From contig OZ240248.1 of assembly GCA_965198235.1 (NCBI GenBank), positions 1,952,001 through 2,016,000 of the forward strand: a stretch of 64,000 nt of DNA, in the 5' to 3' direction. Positions 1-64,000 of the stretch are shown here, in pieces. A program made the position numbers and the translations under genes. A model generated the notes under the pieces. It saw only the letters and a list, made by a program, of their open reading frames with translations. It did not search any database and was not told the origin of the DNA. The stretch's first letter is position 1. Each line of letters opens with the position of its first letter. The stretch is from Candidatus Poribacteria bacterium. GTDB taxonomy: Bacteria; Poribacteria; WGA-4E; WGA-3G.

Positions 1-250
1 CGGGGGGACGCATATCAACTTCCATTTTCCCCCAAGTTGTGCCACCGTCCGTCGTCACCAATATTAAACCGTTATCTCCAACGACCAAACCGTTCTGGTT
101 ATTCGTGAAATAAACATCGTGTAACATACCGTCAATGCCGTCCCCGCGGAGGATATCATCTTCCCGCAGGACGGTCCATTCCGCATCGGAGACTGTCGCG
201 AAAGAAAAAAGGATCGCGACTCCGAACAATGCGATAATCGTTTTGATCAT
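1..250 (-). CDS. YCF48/BNR-repeat beta-propeller secreted protein, partial (runs off window start)
   Basis: Manual translation MIKTIIALFGVAILFSFATVSDAEW...LHDVYFTNNQNGLVVGDNGLILVTTDGGTTW: signal peptide plus YCF48/Asp-box repeat; AAGGAG RBS upstream of ATG at 250. Confidence 0.8.
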   Translation of the reverse strand, partial: MIKTIIALFGVAILFSFATVSDAEWTVLREDDILRGDGIDGMLHDVYFTNNQNGLVVGDNGLILVTTDGGTTWGKMEVDMRPP

Positions 251-302
251 GGTAATTCTCCTTTTTATAGATAGACGGCACGACGGGACGTGCCTACTCC
301 CT

Positions 303-2492
303 TTAAATCGACTGAAATGCATCATAAATCTGCCGTGCTCTGTTTTCAACACTCCTTAAGTAGTTTTGACCTATTTGTTCGGTGTAAAGTTCGGTTAACT
401 CGCCACTTGCCTCACCGAAGGCTTTGGCGAAGTTCCGACACTCCTCCTTATCGCCACCAGAGGCGTAGGCTTTGGTTTTCGCATCTGTGCCGGATTTTCG
501 GACTTCAACACACTTATCACGAAACTTGAGATAACTCCCATCCCCGACAAATCTGACATCCTCAAGCGTTGTGAAATCCAAACTCGGAAGCGCATCTGAA
601 AGGATAACGCGTGCTTGTTCCACATCTATTTTCCCGTCGCGGAGGGCAATAGCGATACCGAGAAAAAACAGGTCGTTTTTATCACGTTTTGCCTCGCCTT
701 CGCGTTTCGCTGCACGGAGTTTTTCAGGATTCGGCTCAGACTCGTTGTAATAGGTGATGTCCTCTCTCACGTCACATGTCGCGCTAATTTGACTCTCCGC
801 AAAGACAACGGCGAGATAGTCAGAGAGGGATATATTTGCCTGTTTACAATGTGCAGCAAGTGCGGTAACCAGAACCATGGATTCACCTGCCGATTTTTCA
901 CGCATCGCGATAGCAGTGCGACCACCTTGGCTCTGGATGAGTTCCTCAGGACCGGTAATCATACCGCCGCTCTCTTCACCGGCGAAAATCAGTCGCGGTT
1001 GCACACCGAGTGAGATCGTCTCGCCGTAGACATCTTGAACAACAACCGGTGCGTCTGGCGCGTCAGCCAACTGCCGTTCAATCTTTTTCAGGATCGCGGC
1101 AATTTCCTTGAAACCGACAGGCACGTTAATGACCTTAACATCATTCGCAGCACCCCACTGATCCCAGGCGAGCGCGGAGGGTGTCGTCTTAATCATGAAC
1201 CGTGGATGATCTTCCCAAAGACCGGAAGTTTTGAGTTGCTTGGCGTAGAAGTCCATCAACATGAGAAACGCTTGATTCGGCGTGTAAATCGTCAAGAGTC
1301 GGTCATCACCGAGGTCGAGGAAGTCAACGCCGAGGGACTCCAATATTTCTGATCGTGATGTATCCTCTATCTCACAGACGATAAGCCGATCGCCATCTGG
1401 GTCGGTCGCTTCAATAATGGTCCCGATAGGCTGCGATTTGAGTTTCGTTGCGTAGTCTGTGGATTTGACGACATCAAGGATACTAAAGTCGCAGCCGAGA
1501 TCGTAAAATTCAGTTTCACCCGTTTTCGGATTCCGATCGAGTTTTCCGATGTTGTGATAGAGCGGGTCTGCCTCAACGTGGAGCCAGCGAACGGAGTTAG
1601 CGATTCCCAATCGCTCAAAAATGGCACGCATCGGACGATACATACACCCACCGACGCAATCGACGACGATAGATGGTTTCATCGCTCGGATGAGTTTGAG
1701 ATTCGCATCTGTGGCAACGCCGTCTTTGAGATAGCCGACATAGAGTTGTACACCGTCATGGAGTTCGTCCAGTCGTTCAAAATCGATGTGATCGTCGGTG
1801 GCCGCACTGAACTGAATTGAATAGCCTTCCGTTTCAGCGGTTTTGAGGATCTCTTCAATTTTGTTGACGAATCGCATGGATTCCTCGGGCAGATATTGAC
1901 TTCCCTGATTGTTGAGGTCTTTGGTAGCATTCTTTGTGCTGACGGAGTGGCTTGACGTGACATGTTCGCCACCGTCCAGATCAAGCATGAAAATCAAGAA
2001 GGATGCCATCCAGATGGGCAGCGTACCAAACGATTTCGGCATGTATGTGCGAATCCCTTGTGCAGCTTGGATGCGGGCGATGTATTCGACATATTTCTGT
2101 GAGTTGTAGCGTACCTCACAGCCCACGATTTTCTCAATCTGCTTTCCCTCCGCACTCTCGTTTGCAACAAGGCTTTTACCAAGCGTTGCGAGGGCAATTC
2201 CGATCTGGTTAATCGGGAAACGGGTGTCCCAAGGATACAAAATATTCTGCGGACCTCGGATACCGGCGGTCGAGACTTGTGCTTCCTTCGCGTAGTTACG
2301 AAACCACTCCCAGAGGTTCAAACGCTCAATCAGTTCCTTATCAAGTTGGAACGTGAAAGCATTTGGTTCATCTTGAGGAAAAAGGGCGGGTTTGATAGAA
2401 TCCGGCGTGTTCTGCTCAACCACCGCGAAGAGCTGCTGTTCGGTAAGGTCTCTCTTATGGCGATAGCCTTTGTCAACTGTGATAATCATCAA
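303..2492 (-). CDS. Phosphoglucomutase/phosphomannomutase (alpha-D-phosphohexomutase) family protein
   Basis: STAGIRG N-terminal motif, TSSHS phosphoserine loop, DPDGDR metal loop, GEESGG sugar loop, RKSGT C-terminal phosphate loop. Confidence 0.88.
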   Translation of the reverse strand: MMIITVDKGYRHKRDLTEQQLFAVVEQNTPDSIKPALFPQDEPNAFTFQLDKELIERLNLWEWFRNYAKEAQVSTAGIRGPQNILYPWDTRFPINQIGIALATLGKSLVANESAEGKQIEKIVGCEVRYNSQKYVEYIARIQAAQGIRTYMPKSFGTLPIWMASFLIFMLDLDGGEHVTSSHSVSTKNATKDLNNQGSQYLPEESMRFVNKIEEILKTAETEGYSIQFSAATDDHIDFERLDELHDGVQLYVGYLKDGVATDANLKLIRAMKPSIVVDCVGGCMYRPMRAIFERLGIANSVRWLHVEADPLYHNIGKLDRNPKTGETEFYDLGCDFSILDVVKSTDYATKLKSQPIGTIIEATDPDGDRLIVCEIEDTSRSEILESLGVDFLDLGDDRLLTIYTPNQAFLMLMDFYAKQLKTSGLWEDHPRFMIKTTPSALAWDQWGAANDVKVINVPVGFKEIAAILKKIERQLADAPDAPVVVQDVYGETISLGVQPRLIFAGEESGGMITGPEELIQSQGGRTAIAMREKSAGESMVLVTALAAHCKQANISLSDYLAVVFAESQISATCDVREDITYYNESEPNPEKLRAAKREGEAKRDKNDLFFLGIAIALRDGKIDVEQARVILSDALPSLDFTTLEDVRFVGDGSYLKFRDKCVEVRKSGTDAKTKAYASGGDKEECRNFAKAFGEASGELTELYTEQIGQNYLRSVENRARQIYDAFQSI

Positions 2493-2736
2493 CGCCCTCC
2501 TAACGGAGATAGAAATTTGATAGACATGTTATCACATTTCCACATTTTTTTCAAATCTGAATTTCGGATTTTCCCAGATTCTGTCCAGTAGAAAATGGAG
2601 CCTGAGATGCTATAGAACGGGATTGAGTTCACGTCAATCCTGACTGCCAAAAGCATTTACTTCTTTGTGGAATTGGTGTATACTTAGTAATGTAATAATG
2701 GGTTTTATGTTCTTGTTTACCTTGGAGGAGATCTTG

Positions 2737-3723
2737 ATGAGAAATCCATACCTATTGCTCTTTCTCGTGTTAAGCGTCGCAGTGTTATACGTAAGTGCTT
2801 GCCCTGTGTTGGCAGAAGCACCTACATCAGCGAAAATAGCGTTCTCATCGTGGCGTGATGGGAACCTGGACATTTATCTGATGAATCCCAATGGCAGTGA
2901 GGAGGTGCGACTCACCCATCATCTCGCAAGGGATGCCAGTCCGAAATGGTCTCCGACTGGGGAACGGATTCTTTTTGAATCCGACCGAGATGGTGCTCCA
3001 GGAGACTGGGACCTGTATCTGATGGATCCGGATGGATCCAATGTGCGACGGGTGTTCGAGAAAGAAGCGATCAGAACTTCTCCAACATGGTCCCCAGATG
3101 GTAAACAAATTGCTTACGCGCGTTGGGAGCAGGGCAAGTTCTTTATCTACATCGCGCCAATAGATGGTAAAAAGGAGGAACGCGTCGCGCTCGGCTACTG
3201 GCCGATCTGGTCCCCTGATAGCACTGAGATGGTCTTTCTCACCGGAGTTTTGAACCGACCCAGACGCGTTACCGTGTTCAACTTGAAGACTAAAAACCAG
3301 AAGTTCCTCCCTTTTCCCGACGTGCCAATGTGGGTTCGGCATTATTCGTGGTCTCCAGAGGGCGATAGGCTGGCGTTTGCTTGGTATAATCGTGTTGAGG
3401 TTCGACACGAGGACTTTAAACTGGAGACGATCTATATTGTCAATCGCGATGGCACAGGACTTCAACAGATTATTGAAGAAGGGAAGCGAGCCGTAGAGCC
3501 GGTGTGGTCTCCACGAGGAGACACGCTGATTTATAGTCAACTGGATCGGGGCGATATGCAGCAAATCTTCAAAGTCACGTTGGATGGCGGTGAACCAGTG
3601 CAACTCACCAATCCCAACTTCCGAAATTTTCCAGGAGATTGGTTTGATCCTGCGTTCGCATTGCCAGTCGCACCACAACCCCAACTGGCAACAACGATAT
3701 GGGGACAGATAAAGCAGCAGTAG
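2737..3723 (+). CDS. TolB-like PD40 beta-propeller secreted protein with C-terminal TTIWGQIK motif
   Basis: Signal peptide; repeated PxWSPDG blades; GGAGGAG RBS before ATG 2737 (preferred to the 2665 start). Confidence 0.88.
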   Translation: MRNPYLLLFLVLSVAVLYVSACPVLAEAPTSAKIAFSSWRDGNLDIYLMNPNGSEEVRLTHHLARDASPKWSPTGERILFESDRDGAPGDWDLYLMDPDGSNVRRVFEKEAIRTSPTWSPDGKQIAYARWEQGKFFIYIAPIDGKKEERVALGYWPIWSPDSTEMVFLTGVLNRPRRVTVFNLKTKNQKFLPFPDVPMWVRHYSWSPEGDRLAFAWYNRVEVRHEDFKLETIYIVNRDGTGLQQIIEEGKRAVEPVWSPRGDTLIYSQLDRGDMQQIFKVTLDGGEPVQLTNPNFRNFPGDWFDPAFALPVAPQPQLATTIWGQIKQQ

Positions 3724-3791
3724 CCTTTTTTGATTAACTGAACTGGTGCGCTTCTAAAACGTTCCTGTAGGAAAATTGATGGACGTAAGTG

Positions 3792-5228
3792 CTACCGCTC
3801 CCGTTCCGAGACAAGCAGGTCGAACGAATTGCTCTGCCATCCGCCTTCCATAACGATGTTGTCCCTCGTTTCGCGCAAGCGATTGACCATGCGCGCTTTC
3901 ATACGACGGAGTACGTGTTTGTAACCGAGATGGTTCGCCAAGTTATGGAGTTCGTGTGGATCGCTCTTCATGTCGTAGAGTTCGTCCTCGCTGTACGGGT
4001 TGTAGACATACTTCCACGAATCCGTCCGCACCATCCTGACAGAAGCGAGTGTTGGCTCGTACCCATGAAATTCAGCGAACACGTCATCTGGCCAATCCTC
4101 TACGGTTTCCGCTCGTAACAAAGGCATAATCGATCTGCCATCGAGATTATCAGGGGCTGCTACTCCACCGAGTTCCAAAAACGTCGGCATGAGATCCACA
4201 AGGTTCACAAATTCATCACACGTCGTTCCTTGCGATGTCGCGCCGGGCCACCGGATGACGAGCGGAATGTGGTGTGTCTCTTCGTACATGTGGAACCCCT
4301 TGTTGAAAAGTCGATGGCTGCCGAGCATATCGCCGTGGTCGGTTGAGAAAATGACAACGGTATTCTCCGTTAAACCGTTCACCTCAAGACAGTCGAGAAC
4401 TCGCCGTACCTGATCGTCAATGAAGGTGCAGAATCCCCAGTAAGCCGCGATGACTTTCTGCCAATCTGGCCACGTTAGGTGGCTGGCGTTCCACCGGAGC
4501 ATCTCCTTCTGCTGAATGAGGGGTTTGTTGATGAATTGCTCATCGAAATTGCCCCACCGTTCAATGGTGTCCGGATCGTACATCGTGTCGTAAGGTGCTG
4601 GCACGGCATACGGGAAATGCGGTCCAAAGAAATTCGCGGCAATCATAAACGGTTGTTCAGAATCTGAGTAACCGTTGATTAACTCAATCGTTTTGTCTGC
4701 AGTCCACGCTTCCATTGTCCGTTCGGCGGGGAGCGGGAGTCTTCCATAGAAGGGTGCCTCACCGCCCCACTCATACGGTTGAACGGCATCCCTATCAATT
4801 CGGAAGTCAATCCCGTCGTCGCGGAGCCATTGATGCCACTCGCGGTAGGGATGCCACTTGTCATAACCCCAAAACTCCGTGTCGCCTTCCTTTGCGAGAT
4901 GCCACTTACCGACGCAACTTACCCGATAACCTGCTTCGCCAAGGAGTGTTGGATACGCTGGTTTGTCGAGAATCTGGTTCGCAAACACGCCGTTGAAATT
5001 CCCCATATTTGACAACTGTCCGTGATTATGAGGATAGAGTCCGGTGAGTAGAGACCCACGCGCCGGTGAACAGAGCGCGATGGGAGTGTAGGCGTTCGTA
5101 AACCGCATACCTGTTGCAGCGATTTCATCGACAGCAGGTGTTCTGCAAATCGGTGCTCCGTTGCAACCGAGTGAATCGAAACGTTGCTGATCGGTGAGAA
5201 GAAAGAGAATATTGGGTTGTCGTGCCAT
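3792..5228 (-). CDS. Formylglycine-dependent sulfatase (S1 family)
   Basis: PNILFLLTDQQR, CSPARGSLLTGLY, GKWH, STDHGD motifs. Confidence 0.95.
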   Translation of the reverse strand: MARQPNILFLLTDQQRFDSLGCNGAPICRTPAVDEIAATGMRFTNAYTPIALCSPARGSLLTGLYPHNHGQLSNMGNFNGVFANQILDKPAYPTLLGEAGYRVSCVGKWHLAKEGDTEFWGYDKWHPYREWHQWLRDDGIDFRIDRDAVQPYEWGGEAPFYGRLPLPAERTMEAWTADKTIELINGYSDSEQPFMIAANFFGPHFPYAVPAPYDTMYDPDTIERWGNFDEQFINKPLIQQKEMLRWNASHLTWPDWQKVIAAYWGFCTFIDDQVRRVLDCLEVNGLTENTVVIFSTDHGDMLGSHRLFNKGFHMYEETHHIPLVIRWPGATSQGTTCDEFVNLVDLMPTFLELGGVAAPDNLDGRSIMPLLRAETVEDWPDDVFAEFHGYEPTLASVRMVRTDSWKYVYNPYSEDELYDMKSDPHELHNLANHLGYKHVLRRMKARMVNRLRETRDNIVMEGGWQSNSFDLLVSERER

Positions 5229-5370
5229 TTTTTAATTATTCCTTGCGGAGCAGTGAAGTGCATTCCGTCTATTGCGTGTATTTCTTAAATCTGAAGAAAC
5301 ACCCCACGGAATGCCACACGCGCATTCCGTGTTGATTCGCAAAAACCCTGCTCCGTTGTTGCAGGCTACA
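5229..5370 (-). repeat. GTAG-type REP-derived element ending in CCGCAAGGAATAATTAAAAA, providing the sulfatase RBS
   Basis: Shares CCTGCAACAACGG(A/C)GCAG and CCGCAAGGAAnAATTAAA with 32257-32343; the 3' part also occurs at 8788-8807. Confidence 0.65.
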
Positions 5371-5533
5371 CTTTCGTTTAATGTTTCCAAGATAAAGAAA
5401 CGTCAAAATGCCCAAACATGGTTGAAATTTAACCAGAAACCTGCTCGTAATGAAATTAGGTTTCCTTAAATGGCATAATTTTGCTTCGCAGTGAGAATGC
5501 TTTACATTTGGAGAGCAGTCCAGGGCCCCATAG

Positions 5534-6019
5534 TTAAAAAGGTTCGGAGACGATAGCGATATTCTTCGGTCCCTTGAAGTCGAGCTCAATTCGCTCAAAC
5601 CGGATTGAATGTTGCCGATAGAAATCTTCAATTGCCGTCAACAACTCGTACTGACCACGACGCTGTTCATCCCAGAAGTTGCAACAGGGAATTATCACAG
5701 CAGGTCGAACAAGGGCTGCCTCTCCCAATTGACGCAACGCACCATCGGGATGGAGTCCGACCAACAGGTCATAATAATCTGCTATCTCAGGATCAAACTG
5801 CTCAGGACGGTGATCAATGCCTTTGAGCACTGTGCGGCGCGGATCAATGAGTTCGCATGCAAAGTTTTTCTTCTTGGTGAGAAGGCGAGTTAATATTCCC
5901 TTCCCGCCAGCGACATCGGCAATACAGTGGATTGTATTGCCGTATCGCGCCGCAATGAAGTCGGCGACAACTTCAAATCGCTGCGGATCGCCGTGTACTC
6001 GATGCTGTTCTCTACTCAT
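5534..6019 (-). CDS. Small Rossmann methyltransferase-like protein (Methyltransf_32-like)
   Basis: DVAGGKG motif I, IDPR, VGLHPD and IPCC motifs; 4-bp overlap with the upstream aminopeptidase. Confidence 0.6.
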   Translation of the reverse strand: MSREQHRVHGDPQRFEVVADFIAARYGNTIHCIADVAGGKGILTRLLTKKKNFACELIDPRRTVLKGIDHRPEQFDPEIADYYDLLVGLHPDGALRQLGEAALVRPAVIIPCCNFWDEQRRGQYELLTAIEDFYRQHSIRFERIELDFKGPKNIAIVSEPF

Positions 6020-7128
6020 TTCAAGTTTTCCGGATTCAGTGCCTCCAATACTGGATTAACAAATCGTCCGTCCTTTCGAATAAGATTTCCGTCGAAATAC
6101 ATTTCTCCACCGCCGTGCTCTGGTGTCTGTATCATTACCATATCCCAATGGACAGCCGACCGAACTCCGTTATCCGCTTCCTCGTAAGCCTGACCGGGCG
6201 TGAAGTGGAAAGACCCGGCGATCTTTTCGTCGAACAGGATATCAAGCATCGGGTTCGTGATGTAAGGGTTGAACGCGATGGAAAACTCACCGATATAACG
6301 CGCGCCTTCGTCTGTATCAAGAATATCGTTCAGTCTTTCACTGTTGTTCGCCGCTGCCTCGACAATTTTGCCATCTTCAAAGCGGAGTCGAATGTCAGTA
6401 AACGTCGTTCCCTGATAGATTGTGGGGGTGTTGAAATGGATAGTGCCATTGACTGAATTTCGTACAGGTGCGGTGAAACATTCACCATCGGGGATATTCT
6501 TCTCGCCAGCACAGGGAATAACAGGAATATCCGTGATACTAAACCGGAGATCGGTATCTTCACCGACGATGTGGACTTCATCCGTTTCCTCCATCAGAGA
6601 CTTGAGGGGTCCCATCGCGCGTTCCATTCGGCTGTAGTCAAGCGTGCAAACGTCAAAATAATAATCCTCGAACGCCTCTGTACTCATCTGTGCTTGTTGC
6701 GCCATTGCTGGGAGGGGCCATCGTAGGACAACCCATTTTGTGCGTGGCACCCGGATATCGTTGAGTGGTCGCAGCCAATACTTTTGATAGCGTTGCATTG
6801 CCTCTGATGGGACATCAGACATTTCTGTGATATTATGGCTACCACGAATACCGATATACGCCTGTACCTTTTTTATACGATATATTTCGTATTCACCAAT
6901 CAATTTTATTCCAACATCGTCTCCGCCGAGAACAATTTCACGTTGGATACGGTTCTGTTTGAGTTCCACGAGTGGAATTCCACCCGCGTTCCGAACCGCT
7001 CGGATGAGGGCAATGACCATTTCTTGGGGAATGTCGATACCTTCGATGAGCACAAATTCGCCGGGTTGGATTTTCGTGGAATGGGTTGTGAGAACGTTTG
7101 CGAGTTTATCAAGTCGTGGATCGTGCAT
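6016..7128 (-). CDS. Aminopeptidase, peptidase family M29 (AmpS/AmpT-like)
   Basis: NIPDGECFTAP, ARYIGEFSI, LFDEKI, H-F-T-P-G-Q-A-Y, SAVHWD motifs. Confidence 0.93.
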   Translation of the reverse strand: MHDPRLDKLANVLTTHSTKIQPGEFVLIEGIDIPQEMVIALIRAVRNAGGIPLVELKQNRIQREIVLGGDDVGIKLIGEYEIYRIKKVQAYIGIRGSHNITEMSDVPSEAMQRYQKYWLRPLNDIRVPRTKWVVLRWPLPAMAQQAQMSTEAFEDYYFDVCTLDYSRMERAMGPLKSLMEETDEVHIVGEDTDLRFSITDIPVIPCAGEKNIPDGECFTAPVRNSVNGTIHFNTPTIYQGTTFTDIRLRFEDGKIVEAAANNSERLNDILDTDEGARYIGEFSIAFNPYITNPMLDILFDEKIAGSFHFTPGQAYEEADNGVRSAVHWDMVMIQTPEHGGGEMYFDGNLIRKDGRFVNPVLEALNPENLK

Positions 7129-7250
7129 ATCTACCTCAAAAGTGGTTTTTTAAACTATTGCCTCCTGGGCGTTGCTCCATTACATTCCGCAACGGTTTAT
7201 GGTTAATTTCAACAGGGATCCGGAGCGGTGACGTTTTTTCAAAGCTTTAA

Positions 7251-7284
7251 CCCCTAAATCCCCTATGCCCTTATCAAGGGACTT
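7251..7284. repeat. Short palindromic intergenic repeat of the CCCCTAAATCCCC...CCCTTATCAAGGG type
   Basis: CCCTT-ATC-AAGGG hairpin preceded by CCCCTAAATCCCC, resembling a known dispersed repeat type. Confidence 0.4.
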
Positions 7285-7347
7285 TCCAAGAGGAAGTGCG
7301 TAAATCCTATTCATGTAATAATTCAGGCGTGAGTTTCCTAAGAGGTT

Positions 7348-7953
7348 TCAACCTTCAATATCGTCCGTATGATTTAAGGCGTTTTCTTTCAGAATCCCCA
7401 TTACTTTCCTCGCGAGGGATGCCCACCACATCCTATCCTCCTGGATGCGTAGCAGATGTGTGGCACCCGGTGCATCGTTCGCACCTAAACCCGATTCGAT
7501 AACATCTGTCTGTGGATCGCGTTCAAGCCATTTGGCGATTCTGTTTTCCAAACGTTCAGCAGAACGGATAGCAAAGATATTTACAATCTCCGCCGATTGC
7601 AGATCCAAGAGAAAATCGACGTTCCAGTGCAAGGTTTTTCCCTGTCTCGGCAATAGATTTCCACTTCCCAAACCGCATTTGGCGAATTGGTCTATCATTT
7701 TTTCCCGGATGGTGTGTGGTGGCTTATCACCACTCCGCGTTGCGTGTCGGATAAGTCGTCGCGCCAATGAAGTCGCTCCCTTTTCCGAAAGCGCAGAGCC
7801 GATATAGACATAGTACCCAATAGGCAACGAAATGCGTTTACCTTTCTTGAACCTACCGAATTTTAATGTAGTATTTTCTTTAAGGTGAATCCGTAAGATA
7901 TATGTTCCAACCTGTGAATCATCGCTGATGATTAGGATGCTCGGATTTTTCAT
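7348..7953 (-). CDS. GIY-YIG (Uri) endonuclease, DUF123 family
   Basis: GTYIL...GYYVYIGSA...RRLIRH...LHWNVDFLL. Confidence 0.85.
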   Translation of the reverse strand: MKNPSILIISDDSQVGTYILRIHLKENTTLKFGRFKKGKRISLPIGYYVYIGSALSEKGATSLARRLIRHATRSGDKPPHTIREKMIDQFAKCGLGSGNLLPRQGKTLHWNVDFLLDLQSAEIVNIFAIRSAERLENRIAKWLERDPQTDVIESGLGANDAPGATHLLRIQEDRMWWASLARKVMGILKENALNHTDDIEG

Positions 7954-7969
7954 CGACCCAACCTATAGG

Positions 7970-8197
7970 TTATATTTCTGTCAGCTCTGGGACATGTTCG
8001 TCTTCATATTTTTCAATCAACACACCGATGACTTCCATCAGTGAAGCCAAGGGATGATCTTCATCCTCGCCTACGACATCGATTAAATTGTCCAGTATCT
8101 CCGTTAGCCGTTGATATTCGCTTTGTGCATGAGGAACGAATACAACCTCCGTTAGCATCGGCCATACATTTTGAGCTGTTTGTACTTCCCTTACCAT
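7970..8197 (-). CDS. higA: HigA-type antitoxin, N-terminal domain only (no HTH)
   Basis: EY..L.EILD.LID.VGEDEDHPLASL.EVIGVLIEKYEDEH motif; directly follows higB. Confidence 0.75.
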   Translation of the reverse strand: MVREVQTAQNVWPMLTEVVFVPHAQSEYQRLTEILDNLIDVVGEDEDHPLASLMEVIGVLIEKYEDEHVPELTEI

Positions 8198-8200
8198 GGT

Positions 8201-8488
8201 TCACTCCTTCCATTTGCTTTTATTATATTCGTCGTGTGTTAGCACCGCACGAATATAGACTTTTTGGCGATTGTAGTGTATTGCCGCAATAAGACGCACC
8301 TTGTTGCCACCAATGTTGAAAATTGTTAGTTTTCCGACTCGATCAGCATGAGGAAACACTGTCCGCAGTTCAGCAAATGATCGGAAGCTGCCTCGTTTCA
8401 TTAATCGATACCAACGTTCAAGCGATACTTGGGTATTCCGATGTTTCTGGGCAAACTCATTTAGGCGTTTTCGCGTAATAATATGCAT
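8201..8488 (-). CDS. higB: HigB (RelE-fold) mRNA interferase toxin
   Basis: MHIITRKRL..F...H; FPHADRVG..TIFNIGGNKVRLIAAIHY...KVYIRAVLTHDEY; start set at ATG 8488. Confidence 0.92.
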   Translation of the reverse strand: MHIITRKRLNEFAQKHRNTQVSLERWYRLMKRGSFRSFAELRTVFPHADRVGKLTIFNIGGNKVRLIAAIHYNRQKVYIRAVLTHDEYNKSKWKE

Positions 8489-8690
8489 AAGGTAAAACGG
8501 GGAATCCTTAAGCCGTGGCAGATAGCCATTTTTCAATATCAGACGCATCGATCTTGAGAGTAGTCTATCACAATTCGGAATAGAAGGCAAGTTTTGGCTT
8601 GTGAGCGTCACAGAAAGCACGCGCATATTGTATGTTGAAACAAAAATGAAAATCTATTAGAATAGAATGCGGGCAGGAAAGAAAGTCTGT

Positions 8691-8807
8691 GAATAGCAGT
8701 CAGCCATCAGCAAGAGCGCGTAAGCCCAACTATCGGGCGGGCTGGATAAACGGAAGGGAGTATGATTCCCACGCTCACCTCAACGAACCGCAAGGAAAAT
8801 TAAAAAA
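8691..8807 (+). repeat. Composite intergenic repeat (GAATAGCAGTCAGCCATCAG plus CCGCAAGGAAAATTAAAAAA RBS module)
   Basis: 20-mer identical to 53003-53022; 3' end matches the RBS modules at 5229 and 32257. Confidence 0.6.
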
Positions 8808-10895
8808 ATGAAAATAGGTCGGTTATCTGTTGGATATATTACGGTCTTTGTGATGCTGGTACTACATCTTCTGCCGGTCTGGGGTTTCAAGTATTTCCCA
8901 ACCCAGGATGGGGCAAGTCATATTTACAACTCCTATGTCGTGAAGGAGTACCATAAGCACGAAAACTACCGTCTGCGCGAAGTCTACGAACTGAACGCTA
9001 CTATTTTCCCGAACTGGACATCCCACGCGCTCTTGGTAGTACTACTGTACATCTTTCCCCCGCTCGTTTGTGAAAAGATAGTGCTTACGCTCTGTATCGG
9101 TCTCCTACCGCTCTCCCTCTTCTATTTCCTCAACAGCATCGCAAAGAGAAACGTGGTCTTTGGACTGCTTGGGTTTCTCTTCGCCTACAACTATCTGCTT
9201 CACATGGGGTTCTACAATTTTGTCCTTAGCATGGCCCTGTTTTTCTTCACGATGGGCTACTGGTGGAGAGTCAAGGATAAACTCCGATTGATAAACATCG
9301 TGGTCATATATGTATTGCTGTTGGTGACCTATCTCACCCACTACCACTCCTATGCGTTGCTTATCATGTCCCTGATGTTCTTTGCTGTTTTTTCATCGGT
9401 TTACGATGCACTGCGCGGAGTATGGGGCTATAAGGAAACATCAAAATCGCTCATGCACCGACTTAAGGACGGTATGGTGATGCTTAAACCTACACTGACT
9501 TTCCTCGGTGCGCTTGTACCTGCTTACTTCATCCTGTTCTCTTATTACTTCTACCTTTCCGATGCTCACGGGACAGACAGCAACCATAAAGGCTTGGAAT
9601 GGCTAAACGACTACTTCTTCGGCATGAAATCCTTAGTCTCTTTTCGGGATGACCATGTGCTCATTGGACGGGTGTTGCTGGTGTTTTTTGCCATTGCCTT
9701 CGTCGTCACAGTGATCAACAGAATCCGACAATGCTATCAATTCCGAGAATCAGAGGAATGGAAAGAGACTGGCGAACGGCTTTGGATGCGCATTGTGACG
9801 CAAATGGATGGGTTTCTGATCATGGCAATCTTTATCACTGCGATGTTTTTCATAGTCCCGTGGTCTGGCTACAGCGGAGGTTGGATAAACGACCGGTTTC
9901 ATCTGTACATATTCCTCGTGTTGCTTCCGTTCTTCGCCGTCAACCTGCATCGGTACGTAAACTATGGAGTGGCGGGAGTCATCATCGTCCTGTCCTTATG
10001 GCATCTCGGTTACAATATCCATACGTATGCCCTCCTCAATCGGGACATTACCAACGCGCTCACATCGGATGGCATGTACGAGAAGGATACGATCCTCACG
10101 AGTGAACCGGGGGAATGGGGCGGTTTTTCAGATTCGCTCGGTTTTGAACCTAAATACGTTGAACCCTTTGGGCATATTGAATGTCTGTTAGCAGTGAAAA
10201 TGGGGATCGGCTACCTCGACAACTACGAGGCGAATACGGATCATTTTCCGCTGCGTTACAAGCAAAAAGAACTTCCTGCCGATTTCGCCATCATCTGGCG
10301 GACAGAATATAGCGATGTCGCCGGTTTGGAGGAAGAATATGATCTCATCCATTCCAACGACTATAACCGGCTCTATCGCCGAAAGCGCGCAGCACCCGAT
10401 CCGCAAATGTGGGGTGGCGGAACTGTTGTCGCTTTTGACATGCAACCCGACGACGGACAGACGGCACTAGGACACATCGCTGTGTATGCGGATACAGCCT
10501 ACACCGATGGGAAATACGGCTGGTTGACGAAATCAGAGCGGGAAGACTTTAAAATCGGATCCGAAACTCCACAACCGTACAGGGACAGCATTTGGGGGAA
10601 GGAAGATGGGGTTTTCCGAGTCGCACTTCCCAACGGGGTATACGAAGTGACATGCTATTTCAGTGCGAGCGAATCTGAACCGTTAGAGATAAACCTTATC
10701 GCGAATGGTGAGAAGCAGATTCAGCGATTGCGGATCCCTGTCGGAAATGAGACGATTGAAAGGCGTTACAGTATCACGATCACCGATGAACTTTTGACTC
10801 AGGTGATATATACCCGTGGAAAAGGTAAACACAAAAGATGGGGTTGGAGTGGCTTTACCATTCAATCAACCGATGGTGAGCTGCGCCAAAATTGA
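8808..10895 (+). CDS. Polytopic membrane protein (GT-C-like architecture) with C-terminal galactose-binding/CBM-like domain
   Basis: About 11-13 hydrophobic helices; PTQDGASH motif after TM1; C-terminal FDM...YGW...FRVALPNGVYEVT jelly-roll pattern. Confidence 0.6.
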   Translation: MKIGRLSVGYITVFVMLVLHLLPVWGFKYFPTQDGASHIYNSYVVKEYHKHENYRLREVYELNATIFPNWTSHALLVVLLYIFPPLVCEKIVLTLCIGLLPLSLFYFLNSIAKRNVVFGLLGFLFAYNYLLHMGFYNFVLSMALFFFTMGYWWRVKDKLRLINIVVIYVLLLVTYLTHYHSYALLIMSLMFFAVFSSVYDALRGVWGYKETSKSLMHRLKDGMVMLKPTLTFLGALVPAYFILFSYYFYLSDAHGTDSNHKGLEWLNDYFFGMKSLVSFRDDHVLIGRVLLVFFAIAFVVTVINRIRQCYQFRESEEWKETGERLWMRIVTQMDGFLIMAIFITAMFFIVPWSGYSGGWINDRFHLYIFLVLLPFFAVNLHRYVNYGVAGVIIVLSLWHLGYNIHTYALLNRDITNALTSDGMYEKDTILTSEPGEWGGFSDSLGFEPKYVEPFGHIECLLAVKMGIGYLDNYEANTDHFPLRYKQKELPADFAIIWRTEYSDVAGLEEEYDLIHSNDYNRLYRRKRAAPDPQMWGGGTVVAFDMQPDDGQTALGHIAVYADTAYTDGKYGWLTKSEREDFKIGSETPQPYRDSIWGKEDGVFRVALPNGVYEVTCYFSASESEPLEINLIANGEKQIQRLRIPVGNETIERRYSITITDELLTQVIYTRGKGKHKRWGWSGFTIQSTDGELRQN

Positions 10896-10908
10896 ACGAG
10901 TAACGAAT

Positions 10909-11026
10909 TTATCTGTTTTCCCGCCAAGACCCCATGCTTTAGCTTGGCAGACGTAAGACCTTCTACGGAAGGCGGACTGCCTTGAAGCACAGGTTTCCCT
11001 AACCTTTAGGTTGTGGGTGCCTTGAC
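10909..11026. mobile_element. Miniature non-autonomous IS200/IS605 derivative (PATE-like)
   Basis: Starts TTATC and ends TTGAC; two end hairpins (GCCAAG...ATGCTTTAGCTTGGC; CCCTAACCTTTAGGTTGTGGG); shares AGTCCGCCTTC with 13165-13258 in inverted orientation. Confidence 0.65.
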
Positions 11027-11712
11027 TACCTCTCCAATACATCCAGACAAGATTTTAATCGACGGTCATGATTCACATATTGTTTTAGCCACTCCGCGAC
11101 TGTTTTGCCATCCGCGAGTTTAGCTTGCAAATCTGCGCCATGTTCTACGAGATACTGCATCGTTTCTACATGTCCATGACCGGCTGCGCAGTATAGGGGA
11201 AAGTGTCCGTGATCTGCTGTTGCATTGACATCTGCACCACTGCTGACTAACTGTTCTACAATTTCCAAGTCACCGTTTCGAGTCGCGTGGTGTAAAGCTG
11301 TATCGCCACGGGCGTAGTGCTCCTGCACTAACTTTGAGTTGTCACGTAGCATTGCGTTGACTCGCTGCACATTGGCTAAGAAAACAGCATATATAAACTG
11401 GCGCGCGACTTCGCTCGATGGTTTGGTATGCGCATCCAAGCCCCCATACGCAATGAGCAATGATACGACTTCCTTATTGTCTGGCACTTCCCCAGCATAG
11501 TGTATCGCATAGCCATCATGAGCTGCCAAATCAGCACCACAGTCTATTAGATATTTAACAACATCATAATGACGTCTTAATCCGGCATGAAATATAGGAC
11601 GCCATTCGTGTCTGTCGTCCTGGTTGACCGACCGAGGTTCCTGTTCAACGATTTTCTTGACTAAATCGAGGTTACCGTTTGCTGCCGCGTCATGAATTGA
11701 ACCGAGTTTCAT
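11026..11712 (-). CDS. Ankyrin repeat protein
   Basis: GDTALHHATRNGDLEIVEQLVSSGADVNA and GHFPLYCAAGHGH repeats. Confidence 0.93.
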   Translation of the reverse strand: MKLGSIHDAAANGNLDLVKKIVEQEPRSVNQDDRHEWRPIFHAGLRRHYDVVKYLIDCGADLAAHDGYAIHYAGEVPDNKEVVSLLIAYGGLDAHTKPSSEVARQFIYAVFLANVQRVNAMLRDNSKLVQEHYARGDTALHHATRNGDLEIVEQLVSSGADVNATADHGHFPLYCAAGHGHVETMQYLVEHGADLQAKLADGKTVAEWLKQYVNHDRRLKSCLDVLER

Positions 11713-11733
11713 GTCTATTCTCCATATGTTAGG

Positions 11734-11907
11734 TTACAAGTCGTGTGCTGCGACCTGATGTTTAGGGAAGCGAAAAACCATCCGCTGGTTGACCAGAAAC
11801 GTCCGATTCGCCCAACCTTCGTAGAGTGGTTCCCATGTTTCAATCGGCAACTGAGGGAAGTTTTCGGTAATCGCCGCGTGGTAGTTCTTCTCAGTCAGTT
11901 TGAGCAT
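11734..11907 (-). pseudogene. Truncated aminoglycoside phosphotransferase (APH) family gene, N-terminal 57 aa only
   Basis: MLKLTEKNYHAAITENFPQLPIETWEPLYEGWANRTFLVNQRMVFRFPKHQVAAHDL*; GW.N..F.VN..VFRFP is the APH N-lobe motif; GGAG RBS present. Confidence 0.7.
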
Positions 11908-12108
11908 ATTTCTCCATCATCAGTACCAACGCAATACGTTAGGTGGACGAGTAAATCGCGCCGGCGCGATTTTTCGACCTATTGGACCATGCAGGCATAT
12001 CGTCCTGTGAAAAATAGACCGGAATTAGTTCACAGTGTTAGACGCTACAATTTTCGTCCTATGTCATGCGAAGAAAAAAGCCAATAAAGATCAAGTTGCA
12101 TAGAAAAT

Positions 12109-12999
12109 TCAAGCACTATTTGTGAGGGCGCTCAACACAGATCCGAGTTGCTTCGTAAGGTATGGAGATTCCCGCCCCACTTTACTTACCGACTCCATCA
12201 ATGGGAAAGCAGCAGACTCGTGCCAGTCTCCGTTCCTGTCGTTCACCTGTCTCCCTATCATGATCCCCGGACCTCGAGTGAAACTCTTAAGTCGGTCAAT
12301 ACCTTCCTCAATGATGTCCTTGGGAAGGGGTTTTCCTCTTCGTCGGGACCACTCCACGAGGTAATGGAGGCCTCGCAGAATGTCATATTCAAAAAAGCGG
12401 GGAAAAACCGGCTTCAGCCATTCGGGATTTATAACACTCCCACCTTCCTTTGAACAAACCAACCGATGCTCAATGAGGTATCGCGCTCCATTATCGAGGA
12501 ATCTCTTCTCCGCATCCGTGTAGTCTCGATCTGTGAAGAACAACACGGCCTCCAGGGGTGGCAGACTTGATACGATCGAACTCTTACCTGACTTCAGATA
12601 GGCATCCGGCTCACAGTTTAGCCCTCCATCTGAAAACTGGTGCTTTAGGAACCACCTTCTGATCCACGGCAGGTCTGCCTCTGTATCGCATCCACAGGCC
12701 GAAAGGATCATATAGAACACGCCCAGTTCACAGTGACAGCAGTCCATTTTTTCCTTATCTGCTTCAGTCTGCGGAGCATCATGTTCGGTAATAACGAACT
12801 CCTGCCAGGCTCCATGCTTGAGCTGCCCCAACGCGCTGTCGACAGCTGACCGGGGAATCCGCGCGACCTCCCCCATTTCGTACAGAATAGCCAGCTGCCA
12901 CCACGGTCCGTCCCATTTCCTTCGGCTCCTGCGGTCCGGCACCGAGAATGCGCCTTCAGACGATATCACCTCAACTGCTGACTCGATTGCGTTGTCCAT
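12109..12999 (-). CDS. Hypothetical alpha/alpha-barrel protein (prenyltransferase/squalene-cyclase repeat-like)
   Basis: WFLKHQFSDGGLNC (QW-like) and FPRFFEYDILRGL motifs; AAGGAG RBS. Confidence 0.6.
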   Translation of the reverse strand: MDNAIESAVEVISSEGAFSVPDRRSRRKWDGPWWQLAILYEMGEVARIPRSAVDSALGQLKHGAWQEFVITEHDAPQTEADKEKMDCCHCELGVFYMILSACGCDTEADLPWIRRWFLKHQFSDGGLNCEPDAYLKSGKSSIVSSLPPLEAVLFFTDRDYTDAEKRFLDNGARYLIEHRLVCSKEGGSVINPEWLKPVFPRFFEYDILRGLHYLVEWSRRRGKPLPKDIIEEGIDRLKSFTRGPGIMIGRQVNDRNGDWHESAAFPLMESVSKVGRESPYLTKQLGSVLSALTNSA

Positions 13000-13164
13000 G
13001 TTGACTCCTTTATCAAAAAAGTCAGCGGCACAACACTGTTTGTCGTCCCTGATCCCATGTCACTTAAGGGAAACAAACCAGAAAGTAATGCACCGTTACG
13101 TGTCTTTTGCCTCTAAATATTCCCAAAAACCTTACGCGTATGATACCTGATTTTTACGCAAAAA

Positions 13165-13258
13165 TCAAGTCTTTTTCCCACGGGCTAAAGTCCGCCTTCT
13201 ACCTCTCCAGCTTAAGAGATTGGAGTTTTGCAGACACAGCTAAAGCTGACTTTGATAA
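13165..13258. mobile_element. Second miniature IS200/IS605 derivative, inverted relative to 10909-11026
   Basis: TCAA...CCCACGGGCTAAAGTCCG...CAGCTAAAGCTG...TTTGATAA with CTAAAG-loop hairpins. Confidence 0.55.
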
Positions 13259-13299
13259 CGTTTCGCCGGTGTGTGAACCCGTAAAGAGGGTTGCCGGAG

Positions 13300-13341
13300 G
13301 CCTAACATCAATGCGCCAAAACCGGGGACAAGGTGTTAGAC
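13300..13341 (-). other. Degenerate attC-like site
   Basis: Minus strand GTCTAAC...GTTAGGC (R''/R' boxes) just after the methyltransferase stop; only 42 bp, shorter than canonical attC. Confidence 0.35.
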
Positions 13342-13357
13342 GCTGCGGTTCTTTGCC

Positions 13358-14152
13358 CTATGCCAGCGGTTTTCCCCAAGTAATCCTTACTTCTAATTGG
13401 AAACTGAGGAAACCTTTATCATCAGCAAAGTCAGATAAAATATGCGATAGTTCAGTGTCAAATGCCCTGACATTTTCCTCTCTCATGTGTTCCTTGGACA
13501 TACTTTCTCTCGAATGAAAGGACTGAACATAGTCTGTAAGCGGTTGCGAGAAACTAACTGGCGTTGTGCGTTTATCTCCAATCAGGTGTAGGTGTCTTCT
13601 ATCCATGAGTTCTTGGATTAATTCAATCTGTTCATGGTGTCTATTAGTGGAATATTTGTGAATCAGTGAAAGTTCCGCGTCGTGCCAAGGTGATCCAATC
13701 GGACGGTCCCCATCGATGATTACGAGGTGCCCATCTGTCGTCAGCATTTCTTTGAATCTTGGAAAGACCACACTCCATTCCATCCAGTGGATACTGGCTC
13801 CAGCCGTTACCATGTCGTAAGGCGGATACAGATGCACCTCCTCGACACGTCCATTGATCCACCGGAGGTTTGGATGATTGCCGTTGATGAGCGACTTCCC
13901 CACTCGGATCATCTCCTGTGAGAAGTCAACCGCATCAACGCCGTCTATATGATCGACGAGTAACCGTGCTATTTTTCCGGGACCACATCCAACATCCAGA
14001 ATTTTCCCTCGCGATTCCGCCAGCAAATTGAGAAGTATCTGATATGTTTCCTCTGGATAGGGAGGTCGAAGTTCGTATGCTTCTGCCAAACTATGGTTCT
14101 TGAATCGGGACGCGTAATCGTCCCAGTATTGTCTCGGTCTCGTAGTTTTCAC
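13358..14152 (-). CDS. Class I SAM-dependent methyltransferase
   Basis: ILDVGCGPG, VDFSQEM, SIHW motifs. Confidence 0.92.
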   Translation of the reverse strand: MKTTRPRQYWDDYASRFKNHSLAEAYELRPPYPEETYQILLNLLAESRGKILDVGCGPGKIARLLVDHIDGVDAVDFSQEMIRVGKSLINGNHPNLRWINGRVEEVHLYPPYDMVTAGASIHWMEWSVVFPRFKEMLTTDGHLVIIDGDRPIGSPWHDAELSLIHKYSTNRHHEQIELIQELMDRRHLHLIGDKRTTPVSFSQPLTDYVQSFHSRESMSKEHMREENVRAFDTELSHILSDFADDKGFLSFQLEVRITWGKPLA

Positions 14153-15027
14153 GTTTTACTCCCAATCCTATCGGGTTGAAAATCGAATGCCAGTGCCTCT
14201 CCGATAGGGACGTAACCGATTCTGGAGTAGATGCTGTTAGAAGTTGGATTTGATAAATCGGTATATAGGCTACAAAATGAATAGCGATCCGTGAGCATCT
14301 TTTGTGTTAACGACCAAACGCACGAAGTCGCATATCCCTTATTGCGATGTTCTGGCGGCGTGTACACGGTATTGATCGTTGTGCCATTTCTCGTCGGACG
14401 CGCTTCTTTAGCGATGCAAACCGGCTCACTGTTGTCCCAAATGTACAGTTCCTGCCCATTGATGGATCGTTCAGCATGGTTTTTAGCACTGTCAAGATCG
14501 ACAGGTTCTCTTATCTCCTCCGAAAAATTGGCGATCCATTTCGCCATAAGGAGCTGATCATCTATACGCGCCAAACGTAGTTTTCCGGGTGAAAGGGATA
14601 TCTCCGCGACCTTTCTTGCTTCAAATACGCGCATTCGCATGGCGATTCTGGCTGATACGCCGAACGTCCCCTCGACCCAGCAATCAGAAAAGGCTTGGGC
14701 TTCTACTGCTGGTCCAACAACCCCAGGTGTTCGTGTGTTAGCTCCGCGTAAGTGGTTCACAAGGTGAGCTATAGCAACCAGGACCTCTGTGTCAATTCTG
14801 CTTAAAATGATTCTCTTAGGCGGGGTCATTATTGCGACACCTACTACTTTTTCGTGTTCCAGAATGCTCAGCAAGAGAGGCGACTTGGATCCATAATAGT
14901 GGGGACTCTCAGAGAGCTTATAAACGAGACCGATCGGTAAATTATTTTCGCTCTCATGCCGTTCCAAGTAAGCACCTGAAAGTGAAATAAGTTCGCTGGC
15001 ATGGCTGTGAGATCGTATTTCAATCAT
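14149..15027 (-). CDS. GNAT acetyltransferase (two-domain, FR47-like C-terminus)
   Basis: VYTPPEHRNKGYATSCV, LYTDLSNPTSNSIYSRIGY. Confidence 0.9.
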   Translation of the reverse strand: MIEIRSHSHASELISLSGAYLERHESENNLPIGLVYKLSESPHYYGSKSPLLLSILEHEKVVGVAIMTPPKRIILSRIDTEVLVAIAHLVNHLRGANTRTPGVVGPAVEAQAFSDCWVEGTFGVSARIAMRMRVFEARKVAEISLSPGKLRLARIDDQLLMAKWIANFSEEIREPVDLDSAKNHAERSINGQELYIWDNSEPVCIAKEARPTRNGTTINTVYTPPEHRNKGYATSCVWSLTQKMLTDRYSFCSLYTDLSNPTSNSIYSRIGYVPIGEALAFDFQPDRIGSKT

Positions 15028-15064
15028 CGTTTTCCCATTTCCTTTTTGGACTTAAGCAATTGAC

Positions 15065-15553
15065 TCAAATGGCACGAATCGGGTCTGAAAGAAAGGGTTT
15101 TTGAAAGATCTCTCTGGATCCTCCTTCCGGTCCTGGAGGTGCCTCTGCAAAAGGTTCAAAACCCATCTTCTTGTAGAATTGACGCGCTGGCTGACCTTCC
15201 GGATTATCCTCGCCGAATGTTGTAACAAATAATTCAGCAGGTGGTTTGATTAAATCAAATACATGCGCTAAGAGAACCGTGCCGATACCCATGCGACGCC
15301 GTTGCTCGTCCACGGATAGCCAGACAATATGGTATTCAGACGGTCTGAAGGACAGAAACAAGCCTCCCATCAAAGGTGCCCCAGCTGATCGATCTTGTTC
15401 TCGAACGCAGTAGGCACTCTCCCGATCTATGTTTTTGCGTAGTGCGTTCTGAAAAGCAGGCTGATCAACCATCGGTCCGAAGAGAAACTCGACCTGCGAT
15501 GCTAAATCAAGCCAACCCGGAATATCGGCGCGTGTAGCGATCTGGACCTTCAT
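15065..15553 (-). CDS. GNAT acetyltransferase
   Basis: LSVDEQRRRMGIGTVLL, ARQFYKKMGF. Confidence 0.9.
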   Translation of the reverse strand: MKVQIATRADIPGWLDLASQVEFLFGPMVDQPAFQNALRKNIDRESAYCVREQDRSAGAPLMGGLFLSFRPSEYHIVWLSVDEQRRRMGIGTVLLAHVFDLIKPPAELFVTTFGEDNPEGQPARQFYKKMGFEPFAEAPPGPEGGSREIFQKPFLSDPIRAI

Positions 15554-15617
15554 TGGGGCTTTTCCTTATTTTGAGGGTTTTGCATAAATAATGATACATG
15601 ATCGCGGTCTCCTAAAG

Positions 15618-16253
15618 TCAGTTGGACTGCACTACCGAGTGCTGGTTCGTTAGGCTCCGTCTCGCGATCACAATTCCAGCCATATCGCCTTCCAGTTCTC
15701 GATGGATTTGGAAGCCAGCACTAAGGAACATGTTAAGACGACCGTGGAAGTTTGAGTAGCTGTCGGTGGCTCGACGGTCTGGGTACGCCTCCACAGTCCG
15801 TAGGGCCCGTTTGGCGAGCAGATCGCACGCTGCCTTGAGCAGAAGGCTTGATAGTCCTGTACCCCGGAAGCGTTTGGTTACAACGAAGCACACAATGGAC
15901 CCAACGGATTCGTCGTCCGGACTCGCGAGAACGTCCATGGTCGCCAAGTGAGCAAGGGAACGCTTTTCGGCTGCGTGGCACCATCCAATCGGACGATTGT
16001 CGAGATAAGCAAGGATGCCTGTCGTTTCACTGCGTTGGATGAGTTCAGCCTTCCACTCACGGTTCGCTGCCGCAGTTCTCGAAGACCAATCCTCGCCATT
16101 GACACCGCCCCAATGGAAATAACAGCAATAGCACGAAGCGCCTTCGGGGTTGTCGGCGAACGCGCCTCGATCGAAGTAGTCAAAGAAGTCGTTGGCCCGA
16201 TCTGGTGTAAGCTCGCGGAGTTCAAGGTTCGCTAAGTCTATCTCATTTGGCAT
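15618..16253 (-). CDS. GNAT acetyltransferase (YoaP-like, Cys-containing)
   Basis: CYCCYF, CFVVTKRFRGTGLS, VEAYP, MFLSAGF. Confidence 0.88.
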   Translation of the reverse strand: MPNEIDLANLELRELTPDRANDFFDYFDRGAFADNPEGASCYCCYFHWGGVNGEDWSSRTAAANREWKAELIQRSETTGILAYLDNRPIGWCHAAEKRSLAHLATMDVLASPDDESVGSIVCFVVTKRFRGTGLSSLLLKAACDLLAKRALRTVEAYPDRRATDSYSNFHGRLNMFLSAGFQIHRELEGDMAGIVIARRSLTNQHSVVQSN

Positions 16254-16302
16254 CTCTTTTAATCCTTTCCAAAGTCGAATCGTTCCTTGTCCACATCTTA
16301 AT

Positions 16303-16974
16303 CTAACACAGCAGCTCGGGAAGGTCGCTTATCGAGTCTGCCCGTCCTAAAGGAGATGGGCAAGACCATTTCACATCTCGATCTTGATACCACGCTGCCT
16401 GAATCGCTCTCATACCGACAGATGCCGCACCCTGCAGCTCATCGTAACCACCATCCCCAACAAAGTACGCTTCAGAAGGTTGAACACACATGCGTGCACA
16501 AGCCAACTCGAATATTGCCCTATCGGGCTTCATTACGCGGACACTGCAAGAAAACACGACCGGGTCCACGAGATCTTGGAGCGGACAGAATCGCCAAGCG
16601 AGGACCTCTTCTGGTAAGGCATTACTGATAATTCCAACTTTCAGCCCACGCGCCCGGACTGCGCGCAACATTTCAAATATCTCAGGCTCGACATAACTCA
16701 AGACTTTTGATTTCCATGCCTCGTGCTCTTGGGCAGCCATGATAATATCATTTTTCGTGAGCGGTGATTTGACCGCTGTGCACAAATGGGTGAATCTCGC
16801 CAGACAATCAGGAAATCTTCCTCGCATTGCGGTGTCCTCGTTTTCCGCCCACCAAAGCGAAGATAGATCTTTGGTCGTGCCTAGTCGTTCGTGAAACGGA
16901 GCCCTTGTTTGGAAATCTTTTCGCGTTTTCTCGGTTATGAGCGTCTCGAATAAATCAAAAAAGACTACTTTCAA
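16303..16974 (-). CDS. HAD-superfamily hydrolase
   Basis: FFDLFETL, IISN, KPD..IF, FVGDGG.DE. Confidence 0.88.
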   Translation of the reverse strand: MKVVFFDLFETLITEKTRKDFQTRAPFHERLGTTKDLSSLWWAENEDTAMRGRFPDCLARFTHLCTAVKSPLTKNDIIMAAQEHEAWKSKVLSYVEPEIFEMLRAVRARGLKVGIISNALPEEVLAWRFCPLQDLVDPVVFSCSVRVMKPDRAIFELACARMCVQPSEAYFVGDGGYDELQGAASVGMRAIQAAWYQDRDVKWSCPSPLGRADSISDLPELLC

Positions 16975-17025
16975 ATTACTGCTCCTTCAGATTGTTAAAG
17001 GGGTGCGAAGTCCCGACAAAGCACA

Positions 17026-18090
17026 TTAGCCGAGAGCGTTCACCACAGCGTTGCCGACCTGTACGGTTGTGGCTTGACCACCAAGGTCCTGTGGGAGAGT
17101 TTTGCCTCCCTCGACCACCTTTAGTACAGCTGCATCTATCGTTTCCGCCGCTTCTACTTCACCGATAAAGCGCAACATCATCGAACCAGAGGTAATTGCC
17201 GCCAGCGGATTAGCGATGCCCATCCCCATGATGTCGGGGGCACTCCCGTGAACCGGTTCGAACATCGACGGGAATCGGCGTTGCGGGTCGATATTGCCGC
17301 TCGGAGCCAGCCCCATGCTTCCGGTGATAATTGCGCCGATGTCCGTGAGAATATCCCCAAACAGGTTGCTAGCGACCACCACATCAAAGTCCTCTGGTCT
17401 CCGCACGAAATCCATACATGCTGCGTCCACAAGCAACGATTCCGTCTGTATGTCGGGATACTTTGCAGCCACTCGCTCGAAGGCTGTATCCCATACAATC
17501 ATGCCGTAGCCTTGCGCGTTCGACTTGGTGACCGAAGTGACTTTGCGTTTCTTATCTCGTGCCCGGGCTTGCTCGAAAGCATAAGTGATAATGCGCTCAC
17601 AGCCGTGGCGAGTAAATACGCCAACCTGCACACCGACCTCTTCGGGAAACCCTTGGTACTGGAACCCACCTACGTTGGCATACTCCCCTTCTGTGTTCTC
17701 TCGTATCACCACTAAATCAATATCCCAAGCCTCTTTATCCTTGAGCGGTGTGTTAATGCCGGGATAGAGAATACTTGGTCGCTCACAGACGTACTGATCG
17801 AATCTACGTCGGATAGGCAGCAAAAGCCCATTGAGCGTAAGATGGTCTTGGATGTCAGGGTGTCCGACTGCGCCAAGGTAAATCTGGTCGAACGCCGCCA
17901 GGGTATCAAGGGCATCTGCTGGCATCATGTGCCCATGCTTGAAATAGTAGTCTGAACCCCAGGGAAACTCCACAAAGTCCCATTTGATGTCATACCTGTC
18001 GGCGATAGCATTGAGGACCTTGAGACCTTCCTCCATCACCTCAATCCCAATTCCGTCTCCTCGAATTACCGCAATCTTGTATTTAGCCAT
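17026..18090 (-). CDS. Tartrate/D-malate dehydrogenase (isocitrate/isopropylmalate dehydrogenase family)
   Basis: GDGIGIEV, IRENTEGEY, SVTKSNA, SNLFGDILTD, FEPVHGSAPDI. Confidence 0.88.
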   Translation of the reverse strand: MAKYKIAVIRGDGIGIEVMEEGLKVLNAIADRYDIKWDFVEFPWGSDYYFKHGHMMPADALDTLAAFDQIYLGAVGHPDIQDHLTLNGLLLPIRRRFDQYVCERPSILYPGINTPLKDKEAWDIDLVVIRENTEGEYANVGGFQYQGFPEEVGVQVGVFTRHGCERIITYAFEQARARDKKRKVTSVTKSNAQGYGMIVWDTAFERVAAKYPDIQTESLLVDAACMDFVRRPEDFDVVVASNLFGDILTDIGAIITGSMGLAPSGNIDPQRRFPSMFEPVHGSAPDIMGMGIANPLAAITSGSMMLRFIGEVEAAETIDAAVLKVVEGGKTLPQDLGGQATTVQVGNAVVNALG

Positions 18091-18221
18091 ATTTTTCCTT
18101 TTAAGATTCCTAACCTATGCTTAAACAATATCTTAACCGAATTCCCTCCATTATTCAACCCATAAAACTCCGACCTTAGAGCCATTCAGTTTTCGGTTTT
18201 CTGATTGTTTTGTGCAGAGTA

Positions 18222-18286
18222 TCGCAACCTGGAGGGCGCTCCTACAGCGAAGTCCGCAGTGTCGCGATCAGGAAATCGCTTCTACA
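18222..18286 (-). repeat. Two tandem GTAG-family REP units (40-bp period)
   Basis: Minus strand TGTAGAAGCGATTTCCTGATCGCGA and TGTAGGAGCGCCCTCCAGGTTGCGA. Confidence 0.65.
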
Positions 18287-18402
18287 GGAGAACTGAGTGA
18301 CTCTGTTACTTTAGGAGTTGCACAAAATGAAAGTTTATGCTATGCTCTAATGCAAAGAAGGAAATCAGAACTATCTTTGACGCTTAAGCAAAGGAGAAAT
18401 CG

Positions 18403-20025
18403 ATGCCGAACACTCAAGAAATCAGTTGGAAAGCCGTTAGTAAAACTGGTGCTGTTGCTGCGGGTGGTGCAGGTGCCGTTGCGGCAGGAATCGAGATTCT
18501 GGAAGCGGGCGGAAATGCAGCAGACGCAGCGGCGGGAACGATTCTTGCACTCAATGTCACAGACCACGGTGCTTGTTCTATTGGGGGTGAAGTGCCACTC
18601 CTTATCTTTGACTCGGAAAAACAGGAAGTAAAATCCCTCTCCGGACAGGGACGTGCACCACTTTCGCAAACCGCTATCGACTGGTATATGGAAAACGGGA
18701 TCCCGAATGGTGATATTAAGATGGCACCCGTCCCGTCGGTTGTGGACCTCTGCACGACCACACTCAAGTTGTATGGCACGAAGACGTTTGAGGAAATTGT
18801 ATCACCGACATTGGCACTGCTTGATGCTGGTGAAGCAGACTGGCACCCTGAATTAGCGTCCACCCTGCGTCGCATGGTCGAAGAGGAACAGAAAACATCC
18901 GGGAGCCGCGAGCAGAAAGTACAGGCGGCAAGTGATCGGTTTTACGGACGGAACGGTGTTAATAGTGATATTGCCGATGCATTAGAAGGTTTTTACATCG
19001 ACAAGGGCGGATTTCTCCGTAAGGCAGACCTCGCTGCCCATGTTACGCTTGTTGAAGACCCTGTAGCAGTGGCGTACCGAGGGTATACGGTATACAAGTG
19101 CGGTCCGTGGACGCAAGGTCCTTACCTTTGTCAAGCATTGCGTTTACTGGAAGGCTTCGATCTCAAAGCAATGGGTAACTGCTCGGCAGACTACGTGCAT
19201 GTGGTTACGGAAGCACTTAAATTGGCGATGGCTGACCGCGATGCCTACTACGGCGACCCAAAATTTGTAGATGTCCCAATGGCCGCGTTGCTTTCGGATG
19301 CCTATACCGAGATTCGTCGGCCGCTCATCGATATGCAAAAAGCATCACACGAAGCGAGACCCGGCGATGTGGATAACATGGAACCGCTAAAGGCAGATGG
19401 TGTATTTCGACCCGGAGTGGGTGGAACGACAACCTGTGCCGTCGCCGACCGGTGGGGGAATGTCGTTGCTGCGACACCGAGTGCTAACGTCTATCACGCG
19501 GGAGGTATGGTCGGTCCTACCGGTGTCAGTTACGGCAACCGTTTGCGCAGTCTCAATACAACCCCCGGACATCCGAACTGTATCCAGCCCGGAAAGCGTC
19601 CGAGAATCACGTTGACCCCTACACTGGTTCTTAAGGACGGTGCCCCGATTTTAGCGATCAGTGTTGCCGGTGGTGATCTGCAAGATCAAGCGACGATGAA
19701 TTTGCTGCTCGATTTCATTGAGTTCGATATGCTACCAGAAGCCGCTGTCACAGCACCACGCTTTGCCACTGCGCATCATGAAGATTCGTTTGATCCGAAT
19801 CCGAACCGTATAGAGACGTTCGGGCAAGCGGGTTCGTTGACTATCAACGACAGTGTGCGCGAAAACGTCAGGGAAGAACTTGGCAGTCGCGGGCATCAAC
19901 TTAGAACGCAGGGAGGTGCCATTGCTGCACCTGTCATGATCCATATTGACGAAGATAACGGGACGTTCTATGCTGCTGGAGACCCAGCTGCGGGGAGGCA
20001 TGCGGGGGGAGTGGCGGAAAAATGA
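18403..20025 (+). CDS. ggt: Gamma-glutamyltransferase family (Ntn hydrolase)
   Basis: GGNAADAA, KLAMADRDAYYGDP, GTTTCAVADRWGN (Thr nucleophile), PGKRPR. Confidence 0.9.
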   Translation: MPNTQEISWKAVSKTGAVAAGGAGAVAAGIEILEAGGNAADAAAGTILALNVTDHGACSIGGEVPLLIFDSEKQEVKSLSGQGRAPLSQTAIDWYMENGIPNGDIKMAPVPSVVDLCTTTLKLYGTKTFEEIVSPTLALLDAGEADWHPELASTLRRMVEEEQKTSGSREQKVQAASDRFYGRNGVNSDIADALEGFYIDKGGFLRKADLAAHVTLVEDPVAVAYRGYTVYKCGPWTQGPYLCQALRLLEGFDLKAMGNCSADYVHVVTEALKLAMADRDAYYGDPKFVDVPMAALLSDAYTEIRRPLIDMQKASHEARPGDVDNMEPLKADGVFRPGVGGTTTCAVADRWGNVVAATPSANVYHAGGMVGPTGVSYGNRLRSLNTTPGHPNCIQPGKRPRITLTPTLVLKDGAPILAISVAGGDLQDQATMNLLLDFIEFDMLPEAAVTAPRFATAHHEDSFDPNPNRIETFGQAGSLTINDSVRENVREELGSRGHQLRTQGGAIAAPVMIHIDEDNGTFYAAGDPAAGRHAGGVAEK

Positions 20026-20071
20026 TAGTGTTCTGTAAAAGAGAAACATAACGAGCACCGGGTTCGCCGCC

Positions 20072-20671
20072 TCAATTTTCTGTTTGCTGCCATGCCCCAA
20101 ACCGGTGTTGCAACGCTCTGAAAAATCTTCGGAAGGATCTATCACTTTGCTCCAAATGTTGGAGATCCATTGCGTTGACGAGATCCGCTGTCCGTTCAAT
20201 ACCACCTAAAAGCGGAACTATACCTGCGTCCCGGATCGCTTGTAGGAGAAGACGCTTGTAACGACCGCGGTCGCATTTCCGCTTAGGAACCGAGCAGCCC
20301 TTGCCAAACACCTTCTTGAACGCCTCTGAATCGAGAAGCAACCATCGTTCGATATGCGGTTGCGGAATCATGCTGATAACGCGATCCACCAAATTGGAGG
20401 TCACCTGATTGATCTCTTTTTCCCGCTGCAAAAATCCCTTGCAATTACTATCCGTTCCTACGATGATGAGGTCTGGTAAATCCTCGTCGTTGTGTTGCAA
20501 ATCCTGTTGATATTGTCTCAATTCCGTGATGACCTTTCCATGTCCACCACGGACGCTGAAGGCTTTGATATTAATTTTGATGTTGGACGTATTAGCAACC
20601 CGCTGAACCAATGCCGTGAGAAAATCCTCATGGGCAACATCTTCAACGAACAGACTGATATTATGCATCAA
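20072..20671 (-). CDS. DUF4276-family (TOPRIM-like) protein
   Basis: LFVED..HE, GTDSN, IERWLLLD motifs; overlaps the end of the upstream ATPase gene. Confidence 0.7.
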   Translation of the reverse strand: MMHNISLFVEDVAHEDFLTALVQRVANTSNIKINIKAFSVRGGHGKVITELRQYQQDLQHNDEDLPDLIIVGTDSNCKGFLQREKEINQVTSNLVDRVISMIPQPHIERWLLLDSEAFKKVFGKGCSVPKRKCDRGRYKRLLLQAIRDAGIVPLLGGIERTADLVNAMDLQHLEQSDRSFRRFFRALQHRFGAWQQTEN

Positions 20672-21974
20672 AGTCCCCCCTCAAGATACGTTCGGAAGGG
20701 GATAATGCATCTTTATCGTCCAACGCTACCTCAATCTCCGATTTTTTCCATAGGGGTCCCAGATGCATCATCCTAAAGGGCTCAATTTCTGTGTTCCCAT
20801 TAACCTTGCGACAAACATATAACGATTCGGGAGGAATGAGGTCGGATAAAAGCGATGAATGCGTTGTCACAATGAATTGGGTATCTTCAAGAAGCATACG
20901 AGTCTCCAAAAACCGAGCAATGCGCTGAATCCTACGAGGATGAATGCCATTCTCCGGTTCCTCAAATCCTATCAACGCTGGCGGTTCTTCGGCACCAACG
21001 AGTGCCAAAAGCCCTAAAATCCGGAATGTGCCTTCCGATAAGACCCGTGCAGAAACACGTTTTTCGCCTTCACGCAGATCCAATTCCACCTCGCCAAACT
21101 TATTGACACCGACCTCGATGCCCGTTACGGAGGGAATCATCGTACGGAGAGATTCCTCGATAGATTCAAACTGTCGCGCATTGAAACCTCGCAAAGTATT
21201 AAGAAAGGCTGCGAGGTCTTCCCCCATCAATCCGATATGGTGAACTTCCTTAACAGTACCTGGGAGTCGCATGCGTTCACGCGGCTCAAAATAGAAGGTA
21301 AACCAACGCGCCAATTCCTGCCGCATCGCAACCAAATGAGGGTGGTGAGGGGGATAGTGCGCCATTGAAAGGATGCTATAATTGAGACCTCGCTCATAGT
21401 GGGCTGGACGCGCTTGTCCCTCCATCCGCAAATGCAGCCGGTTGTCAATCTGTTCCAAGAACGGCTTGCGTTTTTGATTCAACTCACCTGTGGCATTAAG
21501 TGCAGCGAGATATTCGTCCGCGACACGTAAAGTGCCAAACTTCGGGAGCATCTCAATCTCAATCCGATACCGAAGATTTTGCGAACGCACGGTAGGTGGT
21601 GATCGCCTGGAAACAGATTCACCTTCATCCAATGGCACCCGTCTCATCTTCTGAATGTGGTGATTGATATTCTCAACGATCTTCGGAGAAAGCTGAACAT
21701 CTACCTCTATACTAAACGATACTGTTTCCTGTTCCAGGAGGTTCTTGATGCCCTCTTCTCCAAAAGTGAACGACTCCAGTGCGTGTCCTCGGTAAGGGGG
21801 GTCAAACGCTTCTTTCAGGGTCCGACTGGTGGCCACGCGCGATAGGAGGTGCAAGGCATCAAGGAAATTGCTTTTTCCTGAAGCGTTGGGACCAACGAGT
21901 ACAGCAAGGTGCTCAAAGTTTACCTCAAGATCCACGAGTGATTTATACCCTTGAATTTTGATTCGCTTCAGCAT
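20661..21974 (-). CDS. ABC/SMC-like ATPase (AAA_21/AAA_15 type)
   Basis: Walker A GPNASGKS, signature LSEGT, Walker B IGFEEPENGIHP, H-loop TTHS. Confidence 0.92.
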   Translation of the reverse strand: MLKRIKIQGYKSLVDLEVNFEHLAVLVGPNASGKSNFLDALHLLSRVATSRTLKEAFDPPYRGHALESFTFGEEGIKNLLEQETVSFSIEVDVQLSPKIVENINHHIQKMRRVPLDEGESVSRRSPPTVRSQNLRYRIEIEMLPKFGTLRVADEYLAALNATGELNQKRKPFLEQIDNRLHLRMEGQARPAHYERGLNYSILSMAHYPPHHPHLVAMRQELARWFTFYFEPRERMRLPGTVKEVHHIGLMGEDLAAFLNTLRGFNARQFESIEESLRTMIPSVTGIEVGVNKFGEVELDLREGEKRVSARVLSEGTFRILGLLALVGAEEPPALIGFEEPENGIHPRRIQRIARFLETRMLLEDTQFIVTTHSSLLSDLIPPESLYVCRKVNGNTEIEPFRMMHLGPLWKKSEIEVALDDKDALSPSERILRGDFDA

Positions 21975-21990
21975 AGTAGCGTGCCTCCGT

Positions 21991-22788
21991 TCAATATCCG
22001 AGACCTCTCAGATATTCTCGATTTACGACTGCGGCTTCAGCCGGTGGACGTGGCGGATACGGACGATCAAGTTCGACAGAGACCCATCCATCATAACCGA
22101 CTGATTCGAGTCCTTCAAGTGCGGCTTTGACATCAAGTCCTAAGTTTCCAGCACCCAGTTCAGCGAAACGCGCCTGCTCGCCAAAGCGTTGTGTTCTGTA
22201 ATCCCAAGTATCAGGGTCATCGGCGTGGCAGTCTTTGAGATGGACATGCCCAATCCGATTGCGCAAATTTTCGCTCTCAAAAACCTGCATCGGGTCGCTC
22301 CCAGCGGCGAGCATGTGTCCTGTGTCAAAGAGCAGCCAGAGACTCGGTGCTGCTGCCAAAAGGCGTTCCGCATCATCAACCGTCTCGAGCAGTGTGCCGA
22401 GATGGGCGTGGTGGAAGCCTTTGATGTTGTGCGCGTCGCAGAACGCGAGGACATCATCCAGCGTTCGGGCGGCATTCTCGAAATCGGCATCGCTTGGATC
22501 GGGTCCACCCCATTCCGAACGTCTCAACGACGGTACTTCGGCGGCATTGTTGCCGAGGGCAATATTAAACTTAACCCTGTCAAGTCCTGCCCCGCCGGCA
22601 TTGACGATATGGAGTCCGAGACTACGTGCAAGCGTCGCCATCTCAACGAGTCCGTCTGCCCCCTCAAAAGGAACACTTTCAACCCCTTCCCAACCGGCAT
22701 CGGCGACTTCTCGTAACACTTTTTCTGGATTTTCTTCCTGTTCTCCACCAAATTGGATCAGATGACAAGCGAATCTTAATTTGCTCAT
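21991..22788 (-). CDS. Sugar phosphate isomerase/epimerase (IolE/xylose-isomerase-like TIM barrel)
   Basis: FHHAHLGT, FDTGH, HVHLKD, GYDGWVSVELD. Confidence 0.88.
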   Translation of the reverse strand: MSKLRFACHLIQFGGEQEENPEKVLREVADAGWEGVESVPFEGADGLVEMATLARSLGLHIVNAGGAGLDRVKFNIALGNNAAEVPSLRRSEWGGPDPSDADFENAARTLDDVLAFCDAHNIKGFHHAHLGTLLETVDDAERLLAAAPSLWLLFDTGHMLAAGSDPMQVFESENLRNRIGHVHLKDCHADDPDTWDYRTQRFGEQARFAELGAGNLGLDVKAALEGLESVGYDGWVSVELDRPYPPRPPAEAAVVNREYLRGLGY

Positions 22789-22801
22789 GAATATATTCCT
22801 T

Positions 22802-22948
22802 TCAAGATTTTCTACTATTGAGTGATGTTAAGGACAGCTGCTGGTCAGGGTTCTGATATAACCACATTTCCATGTTCTTCTTAATAGCAGTCCATTCGCT
22901 GTCCAACATTGAATACCAAGCAGTATCCCTGTTTCGACCTTTTATTTT
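22802..22948 (-). pseudogene. C-terminal fragment of a RimJ/RimL-type GNAT gene
   Basis: Startless frame KIKGRNRDTAWYSMLDSEWTAIKKNMEMWL...*; KGRNRDTAWYS..D.EW is typical of this family. Confidence 0.7.
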
Positions 22949-22969
22949 CTTGACTCTCAGACTGAACGC

Positions 22970-23668
22970 TTACTTGAATGCATACTGCCACCGGTGATAT
23001 TGACCAAAATCGGTTGCGGTGGTTAATAGATCAGGAGCGATAGTGTGTTTAAAACTGTCTGGGATAAACAGTCCTGTGTTTAAGCGGTCCTCATGAAAAA
23101 TGGAATTTCGAGCCGCACGTATCACATGGTGCTGTTCCTTTAGGGATAGCCGAGGTTCAATAAACCCCTCAATCCACAATCCACGATAGGTTAAAGTATT
23201 GACAGGTATGAGATGGACAGTCTCCGGCACATTGGTGGCGGACTTGCAAGCCAAAGGATTCCAAAGGAGGAGGCTACGCACTTGAGCGTCCGTCGTAAAG
23301 CCCGCCTTGGAAAATGCACGCTGACTTGCATGATTATCAATGCGGATGGATGCCTTAGCCCAACGTGCTCCCAGATTAGAACCCTGGGTTAGTGCTTTTT
23401 CAATGAGAGAAGCCCCAATCCCTTTTCCTCGACTCGTAGAACGAAGAATAATAAGATCTATTTCCCATCGAGGTGTTGGGTTAGACACCAGAAATGCGGA
23501 AAGGAAACCTGCGATTTCGCCAGCATCCACTGCAACAAAGACTTGATGCTCAAGCGACGAGACGTGATCGGTGAACACGTCAAAGAGAAGCGATTCTCCC
23601 CATGTTTCTTGTAGGATTAGGTGAATCGCTTGGGCATCATTTGGACGCGCCAATCTAATATCCAACAT
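22970..23668 (-). CDS. GNAT acetyltransferase with C-terminal extension
   Basis: RGKGIGASLI, NHASQRAFSKAGF. Confidence 0.85.
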   Translation of the reverse strand: MLDIRLARPNDAQAIHLILQETWGESLLFDVFTDHVSSLEHQVFVAVDAGEIAGFLSAFLVSNPTPRWEIDLIILRSTSRGKGIGASLIEKALTQGSNLGARWAKASIRIDNHASQRAFSKAGFTTDAQVRSLLLWNPLACKSATNVPETVHLIPVNTLTYRGLWIEGFIEPRLSLKEQHHVIRAARNSIFHEDRLNTGLFIPDSFKHTIAPDLLTTATDFGQYHRWQYAFK

Positions 23669-23711
23669 ATTCCTTTCTTCGCTTCACATTTCCATCAGGG
23701 GACCAAGATGC

Positions 23712-24476
23712 TTATCTCTTAACCTTTTTGAGCATGCCCCAAGTCGTGGCAGCTTTGTCCAACGGCGATACGCTCAAGACCTGCTCCATATCTTGCTGAA
23801 TCTCATCTGCAGTCAGGACACGGTTATAGATAACGAATTCATCAAGCCTGCCCCCATAGGGCCACGGACCATCCAAGCGATTGCCGAACCAATGATCGTT
23901 TGGAGAAACCGGAATTTCGCCTTGCACTTTATAGGTATTATCAAGTTTGCCGTTGATATAAAGCCGAAGCTCCTTATCAAACTCGTAAACTGCGGCGACG
24001 TGCGACCACTTATCGTTCGGAATTTCGTTCTTTGTGCTGTTCCATGTTCGTCCGCCAGCACCGGGGCATCCCATCCACACTGACGGTCTACCTTGATGGA
24101 TACTCAGATAATACGTATGAGGTCCCGCCTGCCCGCGTACATTGCGATAATCACCGACACTCTCTGGATATACCCATACCTCCATCGTCAAGTTCTTGGT
24201 AATCGCCAGACTGTCAGACGCTTCGGCGGCGACGACCCCCTTCTGAATCTGTTCGTTAAAAAACACCCCCGAATTGATTTTTCCGTTTTTCTCCCATTTG
24301 GCATCGCCTTCGAGCGTGCCATGATTCCCTTTGCCGCTCAAGTCTTCGACATCTTTTCCCTTTCCCTTATCGAACGAGAAATAAAGGACCATTGCGTCGT
24401 CCTCAATCGCTTCGATTACGAGGGGAAATATGAAGATGAATGCCAGGCTCAGAATATAGAAAACTATCCATCTCAT
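23712..24476 (-). CDS. Secreted LamG/concanavalin-A-like protein with C-terminal TTWGMLK motif
   Basis: Signal peptide; LYFSFD, DLSG.GNHG, WSHVAAVY, LYING, GRLDEFVIYNRVL; GGAGG RBS before ATG 24476. Confidence 0.9.
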   Translation of the reverse strand: MRWIVFYILSLAFIFIFPLVIEAIEDDAMVLYFSFDKGKGKDVEDLSGKGNHGTLEGDAKWEKNGKINSGVFFNEQIQKGVVAAEASDSLAITKNLTMEVWVYPESVGDYRNVRGQAGPHTYYLSIHQGRPSVWMGCPGAGGRTWNSTKNEIPNDKWSHVAAVYEFDKELRLYINGKLDNTYKVQGEIPVSPNDHWFGNRLDGPWPYGGRLDEFVIYNRVLTADEIQQDMEQVLSVSPLDKAATTWGMLKKVKR

Positions 24477-24677
24477 TTCATACCTCCAGTCAAGGTGTCG
24501 ACTCAAACACCTAAAAAATGTCTCAGTCGTGTTGTTGTGTGAGTTACAACAATATTAAAGAGCATAACTCCGTGAATTAAGAGCGCATTACGCTATTTGA
24601 TGTACGATGCTAAATTATTGCTAATACGCTCTACGGATGGTGAAACTATGGACAGGGCATCAACTATCAAAAGCGAT

Positions 24678-24998
24678 CTACTTCCAGTCGTCGTCTGGCG
24701 GGTAAATGTTGGAACTTCCGCCGCCTGCGCCTTTAAATTTGCTTTCAGCAAACCAGTCTTTGACGGTATCCCGCCACTTAATGAAGTGTGGTGCTTTCAG
24801 GTGCTCTTGGAACGCCGCTTCGTCCACATAGACCTCATAGAGCCAGATCCGATTCGGATCGGCACCGTCCTGAATCACATCAAATCTCAGGCAACCGGGT
24901 TCATTCTCAACGGAGCCTTTCGCGTCGTCCAGCATCGATTCGATGAATGCATCTCTGTGACCTTCTTTAATTTGAATGGGGGCGATGATAACAAACAT
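24678..24998 (-). CDS. Antibiotic biosynthesis monooxygenase family (LsrG/QuMo-like)
   Basis: EPGCLRFDV, LYEVY.DEAAFQEH..APHF. Confidence 0.88.
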   Translation of the reverse strand: MFVIIAPIQIKEGHRDAFIESMLDDAKGSVENEPGCLRFDVIQDGADPNRIWLYEVYVDEAAFQEHLKAPHFIKWRDTVKDWFAESKFKGAGGGSSNIYPPDDDWK

Positions 24999-25123
24999 AC
25001 TTTTTTCCTCCTATGCGTAATTTACAAATCAGAATTTATTTCTCGTATCGGCATGCTGATGCCGAATTCACATTAACCTATCACAATTTGGGCGGGATGT
25101 CAATCAAGTTCAAAGTGAAAACA

Positions 25124-26200
25124 TTATGCTGAGGCAACTGTCAGTGCTTTCAGTTTTTCTGCCTCTAACTCGACACCCAATCCCGGTCCTTCAGGTGGAT
25201 ACAGATGGCTGGCTTCCGCTCGGATGCGTTCCTTCGCTGGCGATGCCGTATAAAGCACCGGTCCCATCGGATCACAAGGCAGGGTAAGGTTGGGCATTGA
25301 AACACCGACGTGGATTTGCGAGGCTGTCCCAAGCGTCGATTCCTGATCCGTGCCAATCAGGCATCTGAGTCCAGCTGCCTCTGCCAACGCAAACAGACGA
25401 CGGATATGGGTGGGACCTCCTGCTACACACGCTACATTGAAGACAGTGCAAGCACCGCGTTCGGCTGCCTCATATCCATATTCTAAACTACTGATGTGCA
25501 GACTCACGGGCAAATCCATGCGTTTGGTAAACTCCGCACACACGCGTAGGTTCCGTGAGGGTTGCTCAAAATGGTAGGGGGTGTGATGCCGAAGGACATC
25601 AGCGTAGCGCAAGGCGGTCTCCCAGTCGTTGAAGCGACCAGAGAAATCGATTTGTTTGAGTCGGATCTGCTCGCTAAATCTCGATTTCATCTCGGTTAGG
25701 AACCGGTCATCCAACGCGCTGTCGCCTGACACGTAGTAGCGGAAGAGATGATGTCCGAGGTCTACCAACCGTTGCAGATAACCCACAGTCTTCTCAAAGT
25801 CCTCCGTTACCTGCCATCCGAAAATTGGATAACAGCAATAGACGCTATCTCGCATCTTGCCTCCAAGCATTTGGTAAGCGGGTACACCTTGGACCTTGCC
25901 GTTCAGGTCATAAAGCGCGAGGTCGATGGCGGAAGCGAGGTGTAGATTGCTAACTGTGCTACCGAAATCGTGTGCGCGTAGGAACTCGTTGATTTCTGTA
26001 ATACGGGTGGCATCACGTCCGACCAGTAACTCGTTATAGGGTTTGGCGATTGCCCCTAAATCGTCAGCTCTGCTGTCCGAGGCTTCCCCCAACCCGACGG
26101 GACCATCGTCTACATGGACTTTGACGATAACATGACCTGATACGTGACCGTAATAACGTGGTGTCTCAATCTGGAAGGTCTCAATTTTTGTGATTTTCAT
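25124..26200 (-). CDS. Mandelate racemase/muconate lactonizing enzyme (enolase superfamily)
   Basis: GLGEA, SAIDLALYDL.GK..GVPAYQMLGG, FEQP, P.GPGLGVE. Confidence 0.85.
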   Translation of the reverse strand: MKITKIETFQIETPRYYGHVSGHVIVKVHVDDGPVGLGEASDSRADDLGAIAKPYNELLVGRDATRITEINEFLRAHDFGSTVSNLHLASAIDLALYDLNGKVQGVPAYQMLGGKMRDSVYCCYPIFGWQVTEDFEKTVGYLQRLVDLGHHLFRYYVSGDSALDDRFLTEMKSRFSEQIRLKQIDFSGRFNDWETALRYADVLRHHTPYHFEQPSRNLRVCAEFTKRMDLPVSLHISSLEYGYEAAERGACTVFNVACVAGGPTHIRRLFALAEAAGLRCLIGTDQESTLGTASQIHVGVSMPNLTLPCDPMGPVLYTASPAKERIRAEASHLYPPEGPGLGVELEAEKLKALTVASA

Positions 26201-26952
26201 TTTGTATTCCGTAGGTCAAGAACGGCTTCGTAATGTTTGGTGATCCGACCGTCATACTTTGTCTCAATAAGATTGACAATCCCCTCAAACAGAAGACGCT
26301 TATTTTTATCTGGCAACGCGATGTGCCCTGAGTAAGTACCCAAAAGTTTGATGTACTGCTCAGATGAATACGTTTGCGTCCATGGGTAGACGCGTCGAAT
26401 TGGGGACTGAAAGGCTTCCACGCCGGGAAAATTTGTGGCGTGCGTAGGGCGATTCGTGGTCAGCGGAAGGTAGTATTTATCGTAGAGACTCTGGCTTTCC
26501 GCAAAAAATCCTTCCTCCTTCCTGACATGCTGGTTGGAGAAAACGGCAAGGAAACCCTTTGATTTAAGCACATCGGATGCCTTCAGGTATCTCACTTTTG
26601 GATCCACCCAATGAAAGGCGGTGGCAGAAATAACCAAATCAAATTTTCCGTCTGATTCCCACTCCTCAAATGCCTGTTCCACAAACGAAACATTTGGAAA
26701 TCCTTCCAACCTTTCTCTTGCAACGGCGATCAAATCCGCACCGATGTCCAGACAAACCAATTCGTATCCGCGTTCCGCAAAAGCTTGGGTTGCTTTTCCG
26801 GTGCCGCATCCGACTTCGAGAATTCTACTGTGATCGCTGAGTCCAGAGATGTCCATAACATCTCGGATTAGATTCTCAGGGTATCCGGGTCGGATATCTT
26901 CATAGAGCGTTGCAGCAGTATTGAACGTGGTTTTGAGCTTAGTGCTTGACAT
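26197..26952 (-). CDS. Class I SAM-dependent methyltransferase
   Basis: RPGYP, ILEVGCGTG, ATAFHWVDP; start set at ATG 26952. Confidence 0.9.
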   Translation of the reverse strand: MSSTKLKTTFNTAATLYEDIRPGYPENLIRDVMDISGLSDHSRILEVGCGTGKATQAFAERGYELVCLDIGADLIAVARERLEGFPNVSFVEQAFEEWESDGKFDLVISATAFHWVDPKVRYLKASDVLKSKGFLAVFSNQHVRKEEGFFAESQSLYDKYYLPLTTNRPTHATNFPGVEAFQSPIRRVYPWTQTYSSEQYIKLLGTYSGHIALPDKNKRLLFEGIVNLIETKYDGRITKHYEAVLDLRNTK

Positions 26953-27091
26953 AGGATTTTCCTTCTGTGATGGTTCCTTGCCAATTCTACCACGCCCGTC
27001 ACAAAAAGACAATCCCTTAGTTTATCTTCCTTCACGCTAAGGATGCTGTCTTTAGGTAGTCGGATGTGGGCGTACGTTTTTTGAATTTCCT

Positions 27092-29146
27092 TCAATTGAA
27101 CCGAGCGAAATCTGGAAGATTGGGTTCAAAAAGGTAAGCCAACTTCGCAAACACAGCGCGATCCCCGGGGACGCTATCGGCAACCACAAAGAAAAAGTGG
27201 CTTTCCGGGGTAAACTCATAGTCGAAGATCGAATTGAAGCTGTAGGTAATCTCATCTTGCATCCGTTCATCTACACGTTCCACGAAAATTCGCCAACCAA
27301 TTTTTTGGGTAAATTGGTAATTGCTGCGAAGCCGTAAAATAAGGGTATTTCGGTGTGCGCGCCAAAAGAAATTATCGAGATCCAGATCGATAGTGAGTTT
27401 GCCGGAGAGGTTGACCCCGCCGGAGAAACTGGTGAATCGATTGAATTCATCTCGACGGGTGCCGAAACGATTTATCACCGACAATTGTCCCCACGGTGCC
27501 TGATAATCAATTTCTGATCTGATAAACTGGGTATCAAAAAGTTGACCGACTTCGCGAAGCCGCCCGAACCCGCCCGAAGTGAAAAAGTTAAACCGCCCGA
27601 TGTCAATGTAGAAACGGGACTCGCTCAGCCGTTCCCGTAGCAACCTTTGGGCATTGGTTTGGTAAAAATGACGTGTGTCAATCCAGAAAGATTCCACGAA
27701 ATGCGCCTCTGGAAACTCATACCTGTACCTGAGACGGGCGCGCGCACGGCGAAACGCCTCATCTTCGAGCCCCATCTCATTTGGACGAAAGCCGTCCTGG
27801 ATCTCCTCAAGTTGAACCTCGCCAAGCCAACCTTCGTGAATCCATTCCGTGGCAGTGTGGTACGCCCAGTGCATTTCGCCATCAACCCAATCAACTGCAT
27901 ACTGCGACGCGGCAGTCCAGTCTCGATGCAATCCAAATCGTCCATTGAGCGATAGGAGTGCGACATCTCGATCGGCTTGGTGTTTGTGGATTCCCATCGC
28001 GCCGATGACAGTCCGCTCACCGATATCGTGATTAATCCGACCGGCTAAGAGATTCACCTGTTTTTTCTGATCCGCATCGTACCGATCAATCATTTTGCCG
28101 TAAGTATTGATGACCGCGAAATTAGAACCGCCGATTCTGCCTGTCGTTTTCGCACCCAAATCAATTTCTTGGACGCGCCGGGTATAGAATAGATTAAGCG
28201 GCAACTCAAATAACTCAGCACCCTCCCTGAAAAACGGACGGCGTTCTGGAAGGAACAACTCCCGGTCGCTTAATATGTTAATTTGCGTTGGATCGCTCTC
28301 CAACTGTGAAAAATCAGGATTCAGCGTCACATTTGAGGTGAGGTGCGTTGAAATCGGAAGAATCAAGTCTATCCCGCCATCAAGGTCGTTGGGACGATCC
28401 ACGAGCGCACGATAGCTGCCATAGGGAAGAATCCCGAGTTTCTGCTCTGTTTTCACCTTTTCTAAATTCAGTCCAGTCAAATCGCCATACTCTGACACGC
28501 GTGAGAAAAAAGCCGTCTGTGCCCATGAATGGGATTGACCATTTATCGGACGCACCCGCCAAAAGTTGATGCCCCAGGTGGTATTACGCCGATTAAAACG
28601 AACCTCACGGAACGGAATCGCAAATTCTGCTGTCCAATTATCCGAGTGTTTTTTTACTTTCGCTTCCCATTTCGCATCCCAACTCATGTCAAAAACACTT
28701 TCATTGCCGACTCTCTCATCCGCCTGTGTGCCGAGTGTATTGACTGCAAAAATGTAGCAGTTGCGCCGGTCGTGATAGGTATCGAGCATCACTTCAATAC
28801 AGTCGTTCTGCCAGACGAAGGAATCCCGACGCGTTTTGGTTTCCCGGAGGCTTTTCATATCTGGCTCCTCACAGCGCACGCCGATATAGAGTATGTTTTC
28901 ATCATACAGCACCCGAACTTCGGTGTCTAATTCAGCGGGATGTGTGATTCCCTCCTTTGCTCGGAAGAAATTAGTCGCAATGTCGGCGTATTGCCAGATT
29001 GGGTCTGTTAGATCTCCATCAATAACGGGCGGGTTCTCCACCCATACCGCGCGAAGGGTGCGTCTTGTACTTTGTGTATTTGCGAAAAGCGGTGTAGTCA
29101 CCAAGAGCAAAATCGGCACCCAAATGAGTGCGCGTGACCATTTCAT
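27092..29146 (-). CDS. CBM9 + DUF5916 protein (putative outer-membrane beta-barrel)
   Basis: Signal peptide; PVIDGDL...W, LDTYHDRR, WTAEFAIPF, NPDFSQLESD, PERRPFF.EG. Confidence 0.85.
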   Translation of the reverse strand: MKWSRALIWVPILLLVTTPLFANTQSTRRTLRAVWVENPPVIDGDLTDPIWQYADIATNFFRAKEGITHPAELDTEVRVLYDENILYIGVRCEEPDMKSLRETKTRRDSFVWQNDCIEVMLDTYHDRRNCYIFAVNTLGTQADERVGNESVFDMSWDAKWEAKVKKHSDNWTAEFAIPFREVRFNRRNTTWGINFWRVRPINGQSHSWAQTAFFSRVSEYGDLTGLNLEKVKTEQKLGILPYGSYRALVDRPNDLDGGIDLILPISTHLTSNVTLNPDFSQLESDPTQINILSDRELFLPERRPFFREGAELFELPLNLFYTRRVQEIDLGAKTTGRIGGSNFAVINTYGKMIDRYDADQKKQVNLLAGRINHDIGERTVIGAMGIHKHQADRDVALLSLNGRFGLHRDWTAASQYAVDWVDGEMHWAYHTATEWIHEGWLGEVQLEEIQDGFRPNEMGLEDEAFRRARARLRYRYEFPEAHFVESFWIDTRHFYQTNAQRLLRERLSESRFYIDIGRFNFFTSGGFGRLREVGQLFDTQFIRSEIDYQAPWGQLSVINRFGTRRDEFNRFTSFSGGVNLSGKLTIDLDLDNFFWRAHRNTLILRLRSNYQFTQKIGWRIFVERVDERMQDEITYSFNSIFDYEFTPESHFFFVVADSVPGDRAVFAKLAYLFEPNLPDFARFN

Positions 29147-29179
29147 TGTTTATCTTTCTCCATCGCTATGTCCTGCAAC

Positions 29180-29653
29180 CTAATCTTTTGTTGCTGATAG
29201 TTTACGCATTGCAGCGAGATACAACGCTTTGCTTTGATTCCCGAACGGTCCTGGATTGGTCGGGTTTTCTGGAAAGTGTGAGAACAGACTCGCTTCACTG
29301 ACTTCCTCAAGGTCGAGTGGGCTACCTAACGCCTCTATTTCTCCCAAATAAGCAATTCCCCAGTATTCGAGATTGAACATAAAACAGTGAATGTAACATA
29401 GCACTTCAAGATTTTTCAGCGTTGCACCCGTCTCTTCCAGAAGTTCTCGGTGTGCAGTTTCTTCAGCCGTTTCCCCGGGTTCGGCGCGCCCACCCGGCAG
29501 CGTCCAAATGTCGTTATCACGCCATTTGCAGAATAGTATCTGGTTATGTTGATGTGTGAGACAATTAACAAACTCAATTTTCCCTACGTCTGCCGGCGGT
29601 TTTCCGAAATAGAGTAACATGTAGCCATCTTGTTCCTCAATCTTTTGAACCAT
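29180..29653 (-). CDS. NUDIX hydrolase
   Basis: Nudix box GGRAEPGETAEETAHRELLEETG. Confidence 0.93.
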   Translation of the reverse strand: MVQKIEEQDGYMLLYFGKPPADVGKIEFVNCLTHQHNQILFCKWRDNDIWTLPGGRAEPGETAEETAHRELLEETGATLKNLEVLCYIHCFMFNLEYWGIAYLGEIEALGSPLDLEEVSEASLFSHFPENPTNPGPFGNQSKALYLAAMRKLSATKD

Positions 29654-29899
29654 CTTTTTCCTCTCTAAACACGAAAATCTACTATAGGTAACCTAAGTTG
29701 CACCTTTAGAAAAAAATTGCGTTTTTTGTAAATAATACTTATTTTTTCAGTTTCCTGCGTGAAGCATTACGGCATAGAAAGTATAACCCACACGCGGGAA
29801 AATTCATCAGAAAATTCGGCTATCAACTCCGGGAATTCGTGACAAAAAGCGCACAGAACGGCTCGAATCTCGCATTTGACAGAGCAAGACCGCTTTAGT

Positions 29900-30075
29900 T
29901 GCGTGCGCTAGTGTATAGTTTGCCACCTCAAAATCGTGGACACGATAAACCTCAAAGCCTGAGATAATCATAGCGGATGTCTCTGGAAGGTGTCTGAGGG
30001 CATTCTCGTAAGTCTTTTTTCGAGCGGCAGACAAAAACAAAGGTTATCCGAAAACATGTAATGCCTAATTCCAGA
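29900..30075 (-). pseudogene. Possible decayed DUF559/Vsr-like endonuclease remnant
   Basis: Across two frames: FVC.SKK...RDIRYDYL and SGFEVYRVHDFEV, resembling RD..L...GF.V.RF.N.EV. Confidence 0.25.
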
Positions 30076-30120
30076 GTCGGACAGTCGGGCAGATTCGGGT
30101 GTCTCTGATTTAGAAGTTCG

Positions 30121-30951
30121 CTAAACTTTAAAGGCGAGGTGGACATCTTGATGGACACAGATAGCGTTCTCGGTTACCTCACCGCTCTGCTCAAGAACCG
30201 TGAACCCATGACGCTCGAGTTCTAAACGCAGGTTCTCAGGGGTTGGGTAACGGCGTTGATGGATGTACCAAGCGTCGTTGACACAAATCGTCCCTTCATA
30301 GTCTTCGGGTCCGACACTGGGTCTGAAAGGATCTGGCTGAAATCGACTATAGCATATTTCCGCATCACTATCCCACAGCGCGTCTTGGTCAAAGCGGGTG
30401 TAAACTTTCCCTGTTGCGTTACCGACGATTTGTGTTTCGGAGTCCTCTCGATCCGGTTCAAAAACACAGCAGCTCATCAAAAAGTAGCCATTCTTAGCGA
30501 GTCGAGACTTGATTCCTGAAAACATGGCAACCCGATCTGGATCGGTAACCATGCTTTGTGAGCAAAAACTGTCAACAATGAGTTGGTATGACTTGCCTTC
30601 ACATGGAAGTTGACAAACATCTAACACCTCATATTGGATGTCTAAACAACACTCGGCGGCGATCGCTTTAGCTTTGTCAATGGCATCCGGAATAACATCA
30701 ATGCCATGGACGCGGTAGCCTAATTGCGCTAAAAAACATGCCACTGGACCTGTCCCGCATCCGAGTTCAAGAACGTGGACATCTGGTTTGATATTTAAGC
30801 GTGGTAAGGTCTCTACTAAGAAAGATTTGGAAGAGAACTCACTGAAGTCATTGGAGTTCTCGTAAAGTTCACCTCTTGACATGAGTCCCTTTGCCTTCAG
30901 CTCGGCGTAATCCGCCAGATGTTCGTGGTAAAAGTATTTTTGTTTCATCAT
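30121..30951 (-). CDS. Class I SAM-dependent methyltransferase
   Basis: VLELGCGTG, GIDV. Confidence 0.88.
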   Translation of the reverse strand: MMKQKYFYHEHLADYAELKAKGLMSRGELYENSNDFSEFSSKSFLVETLPRLNIKPDVHVLELGCGTGPVACFLAQLGYRVHGIDVIPDAIDKAKAIAAECCLDIQYEVLDVCQLPCEGKSYQLIVDSFCSQSMVTDPDRVAMFSGIKSRLAKNGYFLMSCCVFEPDREDSETQIVGNATGKVYTRFDQDALWDSDAEICYSRFQPDPFRPSVGPEDYEGTICVNDAWYIHQRRYPTPENLRLELERHGFTVLEQSGEVTENAICVHQDVHLAFKV

Positions 30952-31114
30952 CTGTCCAAGTTTGTAAGTTTGGGATTAATGTAAACAATAGTGTAATGAG
31001 AAACACTATTGAATAAATTTTCTGTTTTGTCTGTCTATTTGTGGTGCGTTCGTGCGCAACATAATTTTCGTCGATTTTATTATAGTAAAGCCCACAATTA
31101 CTTGAACATTGACA

Positions 31115-31141
31115 GTAGGCGAGGATACAATCCTCGCCAGC
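31115..31141 (+). repeat. GTAG REP palindrome
   Basis: GTAGGCGAGGA-TACAA-TCCTCGCCAGC perfect 8-bp stem; related copy inverted at 48278-48303. Confidence 0.65.
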
Positions 31142-31171
31142 GGCGGTGGGGGTGGTTCGCTGAACAACTGT

Positions 31172-31488
31172 CTACATATTTTCGGGCTTTAGTATAATTA
31201 GTTTCCTCTGAATGTGCGAGAGAGCAGAATCGAGGCAAAGGGAATGATCGGAGATGAACCTTTCCACGTTCTCCAGATTTTGAACATCTGATGATGGACT
31301 GTCGATAATCAGATGTGAGCCGGGCAAGATTTTTGTGGCTCCATTTTCCTCTAAAAAATCAACCAACGGAACGTCAACATAAATACCCGAAACTGGAAGC
31401 ACACAAGACAGTTCAGGAAATAGATGGTTGCCGTCGCGGTGAGGAAACTTTTCTACTTGGCTTCCGTAAGGAGCTGTAGCGACCTGCT
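31172..31488 (-). pseudogene. Internal fragment of a phytanoyl-CoA dioxygenase (PhyH) gene
   Basis: Startless frame ...PHRDGNHLFPE...VPLVDFLEENGATKILPGSH...; abuts the stop codon of the intact PhyH. Confidence 0.7.
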
Positions 31489-32256
31489 CTACGCCAACTT
31501 ACCACGTAGGAGTGGCTTGTCTTTCATCACCTCGCCATCGCGATTCCGCGTGCCCGATGACATGTAATGGAGGACCATCGCCCGACGGTCTCGGGATGAG
31601 CGGTTCGGGTCAGTTTGGTGGAGGGTCATGCAGTGGTGAACCATCCCGCATCCGGCTTTAACTGGCACTGGCACAGCACGATCTTCATCAGCATCCACCT
31701 CCAACAACGCCGGCAATTTACCTTTCTCTGACTCAGCACGTCCGTGCGATGCCAATCCTTCTAAATAACTGCCGGGGATAACGTTCATACAACCGTTCTC
31801 CTCGTCGGCGTCATCGAGTGCTATCCAGATGCTCACAAGATTGGGCGGGTCGCATTGCCAATAGGCGTTGTCCTGATGCCAATACACTTCACCGCCGTGA
31901 TAAGCGGGTTTGTAGAGAGCCTGATCATGGAATAACTGGATATCGGTTCCGATTAAACTCTCGGCGATGTCTAACAGGGGGTCGTGGTAGAGTAACTTCC
32001 GAAATTCCTTATCCAAACGCCACATCTCCATAATCTGTAACATTTCTTCAGCACGATCAGCGTCTTCATCGCTTTCCGAGTCACCGACGACTGCCAGGTT
32101 ACGCAATCCCTCACCGATTGTGTCGCGTTTCTCCGCAAACAGTGCGTCGTAATGTTCGCGTAACACGGTCAGGTGTTCGTCGTCAATGAGCCGTTCTTCT
32201 ATGTTGAGATAGCCTTCGCGTCTGAATTGTTCGACCTCTTGAGGTGTAAGTTTCAT
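31489..32256 (-). CDS. Phytanoyl-CoA dioxygenase family Fe(II)/2-oxoglutarate dioxygenase
   Basis: WHQD, WIALDDA.EENGCM.VIPGS, LH, RR. Confidence 0.93.
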   Translation of the reverse strand: MKLTPQEVEQFRREGYLNIEERLIDDEHLTVLREHYDALFAEKRDTIGEGLRNLAVVGDSESDEDADRAEEMLQIMEMWRLDKEFRKLLYHDPLLDIAESLIGTDIQLFHDQALYKPAYHGGEVYWHQDNAYWQCDPPNLVSIWIALDDADEENGCMNVIPGSYLEGLASHGRAESEKGKLPALLEVDADEDRAVPVPVKAGCGMVHHCMTLHQTDPNRSSRDRRAMVLHYMSSGTRNRDGEVMKDKPLLRGKLA

Positions 32257-32440
32257 AGTTTAATTGTTCCTTGCGGGTAGGTATCGGTATTTGTGCTTTG
32301 ACAATTTCCGTGTTTGAGTCGTCTGCGCCGTTGTTGCAGGCTTGTTTTCTGGTACAAGTTGCTAAACCCAGTTCAGACTTAACCAGATACCCGCAAGGAC
32401 AACGGACGCAGCGGTCCAAAAGCAATAAATTAAAAATCGG
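32257..32440. repeat. Composite repeat element with inverted CCGCAAGG ends
   Basis: TTGTTCCTTGCGGGTA (32264) is nearly complementary to TACCCGCAAGGACAA (32388); GCAAGGACAACGGACGCAGC (32393) recurs at 49390. Confidence 0.65.
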
Positions 32441-34763
32441 ATTCTTCAAGAATCTTTTGATATGTCTGCGATGCCACGTTATACGCCTCGCGGGCGGCAT
32501 CTCGCTCCTCTTCTCGGATGCGATCAACCTTTTCGTTCCAGCAGACTTCGACAGCCTCCAAACACCATTGCGCGCTTCTGCGACTTGCTCGGATCGGCTT
32601 TCCATCTACAATAACGAAGACCGGATTCGTATGAGACGACGGGAAAATCCGTAACGCAACCCAACTCGATCTCTCAATAGATGCCTCAAATTGAACAGGG
32701 ACGACGTCACCGTTAGCCACAATTTCTTGCCGCGCAACTGCCTGACCATTGACGATGAGTTCAAGAGGCACTTTCCGTTCTTCTGCAATACGAGCACGTT
32801 CAATATCCCAATACGGTTGCTGATCCAAAGGACGATTCTGTATCGCAGGGTTAGGTTCTTCATCAAGCCGTGCAGCGACGCGAGCGGTAAGGGTTACCGT
32901 GCTGGGTGCTTCCAGATCCAACTGGCTAATTTGTCCGGTCGGTGACTTTTCTCCAACCGGCACGCCACCGACGGTGAAGTCCAGCAAGTGACTTTTACCG
33001 TCTCCGACATAGGAACGCCCGTCTCGCAATCCTGCGACCCATGCATCGAAGTCGAGGGAACCGGCAGGCATTTTTACATATATTCGACCTAATCCCACCC
33101 GTTCGCCGTAAATGCAAGGGAAATCCGTCTCGCCACTGATTCGGGTGCGGAAACCACAGTTCAAGGTATGATACCAGATACTCAGTTCCCAAATGGCAGG
33201 TGTATCTACCGTGGATATGAAATCAACAGCGTCGTGAACGACATCCACGATATACTCATTAGCACCGATGCCATCAAAAGGGGGCATGTTGTAATTGGGG
33301 AGTTCGTCTCCATCCACTTTCAAACCCCAGCCGCTGTGACTGAAGCCTGTCACGGCTCCCTGTTCTTTCGCCCACTGAAGGACAGGGAGGTCCCAACTCG
33401 GCCATTCCTCAATGCGTTCAACACCTTTATAGTCGTCTTCAGTCAAAGCAAGCAACGAGAGATGTCCTGCGTGTGAGGAAGGAAAGCCCGATACCTCTAC
33501 GTCATAACGCATCACGTAGTCATCGGTCGAGAGTTCGTGGATTTTGCCCTCGAAAAACTCCTTCTGATAATACCAGCAGGGTCCCCACGAGAGTACACAA
33601 CCGACGTTGAGGTCCTCCCCGAGAATGTGTCGCATCATATCTTCCGGCGTGACACCCTCGGTGGGGCTTTCGTAGTGCGCACAACCCGCCGCGTGGACGT
33701 GATGATCCCCGGAACGCCAGCCTTCTGCTGCGATATGGATCCATCTTTCCAGACGGAATGTCTCTTGATGCGTTTCGATATTCGGGACGGTAATGGTTTG
33801 GGTCTTTACTCGGTATTCCGGTCCCCGTGTGTGCTCGACAGTATATTTGCCGGGTGGTAGAAGAACCGATTCGCCGTTGTGTCGATAGATTTGGTTATGA
33901 AAGAAAAAATCGGGTGCCAATCGTCGCCCGCGTGATGGATACACACGGTTCAATTCGTCACGAATGATAAAAGCGGCGGTTGTCGGCTTTCCGTCGAAAT
34001 CTAATACTTCTAAAGTTACCTTTACCGCTGGCACACAGTGGAATAGGATAGGGACTTCACTGCGGAAGCCGATATCCTGTGTTCCCTGACCGACATTGAA
34101 ACCAAGCATCGCTTCCCGTTTCCCCGCATCGCGGCTATAGAGTTGGACAATACGATACTCCAATTCCAATCCCGAAAGGCTCGCCTTCAAGGGTGGGTTG
34201 GAATAGACCTCAATATCGAGAAACCGGTGCGGAATATCGCTTTTGGGCACCGTCATCTGCGGGTCAGGGCTTCCACTGGAACGTTTATAAAGCGGGGCAG
34301 CATTCTCACTCTCAGCAACTAAAGGTGCTGTCACGCCAGCCTCGTTGTGTACCTTTACTAAAAAGGTACGCCAACCCTGCTGCATCAGTTCCTTGTCTAC
34401 TGGACCTTCCTTAACCTTCACACGGCTCTCAGGGTTGATATTGACACCGGTCAAACAGTATGCGTCAAGAGTTTTTTGAATGTCAACAATCGCCTGTTTA
34501 TGGTCATCGGCAACCAAGGCTTCCTTGATTGCGGAAAGATCGTCTTCAGATAGGGGTGAACCGAGATAGTCCAACGCCTCAATGAGTCGTTGGGTCGCTG
34601 AGGCGAACGGTTGAAACTCCACTTCAGTGACGAGGCTCAATTCATCGGTGAACCCCACCGAAGTGAAAGTGAGAAGCAATATCCAACTGATAAGTGTCAA
34701 GTAGAACAGTCTACAGGTTCCTTTTTTTCCAAGAGTGTTGTATCCATTTGTCGTCCATCGCAT
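32430..34763 (-). CDS. CehA/McbA-family metallohydrolase (PHP-like), secreted
   Basis: Hydrophobic N-terminus; G.Y.V..TRGPEY, GWRSGDHHVH, SHSGWG, GETDFPC, HTNP. Confidence 0.85.
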   Translation of the reverse strand: MRWTTNGYNTLGKKGTCRLFYLTLISWILLLTFTSVGFTDELSLVTEVEFQPFASATQRLIEALDYLGSPLSEDDLSAIKEALVADDHKQAIVDIQKTLDAYCLTGVNINPESRVKVKEGPVDKELMQQGWRTFLVKVHNEAGVTAPLVAESENAAPLYKRSSGSPDPQMTVPKSDIPHRFLDIEVYSNPPLKASLSGLELEYRIVQLYSRDAGKREAMLGFNVGQGTQDIGFRSEVPILFHCVPAVKVTLEVLDFDGKPTTAAFIIRDELNRVYPSRGRRLAPDFFFHNQIYRHNGESVLLPPGKYTVEHTRGPEYRVKTQTITVPNIETHQETFRLERWIHIAAEGWRSGDHHVHAAGCAHYESPTEGVTPEDMMRHILGEDLNVGCVLSWGPCWYYQKEFFEGKIHELSTDDYVMRYDVEVSGFPSSHAGHLSLLALTEDDYKGVERIEEWPSWDLPVLQWAKEQGAVTGFSHSGWGLKVDGDELPNYNMPPFDGIGANEYIVDVVHDAVDFISTVDTPAIWELSIWYHTLNCGFRTRISGETDFPCIYGERVGLGRIYVKMPAGSLDFDAWVAGLRDGRSYVGDGKSHLLDFTVGGVPVGEKSPTGQISQLDLEAPSTVTLTARVAARLDEEPNPAIQNRPLDQQPYWDIERARIAEERKVPLELIVNGQAVARQEIVANGDVVPVQFEASIERSSWVALRIFPSSHTNPVFVIVDGKPIRASRRSAQWCLEAVEVCWNEKVDRIREEERDAAREAYNVASQTYQKILEESDF

Positions 34764-34809
34764 GTGGCATTCCTCCTAATCATTGATTGGTTTTTATCAC
34801 TAATGCCGT

Positions 34810-34838
34810 AGTCTATCATAATGTAGAGTGAATGTCAA
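34810..34838 (-). promoter_or_regulatory. Sigma70-type promoter of the CehA/McbA gene
   Basis: TTGACA-17 bp-TAGACT with extended -10 TG. Confidence 0.55.
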
Positions 34839-34855
34839 GTTCACAGTTGTCTGAA

Positions 34856-35572
34856 TCAAGTCACATGATAGTCCACACCATATTGCACCAAACCTAATCG
34901 TTGGGCTACACGTTGAGAAGCCACATTGTCCCACGAAGTACTATAGAGAGGAATGCAGTTCAAGGCACGGACAGCAAGTGCCCAAGCAGCGACAACCGAC
35001 GTTGCATGCCCACGCCGACGATAACCCGTTAGCGTATCAACGCCTGCTTCATGGGCTCGTGATGAGAGGCGGACACTTCGGCAAATTGACACCGCCTGTG
35101 AATCTTCTATAATTGCTAAATAGGGCTGCGAACTATTTAGTTCTGACACCATTTCGGCGAAGTCTCCCTTTAAGAGTCCTGCATTCTCACATGATAGTCG
35201 GACAACATTTATTGGTGGTGTAATATGTTCAGGAAAGCGATAAGCGGGTCCGATCCAGACTCGTTCAATGGGTGCATAACTTTGAAGAATATCCTTGAAT
35301 TGCCTATGGCTCTTTGGAATTTTCTCGGAGTTCACAAGCGTCGGTTCAGCATCAGCGACTTCCTTCAGTTGCGCAATCACGTTGTCCGGAAGGTCATGCC
35401 GGAACCTACATATTGAACCTTTAGTGGTGTATCCAAAGAAAAAACGAGGTGCTGATTCTGCAGCACCGGTAGGTTCGTTGATACGTTGAAGGCATCCGTT
35501 TTCATCCAGCGTGAATAGCACTTCAACTTGTATTTTCATCAGCTCTTTGTTAGATGCATCATGTTCCCTCAT
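34856..35572 (-). CDS. GNAT acetyltransferase (GNAT_acetyltran type)
   Basis: EAGVDTL..YRRRGHA, YSTSWDNVASQRVAQRLG. Confidence 0.88.
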   Translation of the reverse strand: MREHDASNKELMKIQVEVLFTLDENGCLQRINEPTGAAESAPRFFFGYTTKGSICRFRHDLPDNVIAQLKEVADAEPTLVNSEKIPKSHRQFKDILQSYAPIERVWIGPAYRFPEHITPPINVVRLSCENAGLLKGDFAEMVSELNSSQPYLAIIEDSQAVSICRSVRLSSRAHEAGVDTLTGYRRRGHATSVVAAWALAVRALNCIPLYSTSWDNVASQRVAQRLGLVQYGVDYHVT

Positions 35573-35604
35573 TGATCTGCTTACTCTCCAGTATAATGCT
35601 TCTC

Positions 35605-36333
35605 TTAAACCGTTTTTCTATGCCCGCTAACATTGTTGAAGTTTACTAAGGCTTTTACGTACGCGGTTGTGGATTTGCGTAAGCGTTCAATCCGTTCCTT
35701 GGGAATAGGTCCGCTATCCTCCTCAATACACAGATCGGATATGACGCGGATGCCGACGTATTTGATGTTATTAATCGCACAGACATCCACAATCGCCGAT
35801 GATTCCCAATTCACTGCGACGGCTCCACTCTCTACAGCAATTTTGTCCCTAACTTCACGATTGTATATGTCCATATCTCCGCAAATTACGGCGGCTTTTG
35901 TAAGCGTAACATTGGGATCCGTTGATAGCGTGTCTGCGAATTTGCTTATTGAAGATGAAGAAACCTGAAACAAGCGTTCCCGCCATGTCTCTTGCTCACG
36001 CTGAATCTCTGATCGATTTGGCACGTCGTGTTCAGAGACACCAGTAATCACAACAATGTCTCCGATATTCAAGATATCGACCAATCCACCGGCAAATCCG
36101 AACTCAAAAAAGGTGTCTACCTGATACTTTTCTATTATCAGTTGACACATTGATGCCGCACGCACTTTGCCCATACCCGACTGCATGATAACCCATTTTC
36201 CGTCTCCATCAAGCCATTCAAATTGCAACCTGCTATTCCAGTCAACCGAATCACCTACCTCCTGACCCAGGACGTTCAGAAGCATACGAGTTTCGTCGGC
36301 GTAAGCCGTCATGATACATAGTTTTGCACTCAC
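35605..36333 (-). CDS. MTA/SAH nucleosidase-like protein (PNP_UDP_1 family), divergent
   Basis: SGMGKV.AA, GFAGG, IGDIV, CGD, AVNWES, RVISD. Confidence 0.8.
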   Translation of the reverse strand: MSAKLCIMTAYADETRMLLNVLGQEVGDSVDWNSRLQFEWLDGDGKWVIMQSGMGKVRAASMCQLIIEKYQVDTFFEFGFAGGLVDILNIGDIVVITGVSEHDVPNRSEIQREQETWRERLFQVSSSSISKFADTLSTDPNVTLTKAAVICGDMDIYNREVRDKIAVESGAVAVNWESSAIVDVCAINNIKYVGIRVISDLCIEEDSGPIPKERIERLRKSTTAYVKALVNFNNVSGHRKTV

Positions 36334-36443
36334 AGATTTTGCTCCATAATTAAATGAGGGATGCTTGTAATTGAAACTGCGTCAGGATATTGGAGGATCA
36401 TCTCGATTCCAGAGTTTACCAACAAGATCGCGATTTTAACTGA

Positions 36444-37664
36444 TTAATTGCTCATTTTTTGAAATTCACAGTAACTCTCATACCGAAACTTCGAGATGTC
36501 CCCTTTTTTCAGAGCATCTTCCACTCTGCAACCTTCCTCGTAAATATGCGTGCAATGATTTTTCATACAACGCTCTCGTAGTGAGTTCATCTCTGGAAAA
36601 TAGCGGTCCATCAAGCGAGGCTCGATGTCCCAGAAGTGCAACTCGCGAAGCCCCGGTGTGTCGGCGATAAAACCACCGAAATCCAAGTTGTAAAGTTGGG
36701 TTGCAACGGTCGTGTGTCTTCCGCCCCGTCTCGGATTCACTTCGTTCGTTTTCAATTTCAAATTGGGTTGAATGGCGTTCAGAAGTGACGATTTTCCGAC
36801 CCCGGATAATCCAGTGAGTGCTGAAATCTTTCCTCTCATCCACGCTTTCAAATCCTCGATTCCCTCGCCAGTCGTTGCACTCGTAAGGGTTGTCCGATAA
36901 CCGATTTTCTGATAAACTGCGGCTATCGGATCCACTTCCGATCGGTTTTTGAGCATGTCAATTTTATTGAAACAGATAAGTGGTTCAATTCCTGATGCCT
37001 CGGCGATAACAAGGAACCTGTCCAGCATTCGCTGCCAGATTGGTGGTTCTTTTACAGAAGAAACGATGATGAGCCCATCAAGATTCGGAATCAGAATAAC
37101 GCCTTTGGATTGTGTTCCCCCTCGTTTAAATTGGCTCTTGCGCCGCAGAACGGCTCCAATCGTACCATGCGTTTCATCAATCACCTGAATTTTGACGCGG
37201 TCCCCAACATAGACCTGCTGATTTGTGCTAAATGCATCTCGTTTTCCGCGTAGCGAACATTGATATCGATTCGCATCGCACTGCACGATGTAAACACCGT
37301 TGCTCGCACGCATCACGATACCCTCGGGAAGTCCGATCAATTTTTCGTTATCGAAAAGATAGCCTGTCCGTTTGAGGAGTTCCTCGTCCGGTATAATTCG
37401 TGCGGCTTTGATGGCACTAAGATGCCTGACCCGGTCTTTGACAAGCATCTTCTCTGATTTGAGGAGCAAAGCGACAACGACTGGTTTGTCTTCGTCATCA
37501 CCAAGCGCGTTCTCCGCGTCCCGAATCGCTGGATTCATACCGAGATAAACCTTGCTATAGGTGACACGCTCTCGCCAATCAAAAGCCGAGTAATCGCCTG
37601 CAATAATCTTTTCCGCTTCGATTAAAGTTGTGCCTGCGTAAACAGACATTGCCATAGGTTTCAA
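36444..37664 (-). CDS. rsgA: RsgA ribosome small-subunit-dependent GTPase with an extra ~110-aa N-terminal domain
   Basis: OB fold (VGDRV), circularly permuted NKID / GLSGVGKSS / GRHTT / DTPG, C-x4-C-x-H-x5-C zinc finger. Confidence 0.9.
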   Translation of the reverse strand: MKPMAMSVYAGTTLIEAEKIIAGDYSAFDWRERVTYSKVYLGMNPAIRDAENALGDDEDKPVVVALLLKSEKMLVKDRVRHLSAIKAARIIPDEELLKRTGYLFDNEKLIGLPEGIVMRASNGVYIVQCDANRYQCSLRGKRDAFSTNQQVYVGDRVKIQVIDETHGTIGAVLRRKSQFKRGGTQSKGVILIPNLDGLIIVSSVKEPPIWQRMLDRFLVIAEASGIEPLICFNKIDMLKNRSEVDPIAAVYQKIGYRTTLTSATTGEGIEDLKAWMRGKISALTGLSGVGKSSLLNAIQPNLKLKTNEVNPRRGGRHTTVATQLYNLDFGGFIADTPGLRELHFWDIEPRLMDRYFPEMNSLRERCMKNHCTHIYEEGCRVEDALKKGDISKFRYESYCEFQKMSN

Positions 37665-38031
37665 TTACCTTTGTTTTGTCTACCCCAAATCACCGCGAAT
37701 TTTCGCGAATGATTCAAAGGAACGTTCGTTAAGACTCTGATAAAACGTGATAATCTTTCACTTACATACAATTTTGGATGCACTTTAGGGAGCATCGCGT
37801 GAACGATTCAAGGTTCTTTCGCTGCAACTAACCTGACATTGTAAAGCGTCACATGTAGTTTGCTATGCCCTGATTTCATAGAAAGTGTAAAAAGCTTCAA
37901 TAGAGCATTCCGGACGCAAAATCTGATTTAAAAAATAATCTAATAAAAGTTTAACCCAGAGGTTTTAAAGGGAATCACTTTAAATTAAAGAGCTACAAAA
38001 CAATAGGATTCACGCAGTGTGCTGATTTTTC

Positions 38032-38060
38032 TTGACGTGTTTTACGAAATTGGTTATTCT
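38032..38060 (+). promoter_or_regulatory. Sigma70-type promoter in the AT-rich divergent intergenic region
   Basis: TTGACG-17 bp-TATTCT upstream of the oxidoreductase. Confidence 0.45.
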
Positions 38061-38231
38061 TTTGATGAGCGAAGAATTGATCGAATGCGATAGAAGGATC
38101 CATCGAATCACTGTTTAACATTTAACGAAAAACCTTGGAATTTTGTAGCCGAGGTAACTAACAAATTTTTTGTTGAATGATCTGAGTTCTATGAGTTTCA
38201 TTTCAATTGATTGAGGATAAGGAGAATACCG

Positions 38232-39311
38232 ATGAAAACATATCGTGCCGCTGTTATCGGTTGTAGCCGGATGGGTGCATTTATTGATAACGAAGTCCCC
38301 GATTACGAAGCGATTAAGTTACCTTATTCCCATGCTGCGGGCTATTTTGCCGAAGAACGAACTGATCTGGTCGCATGTGCGGATCTGCGTCCAGAAGTGA
38401 TGGAACATTTTGGAAACCGATATAATGTTCCAAAAGCGAATCAATACACCGATTATCGTGACATGCTTGAAAAAGAACAGCCTGATATTGTCAGTGTTGC
38501 CACACAACCCGAGCATCGCGCAGAAATTGTTATTTACGCAGCAGCGCACGGCGTGAAAGCCATCTATGCAGAAAAGGCGATGGCGGCTTCTATGGACGAA
38601 GCAGCAGCCATGGTATCTGCGGTAGAACAAAACAAGGTCGCCTTTAACCTTGGCACAAATCGCCGGTGGCATACAGGTTTTGACAAGATGAAAGAGATCA
38701 TTGACAGTGGTGAAATTGGTAACCTACGCACCTTGATTATCTATTCAAACAGTACGCTTTTCAACTCAGCCAGTCATAACTTCGATCTAATTTTACGTTT
38801 GAATAGCGATGCGTCTGCGAGTTGGATCACAGGTTATCTTCCACAAGGCGATTCGGTTTTTGATGGGAATGTGCTGCAAGCTGATCCGGCTGGGGCGGGA
38901 ACAATCCAGTTTGAAAATGGTGTGATGGCACACGCACTGCTAACGCCACGTAGTAGTGAATGGGAAGCAATTTGTGATGGCGGAACCGTTACATGCTGGA
39001 ACAACGGTTGGCAGTGGCATCTCCGTAAACAGCAAGATGTACCCGGGTGGAGGACATGTCAGGTACCTGAAACCTTTCCTGCATTTGAACGCGCCAGTAG
39101 CACAGCAAACTTGGTTAAAGACCTTGTTCACGCATTAGATACAGGGCAACCGACCCGAGGCGGAGTCCGGTGCGCGTATGCCAGCACTGAACTGATTTTT
39201 GGCATAATTGAATCGCATCTACACAACGGCGCACGTATTGAACTGCCGTTGAAAGACTCAAGAATCCGTTTACAAAGAAACCCGTCTGCAAGACAACCAC
39301 GGGTCGAGTAA
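38232..39311 (+). CDS. Gfo/Idh/MocA family oxidoreductase
   Basis: AAVIGCSRMG, YTDYRDMLEKEQPDIVSVAT, AEKAMA; AAGGAG RBS before ATG 38232. Confidence 0.92.
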   Translation: MKTYRAAVIGCSRMGAFIDNEVPDYEAIKLPYSHAAGYFAEERTDLVACADLRPEVMEHFGNRYNVPKANQYTDYRDMLEKEQPDIVSVATQPEHRAEIVIYAAAHGVKAIYAEKAMAASMDEAAAMVSAVEQNKVAFNLGTNRRWHTGFDKMKEIIDSGEIGNLRTLIIYSNSTLFNSASHNFDLILRLNSDASASWITGYLPQGDSVFDGNVLQADPAGAGTIQFENGVMAHALLTPRSSEWEAICDGGTVTCWNNGWQWHLRKQQDVPGWRTCQVPETFPAFERASSTANLVKDLVHALDTGQPTRGGVRCAYASTELIFGIIESHLHNGARIELPLKDSRIRLQRNPSARQPRVE

Positions 39312-39372
39312 TCATAGCAAGCCTGGAAGTGTACTCCTTATAACGGATTGAAGATTCAGACAATTTTGGGTG

Positions 39373-40320
39373 TCAATCAAGAACTTCAAGGGACGCTTGC
39401 CGAATATCGTCCAATTCTTCAGCACTGAAGACACCCGCTCGGTAGAGATTCCGGTACTCTTCGGAGACGCTCTGACCGAATATCATCAGATCGTCCGTGT
39501 TAATCGTCACGGGTACGCCGTTGTCATATAAGGCGCGAATCGGATGGGAGGCAAGATCGGACACACCACCCAACATCACGTTGCTCGTTGGACATACGTT
39601 CAATTGTATCTGATTTTCAGACAACCATTGCATCACTTCAACCGATTCTGCAGCACCGATGCCGTGCTGTACCTCGTCTAAATTCAAGACTTCGACGGTT
39701 CGTCGGACCTCTTCCGCCCCACCGAACTCCCCGACATGTGCTTTGCGCTTCATCCCCGCAGCGCGTGCCTTGACATATAAGGACTGGACGGCTTCAGGAT
39801 CACATGCCTCTTGATGGCTATACAGATCAATCGACTGGAATATGTTTAATTCTGTTGCTTCGTGCGCCAATTTCATCCATTTTGGGTCGTCAGCACACTC
39901 CCGCGCAAAACCGAGTTCAGGACGCAAATCAATCTGTTCACGATACCGCTCAACTAACATTTCAATAAATGAACGAAGTTCGGCCAATCCATCTGGATAG
40001 AACTTAACTAACCGGATGTCGAAACTCATTTCAAGGATAACAACACCATCTTGGACTGCATCATTCATCGCTGACACCGCAATGAACTCAAAACCTTGGC
40101 GGTGGTTTAAGTGAGGGTCTAAAGCAGCATCTATGTATTCCATCATCCCGCCAAGTCCTTTCATTTTGAGAGGTGGTTTGGTTAGCGGATGTCCGAGCCA
40201 ACGCTCTGCATTCTCTCGACGTGTACTTAAAAAAGAATGGGAGTGAACGTCGATTTTAGGGGCTGCTCTTATAGCGGTCAAGTTATCTGTGGAGAGTGCT
40301 TCAACGAAATCAGTAGACAT
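39373..40320 (-). CDS. Adenosine deaminase family protein
   Basis: PKIDVHSH, AHVGE, VQHGI, CPTSN, TINTDD; start moved to ATG 40320 because the longer ORF begins inside a REP. Confidence 0.88.
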   Translation of the reverse strand: MSTDFVEALSTDNLTAIRAAPKIDVHSHSFLSTRRENAERWLGHPLTKPPLKMKGLGGMMEYIDAALDPHLNHRQGFEFIAVSAMNDAVQDGVVILEMSFDIRLVKFYPDGLAELRSFIEMLVERYREQIDLRPELGFARECADDPKWMKLAHEATELNIFQSIDLYSHQEACDPEAVQSLYVKARAAGMKRKAHVGEFGGAEEVRRTVEVLNLDEVQHGIGAAESVEVMQWLSENQIQLNVCPTSNVMLGGVSDLASHPIRALYDNGVPVTINTDDLMIFGQSVSEEYRNLYRAGVFSAEELDDIRQASLEVLD

Positions 40321-40350
40321 AATATCAAATTCAGAAGTATAAGGAGTGGC

Positions 40351-40506
40351 GTAGGTTGGGTTGAACGAAACTAAGAAGGACGATGTTGCCACCGCAAAGG
40401 GGTCTCAACTCCAATATCCCGTCATATAGACTCAAGGAGGGAGTGAAACCCAACTTCATACCGTCATATCTTGGCAACACGATATGAAAAGCGTTGGGTT
40501 TCACTC
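40351..40506. repeat. Expanded GTAG REP (GTAGGTTGGGTTGAACG...GAGTGAAACCCAAC...GTTGGGTTTCACTC)
   Basis: 14-bp perfect inverted repeat GAGTGAAACCCAAC / GTTGGGTTTCACTC and a GTAG start. Confidence 0.7.
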
Positions 40507-40581
40507 AGTATCTATCTGATATGACGTGTATAGGTAGAAGCTTATTTTTCTGTAAACTGTAAGATTCTTGTGGGACAGGAC

Positions 40582-41355
40582 CTATATCTCTTTCTTCGCG
40601 ACAACGGCAAAACTGACGTTGTAAGCCATTTCATGTGTCCAACTCCCCGGCGCAGCGTCAATATCTGGCTGGGTCCAAGAACGTTCCTCAACCCGCTCAA
40701 TCCGAAAACCGTTGTCCAAGAGTCCGTTAAATATATCGCCAAGGTAGTGTCGAAAGTCGAATGCGCCGTCTGAATACCTGAAAACGCGCTCAGAATACGG
40801 CTCGGTAACACGATAGGATTCACCATCCCATTCCCAAAAATGATTGGCAGGATTGCCAAAATCCACGCGATACTGACCTCCCGGACGGATGATTCTTGAT
40901 ACACCGCTATACACTTCATGGACAGATGGAACCCAGTTCATGGAAGGTCCTTGATAGACGAGGTCAAATGATGCGTCTTCAATTGCGGACAAATCGCGGA
41001 TATTGAGGCGATGCGTTTCCATCTGATAGCCGTAATGCTTCGCGGCAGTAATGTCCCCGTCAAGCTGACCTTGCGTAAAATCAATGACAGTTACACGGGC
41101 GTCAAGCAGACCGAACACCGCTGACTGTTGTCCGCCACCTGCGGCGAGACACAACACGTCCTTGTGTGCAACATCCTTGAGCAGATATACGGGGTAAATT
41201 TGGTAGAGATGGTACGGAACTGAGTCAAGCCGATCCTCAGTATACTTTAGAATCTCATCTCTATCAAGGTCGAGCCATGGGACGGTAAAGCCGTTCTTCC
41301 TTAATACCTCGGCTTCCCAATGCGCTCGATTAGCAATAGTGATTTCGTCATTCAT
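40582..41355 (-). CDS. Class I SAM-dependent methyltransferase
   Basis: VLCLAAGGGQQ, VTVID, SFDLV. Confidence 0.88.
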   Translation of the reverse strand: MNDEITIANRAHWEAEVLRKNGFTVPWLDLDRDEILKYTEDRLDSVPYHLYQIYPVYLLKDVAHKDVLCLAAGGGQQSAVFGLLDARVTVIDFTQGQLDGDITAAKHYGYQMETHRLNIRDLSAIEDASFDLVYQGPSMNWVPSVHEVYSGVSRIIRPGGQYRVDFGNPANHFWEWDGESYRVTEPYSERVFRYSDGAFDFRHYLGDIFNGLLDNGFRIERVEERSWTQPDIDAAPGSWTHEMAYNVSFAVVAKKEI

Positions 41356-41386
41356 TGGGTTTCATAATAAGGTCTCCAGAGATACT

Positions 41387-42094
41387 TCAACTGGATTCAT
41401 CCATCGATAAATATGACCTTGCTCCATTTATAGACAAATCGGCTCTTTCATAAGGCAAATGAGTTTTAACATAGTCATCTTCTTTCGGCATCCAATCCTG
41501 TTCCCAAATGGTGCGTGCCTCTTCTCCATCTCGCGCAATGCCACGGGCAAGACGGATTGCTCTGGGGCACTTCACCCATATTTTCAAATCGTATAGATCC
41601 GTTAACTCACACCTCATCGTATAGACACCCTCAACAAGCACCACGTCAGACGTAGAAATTGTATGCCACTCTGTAAGGACATCTGCCTCCCAATCGTATC
41701 GCTGGTAATAGACTAACCGTCCCTCTCTGACGGGAATGAGCACCTGATCGCGTAGACGCTCCCAATCAAAGTCGCAGCCAATCATCCCTGCTTGCTGGTT
41801 TTCACGTTGATCAGAAGGGTGGTAAAAATCATCATGCTTAACGACAGTCACGACCCAACCCAAAGTACTTAGCTGTTGTTCCAACAGTCGCGCCAAAGTA
41901 CTTTTTCCAGCACCGCCAAGTCCATCAATAGCCACAAGCAGACAGGCTCTTTGACGTTGGAGCATCTTCAAACAATTTACGATGTTCGCGGGCGACTTGA
42001 AATCCACGTCTCCGGTTCCCTTCTGTTTGAGATCCAGACAAATCTGCGAGGTCTGCAAAGTAATTATGTAGACCGCAGGACTATCCACAGTCAA
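41387..42094 (-). CDS. Uridine kinase-like P-loop kinase
   Basis: AIDGLGGAGKST, HDDFY, YQRYDW, VEGVY, RGIARDG; start uncertain. Confidence 0.85.
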   Translation of the reverse strand: MTVDSPAVYIITLQTSQICLDLKQKGTGDVDFKSPANIVNCLKMLQRQRACLLVAIDGLGGAGKSTLARLLEQQLSTLGWVVTVVKHDDFYHPSDQRENQQAGMIGCDFDWERLRDQVLIPVREGRLVYYQRYDWEADVLTEWHTISTSDVVLVEGVYTMRCELTDLYDLKIWVKCPRAIRLARGIARDGEEARTIWEQDWMPKEDDYVKTHLPYERADLSINGARSYLSMDESS

Positions 42095-42522
42095 AAGAAC
42101 GTATCCTCTTTGATTCCCCAGATGGCAGGAGAGGTGATTTCTACACTGTTCTCCGATGGATCGCGAAAGTAGATGGACCTACCACCGTCCCAACAAATCT
42201 CTTTTTCAATCTCTATCCCTTGCGCCACAAGATGTTCCTTCCATTGGTCGATTTCATGGTCTCGTACAGCAAAGGCTATGTGCCCCTCCCCTCTCATCCC
42301 GTGTTCGGGCGCATCAAGGGGACCGTCTCCAGAATCAATCGTCGCTTCTGCATCGAAAAGTAGCACCAATCGATCGCCGCACCGGAGGAAAACATGACGC
42401 TCCGCCATTTTTGAATTCAGAGAAAGCCCCAAGATTTTTGTATAAAAGTGTTCAGCAGCAGCCAGATCTGTTACATATAGAGCAACTTCAAGAATCTCTG
42501 AAACTTTTAAGTTTGGAGTCAT
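42091..42522 (-). CDS. VOC/glyoxalase family protein
   Basis: EVALYVTDL..AEHFY..ILGL, HIAF, SIYFRDPSEN.VE. Confidence 0.9.
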   Translation of the reverse strand: MTPNLKVSEILEVALYVTDLAAAEHFYTKILGLSLNSKMAERHVFLRCGDRLVLLFDAEATIDSGDGPLDAPEHGMRGEGHIAFAVRDHEIDQWKEHLVAQGIEIEKEICWDGGRSIYFRDPSENSVEITSPAIWGIKEDTFF

Positions 42523-42607
42523 AGGAACGTTCCTACTCAGGATTACATTATCAACGACAATGTATCCAGACGTAAGCTTGCAATTCGACTCAATCCACAA
42601 GGGCAAC

Positions 42608-43774
42608 TTAAGCCATTACACTCTCTATCCATGCCTCGTCAATTTCGAGACCGAAGCCGGGAGCATCCGATGGAGCAACATAGCCGTCTTTGATGACGGA
42701 AGTGCCGGGCAACTTGACCATCTCTTCAAGAGGCACACCGGGTGCAGAAACGCCTTCAGAGCGTTCACCCCACGTGATCGCAGGCATAGCAAACGCGAGG
42801 TGTTGACCATAGGGGTAGTTCATGCCGCCGTGCGTGATCACGGAGATGCCGTTTGCCTCTGCAATATGACAGATTTTGGCTGCAGCGGTAATGCCGCCAC
42901 ACCACAAAATATCTGGCTGGAAGATGTCGACCAACCGTCGTCCCGCCGCCTCCGCAAAGACGGTTGGCAGATACCAGTGTTCTCCCGTGGCGAGGGTTTG
43001 CCAAGGGAGGCGTTGACGCACCGTCTCATACCCAACAAAATCATCGGCACGGATATAGTCCTCCATCCACTTCAACCCGTAAGGCTTCATGGTTTCGCAG
43101 ACGCGCACCGTATGCTCTATGTCAAAACCGGTCCAAGCGTCCAACATTAAGTCAACCTCATCGCCGATCGCCTCCCGTGTCGTTGCTACCAATTCTTCAA
43201 GTTTCTGCAAGCCTTCTTTTCCTTGCTCAGGACCCCACGGTGTGAAGAGTTTTGTGGCTTTGAATCCGAGTTCCATATACCACTCCTGATCGAAGCCGGA
43301 GGCGTAGCAGAAAATCTTTTCTTTTTGCGGTCCGCCGAGTAGTTCGTAAACCGGTCGCCCCAAAATTTTGCCTTTGAGGTCCCACAAAGCACAATCAACC
43401 GCACTGATGGCGTAACTCGTCAAGCCGGTCGCGCCAAAGGCGGCTGACAATCGCACCATCATATCCCATATTTTCTCAGTCGCCATGCAATTTTCGCCAA
43501 CGAGAAAGGGCGCAAAGTGGTCTGAGATGATTCGGGTTACGGGACCGCCGTAAAGCGAGATGCCGAAGCCCCATGTTCCATCTTCTGCTGTTATAATGCA
43601 TGCCGGACGCTTCCATTCTGAATAGGAAACGTGTCCCTCTTTTCGATTGAATGACGGATAACGCGTAATGGGTCGATTCAATTGATATGTTCTGGATCGA
43701 CTCGGTGTACGTGGCGTTGTTGTCGGTTTTGGGTTTAGCTCGATTTCTACGACGCGGATTTCTTTAATTTTCAT
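42608..43774 (-). CDS. L-rhamnonate dehydratase-like enolase-superfamily enzyme
   Basis: AISAVDCALWDL.GK, YASG, LMLD, WMED, TGEH, QPD..WCGGIT, H. Confidence 0.85.
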   Translation of the reverse strand: MKIKEIRVVEIELNPKPTTTPRTPSRSRTYQLNRPITRYPSFNRKEGHVSYSEWKRPACIITAEDGTWGFGISLYGGPVTRIISDHFAPFLVGENCMATEKIWDMMVRLSAAFGATGLTSYAISAVDCALWDLKGKILGRPVYELLGGPQKEKIFCYASGFDQEWYMELGFKATKLFTPWGPEQGKEGLQKLEELVATTREAIGDEVDLMLDAWTGFDIEHTVRVCETMKPYGLKWMEDYIRADDFVGYETVRQRLPWQTLATGEHWYLPTVFAEAAGRRLVDIFQPDILWCGGITAAAKICHIAEANGISVITHGGMNYPYGQHLAFAMPAITWGERSEGVSAPGVPLEEMVKLPGTSVIKDGYVAPSDAPGFGLEIDEAWIESVMA

Positions 43775-43970
43775 AGAATCTCCTTTCTATACTGGATGAA
43801 GTTGCAGATACAGCAACTCTACTGATTATGGTGGCTTGACGAACCCAAACGGCCATAACCCTGAAATGTTCAAGTTTAATATACACCATCTTCAGAGAAA
43901 CGGCAACGGAGAAATTCGTGAGACAACAGATTTTGCTTGTATAATGATCTCCAAATAGGTTGAGAAAGGG

Positions 43971-44888
43971 TCAAATCTGTGAGGTGTATACGGATCGGAC
44001 ATCTTTGGACTGTCCTATCGAATTCCTGACCTGTTGGTAGGTACGCCCAATTTCAAAAACGAGAAGTCCGAACTGGAGTTTTTCTTCAATCGCAAGATCG
44101 TCTGTCTGATAGTGTTTCAAAACCATATCGATGATCTTCTTGGCTACCACACCATCGGGGGGCAAATCTGAATACATCTCTATAGCAAATTCGGATAGAT
44201 CTGCGGCAGGGTCGTGCATCACTGTATCAGCAAAATCGATAATAGCGAGTTGTTCAAGACTCCCCTGTACAAAAAACAGGTGGTTTATTTGGAGATCGCT
44301 GTGGATCACAGCCCATTTCTGATCTAAGGATTCTTGTAGACTTGCTAGCTTTTCATTCCATCGACTCGTATTGACTTCTGCTGTGTGTTTCTCAATAAAC
44401 GCGATCTGTTGCCTGGCCTCGCTAAGTGTCGCTGTAAAAGGATCATCTGCGCGTGGAATGTAGTCTAAGACCTCGTCCGGGAATTTGTGGCCATGCAGAA
44501 AGGAGAGGAAGGCTCCAAGAGATCTGCCAAAGGATTCTAACGCTCCAGGGGTAAATCCCTCAAGTGCTTCTATCGGTAGTGAAGCACCATCAATCCTTGA
44601 GAACATTGCGTAGAATCCTTGGTCGTGCACCATAATCGGTTTCGCTACAACGAAAGGCAACGACAATGCGTGCAGGTATGCTGTGAGTTTAGCCTCTTTT
44701 AGAAGTCCTGTTCGGTAGGCGTTGCGGGGAATTTTGAGAATGCTATCGTCACGGTAGTAGAAGGTAAGACTATCACCGCCCCGGTGGTGGTGAGATACAG
44801 GTTTCAGATCCTCAAGGGAGATATCAGTAGCGAATCTTTTAAGAAAATCGTATACGTTTTCGGCTTTAATCTCGGTTGTTTGATCCAT
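43971..44888 (-). CDS. Aminoglycoside phosphotransferase (APH/kinase-like) family protein
   Basis: ILKIP, LSFLH, IHSDL..NH, IIDFAD...DPA.DL. Confidence 0.85.
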   Translation of the reverse strand: MDQTTEIKAENVYDFLKRFATDISLEDLKPVSHHHRGGDSLTFYYRDDSILKIPRNAYRTGLLKEAKLTAYLHALSLPFVVAKPIMVHDQGFYAMFSRIDGASLPIEALEGFTPGALESFGRSLGAFLSFLHGHKFPDEVLDYIPRADDPFTATLSEARQQIAFIEKHTAEVNTSRWNEKLASLQESLDQKWAVIHSDLQINHLFFVQGSLEQLAIIDFADTVMHDPAADLSEFAIEMYSDLPPDGVVAKKIIDMVLKHYQTDDLAIEEKLQFGLLVFEIGRTYQQVRNSIGQSKDVRSVYTSQI

Positions 44889-44938
44889 TACAATCCCTTT
44901 ACATCAAGCGAATCGAAAAAATCATCCACATCTGTCAA

Positions 44939-45862
44939 TTAGAGTTCAGCTGGCTTGATGTCGCCAAAGATTCGCTCCAACACCGTTCGGACTTCCTGAT
45001 GCTTTTCGTCCGTGTGTGAGACAGCGGGTGTTCGGAGTCGATGGTTCGGGTAAAGTCCGTGAAGATGGAGTGCCGATTTAATGCTCGGTAGCCACTCCAG
45101 TTTCGTTGCAGTCTTGAGCCAAGGTTCCTCATAACGAAACACGATCTCCTGTGCATCATCGTTTCGTCCTGTGGTCAGAGCCTTATAGAATTCCAACGCA
45201 ATGTCCGGTCGGAAGGGAGCGATCGTGCAGAGATACGCCGTTGAACCGATCGGGTAGCCGAACATGAAATTACGCATCTGTCCACCACTGACCACTGCAA
45301 AGTTTTCATCCGCAGTCGCGCGAATGATGTCATAGTAGGCATAGAACGGATGACCGTCGTTCTTGATGCCGACCACTTCCGTGCGTTTTGCTAACTCGGC
45401 AACGATGTCCACAGGGTAAGGGTCTTGCCATGCTCCCCAAACTAACAAAGGAATCGGTGCGGCATCCTGAATGCTATCGAAATAGCCAACAATGACCTCG
45501 CGCTTTACTCCTAATCCCGGATGAATCTGGACCTTGACCGCATCTACACCTGTGCTATCGCAGTGTTTCAAAAATTGTCGGCACTGCCCGGGGTGCCACC
45601 AGCCCGTTGAGGCGATGAACAGTGAACGACCTGATATTTCTTCTGCCAGTTCCGCAGTCAACTGCCAAATTTCTTCGTCTGTTAGGCTACAAAATTCGCT
45701 ACTGCCATACGTGAGGAGAATCACCGGAACGTTCTGCTCGCACAACCAGTTAACGTATTTCCGCATTGCGCTAATATCTAGCGAATCATCATCACCAAAG
45801 CAGGTATTCACCGGCACGACGGGACCTCTCAACTGTTCCACCACACGAATTGATCGCTCCAT
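44939..45862 (-). CDS. Dihydrodipicolinate synthase/NAL-family aldolase
   Basis: YGSSEF..LT.EE, VVGIKND Schiff-base Lys, R.P C-terminus. Confidence 0.85.
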   Translation of the reverse strand: MERSIRVVEQLRGPVVPVNTCFGDDDSLDISAMRKYVNWLCEQNVPVILLTYGSSEFCSLTDEEIWQLTAELAEEISGRSLFIASTGWWHPGQCRQFLKHCDSTGVDAVKVQIHPGLGVKREVIVGYFDSIQDAAPIPLLVWGAWQDPYPVDIVAELAKRTEVVGIKNDGHPFYAYYDIIRATADENFAVVSGGQMRNFMFGYPIGSTAYLCTIAPFRPDIALEFYKALTTGRNDDAQEIVFRYEEPWLKTATKLEWLPSIKSALHLHGLYPNHRLRTPAVSHTDEKHQEVRTVLERIFGDIKPAEL

Positions 45863-45878
45863 AAAGGCTTCCTCTCAT

Positions 45879-45934
45879 TTATCAAAAGTTTCCGAGACTA
45901 AAACCCAATGCTTTAGCTTTGGGATACAGTCTCG
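45879..45934. mobile_element. IS200/IS605 end hairpin
   Basis: TTATC then CGAGACT..CCCAA.GCTTTAGC.TTGGG..AGTCTCG nested hairpin, upstream of the tnpB remnant. Confidence 0.65.
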
Positions 45935-46102
45935 CCCTCGTGCATTAGACCGAGGCGTTATTCGTAAAAAAACCTTGATTTCGATGAGTGAATATGTTAT
46001 ACTATTTCTATCACGTTGGGCAGACATAATGAGCGTAACCGCAAGGTTACGTGTCTGCCTACCCACTCATTAGGGGTTAAAAGATGTGATACGTGAACTC
46101 TA

Positions 46103-46700
46103 ATGCGAAACACGAAACATAAACTCTTCCACGATACATATTGACAATGCTGAATATCTGTGGCGTTGTGCGAAATCATTTCAATGCACTTGAGCGAAGG
46201 TATTACCGTAGATATGGTAAAAATCTTTCGTATGGTAAAATGTCTAAGCACTTGACGAGCTCAAGAAACTTCCGCAATACAAGCATTGGAATATTCCGTA
46301 TGCGTGGAGTCTTCAAAACGTTCTCAAACGCTAGTTTCAGAGAAATCAGAACGTTGGGTTCCTCAAAGACACCGAATTCCGTAATCTCGATATTGTGTCC
46401 TGATACCATGCGCCAAACGAGTTCACCAAGGATCGTTCCGTCTTCTTCCAACAAACGAACTGTCGCGATAGCCTTGCAGGTAATCATTGGAAACTTGCGA
46501 TAGACTTGTGTCGTTCTTTTGATATTCTGTTCTTTGAAGACCTGAACCTTCGGGGCATGAAAAAACTGTGGGGAAAACAGGTCTCCGACCTTGCCTTTGG
46601 CGAGGCACCAATCTAAAAAACGCATACGCGCTGTGCTGAAGATTGACAATACGACAAAGTGCTGTTGTGTTTGTGATTACCATATAAAAACCTCTTGCCG
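46103..46700 (+). pseudogene. tnpB: Frameshifted, internally deleted IS200/IS605 tnpB
   Basis: Segments VRNHFNALERRYYRRYGK, LKKLPQYKHW..SLQNVLKR, HWKLA.DLC..FD.LFFEDLNLRGMKKLWGKQVSDLAFGE (RuvC-II), TTKCC.VC (Zn finger), interrupted by frameshifts and stops. Confidence 0.85.
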
Positions 46701-46743
46701 TAGCAAAAACCGCTGTGTTATATAGGACGTGAGATACTACTGT

Positions 46744-47277
46744 TTAACGACCTACCACTTCGGACCGCCGTCTAAAACCTTGAAAATCGGCACAATCGAT
46801 GGCTTGATAGAAGTCATCCGCCTCGCCCGTCGACAGCAAATCAAGTCTCGTCGTTGGCACAAGACCTTGGCAGACATCAATAAGTAGCCTACCCAATCCA
46901 AGCCGCCGGAATTCGCGGCTGACCAAGAGCTCGCACAAGTAGGTCGTAATCTGCGTGTCCGTGATTGCCCTTAGAAAACCCGCCAATTTCCCATCAATAT
47001 CCACAGCAACAAGAGTGGGCCATGAATTTTCCCAAGCGACCAACGTCTCCTTGGGCCTCAATTCAGGAGTTGTCCACCCTTCGGCATCCGAAAGGGCACG
47101 CATAACGTCAAAATAACTCGGCGACCAAGCTCGAATCGAAAAAGACGCAGGAATATCAAAACGAGCCAAGACCGTGTCGAGATCGGGCCTGCTACCCGGC
47201 GCATCGTGTTCCAAGTGACAGCAGGCTTCATAACGCTTCCCCGACGGATCGTCGATATGATTGAACGGATTTGGCAT
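46744..47277 (-). CDS. GNAT acetyltransferase
   Basis: GFLRAITD..T.YLCELLV..EFRRLGLGR.L, FYQ. Confidence 0.85.
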   Translation of the reverse strand: MPNPFNHIDDPSGKRYEACCHLEHDAPGSRPDLDTVLARFDIPASFSIRAWSPSYFDVMRALSDAEGWTTPELRPKETLVAWENSWPTLVAVDIDGKLAGFLRAITDTQITTYLCELLVSREFRRLGLGRLLIDVCQGLVPTTRLDLLSTGEADDFYQAIDCADFQGFRRRSEVVGR

Positions 47278-47340
47278 CTCGACTCCTTTGGCATTTTTGA
47301 GACACCGCTCTGCTCTATGCAGAAGTTGCGCTGTAGGTAT

Positions 47341-48234
47341 TCACTGGTGTTCAAGCTTGCGATAGGCTTTCAACAACGCCTCTTGAACGTTTAAAAATTC
47401 AAGGTATCCCGGCGGTAGTGGATATTTTGCAACGTCAAACGGCTCAAATGGATTGTCAATTTTCTGCCTTGCAAAGGCATAAAGTGCTTTCTGTTCCCAT
47501 GTCGCCTCAGCTACCTGTCCAAACGGGGTGCCACAATCGTTTCGCCACAACTGAGGTTCAACCGCATCAACCATTGCCTGAATTGGTGAAACTCGCTTTC
47601 CAAACTTTGCGTTCAGAAAGCCAGCCAACCTCTCGGCTTGCGCGCGTGGCTGACGCATAATATCTTCGTAGCCGAGGAAAAGTCGGTGTTGTGCATCTTC
47701 TGTGTGTTGTAGGATTAGCGTTATTATATGCTGCCAACGCAGCAAATTCGTCGCGACAAAGGAGATATGGGCTTTCATATTGGATGGCATAATAAATTTC
47801 TGCCACGATACTGCTGCGTCAAAAGGATTGCGAACTGTGATTATGTAAATCGCATTGCCCCATATCTGTTTCCAAAACGGCAAAAAATGGCTGAGTGCTG
47901 GATCTTTCCAGAACCAGGGACCTCCTTTATGCATTTCAGCCATCAGTTCAACGGCTTTCTTTTTCGACGCAGGGTCAGCGGCTTTTTTCGCAATTCGCTG
48001 TTGGAAGTCGCTATCCCACCAAGTCGCTCCAGCATCAAAATCCCCTAATTCAGCAAGCAGGTCCCATAAGGGTAAAAACTCCCAATAACCCCTGGGAGCA
48101 TGTACATCGGCTTTATGCAACTTTTCGGGGGGACCCGCATAGGCACCCCACCTGTGCACCATCTCAGCAACGACAGATGTCCCACTACGTTCAACACCGA
48201 GCACAATAATGGGGAGACTTTTGGAGTTGATCAT
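47341..48234 (-). CDS. Sulfotransferase family protein
   Basis: 5'-PSB loop VLGVERSGTS, WKDP, 3'-PB VRNP..AAVS, YED. Confidence 0.88.
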   Translation of the reverse strand: MINSKSLPIIVLGVERSGTSVVAEMVHRWGAYAGPPEKLHKADVHAPRGYWEFLPLWDLLAELGDFDAGATWWDSDFQQRIAKKAADPASKKKAVELMAEMHKGGPWFWKDPALSHFLPFWKQIWGNAIYIITVRNPFDAAVSWQKFIMPSNMKAHISFVATNLLRWQHIITLILQHTEDAQHRLFLGYEDIMRQPRAQAERLAGFLNAKFGKRVSPIQAMVDAVEPQLWRNDCGTPFGQVAEATWEQKALYAFARQKIDNPFEPFDVAKYPLPPGYLEFLNVQEALLKAYRKLEHQ

Positions 48235-48277
48235 TCAAATGTTCCCAAGTCTTTAGCCAATGATACCGCTCTTTCTC

Positions 48278-48303
48278 GCTGGCGGGGTTTGGAACCCTGC
48301 CTA
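48278..48303 (-). repeat. Degenerate GTAG REP related to 31115-31141
   Basis: Minus strand TAGGCAGGGTTCCAAACCCCGCCAGC. Confidence 0.5.
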
Positions 48304-48510
48304 TTTACATGAGTTGTGCGATTTTTCTTGCGCGAAACCATTTTTTACTGTATGATAAGGGTTTATGAAGATACTGTTTATCTTTTGGAATTGTGCTTGT
48401 TGAAAGTATAGCATCTTTCACTGTTTTTCTCTATCAAAAACTGTGTCTCTACTTTCCGCTACTGAAGGGGTGGAATGCAGCACAATGAACGGTACATAAG
48501 GAGATAAGAG

Positions 48511-49269
48511 GTGGAATACAGAGTAAGCATTATTATAATTTTAGCCGTTGCCGTGAGTCTTTGGTCTACAGGCGCGTTCGCAGTGGATCTGACGGAAGGA
48601 CTCGTCGGCTATTGGCCCCTTGATGGTAATGGTAACGACGAATCCGGCAACGGAAATGATGCCAAATTGGAAAAAGGCGCGAAATGGTCCGACAACGGTT
48701 GGGTGAACGGTGCCGTTGAATTCGACGGTGGTGGCGGACACGTCGTTGTTGATAATACGTTTGAATTGACAACGACCGCAATCACAGTGATCGCCCGAAT
48801 CAACGGCTGGAAAACGATAGATTGGTCGGGAATTGTCGTCGGTCGAAGTGATCCAGCATCGTGGTGGATGGGTATCGCCGCGAACAACACCCTGACGTAT
48901 GTATGGAACAACAACTCCGCACTGACGTGGAACTGGCAAGGCGCGCCAGAGATCCCAGAAAATAAATGGGCACTCGTGGCTATAGCGATTGAACCTGATA
49001 AAGCAACGAGTTACATTTATCACAGAGCGACTGATAAACTTGATGCTGAGGTAAACGACATTCCCCATATCGAACAGACGGTCGTCAACTTAAAGTTCGG
49101 ATGGGATGAATGCTGTGGTGCCAGATACTTCAAAGGGTTGATCGATGAAGTGATGATCTACGATAGGACACTGAGTGCCGACGACATCAAAAGGCTTGCA
49201 ACTGTCGGACTACCTGTCGAAAGTAAAGGGAAACTGGCGATCACCTGGGCAGCACTCAAGAAAGATTAA
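48511..49269 (+). CDS. Secreted LamG/concanavalin-A-like protein with C-terminal ITWAALK motif
   Basis: Signal peptide; LVGYWPLDG, DESGNGND, FKGLIDEVMIYDRTL. Confidence 0.9.
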   Translation: MEYRVSIIIILAVAVSLWSTGAFAVDLTEGLVGYWPLDGNGNDESGNGNDAKLEKGAKWSDNGWVNGAVEFDGGGGHVVVDNTFELTTTAITVIARINGWKTIDWSGIVVGRSDPASWWMGIAANNTLTYVWNNNSALTWNWQGAPEIPENKWALVAIAIEPDKATSYIYHRATDKLDAEVNDIPHIEQTVVNLKFGWDECCGARYFKGLIDEVMIYDRTLSADDIKRLATVGLPVESKGKLAITWAALKKD

Positions 49270-49389
49270 GCGTAATGTTGGAAACCGAACTGCCCTGTGT
49301 GGTTCAACACCTCTAAAATTTCCAATGGTTTTCGGTCAATTAATATACCATTCCTAACCTAAAGCAGGTTTCTTAACAGTCGGAAATCT

Positions 49390-49437
49390 GCAAGGACAAC
49401 GGACGCAGCAGCTCAGAAGCACATAGTTTAAAAATTG
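49390..49437 (+). repeat. Copy of the GCAAGGACAACGGACGCAGC repeat directly upstream of the ABC operon start
   Basis: 20-bp identity and about 50-bp similarity with 32393-32440. Confidence 0.6.
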
Positions 49438-51177
49438 GAAAAAGTACCTTTCAGGCAATATGCCGCACTCCTTTCACAGTACCTGAAACCGCAGTGGATG
49501 CGTGTGACACTGCTCGCTGTATTCATGTTTGGTGGAATCGGTCTCAGGCTACTCAACCCACAGATTCTGCGCTACTTCATTGACACAGCAAAAGCCGGAG
49601 GCGAAACGCGAAACCTGTTCATCGCTGGCGGTGCGTTTTTCACAATCGGATTCCTTGGACAGGTGCTAATGTTAGTCAACACCTATTTAGGGCAGGACAT
49701 TGGTTGGCGGGCAACAAACTGGATGCGCGGTGACCTGGCGCACCACTGTCTACAACTCGACATGTCTTTCCACCATGAACACACGCCCGGCGAGATGGTC
49801 GAGCGCGTTGACGGCGATACTGCCGCACTCTCAAACTTTTTTTCTGAGTTCATAGTTCAGGTAGCAGGTAGTTTGTTGCTGCTCGGCGGTGTCCTGATTG
49901 TGATTACCCTCGAAGACTGGCGTATCGGTATTGTGTTGACTGGTTTCGTGGCAATTTCCATCCTCGTTTACAATCTTACCCGGAACATTGCCGTTCCGCT
50001 CTACACGGCTGAGCGAGAAGGCTATTCCAGACTGTTCGGGTTTCTCGAAGAACGGTTAACAGGTATTGAAGACCTCCGCACAAACGGCGGCATCGGCTAT
50101 ACCATGGATCGGTTCTACGATGTTAATCGGGATGTATATGGTCGGGCTGTAAAAGCACATGTGATGGGAGAAGTACTCCAAACAATAAGCGGTGTGCTTT
50201 TCGCATTGGGGGTTGCACTGACGATGGGGATGGGTATTTACCTGTTTCAGATAGAGGCGTTTACGATCGGGACCGTCTACCTCGTCATTCATTACACGAT
50301 GATGCTTCGAGGTCCGTTGATCATGATTAGCCGTCAGATTAACGAACTCCAGCGGGCAACCGCGGGGTTCAAACGGATTGAAGAACTCTATCGCATCACC
50401 TCAAGCATTGCGGATGGAACAGAAGCACTTCCGGCATCAGGCGCGCTCGGCATTGAATTTGACAGGGTCACATTCGGATACACCGAAGATGAATCTGTGC
50501 TGAAGGATGTTTCGTTCCAACTGACCCCAGGGAAATCGCTTGGGTTGTTAGGACGGTCAGGTAGCGGTAAGACAACGATCACCCGTCTCCTATTTCGGTT
50601 ATACGAGATTAACAGCGGACAGATTCGCGTCGGTGGTAAGCCAATTGAGAGGATTCGGTTGGACGATTTACGGAACCGGATCGGTATGGTTACACAGGAT
50701 GTACAACTCTTCAATGCAACGGTGCGTGAGAATTTAACGCTCTTTGATACCGAAATCACCGACAATCGGATTCTGTCTATTATTGAAGATCTGGGGTTAT
50801 CTGGGTGGTATCAATCCCTACCGAATGGGCTTGATACATTGCTTGAAGGTACAGGGCTTTCTGCAGGTGAAAGGCAGCTGCTGGCATTTGCGAGGGTTTT
50901 CCTCAAAGATCCAAGAGTTGTTATCCTCGATGAGCCGTCTTCAAGACTTGACCCGGCGACGGAACAACGGATTGACAGCGCCGTGCAACGATTACTGAAA
51001 GGACGCACCAGTATCATCATTGCGCATCGACTTGGAACAGTTCAACAGGTAGACGAAATTATGGTCCTTGCCGACGGTGAGATTCGGGAGCATGGTGAGC
51101 GAAATCGGCTTGTTCAAGACCCTGATTCGGTCTTCTCACAATTGCTGAAAACAGGACTGGAGGAAACGGCGCAATGA
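49435..51177 (+). CDS. ABC exporter fused TMD-NBD subunit A
   Basis: 6 TM domain; [23 protein letters not shown]. Confidence 0.93.
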
Positions 51178-52934
51178 CAACAGGACAAGCCTCAATTCGC
51201 CTTATCCGTTACCGTCCATTCCTCTTTCTCGGCACTATTCTCTTCCGAGGATTAGACGACCTAATGCCGTTCTTCGACGGACTTATTAGGAAGGCATTTT
51301 TTGATGCACTTGAGTCCTCCACTGACGGATCGGGTGCAGGACTCAATCCTTGGACATTCGTTGCCCTCTTTGTGGTCGCCCACCTTGCTGATCGAGGCGT
51401 ACTCATATCGTCAGCAGTCGTGTGGGCGCGCTGGCGTTACGCCATTTCAACGCTCCTCCGAAAGAACTTGATGACAGCCATCATGAACATGTCAGCACCA
51501 CATAGCGTGTCAACTGCCTCTGGCGAAGTGACAAACCGGCTCCGAGACGATGTTCAAGCGATTTTGAGTTATCTGGAGCAGTACATTCACTTATGGGGCA
51601 ATCTCATCTTCGCGATCTTGGCAGTCACCTGGATGGCTCAGATTGACGTGGCAGTGACAGTGATCGCGGTTATCCCGTCTATCCTGATTATCACGGTTGT
51701 CAATGTGTTAAGGCGATTCATCCAGAGGTATCGTACAGCGCAGCGTATCACCACGGAACAGTCGACTAACTTTATCAACGAACTGTTCCAATCCATCTTA
51801 GCAGTGAAGGTCGCACGAACGGAACTGAGTGTGGTTGCCCATTTTCAGAAGCTGAACGATGCGCGTCGCAAGGCGACTGTGGTGGATAACTTGTTCAATC
51901 AAGTGCTACAGTCCATCAGTTTCAATATCAATACCCTCGCCACTGGCGTGATTCTGATTTTGATTGCCGAACAGATGAAGGCAGGAGTATTCTCAGTTGG
52001 AGACTTTGCGCTCTTCACAACGTATGTCGGTGAAGTTGCCAGAAGTGGATCGCTCATCGGCAGTATAATGGCACAACACAAGCGAGCAGAGGTTTCGTAT
52101 TCCCGCATGGAACAGACTGTTGATGAGATGCCGGGGGAAGACTTAGTGGAACACACACCGGTATATCTGCGAGAGGTTCAACCGCCGCTCATTATCCCAC
52201 AACGGACAGAAACAGATCGGTTGGAAGAACTTACTGTTACAGGACTTACTTATCTCTACGATGGGGATGCAGCTGGAATCGCTGATGTTGATTTGAGAAT
52301 TCCGTCGGGATCGTTCACCGTTGTTACGGGACAGATCGGTTCAGGCAAAACGACGCTGATCCAAACGCTCTTGGGAGTCCTACCGAAACAGGCAGGCGAG
52401 ATTCGCTGGGATGGCAGAATCGTCGAGGATCCGAAATCGTTCTTCGTGCCGCCGCGTTGCGCGTATACACCGCAAACACCGAAACTCTTCAGCGAAAAAC
52501 TGAGTGCTAACATTCTCATGGGCTTGCCATGGGATTGGGATACCCTAAATCGGGCGATTCGACTCGGTGTCATGGAGCAGGATCTACCGACGCTTGAAGA
52601 TGGTCTCGAAACCGTCGTTGGACCGCGTGGAGTCAAATTGTCGGGTGGGCAAATGCAACGCACTGCGGCGGCGCGGATGTTTGTCCGAGACTCGGATTTG
52701 CTCGTTTTTGACGATCTTTCGTCCGGGCTTGATGTTGAGACAGAACAGACCCTATGGGAGCGCCTTTTTGAGACGACGCGGGCGACCTGCCTCGTCGTTT
52801 CCCACCGGAGACCCGCGCTCCGTCGGGCAGACCAGATTGTTGTGCTAAAAGACGGCCGCGTTGAAGCTGTCGGAACGTTGGATAAACTGCTCGCCTCTTC
52901 CAAAGAGATGCAGCGGTTGTGGGCAAGCGATTGA
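51174..52934 (+). CDS. ABC exporter fused TMD-NBD subunit B
   Basis: TM domain; [23 protein letters not shown]; ATGA overlap with subunit A. Confidence 0.93.
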
Positions 52935-53002
52935 AGTTACGTCGAATTTGACTTAAAAAAAGCGGCTTTTCATGAGGCACTCCTTATATTTTTTATACGC
53001 CA

Positions 53003-53072
53003 GAATAGCAGTCAGCCATCAGTAACCCGTCGACGACGGTAACTGATGGAAACCGATAGCCGAAAGCCGATA
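53003..53072. repeat. Hairpin flanked by short heptamer-like repeats (CAGTCAG/CCATCAG; CCGATAG/CCGAAAG)
   Basis: CCATCAGT...ACTGATGG stem; first 20 bp identical to 8691-8710. Confidence 0.6.
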
Positions 53073-53119
53073 ATCAATTCACTTAAGGTAGGTTTGAAAG
53101 CGTAGAAGGAAGGAGTAAT

Positions 53120-54676
53120 ATGCGAAAACTTAAAGTCGGTATTATTGACCTCGTTACCAATAGTTCCAAGCGAAACTTGTGGCAATGGGCAGTAAATGCT
53201 AATTTTGCAAGCATTATGCCTCAAGCTGTTGCAGCATGGTGCGAAGAAGATGGATATGCTGTCACATACGTGTGTTATACGGGTGTTGAAGCTTTAGAGG
53301 AAGAATTACCTGATGATGTTGACATTGTTTTCATAAGTGCCTTTTCGTTGGCCGCCCAATTGGCGTACGCACTGAGCAACCTCTTCCGATCTAAAGGGGC
53401 TGTCACCGTGCTGGGGGGGCCTCATGCGCGTTGCTATCCGCAGGATGCCCAGAAGTATTTCGATTACGTTCTGGGTTTCATTGACCGAACAATCATCCGA
53501 GATCTCTTGCAAGACGGATCCGCGCATCGTCCGATTGGCGTTCATCTTTCAGCCCAAGGACAACCCTTAACGCTGCCCGGTGTGCGTGAGCGTTGGAAGT
53601 TCATACAATTAACCCTCCGCAAAGCACCATGGCTGAAGAGTGTTCCGATGCTCGGGAGTATGGGGTGTCCGTATACTTGTAGCTTTTGCATTGATTCAGT
53701 CGTTCCTTACCAGCCTCTGGAGTTCGAGGAGATCAAGGCAGACCTACGTTTCCTCATAGGGAAATTTAAGAGACCGCTTGTCGCTTGGCATGATCCAAAC
53801 TTCGGTATCCGATTTGATGACTACATGTCTGCGATTGAAGAGGCTGCTCCCCCAGGAAGCATCAACTTCATCGCCGAAAGTAGTCTGTCTGTTCTCTCGG
53901 AACCGCACATGAAGCGGCTCAAGCGAAATGGATTTAAGGGGATATTGCCTGGCATCGAGTCCTGGTCAGATTTCGGTAATAAATCGAAAACAGGGAAGGA
54001 CCACGGATTCAATAAGGTCCGACAGGTTTCCGATCAGGTTAATATGATGCTGAGATACGTTCCCTACGTCCAAACAAACTTTGTGTTCGGACTTGATATT
54101 GATGAGGGCCCAGAACCCTTTGACCTCACAAAGTTATTCGTAGAGATGACCCCCGGGGCCTATCCCATCTATTCATTACTCACGGCGTATGGACAAGCGG
54201 CCCCTCTCAACCTTGAATACCAGCGCGACGGACGCGTCCTCCCTTTTCCATTCCATTTCCTGAACAACGTTCATGCGATGAATGTGAAACCGAAAAATTA
54301 CAGATGGGATGAGTTCTATGATGGTGTCATTGATATGATCGACCACACCTTTTCATCGAGAGCGATTTTTAGACGGTATAAGGCGGTTGATAGTTTCATT
54401 CCGCGATGGCTGAACGTCATTCGTGCCATGGCGGGACATGAACGAACCCGGTTGTACTATAACGTGCGCCGGCAACTTGATGCCGACAAACAATTTCTTG
54501 CCTTCTTTGATGGCGAAACAGGAGAACTCCCACAATTCTATATGGATTGGATGCGTAGGGATTTGGGCGCGTTATGGGAATGGCTCCCGGAGGGGGCATT
54601 GTATCATGACCCGAACGCCTATCTCAAGGTCGAGAATCAATCGCTCACACGGTTGGACAACTCGTCTCTTCATTAG
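53120..54676 (+). CDS. B12-binding-domain radical SAM protein
   Basis: N-terminal Rossmann DIVFIS...VLGGPH; GCPYTCSFC (CxxxCxxC); GIES, FVFGLD. Confidence 0.88.
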   Translation: MRKLKVGIIDLVTNSSKRNLWQWAVNANFASIMPQAVAAWCEEDGYAVTYVCYTGVEALEEELPDDVDIVFISAFSLAAQLAYALSNLFRSKGAVTVLGGPHARCYPQDAQKYFDYVLGFIDRTIIRDLLQDGSAHRPIGVHLSAQGQPLTLPGVRERWKFIQLTLRKAPWLKSVPMLGSMGCPYTCSFCIDSVVPYQPLEFEEIKADLRFLIGKFKRPLVAWHDPNFGIRFDDYMSAIEEAAPPGSINFIAESSLSVLSEPHMKRLKRNGFKGILPGIESWSDFGNKSKTGKDHGFNKVRQVSDQVNMMLRYVPYVQTNFVFGLDIDEGPEPFDLTKLFVEMTPGAYPIYSLLTAYGQAAPLNLEYQRDGRVLPFPFHFLNNVHAMNVKPKNYRWDEFYDGVIDMIDHTFSSRAIFRRYKAVDSFIPRWLNVIRAMAGHERTRLYYNVRRQLDADKQFLAFFDGETGELPQFYMDWMRRDLGALWEWLPEGALYHDPNAYLKVENQSLTRLDNSSLH

Positions 54677-54765
54677 TTTGTGGTTGTTAACCATCTGGTA
54701 TTGGGGTTTGATCCGCCCAAACACACGCTACCAGAAGAATCTACCGACGAATCGAGGAAAATGAC

Positions 54766-56307
54766 GTGAATTCAAACACCGTTCACACACTTGACACCAG
54801 CACAGAACTGTTCATTGATGATACGTTGGTCGCTTCTAAACATAACGTAACGCGCACACTGCATCAATGCGTAAAGCATGACGTTTCTGTACTTAAACCT
54901 GACCCCAACAATCCGTGGGAACACGGAGGTCCTGATCAATCCAGACGCGTTCACCTCTACGGCACCACAATGTACGATGCCGCGTACGGAAAATATCGCA
55001 TGTGGTATATGTGCCGCATGGGACCCCACTGGCGGTTTAAAGCGAACGAGATTCCGGGGCTTTACGTCCCACGTCCGGACCGAAATCCATCGACATTCAA
55101 GGGACAGACACACGATGCGTACGGACGGAAATTCGTCGAAAACGACCGGGGTGATCTTACCTGTTACGCAGAAAGTGACGATGGATTGACGTGGACGAAA
55201 CCGAACCTTGGTATCTTTGAATGCAACGGAAATCCAGACAACAACATCGTGTGGGATATACACGGCGCGTGTGTATTCCGTGATGACGAGGAGTCGGATC
55301 CCCAGAAACGGTATAAGATGATCGGTTTTTGCAGACGGTATCGCAACATCTTTCTGCTCACGTCACCCGATGGTATCCGATGGGACGATTCAGACTACTT
55401 GGAACCGGTTGCAGATCGGGACAACGAAGGTGCGTTCAATGTAATTTACGATAATAAAACTGACCTGTTTCGAGCTTACGCGCTGATACGCGGAAATGAC
55501 AAAGACGCACGACGTATGATTGCATATACCGAAAGCCCCCGTTTAGAGGGACCGTGGAAACCTCTCGAACCGATGTTCGGTGCAACTGCTGAGGACGATG
55601 AAATCGGTGTACAGAGGTATGGCGCGGATCGTGCTGAGATTCACAACATGTCAGGCTTCCTTTATCATAACATTTACATCGGTCTTGCTGGGGTGTTGTA
55701 TGTGACGGGACCGGGTGCAGCGGAACATGAGATTCCTATTGACGGACCGATTGACGCGCAACTCGTTAGTAGTCGAGACGGGTTTAATTGGGACTATCCG
55801 GATTCGATTCGGACACCAATCATTCCACGCGGCGACAGCGGCACATTCGATACCGGTATGATTATGGGAACAGCTATAGAACCGATTATCACCGAGGATG
55901 AAATTCACTGGTACTATACTGGAACCGTCCACACCCACGGTGCCCAGATGAAGGACAGGCACAAGGAAATTGGGCTTGCGAAGTGGCGATTAGATGGTTT
56001 TGTCTCTCTTGATGCTGATGCGGACGGTGGTGTCACTGAAACCGTTCCGTTGCAGATTCCGGACGGCGGGCTTGAAATTAACGCAGATGCAAGCGGTGGT
56101 CGGATTGGTGTTGAAGTGCTGACAGCCGATGGACAGGTTCAACCCGGATTTTCGATTGACGATTGTGTTCCGTTGACTGAGGATAGCATACGGCACTCGG
56201 TGCAGTGGAAGTCGGCAACGTTAGCGAGTGTAGAGCAACCCTTACGGCTCCGGTTTGTCCTGAATCACGCGAAACTTTACGCTTTCCGAGTAGGGGCAAG
56301 CTCCTGA
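54766..56307 (+). CDS. Five-bladed beta-propeller glycoside-hydrolase-like protein with C-terminal beta-sandwich
   Basis: ELFIDD, YAESDDGLTWTKPNLG, SPDGIRW, SRDGFNW, YYTG, RLDGFVSL. Confidence 0.7.
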   Translation: MNSNTVHTLDTSTELFIDDTLVASKHNVTRTLHQCVKHDVSVLKPDPNNPWEHGGPDQSRRVHLYGTTMYDAAYGKYRMWYMCRMGPHWRFKANEIPGLYVPRPDRNPSTFKGQTHDAYGRKFVENDRGDLTCYAESDDGLTWTKPNLGIFECNGNPDNNIVWDIHGACVFRDDEESDPQKRYKMIGFCRRYRNIFLLTSPDGIRWDDSDYLEPVADRDNEGAFNVIYDNKTDLFRAYALIRGNDKDARRMIAYTESPRLEGPWKPLEPMFGATAEDDEIGVQRYGADRAEIHNMSGFLYHNIYIGLAGVLYVTGPGAAEHEIPIDGPIDAQLVSSRDGFNWDYPDSIRTPIIPRGDSGTFDTGMIMGTAIEPIITEDEIHWYYTGTVHTHGAQMKDRHKEIGLAKWRLDGFVSLDADADGGVTETVPLQIPDGGLEINADASGGRIGVEVLTADGQVQPGFSIDDCVPLTEDSIRHSVQWKSATLASVEQPLRLRFVLNHAKLYAFRVGASS

Positions 56308-56342
56308 TCGCGGCATTTGTGCCAAAATGTTATCTTCTGTCA

Positions 56343-57186
56343 TCACTGTCCGACATTCGGGTCTAATTCCTTAGCCTTTTGAAAATCCGCCTTCGCCGTT
56401 TCCTTTTGTCCTAATGCTTCTTTCGCAAGCCCACGCTCGTAGAAGTATTCTGCATCCTCTGGATCAAGTCGGATAGCGGCATCAAAGTCCTCTATCGCGC
56501 CTTCAGCGTTACCAAGGGCAGTTTTGGCAACACCCCGATTACCATAGGCGGCGGCATCTTCTGGGTTGAGTTGTATTGCATGCGTGCAATCTCGAACTGC
56601 TGCTATGTATAACGCCTCTGCACCCGCTATATTTCCCTGATCCGTCTTAGTTTTACCAAGGTGGAACTGTGCATAACCCCGATTGATATATGGATCCGGA
56701 ATCTCGGATGCTATGTAAAGTACCCTCCGAGACCGTATATTTTCCTTTCGGGTATCCGACAGCAGAAACTGCCTCACCACTCTGAACGGTATCGCTGTTA
56801 CCAAGTGGAAGCGGCGCACCCGCCCCCGTAACTTTTAGGATGGCAAGGTCATTTTTCATATCGAACGCAGTGGCACCCTCAACAGTCCAGCGTTTCTCGT
56901 GGTCAACCGATTGTACGAGAACGGGTTCGAGGTGTGCAACAACGTGAATGTTCGTTGCGACCTTGTTACGTGCCACGAAAAAACCGTTGCCTACTCCTCT
57001 AATTCTCGACATACTCACGACGCGAACGATAGAATTACGCACACCTTCAGGTTCTAAAGGTTCAGCAGGCACTAAGCTTTTTTCTTGAATCTCTTGGGGA
57101 GCCCGCGCGCAGGAGCACAAAATTATTAAAGCCAATAAGCCTAATAAAAATTTTCTGTCAGTTTTCATAAATGGATACCTTTTCAT
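56343..57186 (-). pseudogene. Lipoprotein trypsin-like protease-TPR gene with internal deletion and frameshift
   Basis: Frame 1: lipobox-like LCSC, GNGFFV, TNIHV, DLAILKV, GYP but no GxSGG serine motif; near 56700 a second frame gives TPRs (YINRG, AYGNRG..K..LG, AIRLDP). Confidence 0.75.
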
Positions 57187-57287
57187 CTTTAGTTGTAAAC
57201 TGATTCGCTTTTCTTGAAAAAATGTGAATTTTCCGAAAAATCCAAGGTTAAACGCTTAGAGGGAATTCTATAGAAATCGTAAAAGGC

Positions 57288-57317
57288 TTGACATTTACCC
57301 ACAAAATGTGCTACAAC
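57288..57317 (+). promoter_or_regulatory. Sigma70-type promoter with no long ORF directly downstream
   Basis: TTGACA-18 bp-(TG)TACAAC. Confidence 0.55.
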
Positions 57318-57353
57318 ACTTAACATATATAGATTCCAAATAGGATTATCAAA

Positions 57354-57514
57354 TGTTTTACCTGTCGCTTACCACAGGCTTTGGTCTCGGAATAGACCAA
57401 ACCCCTCTTAAATTACATGAGAATTGCCTTCGCGGATTCGTAGGCTTAGGTGTTATGCTAATCACTATTTCCATGTATCGCGCAGGGGTGGGCTTCTAAG
57501 TAGCAGGTAAAACG
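57354..57514 (+). ncRNA. Candidate structured non-coding RNA (about 160-nt multi-helix domain); family unknown
   Basis: Manual pairing: 17-bp closing stem GTTTTACCTGTCGCTTA/TAAGTAGCAGGTAAAAC, ACCCCT/AGGGGT, TACATG/CATGTA, plus hairpins TTGGTCT-CGGAAT-AGACCAA and GCCTTCG-CGGATT-CGTAGGC. Confidence 0.5.
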
Positions 57515-57534
57515 GGTTCTAAGTTACACAATAT

Positions 57535-57591
57535 AACGCCCATCACTGAACATCATGAAAGCGAGGTTTCGGTGAGGGTGTTTTCTTTTTT
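57535..57591 (+). terminator. Rho-independent terminator-like hairpin
   Basis: AACGCCC/GGGTGTT and TCACTGAA/TTCGGTGA stem followed by TTCTTTTTT. Confidence 0.6.
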
Positions 57592-57838
57592 AAACAACAG
57601 CAAAGTATTACGTTTGCAGGCAAGAAAACCTTATTTTTAATTGAACGCCAAGCGTGCACTCAGACCCCATGGTAGGATGTGGTGTCTTGTCGAACCCGCG
57701 CTGCGCCGATGTTGCAGTGCTACATGCCTTGGCCAATCCTTTAAAAAATCCCGTTTGACTTAACCGAAAACCATCGTGAAACGTAGTGGAACGATGCGCG
57801 AAGGCCAATCCTTTAAAATCCTTAAAAGAGGAGAAAAG

Positions 57839-59989
57839 ATGCATTACAGGATCGTTCTTTTGTTGTTCGTAATGATTGTTGCAGCAAACTTAAATGTCGA
57901 AGCCAGCAAAGAAATTAGGCCAGTGTTCACCCAAGATACAATCGAAATTGACGGGCATCTCAACGAGGAAGATTGGGCGCGGGCACAAGTCATCGATGAC
58001 TTTACCCAACAATCACCCGATGAGGGGCAACCAAGTAGCGAACGCACAGAGGTTCGTATGTTGTATAGCACCGAGAAGCTTTACATCGGGTTTGAATGTT
58101 ACGACTCCGAACCTAAAAAGGTTGTTGCGAACGAAATGCGGCGCGACGGGCAGCTTTGGCAGAATGACAACGTTTACGTGATGCTTGACACTTATGGTGA
58201 TAAAAGACAGTGCGTCTTTTTTCGCATGAATGCGCTCGGGGCACAGTCAGACACCGCAGTCACAGACGGCGGCGAAAATCTTAACGGGAGTTGGGACTGT
58301 ATCTGGGAAGCTGCTGGACGGCGACACGATAAAGGGTGGACAGTTGAGATCGCGATCCCCTTCAATCAGCTGCGGTTCAAAAAAGACGATTCGATGGTGT
58401 GGGGTGTGAATTTTGGACGCAATATCGCGCGAAAGAATGAAACGACACAATGGATACAGGTCCCTCGAAGTGAAAGTTGGCCCGGCACCTATCACCCGAC
58501 GTATCAAGGCAAACTGATTGGGCTACAGGGTGTTGCATCACCATCATATTTTGATGTCAAGCCGTATCTGATCGGCGGTTTGGCGAGGCATCTCAGCGAT
58601 GGAGATTGGCAGCGAACCACCGAACAGGACCTCGGGCTCGATATGAAATACGGTGTGACATCGAACCTGACATTGGATATGACGTTAAATACGGATTTTG
58701 CACAGGTAGAGGCAGACCAGGAGGAGGTTAACCTCACACGATTCAGCCTCTTTTTCCCGGAGCGGCGCGAATTTTTCCTCGAGGGCAGCGGGCTGTTCGC
58801 CTTTGGCGCAGGTATTGGAGACTTCGGTCCACCGCCGCTGGCCGTTTTTTACAGTCGCCGCATCGGCATTGAAGACGGTAAACAGGTTCGACTTCTTGGA
58901 GGCGGTAAGCTGACAGGAAAGGTCGGAGCTTACAGTGTGGGTGCGCTCAACATGACAACCGCTGCCTCACCAGAATCGCCCATGACAAACTTTTCTGTGC
59001 TAAGAATGCAGCGCGATATTCTCAGTGATTCAAGCGTCGGTTTTATTCTCACCAATCGGCAGAGCGACCTCGGCGAGTATCATCGCAACGGCGGAATAGA
59101 CCTGTTTTTTAGACCCCATGATCAGTGGCGGATGCGCGCAATGACCGTGGGGAGTTGGTCTCCAGACCCGGACGAGCGCGATTTCGCATGGTATCTCTCA
59201 AACGACTGGCGCAACGATTATTTTCATATCAATGCGTCTTATCTTGACATCGGTCCCCAATTTACGAGTAAAATGGGGTTCATGCATCGACGAGACATCC
59301 GCTCGTTGATGTTGAATGCCGATTACGAAGTCCAAGTTAGGCGGTATGGTGTCCGAGATGTTGGAGCGATTTTCAATGGCAGTTACCTATTAGACCACGA
59401 TAACAGACTTATCGGTTGGGACGTGGGAGTTGGTGGAGATATGCTCTCGGAGTCCGACGATGGATTCAATCTCGATTTCCGTCGGTTTTTCGACCGTGTT
59501 GAGGAATCTTTCAGCATCGGTGGTGTTGAGATTCCCGTTGGCGATTACGAGATGAATCAAGTTTCCCTAATGGCTTTCACTGAGACCAGTCGTCCGTTCG
59601 CTGTATTCGGTGGTGTGGATTATGGGGATTACTTTCACGGCAACCACGTGAGTTTTAACATTGATAGTCAGTGGCGGATGACCTACCAACTCGCGATCGA
59701 AACACGATACCAGCGCAATTGGATTCACTTGCCCGAAAGCGATCTGTTCACGACAAACATTGTCGGCACACGTATCAGTTATGCGTTGAATACCCGTTTC
59801 TTTACCAAATTGTACGCACAATGGAACGATAGTGCAGAACGGGCAAGCGCGAATTTCTTGCTCAATTACATCTATCGTCCGGGAAGCGATTTTTATTTCG
59901 TGTTCGATCAGGCATGGAATGCAGCGGACGGTTTGCGGGAGCACGAATGGACAGTATTGAGCAAGTTTACCTATCTGTTCAGTTTATAG
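57839..59989 (+). CDS. CBM9 + DUF5916 protein (putative outer-membrane beta-barrel)
   Basis: Signal peptide; IDGHLNE..W, GWTVEIAIPF, NTDFAQVEAD...NLTRFSLFFPERREFFLEG, ends KFTYLFSL; GAGGAG RBS before ATG 57839. Confidence 0.88.
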   Translation: MHYRIVLLLFVMIVAANLNVEASKEIRPVFTQDTIEIDGHLNEEDWARAQVIDDFTQQSPDEGQPSSERTEVRMLYSTEKLYIGFECYDSEPKKVVANEMRRDGQLWQNDNVYVMLDTYGDKRQCVFFRMNALGAQSDTAVTDGGENLNGSWDCIWEAAGRRHDKGWTVEIAIPFNQLRFKKDDSMVWGVNFGRNIARKNETTQWIQVPRSESWPGTYHPTYQGKLIGLQGVASPSYFDVKPYLIGGLARHLSDGDWQRTTEQDLGLDMKYGVTSNLTLDMTLNTDFAQVEADQEEVNLTRFSLFFPERREFFLEGSGLFAFGAGIGDFGPPPLAVFYSRRIGIEDGKQVRLLGGGKLTGKVGAYSVGALNMTTAASPESPMTNFSVLRMQRDILSDSSVGFILTNRQSDLGEYHRNGGIDLFFRPHDQWRMRAMTVGSWSPDPDERDFAWYLSNDWRNDYFHINASYLDIGPQFTSKMGFMHRRDIRSLMLNADYEVQVRRYGVRDVGAIFNGSYLLDHDNRLIGWDVGVGGDMLSESDDGFNLDFRRFFDRVEESFSIGGVEIPVGDYEMNQVSLMAFTETSRPFAVFGGVDYGDYFHGNHVSFNIDSQWRMTYQLAIETRYQRNWIHLPESDLFTTNIVGTRISYALNTRFFTKLYAQWNDSAERASANFLLNYIYRPGSDFYFVFDQAWNAADGLREHEWTVLSKFTYLFSL

Positions 59990-60029
59990 TGTTCGTAGGC
60001 GTGATCTTTACGCTAAATCAAACTTCGTC

Positions 60030-60059
60030 TTGATATTTCTTATTCAAACCTGCTATAAT
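60030..60059 (+). promoter_or_regulatory. Sigma70-type promoter
   Basis: TTGATA-18 bp-(TG)TATAAT upstream of the aspartyl protease. Confidence 0.55.
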
Positions 60060-60117
60060 TATCAGGGGCAATGCGACACGCAATTTCAGAATTCAACGCT
60101 AAGAGAAGAGGGAAAAA

Positions 60118-60531
60118 ATGAGACACACAACACAAATTGAACTCGAAAATCAATATGACTTGGTAGCAGTAAAACTAGGCGTTATGAATCCAGAAGATGT
60201 GCGGCGGCTCACCGTCACAGATGCCCTTGTTGATACCGGTGCGACGGGACTCTGCCTGCCAACTCCCCTCATTGAACAACTCGGTCTCACACCCATTAAA
60301 ATGGCGCGGGCCCGTACCGCCACTGGCATTGTTGATAGGATGCTTTACTCGGCAGTCCAATTTACAATATTGGAACGAACAAGTCTAATACAGATCACCG
60401 ATTTGCCCGAGGGATCGCCTGTCCTCGTCGGGCACATCGTATTGGAACATCTCGATCTCTGTGTTGATATAAAAAAGGGGCTCATCTATAACCCCGCACA
60501 TGATGGCGAATGGATTACGGAGATCCTCTGA
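60118..60531 (+). CDS. Clan AA (retropepsin-like) aspartyl protease
   Basis: ALVDTGA..LCLP, VLVG...LE. Confidence 0.88.
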   Translation: MRHTTQIELENQYDLVAVKLGVMNPEDVRRLTVTDALVDTGATGLCLPTPLIEQLGLTPIKMARARTATGIVDRMLYSAVQFTILERTSLIQITDLPEGSPVLVGHIVLEHLDLCVDIKKGLIYNPAHDGEWITEIL

Positions 60532-60555
60532 TAACTGGTAAGGAAGGTTTTAAAT

Positions 60556-61194
60556 ATGATAGAGTTGGATAACTTCGCGGGGCACAACGTTCACTTGGAA
60601 ACTGAGCGGTTGAAGCTTCGACCCTTTAAAGATGCAGATTTCGATATTGCCGTCCCTTTTTACAACGACCCCGATTTCCTACAGGCGATGGAGGAATCGC
60701 CGCCTGATGAACCCATAACAAGAGACTATCTCAAAAGCGCAGGCAAGGCGATGGCAAAAGACGGTTTTTTCTTCGCAATCGTAGAAAAAGCAAGCGGACG
60801 CACCATCGGCGAGGTATGTTTGCAGTGGATGAATTTGGAGCGGGCAAAGGTTGAAGGTGAGAAGGTAATGCGCCTGCCCATCGGAATTTGGGACAAAACC
60901 CTGTGGGGTAAAGGCTACGGAAAAGAGGTCGTGCGATGCTTGATGGCGCACGCATTTGAGAAATTGGGAATTGACCGATTCTGTCCAGTGGATGTCCGGG
61001 CAGACAACGCCCGTTCAAAAGCGTTGTGGCAGTCACTTGGGTTTGTCGTTTCAAGGGAAGTGGATGACGGGAAGACATTGGACTTTGAGATCACACGCGC
61101 GGAATATGAGAAACTTGTTCAACGGAATTTCAAATCAGTGGAGGCACGCCATCACGATGATCGTGATCGCGTGACCTCCGAAGAGGAGTCTTGA
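60556..61194 (+). CDS. RimJ/RimL-type GNAT acetyltransferase
   Basis: LETERLKLRPF, WGKGYG.E, DNARSKALWQSLGF. Confidence 0.88.
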   Translation: MIELDNFAGHNVHLETERLKLRPFKDADFDIAVPFYNDPDFLQAMEESPPDEPITRDYLKSAGKAMAKDGFFFAIVEKASGRTIGEVCLQWMNLERAKVEGEKVMRLPIGIWDKTLWGKGYGKEVVRCLMAHAFEKLGIDRFCPVDVRADNARSKALWQSLGFVVSREVDDGKTLDFEITRAEYEKLVQRNFKSVEARHHDDRDRVTSEEES

Positions 61195-62543
61195 TGTTCA
61201 GCACACAACTTGCCAAGCGGGCAGCGGAGAATAATCCGATCCGTGTTGGTATCATCGGTGCGGGAAAATTTGGTGCCGGACTGGTGGCGCAAATCTCGCA
61301 GATGCAAGGCATGGTGGCGAGCGCAATCGCCGACATCGACTTGGAGCACGCTAAAGGCGCGTATAAAGCCAGCAGTGTCCCGTCCGACGCGATTCAACAG
61401 GTAGGAAACGTTGACGCGATGAACGATGCGATCCGCAGCGATAAACGGGCAATCACTGAAGATGGACTGCATATTATTCAGTCGGATCTAATTGAAGTCG
61501 TTGTGGAAGCCACCGGTATTCCAGAGGTCGGCGCGCAAATGGCGTACCAGACCCTGATGCACAAGAAACACCTCGTGATGGTTAACGTGGAAACCGATGT
61601 TACTGTAGGTCCGTTTCTGAGACGCTTGGCAGACAACGCAGGGGTCGTCTATACACTTGTTGATGGGGATCAGCCCGGTGTGACGATGAACATCGTTGAA
61701 TGGTCGAAAACGCTCGGTTTTGAAATCGTCGCTGCCGGACGCGGCACCGTATTCTATGACGATGACCGTGTCGGGATACCAGATACCGTCCCGCAGCGAT
61801 TCGGGTTTAGTCAGGAACATATTGAGCGTCGCACGATTAACTTCAAGATGTTTAATTCGTTTCGGGATGGGTCGAAAGCACAGATTGAGATGACCTCGTT
61901 GGCGAATATGGCAGGGCTACCACCGGATGTGCGCGGTATGCACGAACCGTCAGTGAATATTGAAGACATTGCCAAGGTTTTCAGCCTTCAAGAGGAGGGT
62001 GGTATTCTAAACCGACATGGTGTCGTTGAACTCGCAAACAGTATTGGCACTGATGGCAAGACACTGCTGGACAACCCGCTTCGGATGGGTGTATTCGTTG
62101 TTATTCGGACCGATCATCCGTTCACGCAGGAGGATCTTGCTGGCTACAATCTGTATCCGGGTGGGAATGGAAAGAACTATCTCCTTTATCGTCCCTATCA
62201 CCTTGTGGCTGTTGAAGCCCCAATTTCAATTGCGAAAGCCGCCCTCTATGGACAACCAACAGGGACACCGCTGCCAACACCTGTTGCCGATGTGATCACG
62301 GTTGCCAAACGCAATTTGAAAGCGGGAGAAGTCCTTGATGGAAGTGGTGGGTATACCGTTAATGGACTAATTGAAAAGACAGAAATTGCACGCACTGAGA
62401 ATCTGCTTCCCCTCGGTTTGGTGGACGACGTTAAACTCAAACGCGATGTCCTCCAAGGGGAAGCGGTCTCTTATGATATGGTGGAGCTAAACGAGGACTC
62501 TTTCGTCCTCAAACTCCGCCGCCTCCAAGACGCAACCGCCTGA
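61191..62543 (+). CDS. NAD(P)-dependent oxidoreductase (homoserine-dehydrogenase-like) with C-terminal SAF domain
   Basis: GIIGAGKFG, VEATG, NVETD, GDQPG, DGSK..IEM, AKRNLKAGEVLDGSGG. Confidence 0.85.
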   Translation: MMFSTQLAKRAAENNPIRVGIIGAGKFGAGLVAQISQMQGMVASAIADIDLEHAKGAYKASSVPSDAIQQVGNVDAMNDAIRSDKRAITEDGLHIIQSDLIEVVVEATGIPEVGAQMAYQTLMHKKHLVMVNVETDVTVGPFLRRLADNAGVVYTLVDGDQPGVTMNIVEWSKTLGFEIVAAGRGTVFYDDDRVGIPDTVPQRFGFSQEHIERRTINFKMFNSFRDGSKAQIEMTSLANMAGLPPDVRGMHEPSVNIEDIAKVFSLQEEGGILNRHGVVELANSIGTDGKTLLDNPLRMGVFVVIRTDHPFTQEDLAGYNLYPGGNGKNYLLYRPYHLVAVEAPISIAKAALYGQPTGTPLPTPVADVITVAKRNLKAGEVLDGSGGYTVNGLIEKTEIARTENLLPLGLVDDVKLKRDVLQGEAVSYDMVELNEDSFVLKLRRLQDATA

Positions 62544-62571
62544 AAAGCCGTTCATCGAGAATTCCGATAGG

Positions 62572-63588
62572 CTATGCCCACGGATCCAGCACAACCTTAC
62601 CACATTCGCCTGTCGCTTGCAATTCCCACGCTTTCTGTACTTCATGCATCGGGAAAGTGTGTGTGATAAACGTATCTATCTGTTCGGATGAATCTTGGAT
62701 CACCTTCATCAATCTTGGATAGACACCGAGGTTGTAGTGCCAATTCCCGCGTAGAACCAGACCTTTCCGAATCATATCGCGGCTTGCGGCAAGCGGGAAT
62801 TCCCCACCTTCTCCAATGAACGTAACCTGTCCTTTTCTTCGGGCGGCATCGACCATCAACCGATGTGCCGCAGACGCGCCTGAGCAGTCTGCTGCTTTGT
62901 CAACACCGATTCCGTCCGTAAAATCGCGAATCTGATCAAGGATATCCTCATCATTCGGGTTCAAGACGATGTCTGCACCTAACTTTTTCGCGAGTTCGGC
63001 GCGATACGGGTGGCTTTCTACGCCGATGACGCGCGCGCCACGGTACCGTGCATTGATAATCCCTCCAAGTCCAACGGGACCCAATCCAGTAACCATGACT
63101 GTATCTAACGAATTGACTTGCATCTGCTCCATCGCGCCAAACGTCGGTCCCAATCCACAGCACGCCATCCCAGCGTGTGTGTAGCTCACACCCTCTGGAA
63201 TCGGAGACAACAAATCTTCCATTTTGTGCATATACTGTGCATAAGTCGCTGAAGCTGGATCCGTACCGAGGATTTCCCCAATGTTACGTCCCGATGTACA
63301 GTGAATGTGTTCACCAATGGCACACATAGGGCACTGACCACAAGAATTCTGGGGCTGCACCACCACGCGGTCTCCTACCTTAACACGACCGGGTTGTGCG
63401 ACTTCAACGACTTCACCAGCGGCTTCGTGTCCAAAGTGTTCGCCAGTGCCTCCAGATATGAATCCTTTATATTCTGTGCACATGGGGACAGCGTGAATTT
63501 TGACAACGACGACATCTCCTGCTGCTCGAGGGTCTGGTTTGTCTACCACGCCCCCTTTACCCTCACCAAACATTGCTGCAACCTGCAT
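62572..63588 (-). CDS. Zinc-binding (MDR) alcohol/sugar dehydrogenase
   Basis: CTE, GHEAAG, C..C..C.......C, GLGPVGL; start at ATG 63588. Confidence 0.92.
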   Translation of the reverse strand: MQVAAMFGEGKGGVVDKPDPRAAGDVVVVKIHAVPMCTEYKGFISGGTGEHFGHEAAGEVVEVAQPGRVKVGDRVVVQPQNSCGQCPMCAIGEHIHCTSGRNIGEILGTDPASATYAQYMHKMEDLLSPIPEGVSYTHAGMACCGLGPTFGAMEQMQVNSLDTVMVTGLGPVGLGGIINARYRGARVIGVESHPYRAELAKKLGADIVLNPNDEDILDQIRDFTDGIGVDKAADCSGASAAHRLMVDAARRKGQVTFIGEGGEFPLAASRDMIRKGLVLRGNWHYNLGVYPRLMKVIQDSSEQIDTFITHTFPMHEVQKAWELQATGECGKVVLDPWA

Positions 63589-63689
63589 AAAAATATAGTA
63601 ACCGAGACTCTCCACAGCCCGATATAGACTGACAAAGTTTGTTGTGGAGAGAAAAGGTCGTCCTCCTCCTAAAAAGTGTTGATTGGGGT

Positions 63690-63779
63690 AGGATAGCACA
63701 GCAGGTGCAATCCGTCAAGACATATTTTCGAGGCTCGGCGGTTTCTGAGGCAATTGAGAATTTGACAATTGATTCATAA
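63690..63779. promoter_or_regulatory. Divergent sigma70 promoter region
   Basis: Minus: TTGACG-17-TATCCT (63718-63690). Plus: TTGACA at about 63762, then 18 bp and TAAAAT just beyond the interval. Confidence 0.5.
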
Positions 63780-63840
63780 TCGTGATAAAATTATTGGGAT
63801 TTAACCCGCGCAAACATGGTATATTGATGAAGGAGGAAGG

Positions 63841-64000
63841 ATGGCATCTGAACAAACAGATTTAACACCAGCGCAAAAAACGTTTTATCAAGAGAACGGG
63901 TATCTCGTTCTTGAAAGTGTCTTCTCGCAAGAAGAGTGTCAACGTTTTGTTACGCACATGGAAGATCTTCACACAGGGCACAAGCAGCTTGAAGGGTTCT
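63841..64000 (+). CDS. Phytanoyl-CoA dioxygenase family protein, partial (runs off window end)
   Basis: MASEQTDLTPAQKTFYQENGYLVLESVFSQEEC...: typical PhyH N-terminus; AGGAGG RBS. Confidence 0.75.
   Translation, partial: MASEQTDLTPAQKTFYQENGYLVLESVFSQEECQRFVTHMEDLHTGHKQLEGF

Follow-up and report, generated by a model that had tools for sequence, protein, structure and literature searches.

A third RsgA paralog of Poribacteria with an N-terminal domain of predicted ADP-ribosyltransferase-like fold

The window analysed here is a stretch of 64,000 nucleotides from a Candidatus Poribacteria genome (GCA_965198235.1, contig OZ240248.1), and on its minus strand, at positions 36444..37664, it carries an RsgA-type open reading frame of 406 amino acids when read from the TTG at 37664 to the stop codon at 36444-36446. 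Judging from the reading frame and its relatives, the ATG at 37655 is likely the true start, giving a protein of 403 amino acids and being common to most relatives, which are mostly 400-403 residues long and begin with MAMSVY, MPKSVY or MGRCVY. RsgA is a checkpoint GTPase of late 30S-subunit assembly and is regarded as a three-domain housekeeping factor. Family HMMs for RsgA/YjeQ/YloQ score above their curated cut-offs, namely TIGR00157 (214.9 bits, cut-off 100), Pfam RsgA_N (PF16745; residues 114-169, 35.4 bits, cut-off 27) and Pfam RsgA_GTPase (PF03193; residues 172-345, 178.4 bits, cut-off 30, E 1.5e-52), with both Pfam ranges in the numbering of the 406-residue form. The matched parts comprise the OB-fold domain (37158..37325, minus strand), the circularly permuted GTPase domain (36630..37151, minus strand) and the C-terminal zinc-finger domain (36447..36629, minus strand). 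In the numbering of the 403-residue form, which is used from here on, the GTPase motifs appear in the permuted order G4-G1-G2-G3, as NKID (230-233), GLSGVGKS (282-289), RHTT (313-316) and DTPG (332-335), and are followed by a C-x4-C-x-H-x5-C zinc knuckle (C363, C368, H370, and C376; 36528-36569). All four GTPase motifs and the knuckle are invariant or nearly so among 15 aligned family members, and the four nearly invariant knuckle residues align to those of solved RsgA chains.

Residues ~108-403 match the RsgA/YjeQ/YloQ family (TIGR00157) over its full length, from the OB fold through the permuted GTPase to the zinc finger, yet the protein differs from that family in having a folded domain of ~105 residues before the OB fold. 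Alignments with solved RsgA/YjeQ/YloQ chains begin only at residues 103-125, and therefore about 105 residues lie ahead of a complete RsgA, in agreement with the ~110 extra residues before an intact RsgA that a sequence-only reading of this DNA had described. These form an N-terminal domain (residues 1-103; 37347..37655, minus strand) and are joined to the OB fold by a linker (residues 104-110; 37326..37346, minus strand) that is predicted with a pLDDT below 50. The model NF008931 aligned from residue 71 but at 210.5 bits fell short of its cut-off of 360, and residues 71-110 were consequently not taken as homologous to the N-terminal extension of the E. coli protein.

Its substitution pattern and conservation indicate that the N-terminal extension is translated and is not a product of a mis-called start. 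Across 38 genes (702 of 703 pairs, no gene dropped), dN/dS was 0.115 for the extension and 0.129 for the RsgA core. In addition, the extension is kept with the same N-terminus in relatives down to 33-40% identity, and 13 of its positions (M1, Y6, G8, A14, G20, D21, F25, A47, L63, K83, R86, E92, and T97) are invariant in 11 sequences with identity down to 35%. The alternative, named in the sequence-only reading, is that translation starts near residue 105-110 and that the frame upstream is unconserved and open by chance. It could draw on the weak Shine-Dalgarno sequence (AAGG, ~12 nt before the ATG) and on a promoter scan no better than chance, yet the purifying selection on the extension, the shared N-terminus in distant relatives, an open frame of 402-421 amino acids at 48 of the 51 places where the domain was matched, and RNA-library contigs spanning the region all contradict it, making it practically untenable. 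These contigs, from sponge metatranscriptomes of three studies, cross the junction between N-domain and core and extend past the ATG, although they may stem from DNA carry-over. Upstream, an AT-rich spacer of 546 bp (37665..38210; GC ~0.34-0.44) reaches to a divergent Gfo/Idh/MocA oxidoreductase gene and presumably holds the promoter. Promoter and terminator scans performed at chance level (4 found, 3.5 expected), and no Rfam model matched within 36300-38400. Positions 37975-38175 are left uncovered by the RNA-library contigs, an observation that carries no interpretation.

The source genome encodes three RsgA paralogs, namely the extended copy and two canonical ones located elsewhere, with which the RsgA core of the fusion shares 45% and 38% identity. 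This difference in identity, along with a tandem arrangement in L081, hints that the fusion may have arisen from a duplicated L001-type paralog. Five genomes of the same genus that lack the fusion (94-96% complete) hold two RsgA paralogs each. Across the phylum, the N-domain was matched in 51 of 176 genomes. The count includes one false match, a DNA methyltransferase in a frame of 758 amino acids (G041), and one remnant of 77 amino acids (G044), while the frame in G029 has 434 amino acids. In contrast to the RsgA/YjeQ/YloQ family, the fusion gene is a third, accessory RsgA copy that is dispensable and patchily distributed. No conserved partner gene stands beside the fusion across the genomes compared. 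The neighbouring PNP_UDP_1, GNAT, Gfo/Idh/MocA, and adenosine-deaminase-like genes keep their synteny within the genus only, their order varies, some genomes have lost the PNP gene or have it split, and none of these genes lies beside the fusion in G029, G053 or G038. A functional link to these neighbours was rejected because the synteny is limited to the genus and the order changes. Furthermore, no macrodomain, ARH or NADAR gene was found within 24-51 kb of the window, a PF01885 search of the source genome gave no match, and PADLOC returned only weak P-loop matches (E 0.002 or worse).

At the level of sequence, support for membership of the N-domain in the ADP-ribosyltransferase (ART) superfamily is not significant. 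A Pfam search with the domain returned nothing at E ≤ 0.1, neither for PF12120 (Arr) and PF01885 (Tpt1/KptA) nor for any other model, and the domain defines an unannotated family of ~100 residues without a Pfam match. Among 10 family members, the best Pfam match was Exotox-A_cataly, found in one of the ten with an E-value of 0.15. A PDB sequence search with the N-domain gave chance matches only (E 0.39), and none of the 13 PDB sequences matched by the whole protein aligned to its first ~100 residues. Profile comparisons by hhalign gave probabilities of 19.5% against a single Tpt1, 38% against a WHGT protein and 8.5% against a Tpt1 profile of 59 sequences, while a Tox-ART-HYD1 alignment of five sequences reached 0.55% and lent no support. 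The sequence-only reading had described the motifs VYAGT, KVYLG, and KPVVVAL, all of which are present, and had paired them with motifs of ART folds such as Tpt1/KptA or Arr. The Tpt1 profile comparison, at its probability of only 8.5%, reproduced this pairing, setting VYAGT on LYHGT, KVYL on VHLS and KPVVVAL on PVILxV, colinear over 83 columns. A protein language model placed Arr-ms and Tox-ART-HYD1 as the nearest named clusters, both at 0.92, where according to the tool such rows are often due to chance. In an all-against-all search of representatives, the N-domain matched 14 proteins at E ≤ 0.001. Nine of these are RsgA fusions or short fragments, from which P0121, P0122, P0125, and P0129 were examined and P0123, P0124, and P0126-P0128 left aside. 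The remaining five, comprising one M23/DUF3597 protein and four giant cadherin-like proteins, are built of repeats and match N-domain residues ~6-48 in multiple short stretches each; they were treated as chance matches inflated by repeats.

The AlphaFold2 (AF2) model of the N-domain from the window has a pLDDT of 79.6 and a pTM of 0.74, being the one confident model of five (79.6, 66, 56, 39.5, and 37.7), whereas the five models of a second target, the 51%-identical relative P0125, score 71-76; the alignments behind both were shallow, with 10-11 sequences. The domain is predicted to comprise a strand at residues 3-10, helices at 11-18 and 40-49, strands at 58-65 and 82-87, and a helix at 90-97. 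Both models show the same order of strands and helices, matching the HY-type ART fold, like that of the Tpt1/KptA C-terminal domain or Arr, that the sequence-only reading had predicted. Searched against 48,161 representative chains, with 50 rows listed per model, the window model matched cholix toxin (Z 5.9, rmsd 3.1, 92 residues aligned), Arr (Z 5.8), and KptA (Z 5.7), and 32 of the 50 listed rows were ART, PARP, Tpt1, Arr or diphtheria-group chains by title alone. When its Foldseek matches were re-examined, the NAD+ lobes of KptA/Tpt1 gave Z 5.2-6.1, with an rmsd of ~3.2 Å over 78-88 residues (chain residues ~90-180), and Arr gave Z 4.8-5.8. The P0125 model matched Arr (Z 6.6), diphtheria toxin (5.9), cholix toxin (5.7), exotoxin A (5.7), and KptA (5.3), with 30 of the 50 listed rows being ART by title, and its best Foldseek match was A. 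pernix Tpt1 (E 0.23, probability 0.63). Among the matches listed for both models, nearly all are ART-fold chains, that is, Tpt1/KptA NAD+ lobes, Arr, diphtheria-group toxins, and PARPs. All Z-scores are at most 6.6, and the search tool warns that values below 8 may merely reflect a common arrangement; Foldseek gave no match at E 0.001 for either model. Taken at the level of predicted models, these results support for the N-domain the split beta-sheet fold of ARTs from the H-Y-[EDQ] clade.

The putative active site appears degenerate. VYAGT (37629..37643, minus strand), in predicted strand 1, is the counterpart of the HGT motif of ART/Tpt1 proteins; within VYAGT, Y6 and G8 are invariant and T9 nearly so. 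ART motif 1 (H-G-[ST]) has thus lost its His in the window protein, reading Y-A-G-T with Gly and Thr kept. The sequence-only reading rightly noted an Ala in place of the NAD-binding His. Family members show no constraint at this position, with A in 37 and V in one of 38 close genes and any of A, V, S, H, Y, and F over the wider family, where P0125 carries VYHGT. In KVYLG (37539..37553, minus strand), Y37 falls on the second His of the Tpt1 H-H-V triad, equivalent to the Tyr of H-Y-E; ART motif 2 is an aromatic residue or His that contacts the distal ribose by stacking or binding. Family members carry Y, F or H at residue 37, and its alignment to the Tpt1 His comes from low-probability hhalign comparisons. 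In the KPVVVAL strand (37467..37487, minus strand), which falls on PVILxV of Tpt1, P58 is nearly invariant and L63 invariant, and strand 58-65 has no invariant acidic residue for ART motif 3, the catalytic Glu, Asp or Gln of strand 5. In addition, the loop that falls on the diphosphate-binding Arg of Tpt1 is deleted in P0125, and the GRR segment is not conserved. Classical ART catalysis by the N-domain appears unlikely, because the HGT His is Ala here and varies across the family, a predicted loss of catalysis that is drawn from one motif position. Some ART-fold enzymes function with variant triads, and with Y6, G8, and T9 conserved and a VYHGT-bearing relative, ligand binding or unusual chemistry is therefore possible. 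For TRPT1, the HGT His and Thr are reported to bind the adenosine ribose, and the His and Gly to bind nicotinamide (PMC10415124).

Compared with known systems, the C-terminal NAD+ lobe of Tpt1/KptA (PF01885) was the best match among the re-examined Foldseek matches, with the whole lobe covered and a colinear order of motifs (xYxGT, xV[YH]L, PV[VI]L, and a final strand leading into IP/VP). However, PF01885 itself was unmatched, the His of HGT is replaced, the diphosphate-binding Arg residues are not conserved, and the window domain lacks the N-terminal RNA lobe carrying the catalytic Arg-His-Arg, since its first residues already correspond to strand 1 of the NAD+ lobe (catalytic tetrad according to PMC10415124). 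The rifampin ADP-ribosyltransferase Arr (PF12120) has a similarly small minimal ART fold, ranks at or near the top of the structural matches, albeit at high rmsd, with the window model (Z 5.8, rmsd 5.2 over 89 residues) as well as the P0125 model (Z 6.6, rmsd 5.1 over 88 residues), and is a nearest named language-model cluster. Unlike the window domain, which is fused to a GTPase, lacks the triad His and has no Pfam match, Arr is free-standing, and its triad is H-Y-D. A further parallel is offered by the C-terminal domain of PARP13/ZC3HAV1 and the pseudo-PARP of TASOR, which are catalytically inactive and used as binding modules. They likewise retain the ART fold with the NAD-binding His replaced and are among the structural matches (PARP13, Z 4.9-5.0; TASOR, Z 3.2), yet they are eukaryotic, larger and placed in another protein context.

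The reading to which we give somewhat better than an even chance is that of an accessory RsgA paralog whose N-terminal domain is a catalytically degenerate pseudo-ART serving as a binding module. A minimal ART-fold domain of ~105 residues, of the H-Y-[EDQ] clade, would have been added ahead of the OB fold of the third RsgA. Because the RsgA part keeps all GTPase and zinc motifs, the fusion protein most probably retains the ability to bind the 30S subunit on its decoding-centre side, as its family membership suggests. The N-domain would be a pseudo-ART because the position of the NAD+-binding His is unconstrained and the third, acidic residue has no evident conserved counterpart. As a binding module, it may make an additional contact with rRNA or a ribosomal protein near h18/h44, or alternatively accommodate a nucleotide ligand, NAD-derived or otherwise, in a pocket, and could thereby give the third RsgA paralog a specialised, dispensable role. 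The functions put forward in the sequence-only reading, namely ribosome modification, sensing of ADP-ribosylation and anti-toxin defence, are hypothetical.

Two other explanations accept the extension as a real domain. It may be a lineage-specific alpha/beta domain unrelated to ARTs, with AF2 being wrong or the topology convergent, and merely provide an extra contact with the 30S subunit, like the short N-terminal extension of E. coli RsgA. The low Z-scores, the lack of significance by any sequence method, the shallow alignments and the pLDDT of at most 66 in four of the five window models would fit this, as would the requirement for residues 1-20 of E. coli YjeQ in tight 30S binding, as reported in the review PMC9032327. 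Yet two targets with 51% identity agree on the order of strands and helices, the listed matches from the whole chain set are almost wholly of the ART superfamily, as would not be expected of a generic fold, the language model names the same families (rows that are often chance), and the hhalign comparison, while not significant, is colinear with motif on motif. An unrelated domain is therefore considered unlikely. Conversely, the N-domain may be an active ART-superfamily enzyme with a variant site, which RsgA delivers to the decoding centre for NAD+-dependent ADP-ribosylation or other modification of 16S rRNA, a ribosomal protein (e.g., S12) or a bound factor. The ART-fold matches, the VYHGT of P0125, the conserved Y6, G8, and T9, and purifying selection as strong as on the GTPase core would agree with an enzyme. 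In TRPT1, moreover, the H-H-V triad only binds NAD+ and the catalytic residues lie elsewhere, according to PMC10415124, and therefore the missing acidic residue is not decisive. Against activity stand the replaced His, varying in a pattern of released constraint, the loss in P0125 of the loop that falls on the Tpt1 Arg, the unconserved GRR segment, and the lack of both a conserved partner gene and a nearby reversal gene of the macrodomain, ARH or NADAR type, which makes an active enzyme distinctly improbable.

If the fold prediction holds, the combination of RsgA with an ART domain is an architecture not found in print, as the sequence-only reading had supposed; the literature searches found no description, with the ART review of Aravind et al. 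(2015) lying outside their scope. A clade of uncultivated sponge symbionts would then hold a dispensable extra RsgA with a domain of the NAD+-using ART superfamily, and would provide a naturally occurring example of an ART scaffold placed at the 30S decoding centre. The preferred pseudo-ART reading would offer a tractable test of whether bacteria reuse such domains as RNA- or ligand-binding modules, and residual activity, if any, would reveal a new way in which NAD is linked to the control or modification of ribosomes. Finally, it could be speculated, as a quite unlikely case, that the N-domain is functional in binding NAD+, ADP-ribose or a related signal nucleotide, or in modifying the decoding centre, and that this accessory RsgA is a ligand-gated or enzymatic switch, parked on 30S subunits, that silences ribosomes during stress or when phages attack. 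Overproduction of RsgA in E. coli is reported to inhibit T4 through inactivation of the ribosomes (PMC10475562), and such a switch would fit both this inhibition and the patchy, decaying distribution of the fusion.

The gene at 36444..37664, on the minus strand, encodes the proposed fusion, a protein of 406 aa when read from a TTG. The equivalent of ATG 37655 is the start in most relatives (400-403 aa), and the window protein reads MAMSVYAGT there. In the 406-aa numbering, the Pfam matches are RsgA_N (residues 114-169) and RsgA_GTPase (172-345); the NCBIfam model TIGR00157, with a cut-off of 100 bits, scores 214.9. Alignments to solved chains of RsgA, YjeQ and YloQ begin at residues 103-125 in the 403-aa form and reach the C-terminus, and the GTPase motifs (NKID, GLSGVGKS, RHTT and DTPG) as well as the zinc knuckle C-x4-C-x-H-x5-C are all kept in 15 aligned family members. 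The protein is thus a complete RsgA, including OB fold, GTPase and zinc knuckle, preceded by ~105 residues that are absent from canonical RsgA. A search for a canonical rsgA elsewhere brought the number of RsgA paralogs in this genome to three. The two others, a canonical RsgA of 317 aa and a basic-tail RsgA of ~330-356 aa, lie at own-genome loci L002:1279-2232 (+) and L001:1246-2316 (-), respectively. The C-terminus of the basic-tail paralog is strongly basic (…KRRTDRNTRRRKR), and the fusion core shares 45% identity with this paralog and 38% with the canonical one.

The additional N-terminal domain (numbered as in the 403-aa form) is predicted to adopt an ADP-ribosyltransferase (ART)-like fold. 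AlphaFold2, run on a 10-sequence alignment, gave a best model with pLDDT 79.6 and pTM 0.74; the remaining four reached 66, 56, 39.5 and 37.7. In sequence order, the best model predicts a strand (3-10), two helices (11-18 and 40-49), two strands (58-65 and 82-87) and a helix (90-97). When this model was aligned to 48,161 representative PDB chains without the Foldseek prefilter, the best match was cholix toxin (Z 5.9, rmsd 3.1, 92 aligned), followed by Arr (Z 5.8) and KptA (5.7), and then by exotoxin A, PARP16, diphtheria toxin, PARP13 and TreTu. By title alone, 32 of the best 50 rows belong to the ART/PARP/Tpt1/Arr/diphtheria group. Most of the other rows are what we take to be ART-fold toxins or NADases (RES toxins, Tne2, MbcT, IcmQ, the CNFy domain, Scabin and CARDS). 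Foldseek gave no match that reached E 0.001, its best being Arr at E 0.65 and A. pernix Tpt1 at E 0.74. On realignment of its best 199 chains, the NAD+ lobes of Tpt1/KptA led (Z 5.2-6.1, rmsd ~3.2 A, 78-88 residues, spanning chain residues ~90-180), with Arr next (Z 4.8-5.8). As a check of robustness, the 51%-identical relative P0125, which carries VYHGT, was folded separately. All five models agreed (pLDDT 71-76) and had the same order of elements as the window domain. Its structural matches were Arr (Z 6.6), diphtheria toxin (5.9), cholix (5.7), exotoxin A (5.7) and KptA (5.3), with ART in the title of 30 of the best 50 rows, and Foldseek placed Tpt1 first (E 0.23, probability 0.63).

Sequence comparison alone did not carry the ART assignment made for residues ~1-110 in the sequence-only reading, whereas predicted structure did. 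At a threshold of E 0.1 the N-domain had no Pfam match, and a PDB sequence search likewise found none; the lone Pfam match was Exotox-A_cataly, at E 0.15 in one of 10 members. Profile comparison with a single Tpt1 was colinear and not significant (probability 19.5%), as was that with a 59-sequence Tpt1 profile (8.5%, E 0.004, 83 columns), whose register pairs VYAGT with LYHGT, KVYL with VHLS, KPVVVAL with PVILxV and IKAARIIP with VYLAxxVP. A protein-language-model search placed Arr-ms and Tox-ART-HYD1 (both 0.92) as the nearest named clusters, while the 30 nearest clusters bore no family name; profile comparison with Tox-ART-HYD1 lent no support (probability 0.55%). Every Z also falls below the safe level of the structure-alignment tool, as would be expected if the model were wrong or the resemblance convergent. 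Yet, because two independent match lists are near-exclusively ART despite low individual Z, a non-ART domain appears rather unlikely, and an ART-like fold is, with good confidence, the best reading of the predicted structure. A mis-called start, which would make the extension spurious, has next to no chance of being correct. In the window gene and 37 genes from Poribacteria genome records (none dropped, 702 of 703 pairs used), median dN/dS is 0.115 in the first 110 codons vs 0.129 in the remainder. Relatives with a recognisable N-domain share 69%, 51%, 40%, 39%, 38% and 35% identity, and 13 positions are invariant (M1, Y6, G8, A14, G20, D21, F25, A47, L63, K83, R86, E92 and T97). The extension is real, conserved coding sequence. 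Sponge metatranscriptome contigs from the libraries of three studies, in which DNA carry-over is possible, cross the junction between domain and core and extend 55-90 nt beyond the ATG, giving this weak support.

According to PMC10415124, TRPT1 holds the adenosine ribose with His and Thr of its HGT motif and binds nicotinamide with the His and Gly; its triad is H-H-V, and the catalytic Arg-His-Arg-Arg lies partly in the RNA lobe. By contrast, the N-domain reads Y-A-G-T, so the predicted loss of the NAD-binding His is borne out: the position is Ala in 37 of 38 close genes and Val in the other, and A, V, S, H, Y or F family-wide. Y, F or H occupies the second triad position, the aligned family has no invariant acidic residue on the third strand, and P0125 has a deletion of the loop aligning with the diphosphate-binding Arg of Tpt1. 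The pattern reads as a conserved scaffold whose catalytic site has been released from constraint. Retention of Y6, G8 and T9, the invariant D21, K83 and R86, and E48 (in 10 of 11 sequences) would allow the domain to bind a ligand or RNA; that it is still an active enzyme, with variant chemistry, is quite improbable. We somewhat favour an RsgA that is specialised and dispensable, with its degenerate ART-fold domain serving as a putative binding module. As reviewed in PMC9032327, RsgA is a clamp on the top of h44 that touches h18 and h44 through its OB fold and the head through its zinc finger, and it bars 50S joining until released by GTP hydrolysis; tight 30S binding by E. coli YjeQ needs the first 20 residues. 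Given this docking geometry, a domain directly before the OB fold would sit on the shoulder/decoding-centre side of the 30S, where it could either add an rRNA or protein contact or form a nucleotide-ligand pocket tuning residence. The boldest reading, a ligand-gated or enzymatic switch silencing ribosomes, is improbable. It would echo the inhibition of T4 and T2 by overproduced E. coli RsgA, which inactivates ribosomes according to PMC10475562.

The same fusion was found in other genomes, and the family is almost wholly confined to one uncultivated phylum. The N-domain profile matched 51 of 176 Poribacteria genomes (42/64 in genus g1, 6/20 in g15, 1/40 in g6 and 1/1 in g9). One match (G041) is a false hit, and another is what remains of a decayed fusion gene, a 77-aa open reading frame in G044 (L033:8236-8469, minus strand) that holds only residues 1-74 and is followed by degenerate sequence and an ilvD-like gene. 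Five same-genus genomes without a match (94-96% complete, three single-contig) each have exactly two RsgA genes, of the canonical and basic-tail types. GTDB species representatives contributed 39 loci, 36 titled Poribacteria, two 'uncultured bacterium' and one Latescibacterota MAG. In a search of 1.84 billion representative proteins, the matches inspected (P0121, P0122, P0125 and P0129) proved to be whole or fragmentary RsgA fusions; P0123, P0124 and P0126-P0128 are short fragments outside the inspected set. Five remaining matches are repeat proteins and were taken as chance. P0130 (632 aa), an M23 peptidase with five DUF3597-type repeats (…Y.GTSLVEALKSIGVDSSF…), matches residues 6-32 at E 7.7e-7 summed over repeats, which was judged a repeat-inflated chance resemblance. 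A divergent fusion on a metagenome contig (L081:453-1787, plus strand) has an N-domain of 33-35% identity with VYFGT, and GVRKS in place of GVGKS in its P-loop, so GTPase activity may have been lost in this lineage. A basic-tail-type paralog follows directly downstream (L081:1788-2144, plus strand), which hints at an origin by tandem duplication. Separately, a 284-aa open reading frame in G053 (L027:1237-2088, plus strand; WHGT…KIWFT…PAIFHCQI) matches the Tpt1 NAD+ lobe (PF01885) weakly and below cut-off (E 9.6e-4), gives the top hhalign probability with the N-domain (38%, not significant), and may be another unannotated small ART-like domain of the phylum.

Full-text searches for RsgA/YjeQ with ADP-ribosyl(transferase), Poribacteria with ADP-ribosyl, and RsgA N-terminal extensions or paralogs found no description of this architecture, although broader ART-family surveys may mention it. 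It joins a known GTPase to a domain that had no annotation and probably has an ART fold, an unexpected combination amenable to recombinant-protein tests; its weight is lowered by the degenerate-looking catalytic site, the predictive nature of the fold evidence and the near-restriction to one uncultivated phylum.

No defence-system, mobile-element, macrodomain or ARH context was found around the fusion. Its neighbours are a PNP_UDP_1 phosphorylase (35605-36333), a GNAT protein, a 777-aa protein, a Gfo/Idh/MocA oxidoreductase and an adenosine-deaminase-like protein (39373-40392). Synteny holds within the genus only; some genomes show rearrangement or decay of the neighbours, some lack PNP or have it split, and none of these genes lies beside the fusion in three more distant genomes. 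The 777-aa protein (32430-34763, minus strand) matches nothing in Pfam at a threshold of E 0.1 and is 87-89% identical in four same-genus genomes. The divergent intergenic region between the fusion and oxidoreductase genes (37665-38210) gave no Rfam match and no promoter motif above chance; it is AT-rich, with GC down to 0.34, and unusually long at 546 bp. A loose group of nucleoside/nucleotide-related genes surrounds the fusion at 29180-42094, also including a NUDIX gene (29180-29653) and one for a PRK/uridine-kinase-like protein (41387-42094).
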